A stretch of 63,669 bases of DNA, the filler included, from Basidiobolus ranarum (lineage: Eukaryota), in the NCBI GenBank assembly GCA_040143965.1. It is 22 parts of 22 records of this genome, joined end to end, with 100 filler letters (N's around TTAATTAATTAA, not from the genome) between each part and the next. Parts side by side here need not be neighbours in the genome. Positions count along the whole stretch, not along the records: positions 17,448 to 20,251 come from JASJQH010002967.1; 21 more parts are not named here. One strand, 5' to 3'. The notes beneath the pieces are model-generated. The model saw nothing but the letters and a program-made list of their open reading frames with translations. It was not told where the DNA came from and ran no database searches. The translations under genes were made by a program, and so were the position numbers. Of this stretch, positions 1 to 63,669 are shown one piece after another (position 1 is the first letter of the stretch; the number at the start of each line of letters is the position of its first letter).

Positions 1-1165
1 TTGTTGCTGTTATTATGCTCAAATAATGCAAAAACCCATGAGCACATTGAAAGGGGCCCTTTGTTCCAAGGTTAATATACTCTGGAGTCTCCCAACCCAT
101 TGCATTACATCCATCACTGATTTTGCTGATACATTGTTAATCAGACTGGTATATGGTAATACTGGTGATTTCACATGCAGCATCATTTCACCACAGGTAT
201 GCTCCATGGGTAACTCCCAGAATGTATAGCAAGGGCCTATAAATTCTAAGCATTGTGAAAGATGTAGCAGGGTATGTATTAACTACCAGTATAGATTCAG
301 TGTATCTTCTTTAAACCTGTAATACAGTTGTTCATATCAAATTACAAAATCTTTGCACAGTTGCTATATCTGCCTGAGATCTGCCAACATGAGTTGAAGC
401 CATAGGAAAATACTAACAATATCTTCAAACAACTACTAATGTTGCTAATACTTATCAGGCCAAAATCTTTATAAGATTCCCCTTGAATATATAAAAATCC
501 AATACTTCCAGTCTTAGCATTTAAATAAATGCCTCGAGGTGTGAATATTGATGGGAGTCATGGTAAAATTTGATGGTATCATGACATTTTGAAGCATTTT
601 CCCAATTGATTCAAACTTTGATCTTATCTTCAATGGCTCATTCATATTGACTTTTCCACTATATAGCTGAGTGGGTAGTATTTGAATATTATTGAATAGT
701 AAGTGCATAGTGCCTGAGAGGAAGCTCTGGCTCCAGCTGATCCCCTTTAGAATTATAATCTTAGGCTTATAGCATATACCAAGTTTGATGCTTGACTGAC
801 TATTAAGCAAATTGATATCAGTGATCATGTTGAAATCTGACTAGGCTCTTGATGGTAAAATCATGGAGTTTAGTGTTGTATTTGCATAGTAGTAATACAT
901 ATGCCTGATAGAGTAGACTTCATTGATTTGACAAAACCTACAGTAAGATAGTGCATTGAGCCCACAAAAACCTCCAAGTTTATTGATGGCAGGAGTGTCG
1001 CCAACACATAAAATGATCTTAGCTTTGATAAAATATTCACCCATCTGAACCCCATTAGATAACCATTCAAATTCCACAATCAAAGGCTCCAAGAAGCTAT
1101 CTATAAGCCCTGGTGATTTAGGTCCAGATATGATGGATACTATCAAAATAATATGAATCTTATAC
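1..1165 (-). mobile_element. Degenerate CACTA/EnSpm-type transposase (Tnp2/Transposase_21 plus DUF4218-like region)
   Basis: Broken ORFs with IISGPKSPGLIDSFLEPLIVEFEWLSNG...GDTPA and WELPMEHTCG motifs. Paralogous copies lie at 26157-28467, 51015-52122 and 55500-57484. Confidence 0.85.
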
Positions 1166-1174
1166 CATTCAGAA

Positions 1175-2811
1175 GCTAATATCATTGTATGTATTGGTGA
1201 CACTCCTGCCATCAGTAAACTTGTAGGTTTTTGCAGGCACAATGCACTATCTTGCTGTAAATTTTGCCAAATCAATGCAGTCTACTCTATCAGGCATATG
1301 CACTACTGCTATCCAAATACAAAACTAAACTCCATGATTTTACTGTCAAGAGCCCAGTCAGATTTTGGCATGAACACTGATATCAATTCATCAAATAGTT
1401 AGGCCAACATCAAACTTGGTGTTAGCAGTGAACCTAAGTTCATATTGCTAATTCAACTACCTTCATGTCCAAATGGTTGTTTGGCTTTCACCAGTGATCT
1501 GAAAAGCCTGCAGCCATATACTGTTTGCATATAATTGGCAATCATTGAATCTGGTGAATATCAATATTATTTGGCTCACATACAGTTGATTCCCCATCTT
1601 AAAGTTTTGATGGAATCACCCAAGTCTAGATCATTGATCCAATACCAAAGTACTCACCACACAGGCACAATGTACTATCTTGCTGTAGATTTTATCAAAT
1701 CAATGGAGTCTACTCTATCAGGCCTATGCATCACTAGTATCCAAATACAAAACTAAGCTCCATGATTTTACCATCAAGAGCCTGGCCAGATTTCAACATG
1801 ATCACTGATATCCATTCACCAAATAGTGTGTCCAATATCAAACTTGGTATTAGCCATAAGCCTAAGATTGTATAGCTAAAGGAGATCAGCTGGAGCCAGA
1901 GCTTCCCATTAGGCATTATGCACTTACTATTCAACACCTTTCAATACTACTTACTAAGCTTTATGGTGGGAAATTCAATATGAATGAGCCATTCAAGACA
2001 AGATCAAAGTTTTAATCAATTAAGAAAATGCTTGAAAACATCAAGATACCATTGTATTTTAGCAGGACTCTCATCAATATCCACCCATCTAGGCATTTAT
2101 TCAAATGCAAAGACTGGAAGTATTGGATTTGTATATATATTCAAGTGGAATTTTGAAAAAATTCCTGCCTGATAAGTATTGGCAACATTGGGAGTTGTTT
2201 GTCAATATTGTTAATATGTTCTTATGGCATCAACTTGCATTGGCATATCTCAGGCAGATACAGCAACTGTGCAAAGATTTTGTAATTGGATATGAAAAAC
2301 TTTATTATCAGTTTAAAGAAGATAGACTGAATCTATGCCAGTATTCAATATATTTGCTGTTGCATCTTTCACAATGCTTAGATACTATAGGCCCTTCTTA
2401 TACATTCTGGGAGTTCCCAATGGAATGCACCTGCAGTGAAATGATGCTCTGTGTGAAATCATCAGTATTACCATATGCTAATCTGATCAACAATGTATCT
2501 GCAAAATCATTGATGGATATAATGGAATGTGTCAAGGAGACTCCAGAGTATATTAACCTTCCAACAGAGGGTTCTTTTCAATGTGCTCACAGGTTTTTGC
2601 ATTGTTTGAGCACAATAACAGCAACAAAGCCCAATCCATGGACACAGAGTAAGTACCTCAATAATTCAGACTAACTTGTTTGTGTAATGATCAAATGGTA
2701 TTTCTAGGAAAGCTGCAAGACAGACTTCTTGGTAAGATAGCTTGAGAGATGCAGTATCATTGTTTTAGCTGTGTAGTAATCTATCCAAGCAATGACACAT
2801 CTACTTGCCCT
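1175..2811 (+). mobile_element. Degenerate CACTA/EnSpm-type transposase, second copy in opposite orientation
   Basis: CPNGCLAFT motif near 1465. ORF 2105-2674 has WQHWELFV...LLLHLSQCLDTIGPSYTFWEFPME (DUF4218-like). Frameshifts and stops throughout. Confidence 0.85.
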
Positions 2812-2911
2812 NNNNNNNNNNNNNNNNNNNNNNNNNNNNNNNNNNNNNNNNNNNNTTAATTAATTAANNNNNNNNNNNNNNNNNNNNNNNNNNNNNNNNN
2901 NNNNNNNNNNN
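2812..2911. other. Artificial contig linker N44-TTAATTAATTAA-N44 (first of 21 such linkers)
   Basis: The same 100-bp spacer, with stops in all six frames, recurs about every 2.9 kb (2812, 5722, 8630, 11537, 14443, 17348, 20252, 23155, 26057, 28958, 31858, 34756, 37653, 40550, 43445, 46339, 49232, 52123, 55013, 57900, 60786). The intervening contig lengths never increase along the window. Confidence 0.99.
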
Positions 2912-3031
2912 TGGATTCGTATTGCTCAAGGGATCTCTGGTAGAACTCAGCGTCAATGTAGAACTCGGTGGGTTCAAGTAAAAGAAAAAGCCGGGTTAGA
3001 TTGCCTTGATGACTTTGAAGATGAAGTTTAA
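2912..3031 (+). CDS. 3' end of a Myb/SANT-domain protein (partial, cut by contig start)
   Basis: Translates WIRIAQGISGRTQRQCRTRWVQVKEKAGLDCLDDFEDEV*, containing the Myb repeat motif W..IA...GRT..QCR.RW. Too short to appear in the ORF track. Confidence 0.85.
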   Translation, partial: WIRIAQGISGRTQRQCRTRWVQVKEKAGLDCLDDFEDEV

Positions 3032-4266
3032 CTTCAGCATTCGTTTACATACGCTTCATGGCCACATCTTACTATGCTTGCAAACACCAATTATTCAATT
3101 GCTTCATTCAAGTTGTTTATTTCACAGTACTAATTTCATTTGTTCGTCTTTTGTATGGTTTAGATTTTCATTTTCACTGCTTTACACATTCACATCTTCC
3201 AATAATTTCCGAGTCTTGCCTTCTTGTCTTACTACAAACTTAATTCCCTAATTTTTTCCTCCTTTATCGTTCTTTTAGTATACAAGCTCCCTTATATATG
3301 TGCTACTTTATTAGTTTAATTTGAATTTTGTCCCTGACCTTGATTCCATTCTATCAATCGGTTTACGTTATGGCGGATTTGTTAGTTCCTGACATACCGA
3401 CATCCTTGAACCACCAGACTTTTTGCTTCTTTGATGATTAATATACCCATTCACTTGTCATTTCACTCATCACCCTGGCGGCTAATTTTTGAAATTAATC
3501 TATATTGTTGAGGCGAGAAGTTCGAGTCTGTGTAGTAGGAAATATTTGAGTTCTCCTTGGAGTAGATCAGAACTCTAATGGTTTGTAATCGGTGCTATGG
3601 CCTTGTCTGGGATTTCATTCGATTTTCTGCCTGAAGGTAAACAACGAGGAGGAGGAAGCCTGTGTAGTTTGTCAGGTGAGTATTCTGAGTGATCGCAAGG
3701 ATCAAATGAGATCCATATATAGCTAGATCAGGTCTCACAGTTCAGGATCTAAATTCTCTTGAAATATTCTGGATTGAACTTGTAATTCATTTCTGAGAAT
3801 CAGTGTTGTTTCAGAGTGTCCCCATGCAGACAATATTCTTGGTGTTTTCGATGTGGTGACGTTGGTATTTCAATGCTAGGGTTGTAATGGATGTGTGTGT
3901 AAACAAAGATTCGAGATCCATTGGTGATGGGGAATGGTCAGAACAAGTCTGGTTGAAATCTATATACTTAGCTATCTTCATTATTGATGGACATGGAACT
4001 GACATACATTAATTCTTAAGTCACATTATTCGAATTGGACTTATCCCTGAGGAAATTATCTTTCTGTTTGAGTATGACTTAGTAATCAATCTCTGTAGAG
4101 GCCTATTCTTTATATTAAAATCCTTGAGGTATATATTGTTTTTTGATGATGTACCTGTTGAAACTAACATAGCCCAAGACATCTATATATTCATATATAG
4201 CTTAGTATTAGTTATTCCATATTTCACCAAGATATCACCTCCTATTTTCAATTCAACTGAACTTGT

Positions 4267-5310
4267 TTTACAGAAAATATGATTGCAGATACATTAACCA
4301 ATCCATTAGTTTATATTACTATTTAGTTGAGGGAAAGTGTTGAAATTAACATAGCCTAAACACCTATGTAGTCATATATTGCTTAGTACTTAGTTATCCT
4401 ATATAGAAGTAAGATATCACCCATTATTCTTCATTGGAATTTGCCTTTGAAATTGACACCAACTTGGAAGTTCTCAGATATATAGATTTTTCAAACCTGT
4501 GCTAGAGGCCCCCAACTTTGCACACATATTGCTGGGATCCTCCTAAGCATATTCTATATGTTAGTTTGCTTACTTCTTGACAAAACTATGAATGCAACCT
4601 TTCCACTCAATAAATCAATAAGTGAAATCATCAATATCTCTAATTCTCCAAACCACTTCCTACAGGCTCCAAAATACTTTACCAGGTTATGAGCCCCAAG
4701 CTTGCACTCTATGTAATGTCTACTTCTCAAAATTCTGGAACTTTTCCCTCTTATGGAAAATTGGATAGAACTAATTATCAAGTTTAGAAAATCAAAGTGA
4801 AAATGCTGCTTCAAGAAAAGAACTTTGGGACACTGTTGTAGGAGAAGAAAACAATGCAAAAGTATCTGAAACCAAAGTTTGACTCCAGGGTAAAAAGGAA
4901 CAAAGTGCCTTTAATACAATTTTTCTGAATGTTAAAGAAAAATTGCAAATTCAATGTTCAAGAGCTAAAAGTGCCAAGATGGTATGAAAAGCCTTGGAAG
5001 ACATCTACCAAACATGTTCTTCTGCCATCAAAACTTTCTTAAGAAGACAATTCTTGAACTTAAAAATGAATCCTGGAGAAGACATTAAATCTCTAATTAA
5101 TAGTGTTCATATCTTAGTGAATGAAATGGAATACATTGGAGTACCTGCTACTGATCAGGATATTGAAGTAATAGTCCTGAATAGCCTGCCACATGAGTTT
5201 CAGTGCCTGGTAGTGGCTCCAGATTCAAGAACTGAAAATTTCACCTCAAACTATATACTTGGCAGACTTCTTGGTAAAGATTTATGCAAATTAGGATCCA
5301 ACTAACCATA
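4267..5310 (+). mobile_element. Ty1/copia relic (LTR family A): RNase H end, PPT, LTR, PBS, gag
   Basis: TENMIADTLTNPL (RNase H C-terminus), then purine tract TTGAGGGAAAG, LTR 4338-4684 (TG...CA), PBS GGTTATGAGCCC at 4685, and gag fragment ORF 4994-5305 (RRQFLNLKMNPGEDI...LNSLP). Confidence 0.85.
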
Positions 5311-5548
5311 ACAAATATTAAAATGATTTGATCTAGATTGGATCAACCCTCCTGGATTGCAAAACCATCAGAGGACTGTCACATTATTGGTGGCTTGTAT
5401 TCTGCTAGGGATTTTGATGATGAGATGGTGGCTTCTTGACAGTATTTTGATGTTAATCATATATGATAAAATATTGATCCTCATATTTGGCATGTGTTAT
5501 TTACTTTCCAACAATTTTTGCAAAAACCAATTTTTGAATGGCAAGTTG

Positions 5549-5721
5549 TGTTAAAGTATTTGGGAGCCTGTTGGAAGTGGTTTGGAGAATTAGAGGAATT
5601 GGTGGCTTTCACTGTTAAAGTATTTGGGAGCCTGTTGGAAGTGGTTTGGAGAATTAGAGGAATTGGTGGTTTTCACTTATTGATTTATTGAGTAGAAAGT
5701 TGACATTTATAGTTTTGTCAA
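5549..5721 (-). repeat. Partial LTR family A with an internal 64-bp tandem duplication
   Basis: Reverse complement of the 4338-4684 LTR end. The unit TGTTAAAGTATTTGGGAGCC...TTTCAC occurs at 5549 and 5613. Confidence 0.8.
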
Positions 5722-5888
5722 NNNNNNNNNNNNNNNNNNNNNNNNNNNNNNNNNNNNNNNNNNNNTTAATTAATTAANNNNNNNNNNNNNNNNNNNNNNN
5801 NNNNNNNNNNNNNNNNNNNNNATCCCATGATAATTGGTGACAGAAATTCTGATCATCACAAAACGATTTCCATGCAGTGAGGAGCACT

Positions 5889-6008
5889 CTTTGACTGTGA
5901 ATATTTATCTGCATCAATCTGAGTCGAGCTTTGACTGTGAATATTTATCTGCATCAATCTGAATCGAGCTTTGACTGTGAATAGTTATCTGCATCAATCT
6001 GAATCGAA
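5889..6008. repeat. 40-bp tandem repeat, 3 copies
   Basis: CTTTGACTGTGAATATTTATCTGCATCAATCTGA(A/G)TCGAG repeated three times head to tail with no spacers. Confidence 0.95.
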
Positions 6009-6224
6009 CTCCTAATTATCTTTTCCCCTATTCTTTGACCGCTTTTTTGGAGTGGTCAGTGTGCCAGGTCACCAACACTCCACACTCGCTCACACCTATA
6101 CCTACACCCCACACCTACACCCCACACACCTCACTGCAACCAGGATTCACTCCACAAAAAAGTCACCTATAAAGAGGAGCCATCGGTCCCAACTTATTCT
6201 CATCCACACACAGATCATTTCACT

Positions 6225-6509
6225 ATGACAGTTATCAAGACAAAAATGACCAAGATTATTCGTCAATTAGAGTTTTCCGAAACATCCACACTCATCAATT
6301 ACATGGTGAACAAATTACGCAAGTCATGTGACTCCGCATCCATTGACTCCAACGAGGATCTCATTCCTACCTTGAACATCGACGAGGCCATTGCATCCAT
6401 CAAGAAGGCCGAGAATTTCGAAGAGATACTTAGAAATGGATTTCTTCTTCACGATGAAATACGTACACAAACCTTGCGCTTGACTCTCACACCAAGACTC
6501 CTCCGCTGA
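6225..6509 (+). CDS. Small hypothetical protein (94 aa)
   Basis: Clean ATG-to-TGA ORF in CpG-retaining sequence, with TATAAA about 55 bp upstream. C-terminus is FEEILRNG...TLRLTLTPRLLR. Confidence 0.7.
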   Translation: MTVIKTKMTKIIRQLEFSETSTLINYMVNKLRKSCDSASIDSNEDLIPTLNIDEAIASIKKAENFEEILRNGFLLHDEIRTQTLRLTLTPRLLR

Positions 6510-7789
6510 AGCCTAAACCATTAAACCTTGTAAATACTGTACTTGTATCTTAATTACACGAGGGATGTATCTTTAAAATACCACTATTCCTAAAGACATT
6601 GTAAAAACTTTTCATAACCTCCCCCTTCCATCCATACCCCACTTCACCTATTAAACAGCTAATTAAATACCAGTAAGAACCGGTTCTTTTACCTAACCTG
6701 TATATACGTTAATGCCTGATGATTAAATTGCTCTTTATCACATATATATCCTTTACTCAATTATCTAAATTACGCCAGTTTTTAAATGATTGATTTTCAA
6801 TCACTAGAAGAAATACTGGTACAAACCCATAGACTTGGCAATTATGCAGGCACAACAGCTTGAGATCGTAATCTACATTCTTTAAACTTGCGCCTAACAT
6901 TTTTGGAATGTAAATTTGGCGCAATGGTTTAATGATAACTGGAAAATTGCCACTCCCATGCTTACTCCTAATCTGTTAGCCAATACATATTAGGGACATT
7001 ATTACCTCCCAGTGTTACAAGTACTTCGAAAACTTCGAATGGTCCACTTATCATACCAACAGTGCTTTAATATGTATTGAAATGATTCCAACAAATGGGA
7101 TAAGTGTATACATTCTACAGGAATATGGAGAGTTTAGTTGTCATTCAAGCAGCTTTAAGCGGAATGTTGAATATGTGATCCTGCAAAATAGTGGCAAGGG
7201 CCACAGTAACTAGTCATATTCGATGTAGGAATTATTAATTCCTAGGCAATAGTCCCTTGGAAGTGGTGAGTATTATAGTAATGATTGGCTGGTTATTCAG
7301 ATATGCACACAATTATCAGAATTAGCATTCTTTTGATATCATATTTATCAGTTTCATATTACTCCAACGGTTGCCATGTAAAGTTGCGTGAAGAGAACAC
7401 TTTTAATAGGCAAATCATTGTACTGTCTATTCAGGTATTTTATCCAATCGCCAAAGACTGACCTTTTTACATGTGTAATGCTGAATCACATCCAATGAAT
7501 GGTTACCAGTCTGGTTTTGCTGGCGGATCATAACTACAAATCTTGATTACTTTGTAGTGGAGTGGAGGTAATATTATTGCTCTTTCATACTTTATAGTTA
7601 ATATTTTGAAGAAAACTCCATCAGGAATCTGCCATGATAAAGTTCACACCTGATCAAGTGCTCTATACTACTCACATAGGTATATTGCATTTTATATGGC
7701 TGAATGAATAATGATAGGAACAACCAACATACTAAAGATACTGAATTTCAGCTGCTCCTTCACCTACTTGATCCTTAACTACAAACTCC

Positions 7790-8103
7790 AAAAGGTTAGT
7801 GTATTTTGCATTATTTAGTCAAATTTGTTGGATAATTAATTTTTATTCAACTTCATAGTTAACTTCAGTTATAATACATATGTCAGAAAAGAAATCTCTA
7901 TATCTATATACAAAGTATGTCTTATTACCCCCACTTATCTATCATATCTTATTACACAAACTCCTGAATATCTCAAACAATTGATTCACTTTTCTACTAT
8001 ATAAGTAACCATACACTCTTAAGAAAAAAGTAACTAAAACACACTATCATAAGTTGCTTCTAATGCCCAAAGTCTACCCCCATTATGTCAAAATCCTCCA
8101 ATA
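7790..8103 (-). repeat. LTR-like dispersed repeat (family C)
   Basis: Matches 42736-43080 (starting TGTTGGAGGATC), 29993-30205 and 35283-35357. The left boundary is approximate. Confidence 0.7.
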
Positions 8104-8222
8104 TGGTAGCAGCAAGTGAATTAGAGTCTTCTCCCCAAAAGGAGATTACTAATATTCCAACATTCAATGGGGAAGATTTCCATAAATGGAAATTCAAGAT
8201 GCAACTTGTGCTTGAAGGGAAA

Positions 8223-8629
8223 TGTCACAATGAGGAACTGGACAAGGACTGGAAACAATGACAAGAGGCTAGAAGGCAGGAGAGTACTTGGGTGTAGACC
8301 ACATGACAAGACAAGACTGGACAAGGAAGATACTTTGGCAAGAATCTTTATTGATAACTGGCATTGATCAGACTGAGGTCTGATCAAGGAATACATGGGG
8401 CATATATAGATATTGCAAGGTGAAACATAATACACTTAATAGGGAATATGCTGTGGCAAGTTCAAGAGTTGGGGTGTTGAGGACTATGATGATCATCACA
8501 AAGAGGGATGATATAAGGATGATCAGGTGACCTTCCATGGAAGGTCTTGGCAGAAATACACTATGTGTGGGATGACAAGATTGGTTAGGTTTCATGGAAT
8601 GTTCCAAAGAACATGACTTCCATATAAGG
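8223..8629 (+). repeat. LTR-like dispersed repeat (family F), inserted next to a copia gag fragment
   Basis: Begins TGTCACAA. Near-identical reverse-strand pieces at 29058-29275 and 35087-35282. Confidence 0.75.
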
Positions 8630-8729
8630 NNNNNNNNNNNNNNNNNNNNNNNNNNNNNNNNNNNNNNNNNNNNTTAATTAATTAANNNNNNNNNNNNNNN
8701 NNNNNNNNNNNNNNNNNNNNNNNNNNNNN

Positions 8730-8948
8730 GTAGAATATGTTAAGGAAGGTCCCAGGAACATGTGTGCAAAGTTTGGGGCTTCTAGCACAAGTTTGAAAAA
8801 TCTATATATCTGAGAACTTCTAAGTTGGTAAAAATATTCTGAGTAAATTCCAATTGATAATAATTGATAATATCTTAGTGAATTATAAGATAACTAAGTA
8901 CTAAGCTATATATGACTATATAGGTGTTTAGGCAATGCTAATTTCAAC
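8730..8948 (-). repeat. Partial LTR family A
   Basis: Ends ...GCTAATTTCAACA; reverse complement of the start of the 4338 LTR. Confidence 0.85.
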
Positions 8949-9378
8949 ATAGAACACAGCTTTGGTTTCCTAAAGAGATTTAGTATTGTAGCAGGAAAGT
9001 ATAGAGGAAAATCATTTTGTGGGCCTCAATCAAAGTAAGGCAACATAGTCAAAATCTTGATTAATTCTCAATACATTCATACTCAAAGATATCCATCAAG
9101 AGCTCTACACTTAAGACACTATGAATAAAGCTTTCATCATTGTTTGAATGTGCAATAATGTCTAAAAGTACTTGTCTTAAATATACCACATAAGCAAAAT
9201 AAACTGTTTCCCAATGGTAAATAACAGCATGCCAGATAGTGCCCAATCATGCCAATTTGTGCCTGCACACTTTTTAGCAGGCCTGATCTGGCTCAATAAA
9301 ATGGAACAATTCTTGTGAATTAGTGAATCCTGAGCATAGGGTAAAATTGGATGATTCAGAGTATTCAAGTCAATATCA

Positions 9379-10500
9379 TGTTGTCACTTTAAATTATAGC
9401 AAGTAGTTAGCTTTATTTACTCTAATTGTTTAGTACACATATGCTCATAGCTCTCATCAATTTATACATCAACTGAAGCACTTTTAATGTTTTTCATAAT
9501 TCTCTTAAGACTTCTCTGTCACCACAAATCTTCACCTGTACTTTGCAGATATGTTTATTGTACTCTATACATATTAAATAGTCCTATTCCACAGCAGGCT
9601 CTTGAAAGGACATATTTAATATAATAAAATTGTTTGTCCTAGTGTTGTATATAAATCTTTTCCAAAACACTTCCAAATCCCCTCAATATTTCTGTCACAC
9701 TCTCTGCCAGCAGGTTATGAGCACTGTTAATCACTCACAAGAAATGCTCACTAGTGTAAGTAACTTGAGCTGCATTATTAGTGAAGAGTTTCTGCTCTGG
9801 AGAACAAGAATGCAGATGCTGCTGTCAGAGAGAGGCCTTTAAAAAATTATTTTTGGTGTGGAAGTTCAACTGCATGGCTCAAAGCCACAAGAGCAAGCTG
9901 ACTCTAAGAGAAAGCAGGAGAATGTGCTTTTGGCTACTATGCTGATTCTAGATAATGCTTGACTAGCTCTTGTAGCCAATGTAAAGTCACCTTTTCAGGG
10001 CTGGGCAACCATGAAGACCCTTAATCAAACTAAAGTAACTGCCAACCATTTGTATCTACTAAGACAGCTGTATGGCTCACAAAGAAGGCCAACTCCAATA
10101 CAATACCAGAGCATATCAACAAACTTTAAGCCCTTATCCTGAAGCTGGCTGCAAATGAATGTATTGTTGCAAGAATTGAGCTTACCAGTTTATTATTCAA
10201 TTATCTACTACCAAGAAACTCTGTTATGATAGCAATTCAGAAGAATGTTTATTAAGTGTTGCTAACTGAATCCTATGCTACTTCTAAGTTATTTCATCAA
10301 GGGAAAACTGTTGGAAGGTTGGATTAAATATCAGAAGGAGAGTGTCTTCTGTGCAAATAAACACTCTATTAATGCAAAGAACTTTGACAAGAAGACCAAA
10401 CCTAGATGTCACTGCCATCATAAGCATACAAAGATGAAGTACCAATTTCATAATATCAAACGGAACTTGGGACTTTGTGAAATTGCCTGCTAGGCAAAAA
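9379..10500 (+). mobile_element. Ty1/copia relic (LTR family E): LTR, PBS, degenerate gag
   Basis: TG...CA LTR at 9379-9712, PBS GGTTATGAGC at 9713, gag-like FLLWRTRMQMLLSERGL and a zinc-knuckle remnant (CHCHHK..H). Confidence 0.7.
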
Positions 10501-10539
10501 GCTGTTGGATTCATTGGGGCTGCAAGATTAAGAGAAGTG

Positions 10540-11445
10540 CAAACCCTAACAATAACTAAATATTTTGGTCTGGAATGGATCCACCCTTCTGCATCACAAA
10601 GCCTCCAGAGCACCATCACAATATTGGTGGCTTGCATTCAGCCAGACATTTTGATGGTGTGACAGCAGCTTCTTGATGATATATCAATGATATTCATATA
10701 TGTTAAATATTGTTCCTCATAGTTGGCATGCATAATATAACTTGTGACCAGTTTTGCAAAAATCTGATTTTTGAATGGCAAATTGCTGGCTTTACTGCTG
10801 TAGGAATTCAAATCAAGATGTATGCCTTTATTTAGATATTGTAGGCTTTGTATTCCAGCCATAATGAGAATCCAACAAATACAAGAATGTTGTAATGTTT
10901 AGACTCTACACATTCACATACATGACTAATCAGACATAACTCAACAACATATTCATGACTTGCAGTCAACAAATGTCCTGCCACAAGTGAAAGTGACATT
11001 GTTTTAATAAATTACTCCATGGCTAAAACAATAATATAGTGTATCTTAATCTATCTCACCAAGAAGTCTATCTTGCAGCTTTTCTAGATATACTGTCAGA
11101 TTAACACACAAACTTATTAATCCAAATTATAGAGATACTTACTCTATGTCCATGGATTAGATTTTGCTCCTGTTTTTGTGCTTAAACAATGCAAAAACTT
11201 GTGAGCACATTGAAAAGAGCCATTTGTTTGAAGGTTAATATAATCAGGAGTCTGTTTAACCCATTGCATTACTTCCATGAAAGATTTTGTTGATACAATG
11301 TTAATTTGATTACCATCTTGAATAATGTGAATTTCACATGGAGTCTCATTTCACAGCAGATGTGCTCAGCGGGAGCTCCCAGAATGTATAGCAAGGGCCT
11401 GAAATCTCTAAGCATTGTGAGAGATGCAGCTGGGAATGTATTGAA
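10540..11445 (-). mobile_element. CACTA-type element 3' region (degenerate)
   Basis: Homologous to 26190-27250, 39720-40417, 5320-5548 and 1-290. Confidence 0.75.
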
Positions 11446-11536
11446 CCCTAACAGAAATTTGAGGATTGTTATCGTAGGAAAACCATCACAATTTTAATCC
11501 ATTTGGGATTGACCGTTTGCTTACCGTCATAAAATC
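11446..11536 (+). mobile_element. Terminus of a DNA-transposon-like element beginning CCCTAACAGAAA
   Basis: The same sequence begins at exactly the same base at 11446, 28608 and 40418, each time with an unrelated left flank. Confidence 0.7.
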
Positions 11537-13083
11537 NNNNNNNNNNNNNNNNNNNNNNNNNNNNNNNNNNNNNNNNNNNNTTAATTAATTAANNNNNNNN
11601 NNNNNNNNNNNNNNNNNNNNNNNNNNNNNNNNNNNNTATATGTTTGCCTGCTAGGAGTACATGATTTGGATATGGTTCTAATCCCTGAAGATTTCAGGGT
11701 CTTAATTTTTCTGTATTTTCGGTGTAAAGATAGGTACTGTAAGCACTGGTGACTTGTTTAGCAATAGTAAATTGTTTATAACCACCTAAGGGAGTTTACT
11801 CGGCTCTTTCACCTGTACCTGAAGCATCAAGTGACACCCAGGAAACATATTAACTCTGTTCTAAATATTGTTTGATAATAACAGTCCAATGATCCGCACA
11901 TGCAGTAAACCCAACGTTTACGAGTTTGATGGGATTTCACCCCTAAGCAACTTCGATTATGCTCCCCTGAGGAAATATTTAACTCTGAAAGGCTCCTGTT
12001 CTCAAGTATTTTGCAGGGTCTGGGAGGATCTTACAAGTTAGATAGTCCAAATATCAAGGCTAGTTCTATATACTACTTGGGCGAGTATGTACTTGTACGT
12101 TGATAAAACTCACTTGTCTGAAAAGCCTCTCAGACAAACACTTCAACTAAAAGGCAAATATTGATAAAATTGGTATTATTTATATCAACCAGTGACTTGG
12201 AAACTCCAACTCAATACATAATCTTCAAAGGTGAATGTTAGGATGTGCTTTATGGAGGCAGATATTTCGAGAAACAAATAGCCTTTGTCTAATGTTATTG
12301 ACAATCAGCTTCATTGCGATATGATAGGCCTTTTTAAATGTTTGCTTAGCTAGTTAACGACACGTTGTCACGAGACTTGAAGTAAACCTAAATTTATTAC
12401 GTCGACCAAAGTCTGACAACTTGTAGACGTGAACGGAAGAATAATGTCAGCTCTTGGGTGGTTGATTACGGCAAACCAATAAGCATGCTGGAGTGTACGA
12501 TGAGCGTATGGCTTGCCAAGCGCCGTCTCGGTGTGATGATGATTTCATATGAGAACTGAGTTTAAATTGCTAGGCTACCTAGAGTGTACGTGCATATATG
12601 ACGTATGCCATAGCATCGTAGTGCTAGAGAACACTGCATGTCAGCTATTCTTAGCTATCTGATTAGAGCCGCATGATGATGACTGGAAGTGGCATGACCA
12701 GGCACTAATCCAATTGATTGACGCATGCCCAGTTATCAGAGCAATAGCTAAGATCGGCGAATTTGGAGATCATTGTGGAATGGTTTTGTGGTTGCATCAA
12801 GTAGCAGGCCTATCGCGGGCAACGATCGAGCATTCCATAAATCCTCCGTCTTGTTTGCTACATCACTGACCTTACTTCTTCAAACGGTTTGCTAAATAGG
12901 GGTTCAGTAAGAATTATTCGATTCTCTTAGATCCTGACAGTAGTGTACAGTCAGTCACAGCTAGTGAATATGTGATCTCCGCTTTATTTTAACTATTCAA
13001 AAGAGTGAAACTGCTTCAATATCTCTCACCAATTATCGCTATATTCAAAACCCTTGGTGCATGTCGAAGTCGCTATTCTGTTC

Positions 13084-13135
13084 ACGTCACATAGGTGACG
13101 TCAACTAAGTTTGGGTCCTTCTCAATATATATATT
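13084..13135 (+). promoter_or_regulatory. Putative core promoter: CRE/ATF-like TGACGTCA plus TATA
   Basis: TGACGTCA at 13096-13103, half-site ACGTCA at 13084 and TATATATA at about 13126, which is 40-50 bp before the ATG at 13175. Confidence 0.45.
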
Positions 13136-13174
13136 CCTGTATCAAGGCCATGAAAGTCAAACATACTTTTCAAC

Positions 13175-14442
13175 ATGGAGCAGAAATACAATACTCACTC
13201 ATCATCCACAGGCGTCCCTCCACCTCGCCCAGCTACCAAGGAGCAGGAGGTACTTCAAAAGAAGGAACATATCACCAATATGGTTCAAGCTGCTCAAGAT
13301 GGGAAACTTCCCACCACTGCCCAGCTTACTGGTGCAATCGAACAAATCCAAGAAGATAACTCACTCCATGACGTCTCAACGAATATGAGCTCCTCCGGAA
13401 GAAGAGTCATGGCCGATACTGAAAAACTCTTAGGCTCTACCAAGCAACTCTTGGCTGAGAAAAATACTGATGATAACCTTCAAAATATTATCTATCATTC
13501 GATGCAAGGTGGCAAATCTGCTCAAACAGGAGATGAAATCTCTCAAGCCAAAGGTCAGCTTGCTGGCACCGCGGATCAGACCAAGAACCTTTTATCCGAG
13601 GGAGCCGATAAGGTTACAAGAGTTGGATGGTTACTTGTCACGTCTTCTCAATTCCGTCGTTTGATGAACGACATAACATCCATTTTCCAAGAACTTGTAG
13701 CTGGCAACGTCTCTGAACATCCTGAGCAAAGTCATCATGGAACAAACACTGGAGGTACTCAGCACACTGACTCGCAAGGGATTCCTCATGATCGTGAAGT
13801 TTCCGCTGGCGAGGCTGGGGAACGTGTTCAGCAAACTCTCCAACAGAGTGGAAGGCCACTTTATGAAAGCGCCAAGGAAACCATCAAGCCTTATGTCCAA
13901 CAAGCTGAAGACGGTAATATGCCTGCCAAGGATGCGGCCAAAGGTTCCATGCAAGATATGCAGCAAGGTTTTCAGCAGAGCTTAAAAAATGTACGTCTCT
14001 CGTCGGCCCAAGAAGATCATTTGATCAATCGAGTCAAAGCCGTGGTTCGTGAACTTCAAAAGAACCCAGAATTCCAAGAGGCAATTGATGAATTAACGGA
14101 TATTGCGCACTCGTTAAAATCCCATGGATCTCAAGTTCAATCCCAGGTTGCTGAAACTGCACAATCGAAGAAAGAAGCTGGTGGTGATGACCTTACGATT
14201 GCTCGTTCGAATGCCAAAGAGTTGGTTGAAAACTTTGCTGGCAACAAATCTCTAGATCCCTTGATACACGCCGTCGAGAAGTTAACCGATGAATTCTCCA
14301 AGGATCAAGAACTCTCTGCATTTGTAAGAGATTTGAAGGAATTTTTCAATCGTTCCATCCGTGAAAATGAATTCGTGGATCGTCCAGAGTACAACACAGA
14401 AGCCAGCAGCTTCATTGACAAAGGTCAAACTATTATGGATCG
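13175..14442 (+). CDS. Fungal DUF5923/DUF4449-like protein, N-terminal part (cut by contig end)
   Basis: Open frame of more than 420 codons with GKLPTTAQL...SSSGRRVMAD...LLAEKNTDDNLQ...SSQFRRLMND...KELVENFAGNKSLDPL motifs typical of this family. The extension into the N linker is an artefact. Confidence 0.75.
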
Positions 14443-14867
14443 NNNNNNNNNNNNNNNNNNNNNNNNNNNNNNNNNNNNNNNNNNNNTTAATTAATTAANN
14501 NNNNNNNNNNNNNNNNNNNNNNNNNNNNNNNNNNNNNNNNNNTTGAGAATAATTATTTACACTGACATTGGAAGTGATGACAGGGATGTGTTAGTAAGGT
14601 ATTCAGAAACTTGAGTCTAAAGGTTGAAAAACCTCTATCTTTTTGAACATTTCTGACACTTGTCAAATATATATCCAAGATATATATGCAAACTTTGACT
14701 TATAAAATATTGACTGAATCAATATCAGCCATGCTAAATAAGATATATGAATTGTCAGGTGCTTAATTCTAATATTTCAACAGGTGCCAGAGAGGTTTAG
14801 AATGGAGAACTATCAAGCGTTGTTTTTATTAGAAATCTTTTAAAAAGTACTGATTATTTGTTATTAA

Positions 14868-15195
14868 TGTTGAAGTTTTTGGGAATTTGTAGGAAGTGGT
14901 TTGGAGAACTTGAAGAATTGGTGATTTTTACTTACTAGTTTATTGAGCACAAAGTCAACATTTATAGTTCTGTCATAAAGTAAGCCAACAAGTGGATAAA
15001 GTACGTTGTATCAAGTCCTAGAAACCTGTGTGCAAAGTTTGGGGCTTCTAGGACAGATTTGAAAAATCTATATATCTTAGAGCTTCCAAGTAAAGTCCCA
15101 TTGTGAATAGTGGGCAATATCTTAGTAAGTATGGAACAACTAAATAATAAGCTATATATGACTATATAGGTGTTTAGGCAATGCTAATTTCAACA
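14868..15195 (-). repeat. Solo LTR family A with near-perfect 5-bp target-site duplication
   Basis: TGTTG...CAACA ends flanked by ATTAA and CTTAA. Confidence 0.8.
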
Positions 15196-17164
15196 CTTAA
15201 TAGTACCAAGTTCTGTAAAATAAGTCATTGCCGCTTGATATAGTAAAAATGGGAGATACATTTCCTAGCGTAGTTAACATGGCTTTATAAGCGGCAAATC
15301 TAGAGTCTAAGCTTAACTCAGAATGGTAGTAATAAACAAACCAACACTGCTTTTGCTTCATGCTGAATACTTACTCTCACAAGGCAACTGAGTAATAGGA
15401 TTCCCTATATCAAAAGTATCAAGATGCAAGTAGGTAAAAAGTCCTTTAAAAGAGTAACTCTTGGCAGTGTTAGTACTATCGAATGAGACAAGATCAAACA
15501 GAAGTCTCATTGGTTGTTGGAATATTTAGTTTGGTAATGTGATAATATATATTTAGTGGTGCTATTTCCGATGACAACATTAGATTTGCTATCTAAACAC
15601 AGTAGAAGTATAGCATCATTAGGAGTGAATTTGAATTACAAAAAGGAAATTTGATCACATGACCCATTAACATCACCCGCTAACATTTATATCCGAACCT
15701 ATATTGTTCAGCTTTGATAATCCATTATCCGCCTAGACAATATGGAATCAAATTCACATGTACTGTATCATTGAGATTAAAGATTTAATGTCTTTACCAG
15801 TCAAGGGTTTAAAATTATCAACACCTCAAGACTTTACCTTAGATACTCTGCCCAAAGCTTGCTAAAAGCTTGCTTTGGGGTTAGAGAACTAATATAAGAA
15901 ACGCAAACTCAGTGATTAATTCCTACATAAGAAGTGCATTGGTAAGGTAGCCAACGAGTCTAACTTACGCAGTCATGATGATACTATTTTGAAATCCGAC
16001 ATGACGAAGGGTAAGAAGAGTTTAGATAACTGTTTATCTTGCTAAGACCAACTGAACACGAGTACTTATGCAATGGCGGAAAATGAAGAAAGCCTTACTG
16101 GGATGTACATTATGGTCAGAAAATATTGGTTGTCAGAAGGTTATAGAATTATGTGTTTCGGAATGGAGATGAGCAACAAAAATGAAGACTCAACTATCAT
16201 AGATAACAATGGTTTTGGGCTATAGAACAGCACAACACTTTCAATATTTGCGAAGAGAGATATTTCTTCCGACAATCGGTTTACTTAACATAAAAGTTTA
16301 CATCAAAACATTATATGTTTGAGAGGATGGTATTACTATATATGGTTTCACTATTGTTGACCATGAGCAACCCAATAAATATGCAGTTGTGTAGAAACAT
16401 GAGGAGTGAGCGATATAAATTCCCGGTAATATACACTTAACTCTCAATGATTGATTAAACAGAAGTAGAGCGCGACCTTGCGTGCTAAAGATGAAGATCA
16501 AAACTCCGAATGAGGAGTTTTTAAATGCCGAAGTTATGTCAAGCCCGGGGAGATATTTATGGTTTATGGTCGATTGCCAGGAGATAAAAAATCACCTTAT
16601 CAAAGTGGATATGGAAATGGAAAATAGAACGTGTTCTCACGTAAAGAGCAATTCAATTGTATTTAACGATATCAACTTGGTTGAAATAGAGAAGTTAGGG
16701 CCAGAATCTTATTTGCTCGTTATCATTTGAACCGCTAAAGTTACAATCGCCATGGCGGGCTAATATTGTCCCAAGCATCCTCATATCATTACCAAAATGT
16801 CCTAGGAGCACTCCCGGGTTGTACACAATAGATTGGGCGATATCTATTCTCAATGATAGTTTATGTATTGGGTGATTGGGTTACTGGGTGATATCTTAGG
16901 GTAAGCGTTGCCCATTATGTACGCATACAGATCATCGTGACTGTTACAGTAGCTATTACCGTTGTCATTACCGTGTGCTTGAAGCTTTGATGACCGTTAA
17001 TTTACCGTGTTCTTGGAGATAAGGGATAAAAGTAGAGTTTTGGTTTAATCTGCAAATCTGATCTAATCCATTTCCAGTTTATACATATTTTATAGATTGC
17101 CATTTTATATCTTAACCCTGACCCTAATCTCATATGTTATGCACACGATAGTGACTCTAACCCT

Positions 17165-17221
17165 AAGCTTGTCCATATCCATAAAGCTTGTCCATATCCA
17201 TAAAGCTTGTCCATATCCATA
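17165..17221. repeat. 19-bp tandem repeat, 3 copies
   Basis: AAGCTTGTCCATATCCATA repeated three times. Confidence 0.9.
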
Positions 17222-17298
17222 TGATCGACTAAGCCTGCATTTGGCAATATCTCCAAATGGTTATGAAAATGATTTTCATGGGATACGCGTAGAGTATA

Positions 17299-17347
17299 TT
17301 GACTGATACTAACTTGACTGATACTAACTAACTTGACTGATACTAAC
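17299..17347. repeat. 15-bp tandem repeat, 3 copies, at contig end
   Basis: TTGACTGATACTAAC repeated three times, one copy followed by an extra TAAC. Confidence 0.9.
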
Positions 17348-17447
17348 NNNNNNNNNNNNNNNNNNNNNNNNNNNNNNNNNNNNNNNNNNNNTTAATTAAT
17401 TAANNNNNNNNNNNNNNNNNNNNNNNNNNNNNNNNNNNNNNNNNNNN

Positions 17448-18206
17448 GCTAAGTGATATTTGACTAAATAATGTTGACTAACTAATATGTGATATATGAA
17501 ATAGTTAGGTGTATAAAGATAGTGATAACAAATATGATAAAGACAATAAACTTCAACAGAGCCAACTGAAGTAACAATAAAGCATTGACATACTTACCAG
17601 AAGTGTTTTACAATCCCCCCAATTACATAGTAAGCCAGTGGTGGAGCAATGTTTAACAGAAACATTGTCAAGGATATCAACTTCCAAAATGCCTACTTTG
17701 AGAGCTATTGAACATCCCTCTGTAGACAATTTAATTAGAGTTCTTATAACAAGGGAATCTCAGGCAGAACACCATAATGAGCTGTATGAAATCACAAATA
17801 AAAGCTACAATGTTGCTTTAAAGGCCATGACAAGCAATAATGCTACAAAATTACAATTTAAGCAGTGATCTGAAGCAACTAGTCCTCAGTAAGAGAGTCA
17901 CTCAACAATGATACAAGACCTTCAGAATGCTGTACTTGAGTTACAGCAGCATGCTGCTCTGTCCATCCATTTTTCTATCCAATTTCAATCAAACCCAAAC
18001 CATATATATGATTATCACCTTGACAAACTGGCAGAGCAGAATATGTGTTAGACCCTAAAGCCTACACAACAACCCAAAATTACCTGGGCATATGAAAGTA
18101 GAAATATTGTAGGAAAACCAGCAAACCAAAAGACTTTGAATATCAGAGTTGCTGTCACTTGCTCTGATTATGAATGGTTTAACATTTTGGAAACTCTGCA
18201 GAATGT
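17448..18206. mobile_element. LTR family D end (17448-17558, minus) followed by a CACTA-associated ORF relic (17559-18206, plus)
   Basis: 17448-17558 is the reverse complement of the LTR start at 62352 and 28468. 17630-18204 aligns by eye to 49410-49981. Confidence 0.75.
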
Positions 18207-20065
18207 TAGTTTGACTTTGCAGCCATTCTATTTTTACATGCCATAAATTTTCAGCTTTTGTGAAACTTTTATTATTATTGTTTGATATTGTTGGCCTACA
18301 ATAATTATATTTTATGCTAGTTTTGTAGTGAGATTTAATAACATTGAATTTGGCTACAAAAGCTTCTAAATGATTAAATAAAATTTGTATGATGCCAAAT
18401 GTTCTAAACTTGTGATATACATATGTTTAATAAGTTTATTACCTTCTTTGTCTAATAATAATATTGAGTTGCTTATATTATTTAAGCTATTTGATGTTAT
18501 TTTGATTACTAATTTTTCTGATTTAAAAATAATATTATCATCACTAAATCTTACTTTTAATAATAGTTTAAGTTTATTAGCATTATTATTATTTGCAATG
18601 AGAAAATAACTGAGTTTTTAAGAATACTTGACACTAACTACAGACTTTTCAGAAATATATGATGATAAAGTATTAGCTATATTATTTAAAGTATTAAGAT
18701 GTTGCTTTTTTAATGTATAAATATCATCCATTTCAGGATAAACACCAATTTTAAAGATTGACATGTTTAGATCACCTGATATATTTTCAATAACAAATAT
18801 TTCATGTATATTTTGTAAATACTTGTTGAGTAAATCTAAATAAATGTTAGACAAAATAATACTATTAATAGAAAAATCGTCAGGAGAAAGTTTTTCTTGA
18901 ATATAATTACAAAGAGATATAATATATCTATAAGAATTTTCAAGTTTGAGTAATTTGTTAGGAGTAAGAATTTCTGATAGTAAAAGTCTATGAAGTTTTT
19001 TTATATCTGAAATATTTTTGAGAATATTTTCTAAAAGTTCTGATGAATCTTGAAAACAAATACAAAATTCATTGTTTGACCATATCTAAGTTCAAGTAAA
19101 GTAATGTCAGTAATAGGAGATAATAAATGTGTTTTTAATAATCTTTTTCCAAGAATAGTTGAGCAATGGTCTATAACATCTAATAAGCAAGTAGTTTTAA
19201 TTTTTTTATTATATATTAGTTGAGATCAAACAATATTTAAATTATCTATGGTATTGGGAGCCAATAATAGATGATCAGAAGGAACAAATATGTAGGGAGG
19301 TGAGAGTTTTTCAAGAAGCATTGGATTATGTTTCTTATGGTATTGGATTGTTGTTGCCAAAGAATTGACATCAATCAAATGGTGAATAATATCATCAAAA
19401 TATATTTTGTGCAAAGAAATAGAATTTAACATTTTTATGATATCCATATTTTTTTTGGTTGCTGATAGAACTATTTCTCAAGGATTATGTTGCTTTATAA
19501 ATGAGATTGTATTATCAAAAGATAAATTTTTATCATCTAATGTAGGATAACTTTCATAAACAAAATTTTTTCTGGTAAGAACATCAATAGCACTAATACC
19601 AAATATGCATAAATTATTGGATTTAGTAGGTTCAACAAAGATAAGAACTGAATAATTTCATGAAATTAAGATTTCATCAATATCTAAATATGTAGATGGA
19701 CTGATAGCACTAGAAACAGAACGTGTAATATTTGGAACAGTACCAGTTTGATCAATAATGACAATAATGTAACTATTTTTGAGTAAGATAGAAACATACT
19801 TATAAAGTACAGAGCAAGGAGATCCAACTAATAATGGATTAGAATGATTATTTTGGGGAATTTTTTTATTTTCTTTAGTAAAAATAATATTAAGAAGAAT
19901 GGACATTTTGGCAGGATTACTGATTTTTTCAATATAGTTATCAACACCATGGATCTCATCAAAACTACCTACCTGCATAAGAACAACAACATTATCACCA
20001 TATTGAGAATTATACAAATTTAAGTAGCAAAAGTATTTGGTAACAAAAGAATTGTGAATACTCAT
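18207..20065 (-). pseudogene. mutS: MutS-family pseudogene (domains I-IV, ATPase domain missing) resembling giant-virus MutS7
   Basis: Stitched translation: VVVLMQVGSFDEIHG...LLNIIFTKENK...KYVSILLKNSYIIVIIDQ...RSVSSAISPSTY; GISAIDVLTRKNFVYESY...FIKQHNP*EI; HNPMLLEKL...NTIDNLNI; CLLDVIDHCSTILGKRLLKTHLLSPITD...RY; LKNISDIKKLHR; KYNYCRPTI...SF..AENLWHVKIE. Intronless, extremely AT-rich, with in-frame stops and frameshifts. Confidence 0.85.
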
Positions 20066-20351
20066 GATAAAGTAATAAAAGCAATAGTATGAATATATAG
20101 TAAAATAAAAAAACTTCAATATAGAATGGATTGCAAAAAAGATATAAGAAGAATTTTAAAAAAGTAATAAAAAAAATATATTAGATGCAAAAAAATATTA
20201 AATTATTATTTTATTCAATTAAGTCTGAAATAAAGTATAAGATAGATATATNNNNNNNNNNNNNNNNNNNNNNNNNNNNNNNNNNNNNNNNNNNNTTAAT
20301 TAATTAANNNNNNNNNNNNNNNNNNNNNNNNNNNNNNNNNNNNNNNNNNNN

Positions 20352-20549
20352 GGCAGAAAGAGAACCGATGAGACACCCCAGTGTAAGACTACTGGTGATG
20401 AACCCTTCCAAGGCGGGTTTGTCGGCGTAACCGAAGCGGTCCTTGAAGCGGTCCATGACCAATACACCACTGATCACACCGGTGTCATAACCAAAGAGGA
20501 AACCACCAATGGCGGCGGCAGCAGATGCGACATATACTAATACACCCAT
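20352..20549 (-). CDS. MFS sugar porter (hexose transporter family), N-terminus, partial
   Basis: AAIGGFLFGYDTGVISGVL signature. TATATAAAAA lies about 55 bp upstream on the minus strand. Confidence 0.92.
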
Positions 20550-22763
20550 GATTGAGATTTAGCTTGAAGACTTATTGCTTAGCTGTGATCCCCTCCACCC
20601 TTTTTATATAAAAACATTATTAGAGGCTTTTGGGACCTGGACAATAGAACATTCAGCCGTCTTAAGAGTCTTCTAGATCAGCAACGCAGGTAGTGGGTAT
20701 GGAACACTTAATTCTATGAACAAGAATCACCCAATTCGACCCACAACTATGGCACCACTGAACTTCATTGGTCATCAGGATCCAAAGAATTTCCCAACAA
20801 CAACCCGCAATTTCATTTGACGGAAATAGAAGATTTTGACCCAAATCGAACTTTATCTCGGAGCCTAGCCCAACAGTCCTTTAAACAATAACTTAAGATG
20901 TATCAATATTGACCCTAGAGTTATAGATATGGCTGTCAGTAAAGAATGTTGCCAATCTGTCTCGGGAGAATATTTAGAATGTGAGTTATTGTGTAAGAAT
21001 ACTGTTAATAGTGACTATGGAATATGTTGTATGCAGGCTACTTCTCACAATCGGGGATTTATTGGTATATAGAGTAATTTCACCATGGTAGAAGGACCCC
21101 TAGCTCATACTGACCATCAGAAGATGAGGATGATGCTATGATTGTCCAATTAGCCAGAATAGATGATCTGAACGACTTCCAACCTTTTTCTATTACTGAT
21201 TTTGAGGATACACCTAGTGCTATGTTCGTTAATCACGTGAACCTATGATTCCCCGCACTTTCTAAATTAAGCAGGTCATGTCTATGAATGTTTCGAATCA
21301 ACTCTATAATGATCCAATATTGGTCGATAGATGTTCTACGTACAAGAAGGCGCCGCACATGTATATTAGAACACATAAGTAGCAACTCTTGGAGTTTGAA
21401 GGTGCGCACACAATTGGACTTTTTCATATGGTTTCATTAGTACTCGAACTGGCATAGACAAGTTATGACTGGTTACACTTAAAGACGTCTTTAGAAGAAA
21501 CGTGTCACAACCCTGAGGAATAGCAATGTATGGTTCTTGGTTACAGAACATTCCACAATTCCTAGCTCTCTTTTCCTGGATCAACTCTGGTAAATTAAAA
21601 TGAAACATCCCAATGGTCACTATTACTATTTCAGCAAAATGATGCTACGCGACGAGTAATCCAGGTATCTAAGTACAAATAGCTGATTGGGTTTCAGTTA
21701 ATGTCCGACATCTCTTGGTAGTGTGTGGATAAAATCAACATTAAAGGACTTAGGTTGTGTGTGGATGTCAATTCTGGGTTATGTTTGATAATAGCAATTA
21801 TAATCCCTTAACTGTTTATAATGCCTTAACTGTTCGGAATTTGTTTCAATATGGTAAAAAACCAAACCATTTTGTATCTGGTTTATCGTACCAAGAATAT
21901 TATCGCTTATTCTTCTGCTGACTAAGAATGAGCTAACTAGAAAGAATGAAATCACAGTATCTGAGTGAAGTTCATAGAACGATTCAGGGTCAAAGATCCT
22001 AAATTCCGCACACGGTAGTTACAGGCACTAGTTTATTTCCTGTGTCATAATCTAAGTACATTTCGTTGTAAGTGATTTCGAATGGACAGCTAAGTGTGAG
22101 AAACAGCTGTCCCACATTAAAAGGAATATTGATCGAGATCCTTTGCTTTATTGAGTTAAGCTGCTTACGGTATGAAGTCGGAGAATTTTCCACCGTCTTG
22201 CTTCATATCTTGGGAATATACAGTCATTGCTTAGTTGTAAAAGGACCGCGTGAAAAATAAATATTTGGAAATTCCTGGTACATTTTGGAGGTGTTTTGCT
22301 TTTCCAAAATAGGTTCGTTTCTTATCATTCGCCATATTATTCGCGGTGTTTCTGCATCATCAGATGAGCCACAAAAAAGATATCATAAATGGTCAACGTT
22401 ATTGTACAAATTTATTTCAATAAAAACCACTTTATCTTATCTGCTAGTTATGGAAGTCTCCGGAGCAGGTGACAGAAAAAACAAGTGGGCAGATATTTCG
22501 TTATTTCCATGGGGTTAACGTGTTCTCCATCCACTTGAAAGTTCCCCTTCAAACATGTTGTTTTAGCGTCACCTGTTGCTAAGCATTCATTGAGATCATC
22601 AACATACGTTTCACACAAAATGTATTCGGAACAGGTATAGAGTTAAGAAATATTAAGCTATATTGATAAATACAATTTATTTAGCAGTGAATATCTACAT
22701 TTGAAGATTCCTAATATCTAGTAATGATATTAAGAAAAACGTGTCTACGTATACTGTGCTCTT

Positions 22764-23154
22764 TAGCAGTGGCGGTAAGCTGGGCGTTGTTACCTTCGTA
22801 TCCAGCTGAGTTGAAGATCGTTGGAGCATAGTACATGATAGCATTGATACCGGTGAGTTGTTGGAACACTTGGATAGCTATTCCGATGAATACACGACGA
22901 CGAAGACCCGATTGGAAAAGTTCAGTCCAAGAGGGAGTAGCCATTTCCTTTTCCATATGAATGGTTTGATTGATGTCCTCCAACTTTGCATCAGCATTCT
23001 TGCATAGCTTTTGTAGCACTTGCAATGCCTGTTCCGAGTGACCTTGGGACATGAGCCAACGTGGGGATTTAGGTAATAAGAACATGAGAAGGGAAAGGAT
23101 GAGGGCTGGGATGCCTTGAACACCAAGTGGGATTCTCCAACTGGCATCGCTATC
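22764..23154 (-). pseudogene. Truncated MFS sugar porter fragment (TM6-TM7 region)
   Basis: SWRIPLGVQGIPA...LPKSPRWL...FQQLTGINAIMYYAPTIF. Homology stops after QLTATA and runs into unrelated AT-rich sequence. The canonical PESPRW reads PKSPRW. Confidence 0.7.
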
Positions 23155-23360
23155 NNNNNNNNNNNNNNNNNNNNNNNNNNNNNNNNNNNNNNNNNNNNTT
23201 AATTAATTAANNNNNNNNNNNNNNNNNNNNNNNNNNNNNNNNNNNNNNNNNNNNTAGCCATTCAATCGATAAAAAATGTATTCAACCTTAGCAATGGATT
23301 TACCTTTGTCAATGTAAATATCTTACAAATGGATAAAGAAGACATCCAGTTTAAAATGAC

Positions 23361-24573
23361 TCACTTTCCATATCCCAACACAAAGGCATTTGTATAGCAG
23401 GGAACGGAAAGAGAAGGTAAGAATCTCAGGTAAGGCTGACGAAAAGGGTTGCTAGTGCATGCTAAGCTAGGTGTAAGCTCTAAGCAGGCCTTTAACGATT
23501 CACGCACCATATGATAGCCTAGTTCAGTGCTTTCAACATAGAAGTTTCTCTTGGCGGTGCTCATCAATTTGCTGATTTCATCTTTATGGATCATCGAAAT
23601 CAAATCAGACATCTGATATCCAATCACCACATCTGGTGGGAACTGGTCGATAAGGAAGTTGGCGTAGGTCGCAGGAACTGTATGGATTCGGACACATGAA
23701 GCGAATTGTTCACTTTTGTATTCCTGTGAAAGGGAGTCGGGCTGATGAGCATCCTGGTGTATCATAAATATGTCCAGTGTGACACCAGGAAAGAGTGGAA
23801 GTAGTGACTGGTAAATTGGTCCCATGCTAGGGTGGTGTGGATATGAATTGACCAGATGAATGCAAATATATGAGCCAGGTGTGGTTGAGACCTCAGTCGT
23901 ATAACCGTTTCGACACAAATGTGCGATTAAGTGAAATACTGTAAGTGGATGTGTTAAAAGTAGCGCAAATGGGTCAGAAGATGCGAATCTCTTTCGCTTT
24001 GTAAAGATCTGCCCAGTTATGGATTGCTTTCGGTGTGTTAGCGAACCCGGTGTATTTCCCAAATGGTTTGTCGAAGGGAAGTAATGTACTAGAAATCCCA
24101 CATAATTCCACAGGATCTGTGATTTTACATTCGGCTTTTTTCATTGGACATGCCAGTCCTTCAAGAAATTCCTCTCTCCAAAATCCTTCTCCGTAAAAGC
24201 TCTTTAGAGCTTCATGTTGAGCCAGATTACTATCTTCTGAGAAGTATCCTTCTTTAGTGAAGGTAAATGGAAATTCTCCCAACTCTTTGTATTTTTCCAT
24301 AGTTTTCTTCAACAGGGAACAAAGTTTCTTATGTTGTTCCCAATCTTTAATTTGGCAGCCACGACCGCAATATTTCACTGCTTTACAATAGCTACAACAA
24401 AAGCGCTTCAGTAACCCAGTTCCACAGACGTAGCATTTTGATTGTGAGCTTTTGGGAATTGGTACGGCCTTTACTGGCGCTTCGACAGGTGCTGACTGTA
24501 TTGAGAGCTGTATTTGTAATTTCTCTTTCAGTAAAGCAGAAAGGGTTTCTTTTTCTTTCACTACCACAGTCAT
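23361..24573 (-). CDS. MYND zinc-finger protein, ZMYND15/MSS51-like, split by a single +1 frameshift near 23990
   Basis: CYVC...CSYCKAVKYCGRGCQIKDWEQHKKLC MYND finger, then FPFTF and NWADLY in ORF 23974-24573. Continues as PFALLLTHPLT...NPFRQP in overlapping ORF 23361-24101. Confidence 0.8.
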
Positions 24574-25610
24574 CTTTCAAATCCCAAAAGATTTGCTCCG
24601 GACGTTGTGGCTGTGCGTTACACTGCCAAACCTTGGATATAATTTTATTGGAGATTTTTCAGGATACGTATGGTGGCAGGTTGATAGCAATTATCAGTCA
24701 GTATACATGATGATTAAGATTGACTCATACATATTTGATTAGGAAAGATGTTTAATCCGATTCTTAAGCAACATTTAAACAGGTGAAGATATTCAACCTA
24801 TATGACCTATATGTAGGAAGGCAACTTATTACAAAATATATATGGAGAGGTTCCAGATAAATAGAGAAAAGTAGGAGTCAGGTCTTATCTAGCGAAATTG
24901 GGTGCGGAATTGGTTGCACTCAATGTTGCATCCCAATTAGCAGTGATTTGAGAAATTCCCGATATAGACAAGGCCAATAATTATGTGCTGTGTCTATGGA
25001 GAATAATAATTACACCGTCTCAGTTTATACACAAAATAAATGCTTTCCATCACGCCGACATACATAGTAATGGGATTATATTATTCATATTGAGTAGGGA
25101 ATCAATTGATTCAATAACTCATGCAGCTCGAGACCTGGTAGCTCTCAGGTAGCATTCAGTCTACTCAATCTACGTGATCTAAATTTCTTCATAACAACCT
25201 GGTTTCACAATGCTCCCATTGTCAGTCTTATTCTCCCTCATACTCTGAAAAGTCCCCCTTTGCACCTACACTCTATTTCCATCCCTACATCCCTACACTA
25301 TTTTACCCTTCACGAGTGCTTGTCAATTTTTCTAATATATAGTTACGCCTTACTCTTAACCAGCCTTATAAGAAATCGAAGATATTAATAACTGATAAAC
25401 CGCGAATTCATTCCAAGTCCAGAGAAGATCTATTCTTCCTTCTCAACATTTCTTTATAAAAGTTTCTTCTTCGCTACAATACTCGTCCTTTTTACTAAGC
25501 TTCTTCCTGGTCGAAGTTGACGCTACCGTCAATAATTTTGTAATAACGTTTTTGCCTACTAGAAATAGGTCGGTTTATTTATTTACCCATACCCATACAT
25601 TGATAATATC

Positions 25611-26056
25611 ATGGCCGCTATAACCACCTATTTGGTCACCCGCTCGAAGAAGATATTGGAGCGACTTAACAAAAGATATCGCTCGAATAAGTCCCCCGGT
25701 GAAGAAAGTTCTCGTCTATTCAAATTAGGAGAAAAATACTTCTTTGGTAAAGGTAGAACTAGAAAAGAAGAGCGTAGAGCTGCTGAGTACTTCAAACTTT
25801 CCGCCGAACTTGGTAATCATCAAGCTAGAGCTGTACTAGGCTTTTGTTATGAATTTGGTCTCGGTGTTAGAAGGGACTTTAAATTGGCCGAAGCGAACTA
25901 CATAAAATCGGCTGAATATGGAGATGGCTTGGTACAAGCTAGATTGGCATTTTTACGTAAATATGGTCGACCATCAGTTAAAATTGATTGGGTTGAGGCT
26001 GATTTGTGGCAACAACGTATTGAGAAACAAGGAAAGGATTCGCTTAAATGGTTATT
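25611..26056 (+). CDS. Sel1-repeat protein, N-terminal part (cut by contig end)
   Basis: AAEYFKLSAELGNHQARAVLGFCYEFGLGVRRDFKLAEANYIKSA Sel1 repeats. Divergently oriented from the MYND gene. Confidence 0.88.
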
Positions 26057-26156
26057 NNNNNNNNNNNNNNNNNNNNNNNNNNNNNNNNNNNNNNNNNNNN
26101 TTAATTAATTAANNNNNNNNNNNNNNNNNNNNNNNNNNNNNNNNNNNNNNNNNNNN

Positions 26157-28467
26157 TGTTTATTTCAGTTTTGAGTATCCTCTAACAAAAACAAAATCAA
26201 TTTGATCCAGATCAGATCAACCCTCCAAAATAGCAAAACCATTAGAGAACCATCATAAAACTGTTGGCTTGCATTCTGCCAGGGATTTTGATGGTGTGAC
26301 TGTGGTTTCTTGATGGTATTTTGATGGTATTCATACATGATAAAATATTGATCCTCAAATTGGACACATATTATTCAATATCTTGCAACTGTTGCAAAAA
26401 TCTAATTTTTGAATTGCAAATTGCTGGGTTTACTGCTGTAGGAATTTTAATCAAAATGTGTGCCTTTACTTAGATGTTTTAGGAATTGTATTCAAGCCGT
26501 AATGAGAATCAAAAAATATAAGAATCTTATTATGTTAATCTCTACATATGCACATACTTGACTGAGTGGACATAACTCAACAACATCAATATGCTTTACC
26601 AGCAAACCAACAGTGGAAAAACTGCTAAACATCTGAAATTTTGAATAGCACTACATTTGGCAAATAGCTGACTCTTGTTACCATTCAAAATGAGAATAAG
26701 CTCTTGGATTTTGGCAAATTCCCATCCAGAGTTCAGCCAATATATCCCCAACCTGCAGTCATCGAATGTCCTGCCACAAGTAGATGTGTCATTGCTTGAA
26801 TATATTACCCTCTGGCTAAAACAATAATACTGCATATCTTGATCTATCTCACCAAGAAGTCTGTCTTGCAGCTTCTCTAAGAATGCCATCAGATTATCAC
26901 ACAACCAAATTAGTCCAAATTATAGAGGTATGTACTCTGTGTCCATGAATTGGGCTTTGTTGCTGTCAATGTACTCAAACAAAGCAAAAACTCATGAGCA
27001 CATAGAAAATAGCCCTTTGTTGGAAGGTTAATATACACTGGAGTATCCTTAACCCATCACAATATATCCATCACTAATTTTGCTGATGCATTGTTAATCA
27101 GATTAGCATATGGTAATACTGACCATTTCACATGGAGTATTATTCCACCACAGGTGTGCTCCATTGGGAACTCCCAGAATATATAGCAAGGGCCAAAAAT
27201 CTCTAGGCATTGTGAAAGATCTAGCAGGAAATGTTTTGAATACCAGCATAGATTCAGTCTGTCTTCTTTAAGCCTGTGATAAAGTTTTTCATTTCCAATT
27301 ACAAAATCTTTGCACATTTACTGTATCTGCCTGAGATATGATAAAGTAAGTTGCTGTTATAAGAATATATTAACAATATCAACAAACAACTCCCAATGTT
27401 GCCAATACTGGACTTGTTCCATTGTGCCATGGTTTATTGGACCTTGGATCAATATATTATAGTAAATGTTATTCAATTGGATCATGCCAGAGGGTGATGG
27501 ATAGTGCCAAATTGTTCCACAAATATTTTGGAATACTTGTTCCAATATGATATATACAGCACAATCTGGCACTATCACAGAGAACAAGTCCACTTATCAG
27601 GCAGAAATCTTTTCAAAATTCCACTTGAACATATACAAATCCAATACTTCCAGTCTTTGAATTTGAATAAATGCCTAGATGAGTGGATATTGATGGTAGT
27701 CCTGGTAAAATATGATGGTATCTTGACATTTTCAAGCAGTTTCCCAATCAATTCAAACTTTGAACCTGTCTCAAATGGATCATTTATATTGAATTTTCCA
27801 CTATATAGCTGAGTTAGTAGTATTGGAATGTTGTTGAATAGTTAGTGCATAGTGACTAATGGGAAGTTCTGGCTGCAGCTGATCCCCTTTAGCAATATAA
27901 TCTTAGGTTTACAGCTAATACCAAGTTTGATGTTACTGACTATTTGGTAAATTGACCTCAGTGATCATGTTGAAATCTGACTTGGCTCTTGATGGTAAAA
28001 TCATGAAGTTTAGTATTGTAGTTGAAGAGTAGTAATTTGTATGCCTGATAGAGCAAACTACATTGATTTGACAAAATATACTGCAAGATAGTGCATCATA
28101 CCTGGGAAAACATCCACGTTTACTGACGGCAGGAGTGTCACCATTACTTACAATGATATTAGCTTTAATAAAATATTCACCCATCTGAACCCCATTAGCT
28201 AGTTGTTCAAATTCTGCAATCAAAGGCTCCAAGAAGCTCTCTATAAACATTGGTGAATTAGGTCCAGATAAGATGGATAGTATCAAGAAATTATGACTCT
28301 TATACTGTTCAGAAGGAGGAATATTTAAGTTCATGAAAAGTATTAGCCAGCAAGCCTTTCCAGTGGTATATTTGCTTATTAAGAAACCATCCAGAGCCAA
28401 TGCAAGTGCATGATCAAATGTGTTCTCAAAGAAACCTTGACTTTTCTTCAACAGATTCAAACCAAAC
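26157..28467 (-). mobile_element. CACTA/EnSpm-type transposase relic, longest copy in the window
   Basis: LALALDGF...CWLILFMNLNIPPSEQYK..NFLILSILSGP...FLEPLIAEFEQLANG...GDTPA (Tnp2-like), followed by DUF4218-like GPCYIFWEFPME. Confidence 0.88.
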
Positions 28468-28957
28468 TGTTGAAGTTCATTATGTTTATCATCATTTTTA
28501 TCTCTATCTTTATACACTTAACAATTTCACTTATTACATATATGCTAGTTAACATTACTTAGTCAAATATCACTTAACTGCAAGTCAAACATAAATTATA
28601 TACATATCCCTAACAGAAACTTGAGGATTGTTATCTTAGGAAAACCATCACAATTTTAATCCATTTGGGATTGAACGTTTACTTACCATTATAAAATTGT
28701 CAAGTTAGATCTGATTTTAATCAAATTTTTCAGTTTCAGAAGTGAAATTTCAAGATCTTGCAAAATAGTTGAGAATGATTGGCTAAAATCTCAGAGAACT
28801 GTGGATAAACACATGTGCAAACATAACTCAAATTTGACACAATTACCACTTGAATGCTAATTTGTCGCCTTCAAAAGCCCTAGTCTCTTTGATATATTCT
28901 CCTTAATATTTTTATAGAGTTCTTCATACCCAAGGTTTAGCTCATACCCAACACAAG
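28468..28957 (+). mobile_element. Nested insertions: partial LTR family D (28468-28607) interrupted by the CCCTAACAG element (28608 onward)
   Basis: TGTTGAAGTT start matches 62352. The CCCTAACAGAAA terminus matches 11446 and 40418. Confidence 0.75.
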
Positions 28958-29057
28958 NNNNNNNNNNNNNNNNNNNNNNNNNNNNNNNNNNNNNNNNNNN
29001 NTTAATTAATTAANNNNNNNNNNNNNNNNNNNNNNNNNNNNNNNNNNNNNNNNNNNN

Positions 29058-29275
29058 GTATATTATGTTTCACCTTGCAATATCTATATAAGCCCCATGT
29101 ATTCCTTGATCAGACCTCAGTCTGATCAACACCAGTTATCAATAAAGATTCTTGCCAAAGTATCTTCCCTGTCCTGTCTTGTCTTGTCTTGTCTTGTGGT
29201 CTACACCCAAGTACTCTCCTGCCTTCTAGCCTCTTGTTGTTGTTTCCAGTCCTTGTCCAGTTCCTTATTGTGACA
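29058..29275 (-). repeat. Partial LTR-like repeat family F
   Basis: Reverse complement of 8223-8432, ending TTGTGACA. Confidence 0.8.
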
Positions 29276-32084
29276 CCATCTTTCTAGATTGCTATTACAA
29301 TATAAAAGTGGGTACATCTTATGCAACAAAACTATTTTATTGAAAGTATGCAAAAACAGTTTTGCTTCAGGTGGCATAACTGGTAATTCAAACATCTGCA
29401 GCTTTTTTTACTCTGTAATACATGTCATTTCATATGAAAATATACAAGATTGGCAATAGTGGTAACAAGCCTGACTTGGTATTATTGAGTTGTCTTTATG
29501 TCTCAAATTTATACTTGTTTCAATACATTTCTTGATTAAAATTTAGTGCTAGGATATTGAGGACTCATAATCACCTTTTCAATTTTGCAAACCAAAAAGG
29601 TTTATTCAGTAATAATGGAGCAATAACTATCAGTTCTGGAATTCACTCAGTTACCAGAAGATAAGATAGTGTACTGCTAAAGTTGCATGAGCTTTCACTA
29701 AATATATGCTTTCCTTTATCAAACCACAGCCCCATTGTTTTGTTATATATAAATGATTTTGAATGCTTTACTTCTATTTCAAAAGGCTCTTGGTATTGTT
29801 CAGAAACTGACCTTGAATCTTCAACTTGGAAGTCTTGTATGTTGTTCATCAACAGTGTATACTTGGTATTTACCTGATAAATTTTGATGTAATTATGGCA
29901 TCTTTCTAGCCACCCTAAAATAGCAAGTTGATAACTAAGGAATTCATCCCCTCATCCATGTTAGCTCATCAAAATGAGAAACATTGTATTTATGTGGGAG
30001 GATCTGGTAATAATGGTAATAGACTTGGTTATGTTAGAGACAACTTGTGATACTGTGTTAGCAGTTTTATTCTTAACAGAAAATGGTGGCTTATGTAGCA
30101 GTGAAGTAAGTCAATTGTTTGAGATATTCAGGAGTTTGGGTAATAAGATATTTTAGAAAGGGGAATAATAAGACATACTAGTAATGTAGATTTAGAGATA
30201 TTCCTAATTCGAATGAAGGTATTATCGGTACAAGGCTTTCTTGTTTCTCATATAGAGAGGCAGGCTGTGTATGTACATCCAATATTAGATGATTGCTGCT
30301 TGTATCAAACATCAGCTTTCGCTAATGTATCTCAACTGTGTGGCTACTCTGCATCAAGTACTCAATATTGCATGTTTTCCATCAGGTCCCTCCTCGAATC
30401 ACTTAATGAACCTCTACTTAGTATATCTTGTCCGTATCACAAGTCACACTGGCAACTCAATACATACCAAACCGTATCTCAGCATGTTATCAGAGGATTG
30501 TTTAGCAATAACTGGTTGCAACTTCTCCCTGTCAAATTCAACCTAGTTGAAATCTTATTGGACATAGCAATCCACCCTACAAAAATCCATTTTTCTTTAT
30601 AAATAAAACTAATTACAGAATTCGAACTTTCCAAAACCTTCATTGCCACATTGCTGATACATGTAATAAAGTCACACACATTGTATGATGATAACTCCTA
30701 TAGCATTCCCATCCATTGGCTATAATGCTCTTGATAGTTAAGAGATTCCCGTATGCTCCAAGGTGTCAAAACACCACTACATACCTTGTCAAGTGTTACT
30801 TCATTTTGTCCCGAAATTACATTCCTAACACCCACAGCCAAGTGAAAGGCTACTGGCATTAGCGGAGAGCCAATGTAGATGTAATCAATCTCATTGTTGA
30901 ATGCTTGTGCTTTTCCAGTATCTCTGCTACTGATCACAAGAGAAGTAGATGTAACACAGGATGGTAATGGTAAATTGACACCGTTTAAATAATAGAAAAT
31001 GAGTTGGCTCCTGCCATTCCGTATATTAAATGTTTTGTAATAATCTATTGAATATCAATCTATAGATACTATATTCTGAAGATACGCAATTAGACAAGAG
31101 TTCTATTGATGGTAGAATTAGATCTCCAATAAATGATGTATTGATACTTATATTAGAAGTGCCCTCTCTGTCGGCTTTACTTCAAAGTTACCATTCAAGA
31201 TCCGTTAAACCAATAAGATACATATCCCCGATGCTACCTTCAATCTTTCTTGCTACGATTGCATTGTCAACAACACCCTGACCATATTTGCCCCAAGAAA
31301 GCGTAATGAGAAAGGTAGCAGCGTAAACCATAGTGTTTTAGAATACTATGCTATGGTTCTCGACATTTTCGGCTTTGCTTACTCAGCTCTCTGAGCCCAT
31401 TACTAAGATGATGGCCAAGTGAAACAATTGCAAGTGTATTTTATCAATTTATAAACAGGCACCAGGTCCGAATCTTTGATCAAACGTTTACTACATGATC
31501 ATAAACTATATGACCTACTTCAAATCAGGCTTGAATATTGCGATGTTTTTAGTCCATTGTATTGGAGTAGATAGTGGATTTGTAGCGATAGCAAAATCAA
31601 ACGGAACTATATGTACAACATTGGTGGTGGAATTGGGTAACAAAAGTGCAAATCATCAACTCAATAAGTAGTTAGTTGAATTGGGATGATAACTGACATA
31701 TTGTTGCTACAAGATACAAAGCAGATATTCTACAAGAAAGGGTTACAACATCGGACTAGAAAGCCTCATGGTACACGTCAAAGATGGGGAAAAATACTTG
31801 CAAGAAAAGGTAAAAACAGTGCCAGGGCTTTCAAAATTACCTGCACTAGAAGTATCANNNNNNNNNNNNNNNNNNNNNNNNNNNNNNNNNNNNNNNNNNN
31901 NTTAATTAATTAANNNNNNNNNNNNNNNNNNNNNNNNNNNNNNNNNNNNNNNNNNNNCTAAGACTGGGATCACAACAACTTATGCTAGTCAGAGATGCTG
32001 ACTCTGCCAAGAATGCATGGGAAATCCTAGCTATTTACTATATCAAGATCTAGTAATGCTCCCCAAGCTAGCTGTTGAAGATAT

Positions 32085-34755
32085 TGATGAAAGTGTTTAG
32101 TGGATTTGGGGGCACTTTGGACAAGATGTGGATTTTGAATCAAACACTTACGTTTTACTTAATTGATCATGTCCTAATTATATTTTACTATGAAGTAGGA
32201 CTATTGGATGTGCTTAGATCATATCAAACATGACTATCAGGCAAATGTGAAAGTTTGAGGTGATTTGGAGAAGTTTTGAGAAAATAGTGAAAATTGGTCA
32301 AAGTGCTCTAATTGATTTTTATATCAATGGGAGCAATAAACACACGCTTTTGAACAAAAGAACTGAGTGCTAAATTAGCAGAATATGAATAAACTACTAA
32401 GTAATGAGATGATGTTTACCTAATTTCAACATTCCCACTCAACTGATTATTTTGTATTTCCCTTGAACCTAACTTATATCTTAAAAATTCAAATTGTGCT
32501 TTGCTAAAGGTTTGGTTGAGATGTTAGCAATCATGTGTTTAGTAAGGCAATAGACAAGTTCAATTATATCATTCTCTATTGCTTCTCTAACAAAATGATG
32601 CCTAATATCTATATGTTTTGTTCTAGAATGAAATTTAGGGTTATTAGCTAAGGAAATACTACTTTGATTATCATCAAATACAGTAATTGCACGTTTTTGC
32701 ATGCATTCTGAGTCTGTAAATAACTTCCTTTACTACATAGCTTCTTGCACAGTAGCAGAGGCAGCCAAATAGTCTTCTTTTGTAGTGGAAAGTGCAATGG
32801 TTGGTTGCTTTTTACTATTCCAAGTTATGGCTCCTTTACCATAGAGAAAAATTGTAACCAGTTGTTGATATTCTAGCATCAAGGTTTTTTCCCCAGTCTG
32901 CATCACTGTAGCCTTCAAATTTTCATGCATTAGGAGAGGCTAAGTAGTCCTCTCAAATACCTGAGTATTTGTTTTACTGCAATTTGGTGCTCAGATCCCT
33001 GATTTTGAGATATTGGCTGACAGTTCCCACTGCCACAGCCATGTCTGGATGTGTTCCAACCATTATGTACATCAAACTACCCACCATGGATTGGCAAGGG
33101 AACTCCTGGCTCTGCTAGGAGACATTTTGAGCCATATTGGATGAAAACTTGATTTGTTTCTCATTGGGATCAATTGGCATTGATACAGGCTTGCTATTCC
33201 TCCTGTTGAAGTTCTTTGGGATGTATCTGGACTGATACAGCATTATTGTTTGATTGGGTTTATCCCTCTTGATTTGGATTCCATGAAAGTAACTCAATTC
33301 ACCCATATCAGTCATCTGAAAGTGATTTGACAAGCTGCTTTTTGTCTGACTAAGTGCTCCTAGCTCATGTGTAGCTACAATCAGGTCATCTACATATAAT
33401 GACAACATAAGGATCCTATTTCTGGTTGCTTTGATGTCAGTACTGTGAACTGATGTGCATTTTTAAAATTTTAGTGATTCCAGATAGGTGTCTATCTTGT
33501 TGTACCATGCCCTGGGTAGTTGCTTGAGTCCTTAAAGTCATTTTTGCAGTTTACAGACCATATCAGAGTGGTTCGGTCAACAAATCCATCTAGTAGCTCC
33601 AAATAGATTGCTTCTTGTAGATTTCCATTCAGAAGGGCTGTTTTTACTTCCATTTGATGTAAATCAAGGTTATGGACAGCTGAGAGAGCAAGGATTGATC
33701 CAATGGAGCTAAACTTAGGTACTGGAGCTAAAGTTAAAGTAAAATTGACTCCTGGAGTCTGGAAAAACCTTCTGCAACTAGTCTTGCTTTGTACCATTCC
33801 AAGGTTCCATCACGTCAGTTTTTGACTTTGGAGACCCATTTGCAACCTGTTAGCTTTCTCCTTGATGGTTGAGGACTTAAACCCATGTTTAATTGCTCTG
33901 AAGTGAAGAAAACATATCAGACATTGCTTTTTCCCATATTTTTGATTCTGGACACTCCAGAACTTGATATAGAGTTTCTGGCTAGTGACAGAATGCTGCA
34001 TAAGCATATACATCATCATTGGAAGTGTTCCACCAGTTTCCTGGTGTATTTCTCCTTGTAGATGATATTCCGGGTCCTGAATCTTCCTCTGATGTAATGG
34101 GGACTTGAGTTTAAGTTGAATAAGGTTCAGGTACAGCTAGAATTTGTCAGACACTTCCTGAATAGTGCTGTTTATGTTCTCTGGATCAAGACTGTGATTA
34201 GAGTTGAAATTTGCTTTTCATTAAAAACATATCATGGAACTTAATTAACTTCCAATTTTCAGTATCACACAGTATGTAGGCCTTGGATCCATCACAGTAA
34301 TCAAGAAGTGTGCTTGTTCAGCTTTTGGGCTCTAATTTGGGGCATTTTTGAGTGGGAATTAGGAAATATGCTATGCAACCACAGATCCTGAGATGATACA
34401 CACTTGGTGTTGTTCCAGATATGGTTTCAAATGGAGTAGAAGTTTGTAGCAATCTACTTGTTTGTATATGTTTGATATAGTCTGCAGTGAAGACAGATTC
34501 AGACCAAGATTGGTATCTGACTTTTGATAATGTAACATGTATCTTACCATCCCCACTATGGTCCTATTAGCACAATCTGCAACTCCATTTTGCTGTGAAG
34601 TATAAGCTACTGCAGTTTGTTGCTTGATTCTATGTTAAGAGCAAAAACTTGTAAAGTCTCTAGAGCAGTATTCTACACCATTATCACTCCTTAGTACACT
34701 TATTTTTTGGGCAGATTCTTTCCCTACCATTGCTTTGTAGTGATTGAATGTAGCT
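32085..34755 (-). mobile_element. Ty1/copia relic (LTR family B): integrase, RT, RNase H, PPT, 3' LTR
   Basis: Integrase remnant 34500-34755; RT motifs LHQMEVKTALLNG and LYVDDL; RNase H DNQSSI...FHSRTKHIDIRHHF; PPT 32432-32442; LTR 32085-32431. Confidence 0.92.
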
Positions 34756-34855
34756 NNNNNNNNNNNNNNNNNNNNNNNNNNNNNNNNNNNNNNNNNNNNT
34801 TAATTAATTAANNNNNNNNNNNNNNNNNNNNNNNNNNNNNNNNNNNNNNNNNNNN

Positions 34856-35086
34856 TGATCAATCATGAGAGCCAGCAACAAATCTTTCCAATTGCAAGGA
34901 ACTTTGCCAGGAGTTTCATGAAGCCTACCCCAAAAAACCTGGCCCTATGATGTCTGGAAGCCATCACTAAAGAAGGGGATACTGTCATGATTCTGATCTT
35001 GGCATACTGATCCACTGCAAATAGAACTCTTCTATTATTAGATTATGATATCATATCTGCTGTACAATCCCTTCTTGGCAATCTTA
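34856..35086 (+). mobile_element. Ty3/gypsy chromovirus 3' end: chromodomain, PPT, LTR start
   Basis: From 34863 translates S*EPATNLSNCKELCQEFHEAYPKKPGP (chromodomain SWEP..NL motif), then AAAGAAGGGGAT and TGTCA at 34983. Confidence 0.75.
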
Positions 35087-37361
35087 TGTTAGCTCATCCA
35101 GGTTACCTTATATGGAAGTCATGTTCTTTGGAACATTCCATGAAACCTAACCAACCATGTCATCCCACACATAGTGTATTTCTGCCAAGACCTTCCATGG
35201 CAGGTCACCTGATCATCCTTGCATCATCCCTCTTTGTATTGGTCCTTGTAGTCTCCAATACCCCAACACTTGAACTTGCCACTAAGTAACTAATACACTA
35301 TCATGAGTAGCCTCTAATATACAAAGTCTACCCCCAATTTGTTAAGATCCTCCAACACTTCCTGAGTGCCAAAAGCAGTTGTGAAGCTTTAATAGTGGCT
35401 CATATATTCCACCATTAAACCTTTCAACATGTATTTGTCTGATATCATTAACTTGGAGTTGGTTCATCTGTACTAGATAAGAACTGTTTATGTAAGAGTC
35501 AGCACAATTCCTCTAGAAAGCTTCAGTGGCATCCAAATTGATGCTTTGCAGATATTCAAAAATCAATCTCTTTATTTACCTTTAATTTTGCTCACAAAAG
35601 TACAGTTACTTCCCTCAGCTAAAATAAGAAGCATTTTGCAGACTCACATGGTTTTCATTACTTACTTTTCAAGCGCAGGGATACAGCAATAAGTACGTGG
35701 GATGAATTGGAAAGGTATAATGCAAATAAATGAAATAAGTGGTTTACATATATATTTGTTGAATTAAGATCATCATTGCATATATTATCAAATAAGACGA
35801 AATGGCGGTATTTCATGAGAACAAAGCAAGAAAGAAGCATATATCTCTATTAGAGAGAACTCCTGCACTATACAACGTCATGGATTGCAAAATTCTAGAT
35901 TGGTGATATTGCACGGGCTTAGCTGTGGTGCGATTCTTTGTACCAAGTACTCATGATACCCTACTACATACAAGTTTCAAATATCAGCTGATATAATTGG
36001 AATAGATAGAGTAGTGATTAGAGAGGGAATAAGCTATCACAAATGTCATAACCACTGCCCTGTTCTCTCTAATGTCAGATGTAAATATCAATAGAATCTA
36101 TATTTGGTTGCAAGATTGATTCCCAGACAGTATCAAGTAGAATATCAGGTTTGTAATGTAATGTAGAGTCAACATTATCATGACACACACCACCTCCATT
36201 AGCGCGACATAGAACTCGCCATCCATACATGACTACAATCAGAAGTGGATAATTGTGAGGATATAGAAATGTTGATTTCAGTATTACAATGAGACCAAGG
36301 ATATATATAGGTGCAGTTTCAGAATCCATGGGCTATATTCGTACGTTTGTAATTTGTTTTTAGCAGTCGATGCGGCTAAATCAGCTGGCTAGTTGATCTG
36401 CAGTTGTTTGTGAACGTTAGACCCAGGCACCAATGAGTAATAAAGTGCATTTATGGGCACTGATGAGCCGCGATACTTACCGAGGAATGGATATAGAGTC
36501 TGCACATATCGAGCGCAGTTTTCAAAGACGTATTTCCCGACGAAAACGTCCGCCTGCACACAGCCTAAGCCATGTCTTAGTTTTAAGCAGATAAATGGAT
36601 TCATATCGTATGTTGCTGAAACCATTCAACTTTTAATATCTCGTATTTGACGTTTGACGCTTTAGACCGTATTTGGCGCCACTACTAACCAATCAGCTGG
36701 TTCAACATAATAGAGGACGCGCAAAATGGGACCTACATGTGTTTCCCACCATATACAGTCATGGATGTAAGATGAGATGATCCGTGGCAGAGACCTTATT
36801 CTCTGATGTAGATGATCAACTAGAACCTGTTAATGATACTGATTTTGAAATATCCCATGCTTTCCACTCGATCATGCGAAAACAATCGGATGAATTTCTC
36901 CTAAAATCTAGGCAAACTTTAAACTATAGACATTTGTCATATCCTGAAACCGGGATTTCAAAAAGAAAGATGCGTTTCTGATACTCATCTAAACTAGGTA
37001 GAGATCTGAGACTTTCCCCAAAGGGAACTTGACGTCGGGATATCAATATTTCACTAAAGAGAGGATTCAACACCAACCTCATTGATGTCCTCAAGGGTAG
37101 TAGCACACATACAAATAAGTGAAAGACCAGATCAGAGTTTATTGCAAATATATTAGTAATGTTTATATTGAGTTTGGCAACATCGTGCAATATTTATAGA
37201 AATACAAATATGCGTTACACTAGCCTAAGACACCGATACAAAATTGTACATTCCAGGTCGGAGTATGTCGGATATAATAGATGAAGAAGACACCTAAAGC
37301 CCCGATACTGTGATATATATAGCGACTAAGTGAAGTTAACTCCTCATCATTCATACATACA

Positions 37362-37652
37362 ATGGCATTCACACTCAGCAATACTTCCGGCATCGATACT
37401 AATAAGCTTGTGCTTAGAAATTTATCGGTTGCAAAGCTTTACGAACATGCTTTACAATACGAAAAAGGCACCTATCTCAGTTCCGCTGGTGCCATCATCA
37501 CCTCATCAGGTAAGAAGACCGGAAGAAGCCCCAACGACAAGCGTATTGTTGAAGAGAAGTCCACCAGTGGTGATATCTGGTGGGGTCCTGTAAACATTCC
37601 ATTGGAAGACCGTGTCTTCAGCATCAACCATGAGAGAGCTGTCGACTACCTC
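37362..37652 (+). CDS. PCK1: Phosphoenolpyruvate carboxykinase (ATP), N-terminus, partial
   Basis: [18 protein letters not shown]...[15 protein letters not shown]...IWWGPVN...[17 protein letters not shown] lies about 45 bp upstream. Confidence 0.95.
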
Positions 37653-38389
37653 NNNNNNNNNNNNNNNNNNNNNNNNNNNNNNNNNNNNNNNNNNNNTTAA
37701 TTAATTAANNNNNNNNNNNNNNNNNNNNNNNNNNNNNNNNNNNNNNNNNNNNCACATGATCATTATCCAATCAGTATTAACCACTGAGTCATCTGCCTAG
37801 ACACAAGTCAATATGAGTCACAGGATTCATAACCAATGATCTTTCACTGCCAAGACTTCAGCTTATGCATGACTCACTTATTGATCTATCTATCTATCCA
37901 ATCACATTTTCTTTTATCAGAATTAGTCATCTAGTATCTTGGTGCTGACTAATACACTTTGCTATCAAAAGTATAAATAACGCTAATAGAACCTTTTGGT
38001 TTAGTGTGTGTCTCCACAAATATAGGATCTGAACACTTCTCAGTGTTTCTCAACAAATTCAATATTACCCTCTCATTTCTATCCAAGCCTTGTATCCACT
38101 AGCACCTAGAGTACACCAAGCCTAGCTGCCTAGCAAATCTACCTTTTACCATTGTATAGCAAACCATGGCTATTTAAAAGACTAATAATAGTTTTGTCTG
38201 CTCTGCTGATATCTCTTGCTTAAACAGCTCTAAAATCTTTCACTAACTATATCTTTGGTTCAGGTAAGTTCAAAATTCTTTATCAGCTTTGCTCTTAAAC
38301 ACAGCATCACCTTTTATCCTCAATTAGAACTTAACTTCAATTTATTTCCCAATTTGAAAGTTGTCCTTTATATAATTTTTTCAAACTTA

Positions 38390-39200
38390 TGCTAGAAGTA
38401 CTCAACCTTGTACACAAGTCACAGAGACTTTTCCTAGCACATTCTATATGCTAGTTTGCTTTCATTTAAACAAAACTATGAATGTCAACTCTCCACTCCA
38501 TGAATCAATGAGTGAAAATCATCAATTTTTAAGTTTCTCCCATAAACTTCCAGCAAGCTCTCAAAGTACTTTAACAGGTTGTGGGCACAAATCTTGCACT
38601 CTCTGTATTGTACTTTTTACTTCTCAAATTTGGACACTCTTGCCTCTGACAACAAACTGGATGGAATCAATCACTGGTTTAGATATTAAAATAAAATATG
38701 GCTGCAAGAGAAAGAACTTTGGGATACTGTTATAGGAGAAGAAAATAATGGCAAACAATCCAAAACCACCGTTTTACACCAGGCTGAAAAAGTATAAAGA
38801 GCTTTTGATTCAACTGGTCCGGCTGTTAAAGTCTAGTTGGACTTCTATGTTAAAGAGCCAAATTTGCTAAGAAGGTTTGGAAAGCCATGGACAACAGCTA
38901 CCAAATAAATTCTGCTGCCAACAAGATGTTTGAAAAAAGACAGTTTTTTAACTCAAAGACGGAGCCATGAGAAGACAAGGACTCACTAATTAGTTGAACA
39001 GTTATTTTATTGGATTAAAAAAGATGCATTGGTGTATTAACTACTGCTCAGGATACTCTACTTACAGTCCCAATTAGACTGTGTGACAAGTTTTACAGCC
39101 AAATATTGGCTCTTGAATCCTGAACTGTAAACTTAACCCTAAATTATGCACTTAGTAGACTATTTGGTAAGAGTATATGTAAATCAGAACCCTACCTTAT
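38390..39200 (+). mobile_element. Ty1/copia family A relic: partial LTR, degenerate PBS, gag
   Basis: Aligns by eye to 4495-5300. LTR end TTAACA at 38576, followed by GGTTGTGGGCAC. Confidence 0.75.
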
Positions 39201-39719
39201 TCATGCGGAAAATACTGTAATACAATATGGGAAGCCCTCCAATTGATGTTAAAAGCACTTCAGGAAGAAAAGTAAAGAACTGGCTATTTAAGCAAAGATT
39301 GCTTTCAAAGCATTGCAAAAGAAAACAAATATATTGCATCTGAAAATGTGGTTTCAACAGATGATTGTTTGTTCATATCCCTATTAAAGATGAACATTGT
39401 AATCCCATGGAAAAATTTGCATAAACTGCACTTCACCCTGATTTGCCATTGAAATCCCAACACAATATGGGAGTTGAACTGATTTCCCATAACCAAAAAA
39501 CAATTTGCAGCTCACTCATTTAATTACTCTACTTTATTGTTCAACTATTATTGGCTACAAGTATTTGTAAAAGCTTCTTACTAATAGCAGGGGGATATTC
39601 ATAGCACACAATTTGTTACTCTGACTTTTATTGATTTTATTCTGACCATATTTGCCACACTTTCATATAAAATTAAATTCTGGTGTGAACAGTAGTATCT
39701 CCCTGTACATCTTTAGCAT

Positions 39720-40549
39720 AAATAAAATTGATTTGATCCAGATTAGATCCATCCTTTTGGAATACAAATCCATCAGAGGACCATCACAATATTGGTGGTT
39801 TGCATTCTGCCAGATATTTCAATGTTATGATGGCAGCTTGGTAATGTTATTATGATGGTAATTGTACATAGTGAAATATTTATCCTCATATTTGGCATGT
39901 GTTATTTAACTTACAACAATTACTGGAAAAACCAATTTTCAAATGACAAATTACTGGATATACTGCTATAGGAACTCAGATTAGTATGCACACCTTTCTT
40001 TAGATATGTTAGGCATTGGCTTCCAGGCAGAATTGGAATAAAAAAAAACATGAATATTGTTGCATTTAGTCTCTACATATGCATACACTTGTCTGATCAG
40101 ACATAATTCAACAACATCCATATGCTGGAGCAGCAAACTGATGGCTGAAGAACTGCTAAATATCTGAAATTTTGAGTAGCACTGACATTTGGCAAATAAT
40201 TAACTCTTGTTACCATTGCCAATGAGGATAAGGATGTGGATCTTAGTACAGTTCTGTAAACAATTCAGCCAAAATATCCCCAACTTGCAGCCAAAAAATG
40301 ATTTGCCACAAGTGCATGTGTCATTGCTTGAATAGATTTCCTCATGGCTAAAGCAATAATACTCCATATGTCAATATATTTAAGTAGGAACTCTGCCTTG
40401 CAGCTTTCCTAAAAATGCCCTAACAGAAATTTGAGGATTGTTATTGTAGGGAAACCATCACAATTTTAATCCATTTGGGATTGACTATTTACTTACCATC
40501 ATAAAATCATCTAGTTAGATTTGATTTTAATCAATTTTTTCAGTTTCAG
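39720..40549. mobile_element. CACTA-type 3' region (39720-40417) interrupted by the CCCTAACAG element terminus (40418-40549)
   Basis: Homologous to 26190-26890. Terminus matches 11446 and 28608. Confidence 0.75.
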
Positions 40550-41214
40550 NNNNNNNNNNNNNNNNNNNNNNNNNNNNNNNNNNNNNNNNNNNNTTAATTA
40601 ATTAANNNNNNNNNNNNNNNNNNNNNNNNNNNNNNNNNNNNNNNNNNNNCAGGAAACAGACTTATTAAGATACTCACCAACGATCATCATCATTCCTATT
40701 TACCTAGAATGCAAATTCTAAACCAAATCTTCACGTTTTGGAACCAGATCACTGGTGAAATTACGTGATTTGGTGCAAGCAGAAAGTAGAACTAGGATAA
40801 GTGTTTGATAAATTGTCAGTATACCAATATGATTATTTTATACTTATATATACTCCAATGTATACGTAGTAAACGGAGGTTTATTCCATAATAGCATGAC
40901 TGGAATGATATACTCCCTTAATTTTCATTGCTTTTCAGGCTTACCCTGCTGTGTTCACTCTGGTGCGCTACCTCAAGATGTGGCCAAATAACAAATGTAG
41001 TGATTTACAAGGATGCCATTGATTTGAAATAAGGGCCAGTAGATTCATGGCAAGTTCAAGAATTACAACACAGATGGTATATTGATGGTATTAATTCTGC
41101 ATGCTCCAGTAACATCTCAAGTATTCCGTGTGCAAAGTCTCTCTGTGCATACTTACCAAAGTAATATAATGCTGTTAAAGAGAGGTAATTCTACACAATA
41201 GATATGTTCATTTA

Positions 41215-43444
41215 ACAAGCTTGAAAAAATCAATATATCGGGGAACTTCTAAGTTGATGTCAGTATTCTAAGTAAATTCCAATGGAGAATAATGGAAAAT
41301 ATCTTAGTGAAATATAAGATAACTAAGTACTAAGCTATATATTACTATATAGGTGTTTAGGCAATGCTAATTTCAACAATGCCAACAGTTACTAAAAGAT
41401 TATTTGTTAAAGTATTTTGGGAGCCTGTTGGAAGTGGTTTGGATATTGAGAGATATTGGTGGTGTTCTCTGATTGATTTACTGAGTAGAAAGTTAACATT
41501 TACACTTTTGTCAAGACATAAGCAAAGTAACATGTAGAATGTGTTAAAGAAGGTTCTAGAAACATGTGTGCAAAGTTTGGGGCTTATAGCTCAAGTTTGA
41601 AGAATCTATATATCTGAGAACTTTTATTTTATTAAAGATATTGTAAGTAAATGCCAATTGAGAACAAAGGGTAATATCTCAGGAGAATATAAGATAACTA
41701 AGTACTAGGCTACATATGAATACATAGGTGTTTTGGCAATGCCAATTTCAATAATTACTATATCAATAAGTCTCACAATTAGGCCTATATCTGCACAGCT
41801 CAAGTACATGAGCCACAGATGTTAAAAGAGGCCCTGAATAGCCCTCACACAAAAGTTTGGAGATCTGCAACAGCTGATGAGTACTAGGCTCTGATTGATA
41901 ATCAAATGTGGATTCTAACCAAACTACCTGGTGACAGAAAATCAACTAGCTGCTGATAGGCTACCCCTAAGTTAAGTACAGCTCTGATGGCAATATAGAA
42001 AGGTACAAATCCAGAGTAGTAGCCAATGGCTATTCCCAAACACCAGGAATAGATGGTACAGAAACTTTTGCTCCTATAGCAAAGTTTAATTCACTTAGAT
42101 TGATTTTAGCAATTTCAGCTATATATTGGCTTATTATACACAAAATGGATATTAAAACTGCTTTTTTGAATAGTAATCCTGCTGAGGAGATCTATATGGA
42201 CCAGCCAGATAGTTTTGTGGATCCAGAAAATCCTAAAAATGCTTGTAAACTCCAAAAAACACTCTATAGCTTAAAACAATCTCCCAGAGCTTGGAATAGC
42301 ACGATAGATGCTATTTTGGAAACACACAAATTCCAAAAGAGTAATGCTGACTGTAGTATCTACTCCAGGCCAGATAAGACAAACCTTGTTTTATTAGCCT
42401 CATATGTAGATGATCTTATTTTAGCAACCAATGACTTAAAGACTTTGGAGAGAACCAAATCCCACTTATCTGCCTAATTTAAATGACCAATCTTGATGAA
42501 CTGTTATACTATTATGTAATCCATATTAAGGTACCTTGACAAAAAATTTTTATTTGCATTTCATACTACTTTCTGAGGGTTTTAAAATGGGTCTTTACTG
42601 ATATTGCAACAATTTTCTTATGGTTTCTCTACTAGTCTTTTTTTCCTCCCATTTTCTCATGGTATTCCTACCCCTATATTTGTGTTTTCTCTGGTTTTCC
42701 TCCAGTATTCATTCCAATATTTTTCATAGGGGTAGTGTTGGAGGATCTTGACATAATGAGGGTTGACTCTGTATATGAGAGGCAACTTATGATATTGTTT
42801 TGATTACTTTATTCTTAAAGGAATATGGAGGCTTATATTGTAGAGAAGTAAATAAATTGTTTGAGATATGCAGGAGTTGATTTAGGAAGATCAATAGATA
42901 AGTGGGGGTAATAAGATACACTTGTTATATAGATATATAGATTTACTATTTAGAATATAGGTGCTATAGATATATTGGTTTTTGTTTCTAATATATGTAT
43001 CATAACTGAAGTTAACTAAAATGTTGCAAAAAGATTAATTATCCAACAGATAGATTGAGCTACCAAAACAATAACTTTAAACCACTCTAATCATAACATG
43101 ACTAAAAATAGCTCAAATCAGACATTCTTGGACTCAAATGAAAGCCAGAAAACTCCTTATCAATGATCATTATACAAGATACACTCGGGTCTACTTTATG
43201 GAAAGAAAAGAACAAGCTCTCTCTTTCTTTAGAGATTTTAAAACACTTGTGGAGACTGAAACTGGAACTAAAATCAAGAAAATGTGTACTGTTAATGGTG
43301 GAGAATATACTTCAACACTATTTAAGCACTTTCGCAAAGTTCATGGAATTAAGCAAGAAACAACTGCTCCCTATTCACCTCAACAAAATGGAGTTGCTGA
43401 AAGAGCTAACAGGACTATAATAGAAATGGCAAGATCTATGATAA
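41215..43444. mobile_element. Nested retroelement debris: two family A LTRs (minus), copia RT (41790-42530, plus), family C LTR (from 42736), copia integrase (43150-43444, plus)
   Basis: RT motifs HKMDIKTAFLN, LYSLKQSPRAW and YVDDL. Integrase motifs NGGEY and APYSPQQNGVAERANRT. Confidence 0.88.
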
Positions 43445-43544
43445 NNNNNNNNNNNNNNNNNNNNNNNNNNNNNNNNNNNNNNNNNNNNTTAATTAATTAA
43501 NNNNNNNNNNNNNNNNNNNNNNNNNNNNNNNNNNNNNNNNNNNN

Positions 43545-43972
43545 ATCAATAAAAACCAAGAATATATCGGCTCATTCTTCCACTGATACAAATAGATCAC
43601 AAAATCAAGTCGAGTAAACAAAGGGCCATAGTGATTAACAAGGCGATTGAAGTTGTATCGAGAACCGTGCAGTCCGCCAAAAAACTTACTAGAGTTGCCC
43701 GCAGATGCTTTATTTTGAGAGTGAGTGTCAGAGGAAGAGGGGTCGTGTGTTGCAAGATCTAAAGAGGACTTGGATTGATTGCCTTTATCATGTAGATCCT
43801 CTGTAGACCTTGAATAAACGGCATTACTTTGTGCTAACAGGAAGTCAAGATCTTCATCAGATGGCAAAGAATCTGTGGAAGTTCGTGTTTGCTGTTCCAT
43901 ATTTTCTAAGATTGAGTCCGAACGATTGTTGTGAGAGAAAAAACCACTTAAAGAAGGTTTTTTGATATGCAT
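43545..43972 (-). CDS. Probable Pex24p-family (Pex28/29-like) peroxisomal/ER membrane protein, N-terminus, partial
   Basis: Ser-rich N-terminus followed by NFNRLVNHYGPLFTRLDFVIYLYQWKNEPIYSW, resembling the NF.R....G..F......L..W..P motif. First ATG at 43972. Confidence 0.55.
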
Positions 43973-44642
43973 ACTAGGGTAAATCAACTGTTATTAACAG
44001 GAACTTATTTAATCTAGTTCTGAGTTGGTTAAAGTAGGGTGCTTCAATCAGGGTTGATGTCACTTTTATATGATGTTGAACGACACGATTAATGGATGAT
44101 GCGACCTAATGTAATTAGAGAATTGATGGTCACAAGGCTATACTATATATATATAGATATGTCATGACAGATGCATTAGAGGATATTCTGGTTTCAAGGC
44201 ATATGTCATGCTTTCAAAGAGAGTGTTTTGCTGCCAGTATTCTAAAGATCTTTCGCATTAAAATATTGGTCATTTATATGTAGAGTTATTTGAAACTGGT
44301 CATTTATATATAGACAATACGTAGAGTGAAGATTTCCATCCACTCTATACCTTGTTATAAAACGGGAAATTACACTAATTGAAAGTATTTCAACGGTTGG
44401 GCGTAAACCATGAAAAGAAAATTTAGCCCTCAAGGCTGCATTAGCACACTGGCACCAGCACGAGTTATTCTGATTCTATCTTCAGATGCATGCCAAGCAA
44501 TATCCATTTTCATTAAATACGACAGTGAGAATTTATAGAGGAAATTTGGATTGATGGGGGAAACAACTATGGGTTACATTAAAATACTAAATTATTAATG
44601 AATGAATGAATAAATAATTTGAAAGGCTATGTTGGGATGTTG

Positions 44643-45653
44643 CTAGTTAAATATTTTTAACACGGATTCATAAACCAAAAAGTTGATTGAATGGATCGGG
44701 AATGCACGAACAAGTGTTGGTACCATACCAGAATAGAGTCCACGAATACCTGATTGTGCAATTACTTTACGGAAGCAATCCATTCCATTAACATACTGTC
44801 TTTGACTCATAAAGGCCTCTTTTTGAATACGGGATTTGACAAGATCCACTGGAAATCCAACAAACCAGGACATGGTTCCACTACATCCACCGGCAAACAT
44901 ATATACCAACGGCGATCCAGAAAACCCTAATTGGTTGGTAGAGAGGTACTTGAAGCCCTCATAAAATCCGAAATAGAAACCCATGCCAACACCATCTCTA
45001 AGTAGTTGTAGGGAGGCACCACGATACAATGCACTGACTCCATAATCTCTTACGATTCTTCTAGCACAACCCACTGTTGTCTCATGAGCAAGATTATTTG
45101 TAGCTAGCCCAGAAGAAATGGCAATGACTCGTTGAAGCTGCATCTGAACTTTGACTAGCTCTAAAGGAATACAAGGGATACTACTAATGGTACCGCCAAG
45201 TACACCAGCAACAAATATAACTGGTAAAGTGGACAGAAAATGCTTTGAGGAGTATTCTTCAAAAGTAATTTTTTGTTGAAGCCTGTGTTCTTCTGGCAAG
45301 ATATATAGTCTGTTAACCAAATTCCGCTTTGCTGTATCATATACAGTAAAGGTGAGCGCTTTAAGACAGGTTGTACTTATCAATGGACTGATAATTCCCC
45401 TATAAAAAGCACCCATCCCCTCTTCTTGGAACATCACCTTAGCACATACGTTCATTGATGGGAAATCTGAAGTTTGCATACGTGTTTTCAAGCAATCAAA
45501 TGGATATCCAACGAAAGTTCCAAGGATTCCTGAAGCACCTGCTGCGACAGTAGTTTTGTATGGTCGTACTGCTGAGATTATTGGGTTGTCATATTGATAT
45601 TCTTTTTTATCAGTTAGTTTAGTAGTGGGAAGCGAAACCTGACGTTGGGCCAT
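44643..45653 (-). CDS. Mitochondrial carrier (SLC25) protein, carnitine/basic amino acid carrier-like, complete and intronless
   Basis: Three PX[DE]XXK[TVS] motifs (PFDCLKTR, PLELVKVQ, PVDLVKSR). Likely ATG at 45653 (MAQRQV). Confidence 0.93.
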   Translation of the reverse strand: MAQRQVSLPTTKLTDKKEYQYDNPIISAVRPYKTTVAAGASGILGTFVGYPFDCLKTRMQTSDFPSMNVCAKVMFQEEGMGAFYRGIISPLISTTCLKALTFTVYDTAKRNLVNRLYILPEEHRLQQKITFEEYSSKHFLSTLPVIFVAGVLGGTISSIPCIPLELVKVQMQLQRVIAISSGLATNNLAHETTVGCARRIVRDYGVSALYRGASLQLLRDGVGMGFYFGFYEGFKYLSTNQLGFSGSPLVYMFAGGCSGTMSWFVGFPVDLVKSRIQKEAFMSQRQYVNGMDCFRKVIAQSGIRGLYSGMVPTLVRAFPIHSINFLVYESVLKIFN

Positions 45654-46438
45654 TATTAAAAAGAAGCAAAAATACCACCAAACGACCTCTACTGTCAAGC
45701 AAGTCTAGAAAGGAAAGTTAAAGCCGCCATAAGAAATGAGATATTCTATATGATAATGAGAGTTGATCAATCTTGATTCAATGGTGAGAAATCAAGGAGT
45801 TTCCACGTTGTTGCAGAGGCTATGATGCACCTTTGGATACAACAAATTATGGGGACATAAATAGCACTATGTACCACCAGTGCTTTAGCCAATTATTCTC
45901 TGGATTGTTTGGTATTAAATCAAACCCCGAAGCAACATCAATTTCTTTTGCCATCGATTAAACTGGCCACCAAGCATCAATTGATATAGCACTACAATAG
46001 AGATAACTAATTCAAAATAGACATTAAAGAGTGTGGAGTTTCACTTGAGTATCTGTGATTTTAGCATTTAGCTTAATTTCGGTACAAAGTTTGATATAGT
46101 TTTCTTTAGCTGTGACTTCCAAGTCATTATCTTACATAGATAACGTATGAATCAAATCACCACGAAACATACGTAAAATTGGATTTTTCTCAATCTTATT
46201 ATTGAATTGTAAACATTTCTTCACAATATCTATTTGGTATAAGCGGTGATTTGTTAATTTTTCATGATATCACTCTTTACTTCAGCATGAGTCGTTTTTC
46301 CGCGTTAAGTGGTGGTTCGAATCAAGAAGAATTCTCTGNNNNNNNNNNNNNNNNNNNNNNNNNNNNNNNNNNNNNNNNNNNNTTAATTAATTAANNNNNN
46401 NNNNNNNNNNNNNNNNNNNNNNNNNNNNNNNNNNNNNN

Positions 46439-48180
46439 AATAAATTGCTATTCAGAAAGACTTTTTTGTGTGCTTTCAATATAAATCCAGGTTATGGACA
46501 GCCAAGAGTGCCAGAATTGATCTAATGGAGGTAAATGTAGCTAATGGAGCAAAAGTTACATTGAAATATTGGAGTGTGGGAATAACCTGTGCCACCCAGT
46601 CTTGCTTTGAACTGTTCTATGGTTCCATGAGCTTGGTTTGCGGCTATATAGGCCCATATGCAATCTGTTTGCTCTCTCCCCAATAGTAACAGACTTAAAA
46701 CCCATGTTTTATTGTCCTGAACAGAAGAAAACTGATCAGATATTGCTTTTTCCTACATTTTTGAGTCTGGACACTGTAGAGCTTGATCAAACGTCTGTAG
46801 CTCATCACTAAGAAGCTGCATAAGCATGGACATTATGATTGGAAGTGTTCCACCAGTATCCTGGCCTATTCATCTTTGTGGATGACCTTGCAAGGCCTCA
46901 ATTATCCACCAATGTCATTGGGGCTGGAATTTTGGTTGAATTGGGCTCAGATGCAGCTGGAAATTTGTCAGACACCCCGTAAATAGTACTGATTGTGTTT
47001 TGTGGGTCAAGAACTGTGCTCTGTGGTGAAAAGGTTTCTTTTTGATCAAAAATTACATCTCTGCACTTAATTAACTTCCTATTTTTGGCATTAAGCTGTC
47101 TATGGGCCTTAGATCCATCACAGTGACCAAGAAAGATGCAATTGTTGCTTTTGGGCTACAATAAAGAGCATTTTTTAGTGGCAATCAAGCTAAATCCTCT
47201 ACAACAAAAGATACTGAGAAGATCAACACTTGGTTATGATCTATTCAGACCTTCAAACAGAGTAGAATCTTGTATCAATCTTGTTGGGCACCAGTATCTC
47301 AAATAGAGTTCAGTGGAGACAAACTCAAACCAGTATTGCTAATCTAACTTGTGATTATGCAACAATGATCTAGTCATCTCCACTGTGAGCCTATTAGCAT
47401 GTTCAGCAACTATATTTTGCAGTGGAGTATATGGTTCAGTAGTTTGTTGCCTAATTCCATGTATAGAGCAACAATTAACAAAGCCCTTGGAGCAGTACTC
47501 TCCACCATTAGCACTCCTAGATACCCTTATTTTTTATGCTAATTCTTTTTCTACCATTGCCTGGTAGAGCTTGAATGTTGTTAAGGCTTTAGAATTTCAA
47601 TTAAGAAAGAACACCCAAATATATCTTGATTTGTCATCTGTAAAGGTTGTACAGTACCTTTTGCTACCTAGTGAGACATTTTTCATGGCCTCATTTGTAT
47701 TGGAAAGTATCAGAACAAAATTCTGAGTAGATTTGATCTCTCAGGACTTGAAAATGGCTGTCAGTGATATTTTCATATATGCAACCTTCCACATATTCAA
47801 TTTGGTGATATTTTAAAATTCTAGGGCTGAAACAAGCTGATTTTGGATCATTTGGGTGGCTTTTTGCTCCCCAATCTGGCCTAACTTTCTATAACATCTT
47901 TGACAGCTTATTTCACCAATTTTGGCCCAGTTTGCATGCACAAAATGCAATATGTTTATACTAGCTTGTGTAAGTTTTAAGTTTTGATCCCAGTGGCAGA
48001 TTTAATGTTATTCCAATCTTTGATAATGCATCCATACTTGCTGAGCACTAAATTTAGTCCTTGAGCTGTTGCTTGGATTACTGAGAGTGGGTTCCTAGCT
48101 ATATTTGGTACATACAGTACTTCATCCAATTTTGCAGATGGCATAGCTGAATTTTGGTCTAAATTGAGCATAATTGTGCT
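46439..48180 (-). mobile_element. Ty1/copia pol relic (protease, integrase, RT start)
   Basis: VLYVPNIARNPLSV (post-protease motif) and integrase NGGEY remnant near 47500. Homologous to 33600-34750. Confidence 0.85.
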
Positions 48181-48220
48181 CTTATTTCATTTTCTTCATT
48201 CTTCTAGATGGATAACATAT

Positions 48221-49231
48221 TGGTTAACATTGGGTAAATAGTCACTCATTAATTAGCAGTTAATTTATTCATATTGAGATTATTAAGCACTAAATTTTGC
48301 TATTGACAAACATGTGTTTATAGCTTTAATTGATTGAAATATAAATTAAACTCTTTTACCAATTTTTGCCACTCTCTCAAAGCTTTTCATATCACCTCAA
48401 ATTTTCACCCATGCCTTACAGGCATGTTTATTGTAGTCTGAACATGTTCAATGATCTTAGTTTATAATAAACTATTATTAGGACATCCTCAATACAATAA
48501 GACTTAAGTGTTAAATTTGCAAGGTCAGATCTTGTCAAACACATTTCCAAAATCCTAAAAACTTCTATCAGATTATAAACCCTAAGGTAGCTGTGGAAGG
48601 AATGCATACCTACACTAATACTAATGTTTTTGCATTTGCAGAGAAGTTTGATGGCAATCACTTTCACCTTTGGAAGTTCACAATGCAAATGGTGCTAGTA
48701 GACAAGGACCTTTGGGAGTTTGTTACAGCTGAGCATGTAGAGCCAATTTTGCAAGAAGCAGAGGAAATCACTCTCTATACTCTGTCTGCATCTCAGAGAC
48801 TGTCCATTGAGACACATGCACATAGCCAAAAACACCCAAAATGCTTGGGAAACATTTGAGGAACTATATCAAACTAAAATTCTGGCTAATAGGTATATCT
48901 TATATCATAATAATTCTTAATTCAGATGATTTATGATAAATCTTTGGCTAATGATATAAACTTGACAGAAACCATGGCTGATCAGCTCTCATCTATTAAG
49001 GCACCTTAAGATGAAGATGACTTAGTGACAACACTTCTTGGGAGCATGCCAGACAAGTTTTAGAACCTCAAAGCTGCCCTTGAATCAAAATCAAAACCAT
49101 TGACAATGTAATATTTTAGTACTTGAATGTTAAATGAGAAATTAAGGAGATCTAATTCTCAGCAAAATATTGCAGCTCAGGCTTTTCATGTAGCTGTAAA
49201 ATGTCCAACATGCTTCAATCATAATGCCTCT
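48221..49231 (+). mobile_element. Ty1/copia family B-like 5' end: LTR, degenerate PBS, gag
   Basis: LTR similar to 57485-57836, ending CTATCA at 48570. Gag motif EKFDGNHFHLWKFTMQMVLVDKDLW. Confidence 0.82.
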
Positions 49232-49389
49232 NNNNNNNNNNNNNNNNNNNNNNNNNNNNNNNNNNNNNNNNNNNNTTAATTAATTAANNNNNNNNNNNNN
49301 NNNNNNNNNNNNNNNNNNNNNNNNNNNNNNNCCATCAATCAATTTACCATATGTGTTCCTTTCTAGCAATAGCGCACGGGAAGAGACTA

Positions 49390-50940
49390 TAGTCCCCTGA
49401 TTATTTATTCAATCCATTGTTGAGCAAAGTCCAACAGAAACACTGTCAAGACAATCAACTTCCAAAATGCCTACTTTGCCTGCTATTGAACACCCCTATG
49501 TAGACAAATTGGAGAGAATTATAGAAGCAAGGGAATCTCAGGCCAAAAACCATAGTGACTGACATGTGACCATAAGTAAAAACTACAAGGTGGATGTACA
49601 GGCAATGACAAGCAATTATGCCACAATATCACACTTAATGCAATGTTCCAAAGCAACTAGTTATCATTTAGAGAGACACTCAACAATGATACAAGATCTT
49701 CAGAATGCTGTACTTGAACTACCGCAACATGCTGCTTCCTTCATCCATTCTCATATGGGACTTCAATCAATCCTACACCATACATATAAGCATTGCCATA
49801 ACAATCTAGCTGAGCAGAATATGTGTTGGACCATTAAGCCTACACAATGGCCAAAAATTACTTATGCTCTTGAAAGTAGAAATCTCATACAAAGCCAGCA
49901 TATCAAAAGACTCTGTATGTCAGAGATGCTGTCACTTGCTCTGACAATGAACAATTCAGCATTATGGAAACTGTGCAGAATCTTGCCAAAAATCAACTCA
50001 ATTTAAGCCAATTGTGGAAAAACCAAAGACAGGCATTACTCTGAAGGTTCTTGAGTTAATTTATGTGTCTTATCCTAGGTTTGCAAAAGCTGATGGCAAT
50101 TGGGCTGGTATAGGCCTATTCATGAACCATCTCAAAAATATACACTTTGATTGACTTGAAAAAGAAAGAAAAGCAGCTAAAGAAGTACTCAAGGTGCAGG
50201 AAGTTTGTAAAAGCCAAGGGCAAAGTAAAGGAGCCGGTGAGTTTTGGCCCTGCTATCCCACTTACCAAACTTCTCACCCCATTCCAAAGATTTGTAGTTC
50301 CAGAGTCAGATATACCAGCAGATATATGGGCAAAAAGGCTTAATTTATCATAGAATCAAGTGTGCTAAATTTGGTAGTTTATCCAACACCTGGAACCTCT
50401 CAACAAGCCCATCCACCAACAAATACAGTTCAAAGCTCTCCAACCTCAATTGGTATTTTTCAAAGCATCAAAAATAGTCTCATACATAAAGGAAAGCTAA
50501 AAGCCACACAGACACCACAAAGCACCCTCAATAGTGTCACACTAGAAAGATGTGTAAAAATTGTGGAAGTGCTTATGGAATATTTTCAAAGGTATCAAGG
50601 GAAAAATGCAGTTCAGGTATGCAAAAAGTGGCTTCAGAAGAAGAATATTCAACTTGAAATTTTGTCTGGTGTTGACTGCACAGATATCTGCAAAGAACCT
50701 GATACATAGTGGCACAATATTGCAGGGTGATAATTTGGCTTATAGTCCATCAGTAATTACACTGGCTTCAAGTCTAATGGTGATTTGCCTTTCACCAGTC
50801 ACTGGAAAAGCCTGAAGTCTTGTACTGTTTACACATATTTGACAATCACTGAATCACAGAAACTTTGTTCATATTTGGCATATTTATTTTAGATTGGTTG
50901 TGTTGAAGTCTTGATGAAATCACCCAAATATATGCTTGCA
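49390..50940 (+). mobile_element. CACTA-associated upstream ORF relic leading into the transposase N-terminus
   Basis: Paralog of 17630-18204. Runs into sequence homologous to the CPNGCLAFT region at 1465-1630. Confidence 0.6.
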
Positions 50941-51014
50941 ATTAACCAATGTCCCACTACAAGTAGAAGTGTCATTACTAGAATGCATTGTGGCATGACC
51001 AAAACAGTAATATT

Positions 51015-52122
51015 GAAGAAGTCTGCCTTGCAGCTTTCCTAGAAATGCCATCAGATTGTCACAAGAACAAAACAGTGCAATTTATATAGGTACTACTCTG
51101 TGTCCAAGGATTAGGTGTTTTTGCTGTAATCATACTCAAGCAATGAGGAAAGCATGTGCACATTGAAAAGAGCCCTGTTTTGGAAGACTTATATAGTCTG
51201 GAGTCCACTTCATCCATTGTGTTTAATAAATCACTGATTTTGCTGTTATGTTGCTGATCAGATTAGCATATGCTTGTATCAACAATTTTATATGGAGCAA
51301 AATTTCATTGCAGATATGCCCCATTTGGAACTCTATTAATTTATAGCAAGGGCCTATGATCTCTTAGCATTGTGAAAGATGCAGCAAGATATATATTGAA
51401 TACTACTATAGATTTGGCTATCTTTTTTAAAACCGTAATGAGGTTTTTCATATCCATTTACAAAATGTATGCACAGTTACTGTATCAAGCAACGTGAGTT
51501 TATGCCATAAGAATATATTAAAAATATTCACATACAACATACTACCCAATGTTGCCAGTACTTATCAGACAGATATTTTCTCATGATTCCATTCAAATAT
51601 ATACAAATAAAATGCCTCTGGTTGTTCTATATTAAAAAATTCCTTGATGAGTTGATGTTGATGGGTGTCCTTGCAAAATATGAAAGAATCTTAAAATTTC
51701 CAAGCATTTTGCTAATTAATACAAACTTAGATCCTAGCTTGTATAGCTCATTCATGTTAAATTTTCCACCACATAGCTGAGTAAGCAGAATTGAAGTGTT
51801 GTTGAACAGCAAGTGCATAGTGCCTGATAGAAAACTCTGGCTACAGCCAATCCCTTTTTACAATATATTCTTAGGCCCATGGATAATGCCAAGTTTGATA
51901 TCAGACTAACTATTTAGTAAATAGATATCAATGATAATTTGAAATCCAACTAGGCTCTCCATGTTAAACCATCAAGCTTAGTGTTATATTTGGATTGTAT
52001 TAATGTGTATGCAGAGCAGAGTAAACTCCATTATTGTGACAAAATCAAGAGCAACATAGTGCCTTATGCTTGCCAAAATCTCTGGGTTTACTAACAAATA
52101 GTGTCCCATTAATACATATAAT
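51015..52122 (-). mobile_element. CACTA-type transposase relic
   Basis: Homologous to 1-1010 and 26850-28160. Confidence 0.8.
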
Positions 52123-52239
52123 NNNNNNNNNNNNNNNNNNNNNNNNNNNNNNNNNNNNNNNNNNNNTTAATTAATTAANNNNNNNNNNNNNNNNNNNNNN
52201 NNNNNNNNNNNNNNNNNNNNNNATAGGCATAACATACAA

Positions 52240-52312
52240 GGACTGGTAGCTCAGTGGTTAGAGCACCTTGCTAGAGTGAAGGAGGTCCCAGGTTCAAATC
52301 CTGGCTGGACCA
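52240..52312 (+). tRNA. tRNA-like element (pseudo-tRNA or tRNA-derived SINE head); nominal anticodon AGA
   Basis: 73-nt cloverleaf: GGACTGG-TA-GCTC AGTGGTTA GAGC-A-CCTTG CTAGAGT GAAGG-AGGTC-CCAGG TTCAAAT CCTGG-CTGGACC-A. A and B boxes are intact; acceptor and anticodon stems have mismatches. Confidence 0.8.
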
Positions 52313-54099
52313 ATATTTCTCCCTAAATAATTTCAATACAACCCTGGTAGAAGCATCATCTCTTCTGACCAGTTGTTACCATTGTCATATAGCAGTAAGT
52401 GTTGGAGCAAGTATTCTACCTTGAGGTTTGTGTTTGGCAGTTCTTGCCTCTTTAATCACAGTAGAAATCTGATCTCTTTTGGCTTGCCATGATCTCTAGC
52501 TCATGGTGGAGCTTGTTGGAACATATTGTCTACCATAGGGTTTGTGTTTGACTGTTATGTTGTCTTCAAGCTCAGTAAGACCTTCACTATCTCTCTGAAG
52601 CACCCATTGTCTTGTTCTTGTGGAGGTACAAGTTGTAACCAATAGCTGTCTTAATAGTGAGCTCTCAGGTATCATATCTTGATCCAACAAAGTGAAAGGC
52701 TCAATAACTCTTGCAGTTGGCCTTTGTTGCTGTTCTAAGGTAGTACATGTTATACTGACATGCCTTCTGGTGGCATGGTCCTTGGAGCTGACTCTTCTCC
52801 TGCTGTAAAAAGCTCTGTGGTTGGTTTGGTTGAATCAGGTAAATTGTATGCAACAATGCATGAGAATTGGGGCTATCCTCTTGGCGGTTTGTCATCAAAT
52901 GCTTGCTCTTCATCAAGAATGGGAGAAACATCATGGACTCTTCTAAGCTGGCATTGCTGTCAATATGTACTTTTAACTGATAAACCAACTTGTTGGGCTC
53001 TTGCCCTTGTTGGAGGTGTTACCTCAATTCTGGTGGTGAGTTGTGTAGATTTGTTTTAGGAGATAGATACTTTGTCAGGAGTATCTTTGGTTCTAAGTTA
53101 TCTAATAAGTCTGTGCAATGGTCTCGACAGCTTCAATTGGCCTTTGGGATTATCTTCTGATTCAACAAACTGTTGTGCTTTTCTCTTTACACATTTGTTT
53201 ATTACTCTTGCAATTTTGTCCTGATATATTGCTTTGAACACTGCAAGCTTCATCAACAGTTGCTGCAAAGACTCATTAAATAGTAGTAAAGACCTATTTA
53301 AAACATCTTTTGTCTCTATAGTTCAGGCTGCAGTGTTTGCTTCCAGTCTATGCAGGCAAAAACACAACTGGAATTGTGTCTTTGTAGACTCAAAATTAAA
53401 ATTCCTATTTCTCATTTCATTCTTTTCATCCTCATGAGTTTTACTGTATATTTTCTTGCAGACACCTGAAGGCATGAGGATATAGTATTCTCTCCAAAGC
53501 AGAGTCAAAATTTTCTTCCACTTATGCCAAATTCCCCCTTCCCAAGCTTCTGTACAGTTTGTCAATAACTCCCACATATCCAAGCGAAAATTCATAGCAG
53601 GTACCTGGGCATATGTAAAAGTATTAGGCACATGCTGCTTCATGCTGCTTAAACTTTATTTGACTGCATGTGCAAAATTCTATTAGTGTTGGTTTCCAGC
53701 ACCAAAGTAGGATGTGAATCAGGAAGAATCTGTTTTGACAAGATACATCACCACCACATATATATGATGATAGACCTTATTGGTTTCAATCAGAATTGGT
53801 GCTCTGCTAATATTATTGGTTAAAATGTCAAAGATAATTTCCTACACAATGATTAAGCATAACCTATTCAACATTAAGCTGTTTTGATATGTATGAAAAC
53901 TAAATTGAATCAGATTGAGCTGTGCTTGACTTAGATGATGCAGTTTATTATGTAATTTCCATGCAATTACACATAAATGAGATAATTAGCCTAATAAATG
54001 CAAACAGAAATTTTGTTATACCAAATGTAGGGAATTTTCCTATAATAAATGAAATTCTTAGATAAGTATCTCATTCAAGCCAGATTGATCAGCATCGTG

Positions 54100-54603
54100 C
54101 CAGCCAAATACAATATTAGTATCATGCTCTCCATCTACTCTAAATGGTCATTCCTCATCACTGCAAAAGCAATCACCAGCTTTCCTATCACTACCCTAGA
54201 AGCCATATTTGAGAAGAACTGTGGCTCACAAACTCCAACACCCAATAGAAAGCAGCTTGTCAATTTGTTTTGTTACTACAAAAACTATTGTCCAATCATA
54301 TTTCAGCTCACTATCAATGGTAATAAAAGTAGAAGAAACTTCCATAGCAGGTATCAAGAAAGTGAGAATCATTTAGCTTGAGTGAGGAATGATGTTGAAG
54401 ATGCCTGCAAGAAAAGATTCAGAGACTCAAATTTCCTTCTATATTTTGGAGTACTTGCCAATAGATTTCATATTTGAAGTTTTCTTTACACATTTCCTGT
54501 GAGAATCAACAGGCCCAAAAGCAATCAAAAGCTATTCAATTCTGGTAAATACAAAGCTCACAGTGTAAAGGTTCTGGCTAGGATTGATTTGAAAGGAAGC
54601 CTC
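54100..54603 (+). mobile_element. PIF/Harbinger-ISL2EU-type (DDE_Tnp_4-like) transposase relic
   Basis: About 54490-54597 translates TFPVRINRPKSNQKLFNSGKYKAHSVKVLARIDLKG, matching I.RP...Q..FYSGK.K.H..K. Cut by the LTR at 54604. Confidence 0.6.
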
Positions 54604-54955
54604 TGTTGAAATTAGGTAAATAGCAACTCATCATTAAGTAGTTGGTTTACTCATATTCTGATTATTTAGCACCAAATTCTTACATTGAACAAAGAGTGTT
54701 TATTGCTCTAATTAACTGAAATATCAACTAGATCACTTTCATCAATTCTCACTATTTTCTCAAAACTTCTCCAAATGACCTCAAATTTTTACCCATGCTT
54801 AACAAGCATGTTTGTTATGATCTAAGCACGTCTAATAGTTCTATTTCATAGTAAACTATAAATAGGACATATTCAATCCAATAACACTTGAGTGTTTAAT
54901 TCACAATTCCAAATCTTGTCCCAAACACTTCCAAATCCCCTAAACACTTTTATCA
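54604..54955 (+). repeat. LTR family B (no adjoining PBS)
   Basis: TGTTGAAATTAG...TTTTATCA, highly similar to 57485-57836. Confidence 0.88.
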
Positions 54956-55499
54956 AACTTAAAAACAGTGTCTGTCATGATTTCCATATATGATACCTTC
55001 ACACTGATCCAANNNNNNNNNNNNNNNNNNNNNNNNNNNNNNNNNNNNNNNNNNNNTTAATTAATTAANNNNNNNNNNNNNNNNNNNNNNNNNNNNNNNN
55101 NNNNNNNNNNNNCAATAAAACTTAAGTGTCTAATCAACAAACCCAAATTTTGTCCAAACCACTTCCAAGTCCCCTAAACACTTTTATCACTCTTTTGATC
55201 TGATCATTTGCAAGAGACTTTGAAGCTGGTATATTCTTTTGTCAGGTGCCAGTATGTTGTTTAACAGAATGCTGGACATCATATTGTGGTTTATTAGATC
55301 TTAGGCATTTCTAGAGGCTAGATTCCCCTTCACAAACACCCAAGAGGCAAGAGAGAAATCTGTATTACCATAAGTCCTAGAGTTATTCAACAACAGCTAT
55401 TGCACCCTTTGGACACCTCTCATAAACCTTTGACATGTTACAGTCATAGTTACTGCTTATACCCTAAAACAACTACACCCTCAGCTTATCACAAAAACA

Positions 55500-57484
55500 A
55501 ATTGGTTCAATTTATAGAGGTATTTACTCTGATTCTTAGCATTAGTTTGTTACTGTGATTGTGCTCAAACAATGCAAATATTGAAAAAAGTAAATAGCAA
55601 CTTATTATTTATTAGTTACTTTATTGATAATCTGATCATTTAGCACTAAATTCTGGCATTCAAAATTGTGTGTTTATTGCCCTAATTGATAAAAATATCC
55701 ATTAGATCACTTTTACCAATTTTCACCATTTTCTCAAAACTTCTCCAAATCATCCCAAATTTTTGCCCAAGAGTTACAGACATGTTTGTTAAGATGTAAA
55801 CATGTCCAATAGTTCTATTTCTTAGTAAACTAGAATTGGGACATATTCAATTTAATAAAACTTAAGTGTCTAAGTCACTAATCTAAATCTTGTCCAGAAC
55901 ACTTCAAAATCTCCAAAACACATTTATCAGTAAAAGTCCATAAGCATATTGAAAAAGCCCTTTGTTTGAAGGTTAATTTAGGCTGGTGTCTCCTTAACCC
56001 ATTGCATTACATCCATTGCCAATCTTGCTGATATATTCTTAATCAGAACAATATATGGTTATAATGACAATTCCACACAGAGCATTATTTCACCACAGGC
56101 ACACTGCATTGGGAACTCCCAGAATGTATAGCAGAGGCCTACATTTGCCAAGTATTGTAAAAGATGAAGCAGTGAATGCATTGCTGGCACAGCTTCAGTT
56201 TATCTTCTGTAAATCTATAAGAAAGTTTGCACATCCAATTTCAAAACCTTTTCACAGTTGCTGTATCTTCCTGGGGTCTGCCAATGTGAGTGGATGCCAT
56301 AAGAATACATTAAGAATATCCACAAACAACTCCCAATGTTGCCAATACTTATCAGGCAGAAATCCTTTCAAGAATCCACTTGATATATAAAAAGCCAATA
56401 CTCCCAGTTTTTGCATTTGCATTAACACCTAGATGAGTAGATATTGATGGGAATTCTAGTAAAATATATTAACAATATCCACAAAGAATTCCCAATGTTG
56501 CCGGTACTGATCAGGCTGAAATCCTTTCAAGATTCCATTTAAAGATATAAAAAGCCAATACTTCTGGTCTTTGCATTTGCATAAACACCTAGATGAGTGG
56601 ATATTGATGGGAGTTCTGGGAAAATATGATGGTAGGCTGATGTTTTCAAGCATTTTGCCATTTATTTGACACTTTGATCTTATCTCAAATGGCTCATCCA
56701 GATTGAAGTTTGCACTACACAGCAAAGTAAGTAGTATTGGAATATTGCTGAGCAGTAAGTGCATAGTGCCTAATCAGAATATCTAATTCCAGCTGATCCT
56801 CTTTAGCCATATAATATGAGACTTATGGCAAATCCCAAGTTTGATGTTAGACTGACTATTTGATGAATTGATATCAGTGACTATGTTAAATCTGACAGGG
56901 CTCTTGATGGCAAATCACAAAGTTAAGTGTTGTATTTGAAATAGTTGTAATGCATATGCCTGGTAGACTTAACTGCATTGATTTGACAAAATGTACAGCA
57001 AGATGGTGCATTGTGCCCTTGTAAACCTCAAAGTTTACCAATGGCAGCTTAGTTGCCAATACATTTAATGATACTAGCTTTGAAAAAATGTTCACTCATT
57101 TGAACCCCATTAGATGACTACTTGTATTCAACAACCAAGCATTCCAACAAGCTATATATAAGCACAGGTGATATAGGCCTAGATATAATACATAGCATCA
57201 AAATAACATGAATATTTTGCCCTTCATATGTGTTCTCAAACACACCTTGACATTGCAGATTCTGGTGGTGGTATTCATTAAGCATACTGGTAACACAATC
57301 AGCCATACAGTAGGTACTAAAGGATTAATGATCTATATTTGGGTCATGTCATCAAAACCCCAAGATGGGGAATGAATGGTATGTTGGCCCAATACAACCA
57401 CTATTTACCTGATTTGGTGATTGCCAATTGTGCATAAACAGTACATGACTTCAGGTTTTTCAGATCACCAGTGAAAGCCAAAAA
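55500..57484 (-). mobile_element. CACTA-type transposase relic with an internal duplication and LTR insertions
   Basis: Homologous to 1-1160. Segment 56305-56455 is duplicated at 56462-56615. Confidence 0.8.
55579..55929 (+). repeat. Solo LTR family B with 5-bp target-site duplication, inserted in CACTA relic
   Basis: Flanks are GCAAA and GTAAA. Removing the LTR restores the sequence seen at 25-55. Confidence 0.85.
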
Positions 57485-57899
57485 TGTTGAAATTAGTTAA
57501 ATAGCAACTCATTATTTAGTAGTTAGTTTATTCATATTCTGATTATTTAGCACTCAATTCTGTCATTCAAATATGTGTGTTAATTGCTCTAATTTATAAA
57601 AATATCAATTAGTTCACTTTTACCTATTTTCACAATTTTCTCAAAACTTCTCCAAATCATCTCAAATTTTCACCCATGCTTAACAGGCATGTTTGTTATG
57701 ATCTAAACACATCCAGTAGTCCTATTTCATAGTAAACTATAAATAGGACATATTCAATTCAATAAAACTTAAGTGTCTAATTCACAAATCCAAATCTTGT
57801 CCAAAACACTTCCAAATCCCCTAAACACTTTTATCAGGTTATGAGCCCCAAGCTAGCTGTTAAAGGAATGTCTACCAGTACTATTACCAATGTTTTTGC
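57485..57899 (+). mobile_element. Ty1/copia family B 5' end: LTR (57485-57836), PBS, gag start
   Basis: TG...CA LTR, PBS GGTTATGAGCCC at 57837-57848 and ATG at 57868 (MSTSTITNVFA). Confidence 0.9.
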
Positions 57900-58050
57900 N
57901 NNNNNNNNNNNNNNNNNNNNNNNNNNNNNNNNNNNNNNNNNNNTTAATTAATTAANNNNNNNNNNNNNNNNNNNNNNNNNNNNNNNNNNNNNNNNNNNNG
58001 GTGGGAGGGGGAGAATGGTTAATCAAAGATTGCAGAAAAAGGACTTTTGC

Positions 58051-60785
58051 TGAGAAAGTGTTTAGAGGATGTGGAAGTGTTTTGGACAAGATTTGGATTT
58101 GTGAATTAGACACTTAAGTTTTATTGAATTGAATATGTGCCATTTATTGTTTACTATGAAATTGGACTATTGAATGTGCTTAGATCATAACAAACATGCC
58201 TGTTAAGCTTGGGTGAAAATTTGAGGTGATTTGGAGAAGATTTGAGCAAATAGCGTAAATTAGTAAAAGTGATCTAATTGATATTTCTATCATTCAAGCA
58301 ATAAACATGCACTTTTGAATGGCAGAATTGAGTGCTAAACATTCAGAATATGAATAAACTAACTACTAAATAATCAGTTGCTATTTCTCCAAGTTCAACA
58401 CTCCCACTTCTCTAATTATTTTGTATTTCTCTTAAACCTAAATTTTATCTTAATAACTCAAATTGAGCTTTAGCTAAAGGTTTGGTTAAGATGTCAGCTG
58501 ACATTTCTTCAGTGGGGCAATAGACAAGTTCAATTATATCATTCTCTATTGCTTATCTAACCAAATGATGTCTTATATCTATATGTTTGGTTCTAGCATG
58601 CAATGTATGGCTTTTAGCTAATGAAATACAACTTTGATTATCTTCAAATACAGTAGTTGCACATTTTTGCATGTATCCTAGGTCTGTAAATAATGTTTGT
58701 AACCACATAGCTTCATGTGTAGTAGCAGAGGCAGCCATGTACTCTGCTTCTGTGGTGGAAAGAGCTATGGTTGGTTGCTTCTTACTATTCCAAGTTATGG
58801 CTCAATTGCCATAGAGAAAAGTATACCCAGTTGTTGATCTTCTATCATCAAGGTTTCTTCCCCAATGTGCATCACCATTGCTTTCAAATATTGTATATCA
58901 GGAGTGGCAGAGTATTCCAGAACTCGAACTACAGTTCCTCTCAAATATCTGAATATTTGCTTTACTGCAGTTTTATGCTCACATCCTGGATGCTTGAGAT
59001 ATTGGCTAACAGTTTCCACTCCCACAGCAATGTCTGGACATGTTCCAACCATTGTATACATTAAGCTACCCACCATGGATTGATAAGGGAACTCCTGGTT
59101 TTGATTTGAGTCATTTTTGGCCAAATTGGCAATATTTTAATTAATTTCACATTGGGATCCATTGGTATTGATACAGGCTTGTTATTCCCCATGTTGAAGC
59201 ATTTTAGTGTGTCTAGGATGCATCTAGACTGATTCAGCATGATTTTCTGATAGGGTTTAGCTTTCTTGACTTGGATTCCAAGAAAATACCTTTATTCACC
59301 CATATCAGTCATCTGAAATTGGTTTCATAAGCTGCTTTTTGTCTGATTAGGTGTTTCTAGATCATTAGTGGTTATAATTTAGTGATCCAAATATAGTGCC
59401 AAGATTAGGATCCTATTTCCAGTTTTTTTGATATAAATATTGTGATCTGCTGTGCATTTTTGAAAATCTAGTGATTCCAAATAGTTATCTGTCTTGTTTT
59501 ACCATGCCCTGGGTGCTTGCTTGAGTCCATATAGTGATTTTTGCAGTTCACAGACCATTTTGGGATGTTTTGGGTCAACAAATCCATCTGGTTGCTCCAT
59601 ATATATCTGTTCTAGATTTACATTCAGTAAGGCGGTTTTTAGATTCATTTGCTGTAGATCAAGGTTGTGGATGGCTGAGAGTGCCAGGATTGATCCAATA
59701 GAGCTAAACTTAGCCACTGGTGCAAACATTTTATCAGAATCAACTCCTGGAGTCTGGAAATACCTTTTGCAACTAAACTTGCTTTATATCTTTCTATAAT
59801 TCCATCAGCTCAGTTTTTGACTTTGTAGACTCATTTACAACCTATTGATCTTCTCTCTGATGGAAGAGGACTTAAAACACGCATTTCACTGTTCTGAAGT
59901 GAAGAAAACTCATATGACATTGCTTTTTTTCATGATTTTGATTCTGAACACTCCAGAGCTTGATCTAGAGTCTGTGGCTTGTCACAAATTGTGGCATAAG
60001 CATATACATCATCATTGGAAGTGTTCCACCAGTTGCCTGGCTTATTTCTCTTTCTGAATGATCTTGTGGGTCCTGAATAATCCTCTGATGTAATTGGGAT
60101 TGAAATTTGGTTGAATTGGGCTCAGATAGAGCTGGAATTTAGCCAGACACTTCTTGAATAGTGCTGATTGTGAATTCTGGATCAAGAGCTGTGATTTGGG
60201 ATGAAAATTTTGTTTTTTCATCAAAAATCGCATCTCTGCACTTGATTAACTTCTGCTTTATGGTATCAAACAAGCTGTAAGCCTTAGATCCATCACAGTA
60301 ACCAAAAAATATGCTTTTTTTGCTTTAGGGTTCCAATTTAGAGCATTTTTGAGTGGGAATTAGGCAATATGCTGTGCAACCAAAGATCTTGAGATAACCC
60401 ACAATTAGTTTTGATCCATATAGGGCTTCAAATGGAGTGGAATTTTGTAGCAATTTTGTTGGGTATCTGTCTTTGATATAGACTGCAGTAGAGACTGAAT
60501 CAGCCTCAAGGCAGACACGAATAGATGATCTCTAACAGTGCTTACTTGATTTGCTTGTTCCAATTTTATCATTTTGGCACAAATTGTTGTTCTGCAATCT
60601 TTGATTAAATGGCCTGGTTTCCTGCAATACTTGCAGATGATTGATTTACTAATAGGGGCACCATTATTGAAGCGTGTTGGACGTTTTACAGCTCCAAAAA
60701 ATGCCTGTTCTGCATTATTTTGCTGAGAATTAGATCTCCTTAATTCTTCATTCAAAAGCCTAGCACCAACATATTCCATTGTTAA
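58051..60785 (-). mobile_element. Ty1/copia family B, internally deleted: gag end, partial integrase, RT, RNase H, PPT, 3' LTR
   Basis: CKYCRKPGHLIKDC zinc knuckle; LYGLKQAPRAW; PYQSMVGSLMY; ARTKHIDIRHH; LTR 58051-58400. Confidence 0.92.
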
Positions 60786-60885
60786 NNNNNNNNNNNNNNN
60801 NNNNNNNNNNNNNNNNNNNNNNNNNNNNNTTAATTAATTAANNNNNNNNNNNNNNNNNNNNNNNNNNNNNNNNNNNNNNNNNNNN

Positions 60886-61520
60886 AAAGCTACGTTTTCC
60901 AGCTCCAAAAAGAGCCACCTCCTCAGATTCTTTTTCCAAATTCTTACTTCTGAGGTGTTGATCCATTAGTTTTGCCACCACAAACTCCAAAGATAACTGG
61001 TCAGATCTTGCTTCTAAAGCTGTGACCAAGTTTGAATACTGTTCTGGTAGACTACTCAGAAGAGTCATAATGATATCTTCTTCCTGTAAAGTTGCACCAA
61101 TATTTTCCAGTTGTTTTGCTAAAGATCTCACATTTGCAATTGGAGTAAACATGCTGTCAGACTTTTGCATCTTTATATTAAAGAATAGTTGTCTGAGCAA
61201 CAGTCTATTAGCAAGACTCTTTGCTTCATGACACTCTTCCAATATAGTCCAAGCTTGATGGAAGTCTTTGCATATTGAATATTCACAAGTTGTGAATCCT
61301 TTAAACTTGGGCAAAGGACATTTAAGGCCTTCTTGTCTCTTTTCTTGTAAGCTTACAATAGAGAAGGGTCCAAAGGTTCCTTTTCATCTCCAGAGACTAC
61401 ATCCCAAAGCTCCCTGTCTTCCAGCATGATTTGCATCTTGAACTTCCAGAAATTGTAATTTTTTCCATCAAGCTTTTCAACATTGGAGTTAATAAAAGTG
61501 GTAGTAATGGTTTCTGTCAT
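60886..61520 (-). mobile_element. Ty1/copia family D gag fragment
   Basis: VEKLDGKNYNFWKFKMQIMLEDRELW...LLSSLPEQYSNLVTALEAR. Confidence 0.88.
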
Positions 61521-61539
61521 GCTGTAAAGGTTGAACAAG

Positions 61540-62351
61540 GGGCTTGTAACCTATTGGGAAAACATACAAAAATGGAAATTTGTAAGGGCTGTATATATGA
61601 AAAACAAGCCAGACAACTGTTCAAGAGCTCTGGTTTAATCTTATTTGTCAAAAAATTGGATCTAATGCATTCAGATTTGTGTGGGCCTGTGCAAAATTTA
61701 TCTTTAGGCAAAAAACAACATATTGATCACACCTACTGATATTTATACAAGATACACTTGGTTCTACTTTATGGAAAGAAAAGAAGTTCTCTGTACTTTT
61801 AGCAATTTTAAAGCACTTTTGGAGACTGAAACTGGAACCAAAACCCAGACAATATTTACTGATAATGGTGGAGAAAATACTTCAACACTATTTAAGCACT
61901 TTTCAAAGTTCATGGAATTAAACAAGAAACCACTGCCTCCTATTCACCCCAAAAAAATAATGTTGCCAAAGGAGATAACAGGACTATGGTAGGAATGGCA
62001 AGAACTGTGATAAATGCACAAAATGTATCTCATAGCTTTTGGGTAGAATCTGGTGATACCGCTGAATATCTGAAGAACATGAGTTTTATTAGTAGTTTGT
62101 CTTACTCTACACCATATCAAGCTTGGTTCAGAGCTAAGCCTGTTGTAAAACATTTGAGGATCTTTGCATGTATTGCTTATGTCAAAATATGACCAAAAAT
62201 TGGTCTAAATTTGATCCAAAAAGTAAGAAATGCATATTTCTGGGTTATTGTACTCAACCTAAGGCCTCCAGACTCTATGATACCAAAATTTCAAGTTCAT
62301 CAAATACTGGGATGCTTTGTTTAATGAAAATGAAAAATAGGTGCCCAAAAA
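61540..62351 (+). mobile_element. Ty1/copia integrase relic
   Basis: ICKGCIYEKQ, LDLMHSDLCGP, TDNGGE, HLRIFACIAYV and KFDPKSKKCIFLGY motifs. Confidence 0.9.
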
Positions 62352-63669
62352 TGTTGAAGTTTATTGTCTTTATCATCTTTGTTAACTCTATCTTCACACG
62401 CCTAACTATTTCATCGATCACATGTAAGTTAGTTAACATTACTTAGTCATATATTACTTAACTGAAAATTGGAACCTATATTATATATATATGTGAATAA
62501 TGTGAAAATTAGCAATTCCATATAGGAAATTTCAAACTCATCCAAATTGTCCCAAAAATATCTCATTTTACTCCCACAGATGTTTTGAACACAAACCCAG
62601 TGGTAGTTTTGTGTAGTTCCATCAAAATGTATAAATGCTTTAATTCTGGACAATAAATGATTATCTCACCAAGCTATTCACAACATCTACTTTTCAAAAG
62701 TTCCTCCAAATAGCCCACATTTTCCTAATAGGCTGTGAGCCCTGTGTTTGACCTTTAGAACATGACAGTAACCATCACTACCACTTTTATTAACTCAAGT
62801 GTTGAAAAGCTTGATGGAGAAAATTACAATTTCTGGAAGTTCAAGATGCAAATTGTGCCAGAAGAGAGGGAGCTTTGGGATGTAGTCTCGGGAGATGCAA
62901 AGGAACCTTCTGACCCTCCTCTATTGGAAGCTTACAAGAAAAGAGACAACAAGGCCTTTAAGGTTGTAAAAGCAAACCAGGTTTCAAACAAAGAGGAACT
63001 TTTATTCATTTCTGCCCTATCACTGACCTCCAAACAAGATTCTAGGTTGTGGTGTATTGACTCTGGAGCCTCTTAACATATCTCTAATCAAAAAAACTGG
63101 TTTAAGACACTCAAAACTGACATAAACAAGATGGTTTATATGGGATATGACTGTATACTGTACAATCCAGGATCAAGAAAAACAACTGAAAATTGATGAA
63201 AGTTCTTGTTTCTCTCACCAGATCTTGATCAGTGAGAAAAACATCAAAAATTCTTCACCTGCAGTCTCCTGAACCAAGCCTAAGATGGTTTCATTGCTTA
63301 AATTGGTACCAGAGGTTGCAGAGCCAATTTCCCATTTTAGGAGATTCAATTGGATGTGATCTCCACCTGATTGCTACTCTCACACTGGCCAAAAGGAGCC
63401 TGGTGCTAATTTAGCCTTTTCTGATGAACTCAAATTGGTACAGGAGGCTATGGAGAATCCCAACACAAACTTTGGAATGCTGTAATGGCAGAGGAGTATT
63501 AGTCATTTATACATAACCAAACTTGGACTTTGGTGAAGTTACCTGATGACAAACAATCAATTGGATGCAAATGGGTATTTAAAGTTAAACAACAAGCTGA
63601 TGGATCTGTAGAGAGATAAAAAGCCAGATTTGTGGCTAATGGATACTCTCAAATGGAAGGAGTGGACTA
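62352..63669 (+). mobile_element. Nested Ty1/copia family D: LTR (62352-62730), PBS, internally deleted gag-protease, RT start
   Basis: PBS GGCTGTGAGCCC at 62731. ORF 62762-63076 jumps from gag N-terminus to WCIDSGAS. RT start IGCKWVFKVK near 63560. Confidence 0.88.

Follow-up and report, generated by a model that had tools for sequence, protein, structure and literature searches.

An HNH-bearing MutS of giant viruses, MutS7, was reportedly described by Ogata et al. in 2011. According to the literature, the range of MutS7 comprises octocoral mitochondria, nucleocytoviruses and Epsilonproteobacteria (PMC3166940, PMC8438181, PMC11275761). The octocoral mitochondrial MutS is an intact, transcribed gene which is traced there to horizontal transfer, with a giant virus or an epsilonproteobacterium as the donor (PMC3166940, PMC8438181). 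The relic described here is likewise a MutS7-type gene resident in a eukaryote, but it is decayed and, to judge from the flanking repeats and from nonsense mutations in the standard code, of nuclear type.

Endogenous NCLDV elements ('fundsalphaviruses') have been published for Basidiobolus meristosporus and Basidiobolus heterosporus (PMC7017919). They have the host genus in common with the relic, and they are described as carrying premature stops and frameshifts in the fungal assemblies, sometimes beside transposons. The elements were found in a screen for PolB, and the report lists D5, a D6/D11-type helicase, a methyltransferase and RNA-polymerase subunits; in its main text MutS does not occur.

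The surviving part of the relic follows the domain order I-(II-like)-III-(IV) of giant-virus MutS7. Its nearest full-length relatives also possess domain V and a C-terminal HNH motif, whereas the relic is dead, has neither of these two parts and lies in fungal repeat DNA. Fungal MSH1 and bacterial MutS1 resemble the relic in domain I, domain III and the Phe-x-Glu motif, but unlike MutS7 they are described as having no HNH domain (PMC3166940), and a MutS1 from an archaeal MAG shows only 21% identity.

As giant-virus fossils in Basidiobolus and the transfer of MutS7 to octocorals are both already published, this kind of finding is known. No earlier report of MutS7 in a fungal genus was found in the accessible parts of the literature on MutS7 in fungi and on MutS or Nucleocytoviricota in Basidiobolus. 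New are the presence of MutS7 in a fungal genus, which extends the giant-virus fossils on record for Basidiobolus by one gene, the existence of at least two MutS7 lineages within this genus, of which one has decayed while the other is well preserved, and a clear host-side mutational signature in the relic, a loss of CpG that made stop codons.

Extent and domains of the MutS7-type pseudogene

The window analyzed here is a stretch of 63,669 nucleotides and consists of 22 unrelated contigs of 2784-2811 bp each with 21 spacers (N...TTAATTAATTAA...N) between them. The relic is located on a contig of its own (contig 7 of 22, positions 17448-20251), and its neighbours in the window are therefore not its neighbours in the genome. 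This contig of 2804 bp is the sole DNA that is physically linked to the relic. As a host check we used a mitochondrial carrier on contig 16, which is 83% identical to that of B. meristosporus. This confirms the initial assignment to a fungal-type genome and shows that the genome is Basidiobolus-like.

Using tblastn, Pfam, protein searches and trees, a MutS7-type pseudogene was located at 18208-20065 on the minus strand. It spans residues 5-602 of the 921-aa homologue from B. meristosporus. The ATG is at 20065, the MutS7-type homology detected by tblastn reaches 18214 and a repeat edge is at 18207, so that the segment 18207-20065 had been placed accurately by the sequence-only reading. The best protein match had an E value of 3.8e-89 in a database of 5.8 billion proteins, which excludes a chance similarity.

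The Pfam analysis was performed with the TGA-read-through translation of 19034-20065. MutS_I was found with 23.7 bits (cut-off 20.6) at residues 24-128 of the translation, and domain I corresponds to 19682-19996 on the minus strand. The mismatch-binding Phe-x-Glu is retained as F35 and E37 (GSFDE), both of which are invariant columns in the alignment of the homologues. MutS_III was found with 40.5 bits (cut-off 34.1) at residues 271-328. It covers the start of domain III with the CSTxLGKRLL motif (19082-19255, minus strand), and in the tblastn pieces the domain goes on in a second frame to about 18384. The score for MutS_II, 18.8 bits, was under the cut-off of 25, and Pfam MutS_IV gave no match in the window pieces, although that stretch aligns to the homologues in tblastn. 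The initial proposal that MutS domains I to IV can be stitched together in the correct order is thus borne out by Pfam for domains I and III and by alignment for domain IV, but it lacks a significant match for MutS_II and any Pfam match for MutS_IV. The motifs quoted in support of it are all on conserved columns (MQVGSF.E, GISAIDV, CST.LGKRLL, YNYCRP and L[R>W]H..IE[R>W]). At 19049-19075 the homology switches frame without a gap, and this switch is therefore not an intron.

The homology stops at residue 602 of 921. Domain V, the ATPase, was found in none of the frames of the contig and the window; truncation has removed it, and with the 3' end the C-terminal HNH domain is gone as well. If the ancestral protein functioned in the way described for MutS7, its domain I would have detected the mismatch with its Phe-x-Glu motif, domain V would have hydrolysed ATP and the C-terminal HNH would have nicked the DNA, which would make it a 'self-contained' repair enzyme. 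The copy in the window cannot perform any of these repair activities.

Relatives and phylogenetic position

The protein nearest to the relic is ORX78500.1 of B. meristosporus (P0001), an apparently whole protein of 921 aa with 45% identity. The second nearest is a B. ranarum fragment, KAK9759806.1, encoded on a 2,716-bp contig. The gene model of P0001 is without about 100 residues of domain III that the relic in the window retains. Behind the Basidiobolus proteins rank MutS+HNH proteins of metagenomic origin and others encoded on IMG/VR giant-virus contigs. All 110 protein matches contain MutS_I, MutS_III and MutS_V, except for P0104, which is without MutS_I. A precomputed Pfam HNH was present in 15 of these matches. 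In 14 aligned homologues, P0001 among them, the Cys, His and Asn columns of the HNH motif are nearly invariant; Pfam scored HNH over the cut-off in the protein of contig L001 (see below) and in P0002, and it was under the cut-off or absent in P0003 and P0001. In P0001, MutS_V reached 134 bits and both the Walker-type and the HNH columns are retained.

The virus-type relatives were traced to IMG/VR contigs, 51-357 kb in length, and to one GVMAG (L004). On L001, an IMG/VR contig of 51.7 kb, the MutS+HNH gene adjoins an SNF2-type helicase and a fragment of the RNA-polymerase subunit Rpb1; L002 and L003 are IMG/VR contigs of 333-357 kb. Most of the relatives are metagenome proteins without names and are presumably viral. 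Eight MutS7 relatives and eight relatives of the L001 helicase come from contigs of identical length, and we read them as probably lying on the same contigs. Of the 2384 relatives of this helicase, the best 120 include none named Basidiobolus and none on a contig as long as that of P0001 (33,329 bp); this is weak evidence either way, and so no link to a larger viral island in Basidiobolus was obtained. A comparison of the 22 contigs of the window with 38 ORFs of L001, L002 and L004 (MutS7 excepted) revealed no other viral genes (0 matches).

The relic does not appear to group with MutS1 or MSH1. Its scores with the NCBIfam MutS1 models were far under the cut-offs (NF003810, 68.9 bits versus 480; TIGR01070, 47.8 versus 641.7), a shortfall that is partly due to the scored part comprising only 344 aa. 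As far as sequence comparison can tell, the far better match to the MutS+HNH proteins decides against MutS1 or MSH1.

In the trees the window copy is sister to the pair of B. meristosporus and B. ranarum copies (SH-aLRT 99 and 99). This Basidiobolus trio is sister to a clade holding L001 (support 100); L002 and L004 lie outside this grouping. Together with the MutS+HNH homologues and the relatives on virus contigs, this placement beside L001 supports the initial idea of a relic of giant-virus MutS7. We consider it quite probable that the locus is the fossil of an HNH-bearing gene of the MutS7 kind, with relatives on Nucleocytoviricota contigs, which would have become part of the nuclear genome in the Basidiobolus lineage, likeliest coming from a giant virus, and then decayed.

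The trees were calculated without named MutS7 (mimivirus, octocoral, Campylobacterota), MutS8 or MSH references, and the outgroup was the single archaeal-MAG MutS1, whose very long branch exceeds all others in the tree. In an AU test, a tree uniting the 22 non-Basidiobolus MutS7 rows, which with this single long outgroup places the root on the Basidiobolus stem, was only 2.84 log-likelihood units worse and was not rejected (p-AU 0.366). The nesting of Basidiobolus among the viral sequences depends on a root that this test leaves unfixed, and the direction of transfer between virus and Basidiobolus is not proven. A root on the Basidiobolus stem would suit a gene that is old in the fungal or eukaryotic lineage and that giant viruses took from their hosts, or that both inherited. 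The well-kept copy common to two Basidiobolus species, with 77% identity, would also agree with such a history. We nevertheless regard it as unlikely, since Basidiobolus stands alone among the named proteins that were matched, dozens of divergent lineages on virus-type contigs have MutS7, and the published eukaryote surveys, as far as their text was accessible, credit fungi with MSH1-6 and MutS1-like genes and place MutS7 elsewhere (PMC11275761, PMC8438181).

A bacterial instead of a viral donor, for instance a member of the Campylobacterota, would also leave a MutS7 pseudogene, and MutS7 is described for Epsilonproteobacteria (PMC3166940). The neighbours of the Basidiobolus sister protein in the ESM Atlas bear on this point. 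They are clusters labelled as 83-100% viruses (Nucleocytoviricota), followed by a Campylobacterota cluster, which corresponds to the range published for MutS7 (PMC3166940, PMC8438181). The Campylobacterota cluster had a score of 0.95, but at least eight clusters labelled Nucleocytoviricota scored higher (0.97-0.99). Viral affinities are thus found in the Atlas clusters as well as in the relatives from IMG/VR and the GVMAG. When 185,579 prokaryotic species genomes were scanned for peptide motifs, one relative emerged from 54 candidate stretches, the archaeal-MAG MutS1 with 21% identity; the patterns used were specific to the close family, so that a distant bacterial MutS7 would be missed. The sister clade, moreover, includes the IMG/VR contig with the RNA-polymerase gene. 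On this evidence we judge a bacterial origin to be very unlikely and prefer the giant virus as the source.

Two other Basidiobolus genomes, those of B. meristosporus and B. ranarum, carry a far better preserved copy. These two copies are 77% identical over 393 residues. The end branch of the window relic has a length of 0.90 versus 0.34 for the other Basidiobolus lineage (2.6 times). As the window copy splits off before B. meristosporus and B. ranarum separate, it is either an old paralogue or the decayed orthologue of a more distant species. From these sequences a domesticated gene can be proposed tentatively: Basidiobolus may have gained a giant-virus MutS7 before the species split and may keep one copy in use, with the window copy as its discarded sister. 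This proposal is based on the 77% identity between the preserved copies, which nears the 83% of the housekeeping carrier, on the 46% identity and 2.6 times longer branch of the window copy and on the Walker-type and HNH columns retained in P0001. We hold it to be conceivable but rather doubtful.

The preserved copies pose the testable question whether a viral repair enzyme was domesticated by the fungus. If so, Basidiobolus would be the first fungus to have a MutS7 in use and, after the octocorals, the second eukaryotic cell lineage to employ one. Like octocoral mitochondria, the fungus would then possess a mismatch-repair enzyme that is self-contained and brings along its own HNH nickase. The relic in the window could serve as a marker to date the contact between virus and fungus in Zoopagomycota.

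Repeats and base composition of the contig

The relic is flanked by repeats that are common to three other contigs of the window. A dispersed repeat at 17641-18207 (plus strand) shows 78% identity over 568 bp to contig 18 (49419-49984) according to blastn and alignment, and its edge at 18207 is the point where the MutS homology stops. No Pfam family was found in the ORFs of this repeat. A second dispersed repeat at 17450-17559 (minus strand) was identified by blastn, with 87% identity to contig 22 (62352-62460) and 85% to contig 10 (28467-28576). On the other side of the relic, the sequence upstream of the ATG (20066-20251, minus strand) is very AT-rich, with a GC content of 0.151, and reaches the end of the contig.

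The relic contains 2 CpG dinucleotides versus 26.9 expected (P = 8e-10), and the flank contains none versus 23.4 expected. In 13 of the 22 contigs of the window the ratio of observed to expected CpG is 0.15 or lower, and the relic fits these repeat contigs. The corresponding ratio is 0.70-1.08 in three viral MutS7 genes, unlike that of the relic.

The contig has host-type dispersed repeats and a host-type CpG depletion, but no unique host gene. It is only 2.8 kb long and an outlier in GC content in the contig table (0.267 versus 0.335-0.423 for the other contigs), which would fit a contaminant or an assembly chimera with a MutS piece that does not come from a fungal chromosome. Against this stand the repeats of the flank, which recur on three other contigs of the assembly, and the MutS part itself, which has the repeat-type CpG depletion of this genome that is absent from the viral homologues. 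The closest relatives come from two further Basidiobolus genomes, and a replicating contaminant would not carry a gene so broken. A foreign or chimeric contig is, on balance, highly improbable.

Lesions and decay of the reading frame

The relic keeps 123 of the 193 columns that are conserved at 80% or more in the homologues. The broken frames noticed at the outset could be traced to individual lesions, all on the minus strand: TGA interrupts the frame three times and TAA once, the frame shifts twice, and about 40 codons are deleted. To characterize the stop codons we compared their columns in 52 homologues. The TGA at 19658-19660 is located in a column with D in 42, E in 7 and R in 1 of them, and the Basidiobolus sister protein has R. 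In the column of the TGA at 19478-19480 we found R in 43, K in 7 and T in 1, and this stop is read as CGA>TGA. The third TGA (19226-19228) is in a variable column (S in 19, G in 16, D in 8). The TAA at 18618-18620 occupies a column with Q in 27 of 52, consistent with CAA>TAA. Frameshift 1 (19049-19075) is within a T-rich run and frameshift 2 (18381-18395) within an A/T run; the deletion is near 19340-19430. Both frameshifts are in A/T runs and could be assembly errors, an explanation that fails for the four stop codons and for the truncation.

On the minus strand, two codons for Trp (TGG), located at 18241-18243 and 18223-18225, change LRH to LWH and IER to IEW, and they are read as CGG>TGG. 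The homologues have Arg at these columns in 52 of 52 and 40 of 52 cases, respectively. The position of the TGA codons at Arg or variable columns likewise indicates decay of CGA to TGA and not codons for Trp. The make-up of the three TGA columns (D/E/R, R/K/T and S/G/D among the 52 homologues) leads us to reject genetic code 4 for the relic. A live gene with TGA as Trp, be it mitochondrial, carried by a mitochondrial plasmid or derived from a Mollicutes-type endosymbiont of the fungus, has hardly any probability: the first 374 codons are very AT-rich, hold the three in-frame TGA but no TAA or TAG and form one open frame under table 4, but W is not among the top three residues at any TGA column, the two nearest proteins carry R at two of the three, the two TGG codons at Arg columns show the identical C>T pattern, the TAA, the two frameshifts and the internal deletion persist under any code, as does the absence of domain V and HNH, and the scan of the prokaryotic species genomes gave no close relative.

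Starting from the preferred reading of a gene from a giant virus, the decay can be outlined as follows. The window copy would have lost its function within repeat-type DNA that is almost cleared of CpG. C-to-T changes at CpG, the pattern expected of cytosine methylation, would have converted codons for Arg to TGA stops and to codons for Trp. Two single-base frameshifts, the TAA and the deletion of about 40 codons probably followed, and the ATPase and HNH domains may have been removed by the insertion of a repeat or a rearrangement at 18207.

The same C-to-T decay would also have lowered the GC content of the relic. The segment has a GC content of 0.244 versus 0.364 for the other 21 contigs pooled and is clearly AT-rich, as had been observed from the start. 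The base composition had been likened to that of NCLDV MutS7, but part of the AT-richness is host-side CpG decay and not viral composition alone.

Structure of the MutS7-type pseudogene

A MutS-like reading frame opens at an ATG at position 20065 on the minus strand and can be followed to 18214. Using tblastn, residues 5-409 of the best homologue were placed at 20050-19049, residues 422-546 at 18716-18384 and residues 548-602 at 18381-18214, the three pieces each lying in a different frame. A Pfam search with the read-through of 19034-20065 gave scores above the cut-off for MutS_III (40.5 bits, cut-off 34.1) and MutS_I (23.7 bits, cut-off 20.6), and MutS_II remained under its cut-off (18.8 bits, cut-off 25). 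The NCBIfam models for MutS1 scored 68.9 and 47.8 bits on a 344-aa part of the relic, compared with cut-offs of 480 and 642. The proposal of the sequence-only reading that broken frames stitch into MutS domains in the correct order was confirmed by these results; its limits of 18207-20065 are exact at both ends, and all the motifs it quoted fall on conserved columns of the homologue alignments.

The frame is interrupted by three in-frame TGA codons (19658-60, 19478-80 and 19226-28), one in-frame TAA (18618-20) where 27 of 52 homologues have Gln, and two frameshifts within A/T runs (near 19049-19075 and near 18381-18395), all on the minus strand. About 40 codons are deleted near 19340-19430. 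The homology passes without gaps over both frame changes, which are therefore not introns. Everything 3' of the LRHPxIER motif is lost, namely domain V (ATPase) and HNH. At the 193 columns which are at least 80% conserved in the 52 close homologues, the relic keeps 123 residues and differs at 70. The relic is a dead gene without present function.

Genetic code 4, with TGA read as Trp, opens the frame, since the first 374 codons of this very AT-rich sequence contain the three TGA and no TAA or TAG. This code was rejected because the corresponding columns of the 52 homologues hold D42/E7/R1, R43/K7/T1 and S19/G16/D8, and two TGG codons near the 3' end of the relic stand at columns with Arg in 52/52 and 40/52 homologues. 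At the first and second TGA columns, the sister protein from Basidiobolus carries Arg. The simplest reading of the stops and the Trp codons is C-to-T change, that is CGA to TGA, CGG to TGG and CAA to TAA.

Genomic surroundings and CpG depletion

The 63.7-kb window is split by 21 N...TTAATTAATTAA...N spacers (0.06 expected by chance), located at 2812-2911, 5722-5821 and so on, into 22 contigs, which are ordered longest first from 2811 down to 2784 bp. Because the contigs are merely joined, neighbourhood arguments across a spacer are void, and contig 7 alone (17448-20251, 2804 bp) represents the surroundings of the relic. Outside the relic this contig consists of dispersed repeats: one at 17641-18207 matches contig 18 (49419-49984) with 78% identity over 568 bp, and another at 17450-17559 shows 87% and 85% identity to parts of contigs 22 and 10. 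The repeat ORFs of this flank matched no Pfam family. In the alignment the similarity to contig 18 ends at 18207, and the MutS homology ends there from the opposite side, which argues that the gene lost its 3' third through a repeat insertion or a rearrangement.

That the genome is of fungal type is borne out by an intronless mitochondrial carrier of 336 aa on contig 16 (44646-45653, minus strand), which shares 83% identity with a protein of B. meristosporus; the next-best matches are a B. meristosporus paralogue (57%) and proteins of Mucorales, Kickxellales and chytrids (at most 38%). Two ORFs have the appearance of ordinary host genes, one with a HAM1-like N-terminal domain on contig 5 (13154-14440, plus strand, 163.9 bits) and one with zf-MYND on contig 9 (23977-24576, minus strand, 38.5 bits). 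By eye, the ends of contig 8 (20352-20558 and 22711-23154, both minus strand) resemble a putative sugar (MFS) transporter, with the motif GFLFGYDTGVISG and a PESPRWL-like motif. Decayed ORFs of Tnp2-type transposases, which resemble one another by eye, are located on contig 10 (27936-28517, minus strand; Pfam Transposase_21, 41.9 bits) and contig 1 (844-1281, minus strand; 30.7 bits). Contig 15 carries, also by eye, putative parts of a Copia-type reverse transcriptase and integrase (41971-42477 and 43102-43500, plus strand).

The relic contains 2 CpG compared with 26.9 expected (Poisson P = 8e-10), with a normal number of GpC (30), and its flank contains 0 compared with 23.4 expected. The ratio of observed to expected CpG is bimodal over the 22 contigs, with 13 at or below 0.15, 3 at 0.28-0.37 and 6 at 0.56-0.72. 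The low class is of repeat or transposon type and includes the Tnp2-transposase contigs, some members having 1-6 CpG per 2.8 kb; the high class is gene-bearing and includes the contigs with the carrier, the transporter-like ORFs, the HAM1-like domain and zf-MYND. This distribution suggests strong repeat-targeted CpG decay in a Basidiobolus-like genome. By its dinucleotide counts the relic has undergone the CpG clearing common to the repeats of this genome, and cytosine methylation followed by deamination would have removed the CpG. Sharing this clearing with the repeats argues for a long residence of the relic in the host genome. The relic is indeed far more AT-rich than the other contigs, with a GC content of 0.244 versus 0.364 for the remaining 21 contigs pooled, and CpG clearing explains part of this AT-richness, which is then not viral composition only. 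For the MutS7 genes from three viral loci the CpG ratios are 1.08, 0.70 and 0.93, at a GC content of 0.28-0.34.

Relatives and origin of the gene

The best full-length relative is ORX78500.1 from B. meristosporus (921 aa, 45% identity, E = 3.8e-89), in which MutS_I, III, IV and V score above the Pfam cut-offs and the HNH motif is conserved. The other 109 of the 110 protein matches (794-1272 aa) come from metagenome and other assemblies. All 110 contain MutS_I, III and V except P0104, which is without MutS_I, and a precomputed HNH match is present in 15 of them. An exhaustive representative search returned 1860 relatives at E <=0.001, with KAK9759806.1 from B. ranarum as top match. This 416-aa N-terminal MutS7 fragment, encoded on a 2716-bp contig, shares 77% identity with the protein of B. 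meristosporus and 46% with the window copy. It is the third Basidiobolus record with MutS7.

The family is also found in IMG/VR, on a 51.7-kb contig (L001) and on contigs of 333 and 357 kb (L002 and L003), and in a giant-virus metagenome assembly (GVMAG, L004). On L001, MutS with HNH (774-3524, plus strand) is adjacent to a SNF2/ResIII helicase (5553-6881, minus strand) and an RNA-polymerase Rpb1 fragment of 610 aa (9849-11678, minus strand); helicases are also encoded on L002, together with an EF-Tu-type GTPase and a YqaJ-type recombinase. Eight helicase and eight MutS7 relatives lie on contigs of the same sizes (68265, 66491, 28856, 88996, 33439, 54734, 137086 and 24741 bp), which suggests that both genes share a contig in at least eight metagenome assemblies. 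The ESM Atlas neighbours of ORX78500.1 form clusters bearing labels of 83-100% viruses (Nucleocytoviricota), followed by a Campylobacterota cluster. This corresponds to the published range of MutS7, which is described as also including octocoral mitochondria (PMC3166940, PMC8438181, PMC11275761). A motif scan for the close family across 185,579 prokaryotic species, each represented by a single genome, retrieved only MutS1 of an archaeal MAG with 21% identity.

Three trees were calculated, one of all 115 rows with FastTree and two of 38 and 26 rows with IQ-TREE (LG+C20 PMSF, 'quick' mode), the latter rows being hand-picked among the 115 so as to cover the clades, with very long ones such as P0105-P0110, P0076 and P0097 omitted. 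The window copy and the Basidiobolus proteins group together in all three (support 99), and the 26-row tree resolves them as (window,(meristosporus, ranarum)) with supports of 99 and 99. In the three trees this clade is sister to the clade containing L001 (joint support 100), with L002 and L004 at more distant positions. The end branch of the window copy is long (0.90, compared with 0.34 in the other lineage of Basidiobolus), as a pseudogene would be expected to show.

Using a single very long MutS1 outgroup, an AU test did not reject a tree in which the 22 non-Basidiobolus MutS7 rows stand together (delta lnL 2.84, p 0.366); this alternative roots on the Basidiobolus stem. The direction from virus to fungus is therefore drawn from the distribution of the gene and not from the root; virus-type contigs carry it in many divergent lineages, and among the named proteins it occurs in one fungal genus. 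We consider it quite probable that an HNH-bearing MutS7 gene persists here as a truncated pseudogene, decayed at its CpG, in the nuclear genome of a Basidiobolus-like fungus, with a giant virus as the most likely source. The sister clade with L001, the Nucleocytoviricota neighbours and the distribution favor the giant-virus relic that had been proposed.

Endogenous NCLDV elements were reported by Gong et al. (2020) in 15 fungal genomes including B. meristosporus and B. heterosporus (PMC7017919). They were detected by PolB, contain D5, a D6/D11-type helicase, methyltransferase and RNA-polymerase subunits, and some of them have stops and frameshifts; MutS is absent from the main text of that paper. 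Two recent papers dealing with giant viruses in zoosporic fungi (PMC13533422, PMC12247965) are listed with 0 occurrences of MutS and were not retrieved with Basidiobolus, and our literature search found no report of MutS7 in any fungus. Both NCLDV-derived fossils in fungi and transfers of MutS7 into eukaryotes are already known, and the relic adds to both.

The preserved copies beyond the window are a more interesting lead than the relic, as the well-preserved MutS7 of two Basidiobolus species may represent a viral repair enzyme that was domesticated. In the alignment of the relic with 14 homologues, about 100 domain III residues that the relic retains are missing from the B. meristosporus gene model when it is set against its relatives (columns about 420-500); either the gene model spliced them out or the copy itself is altered. 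The same protein contains a repetitive insert of the TNKKLTSD type (columns about 150-185).
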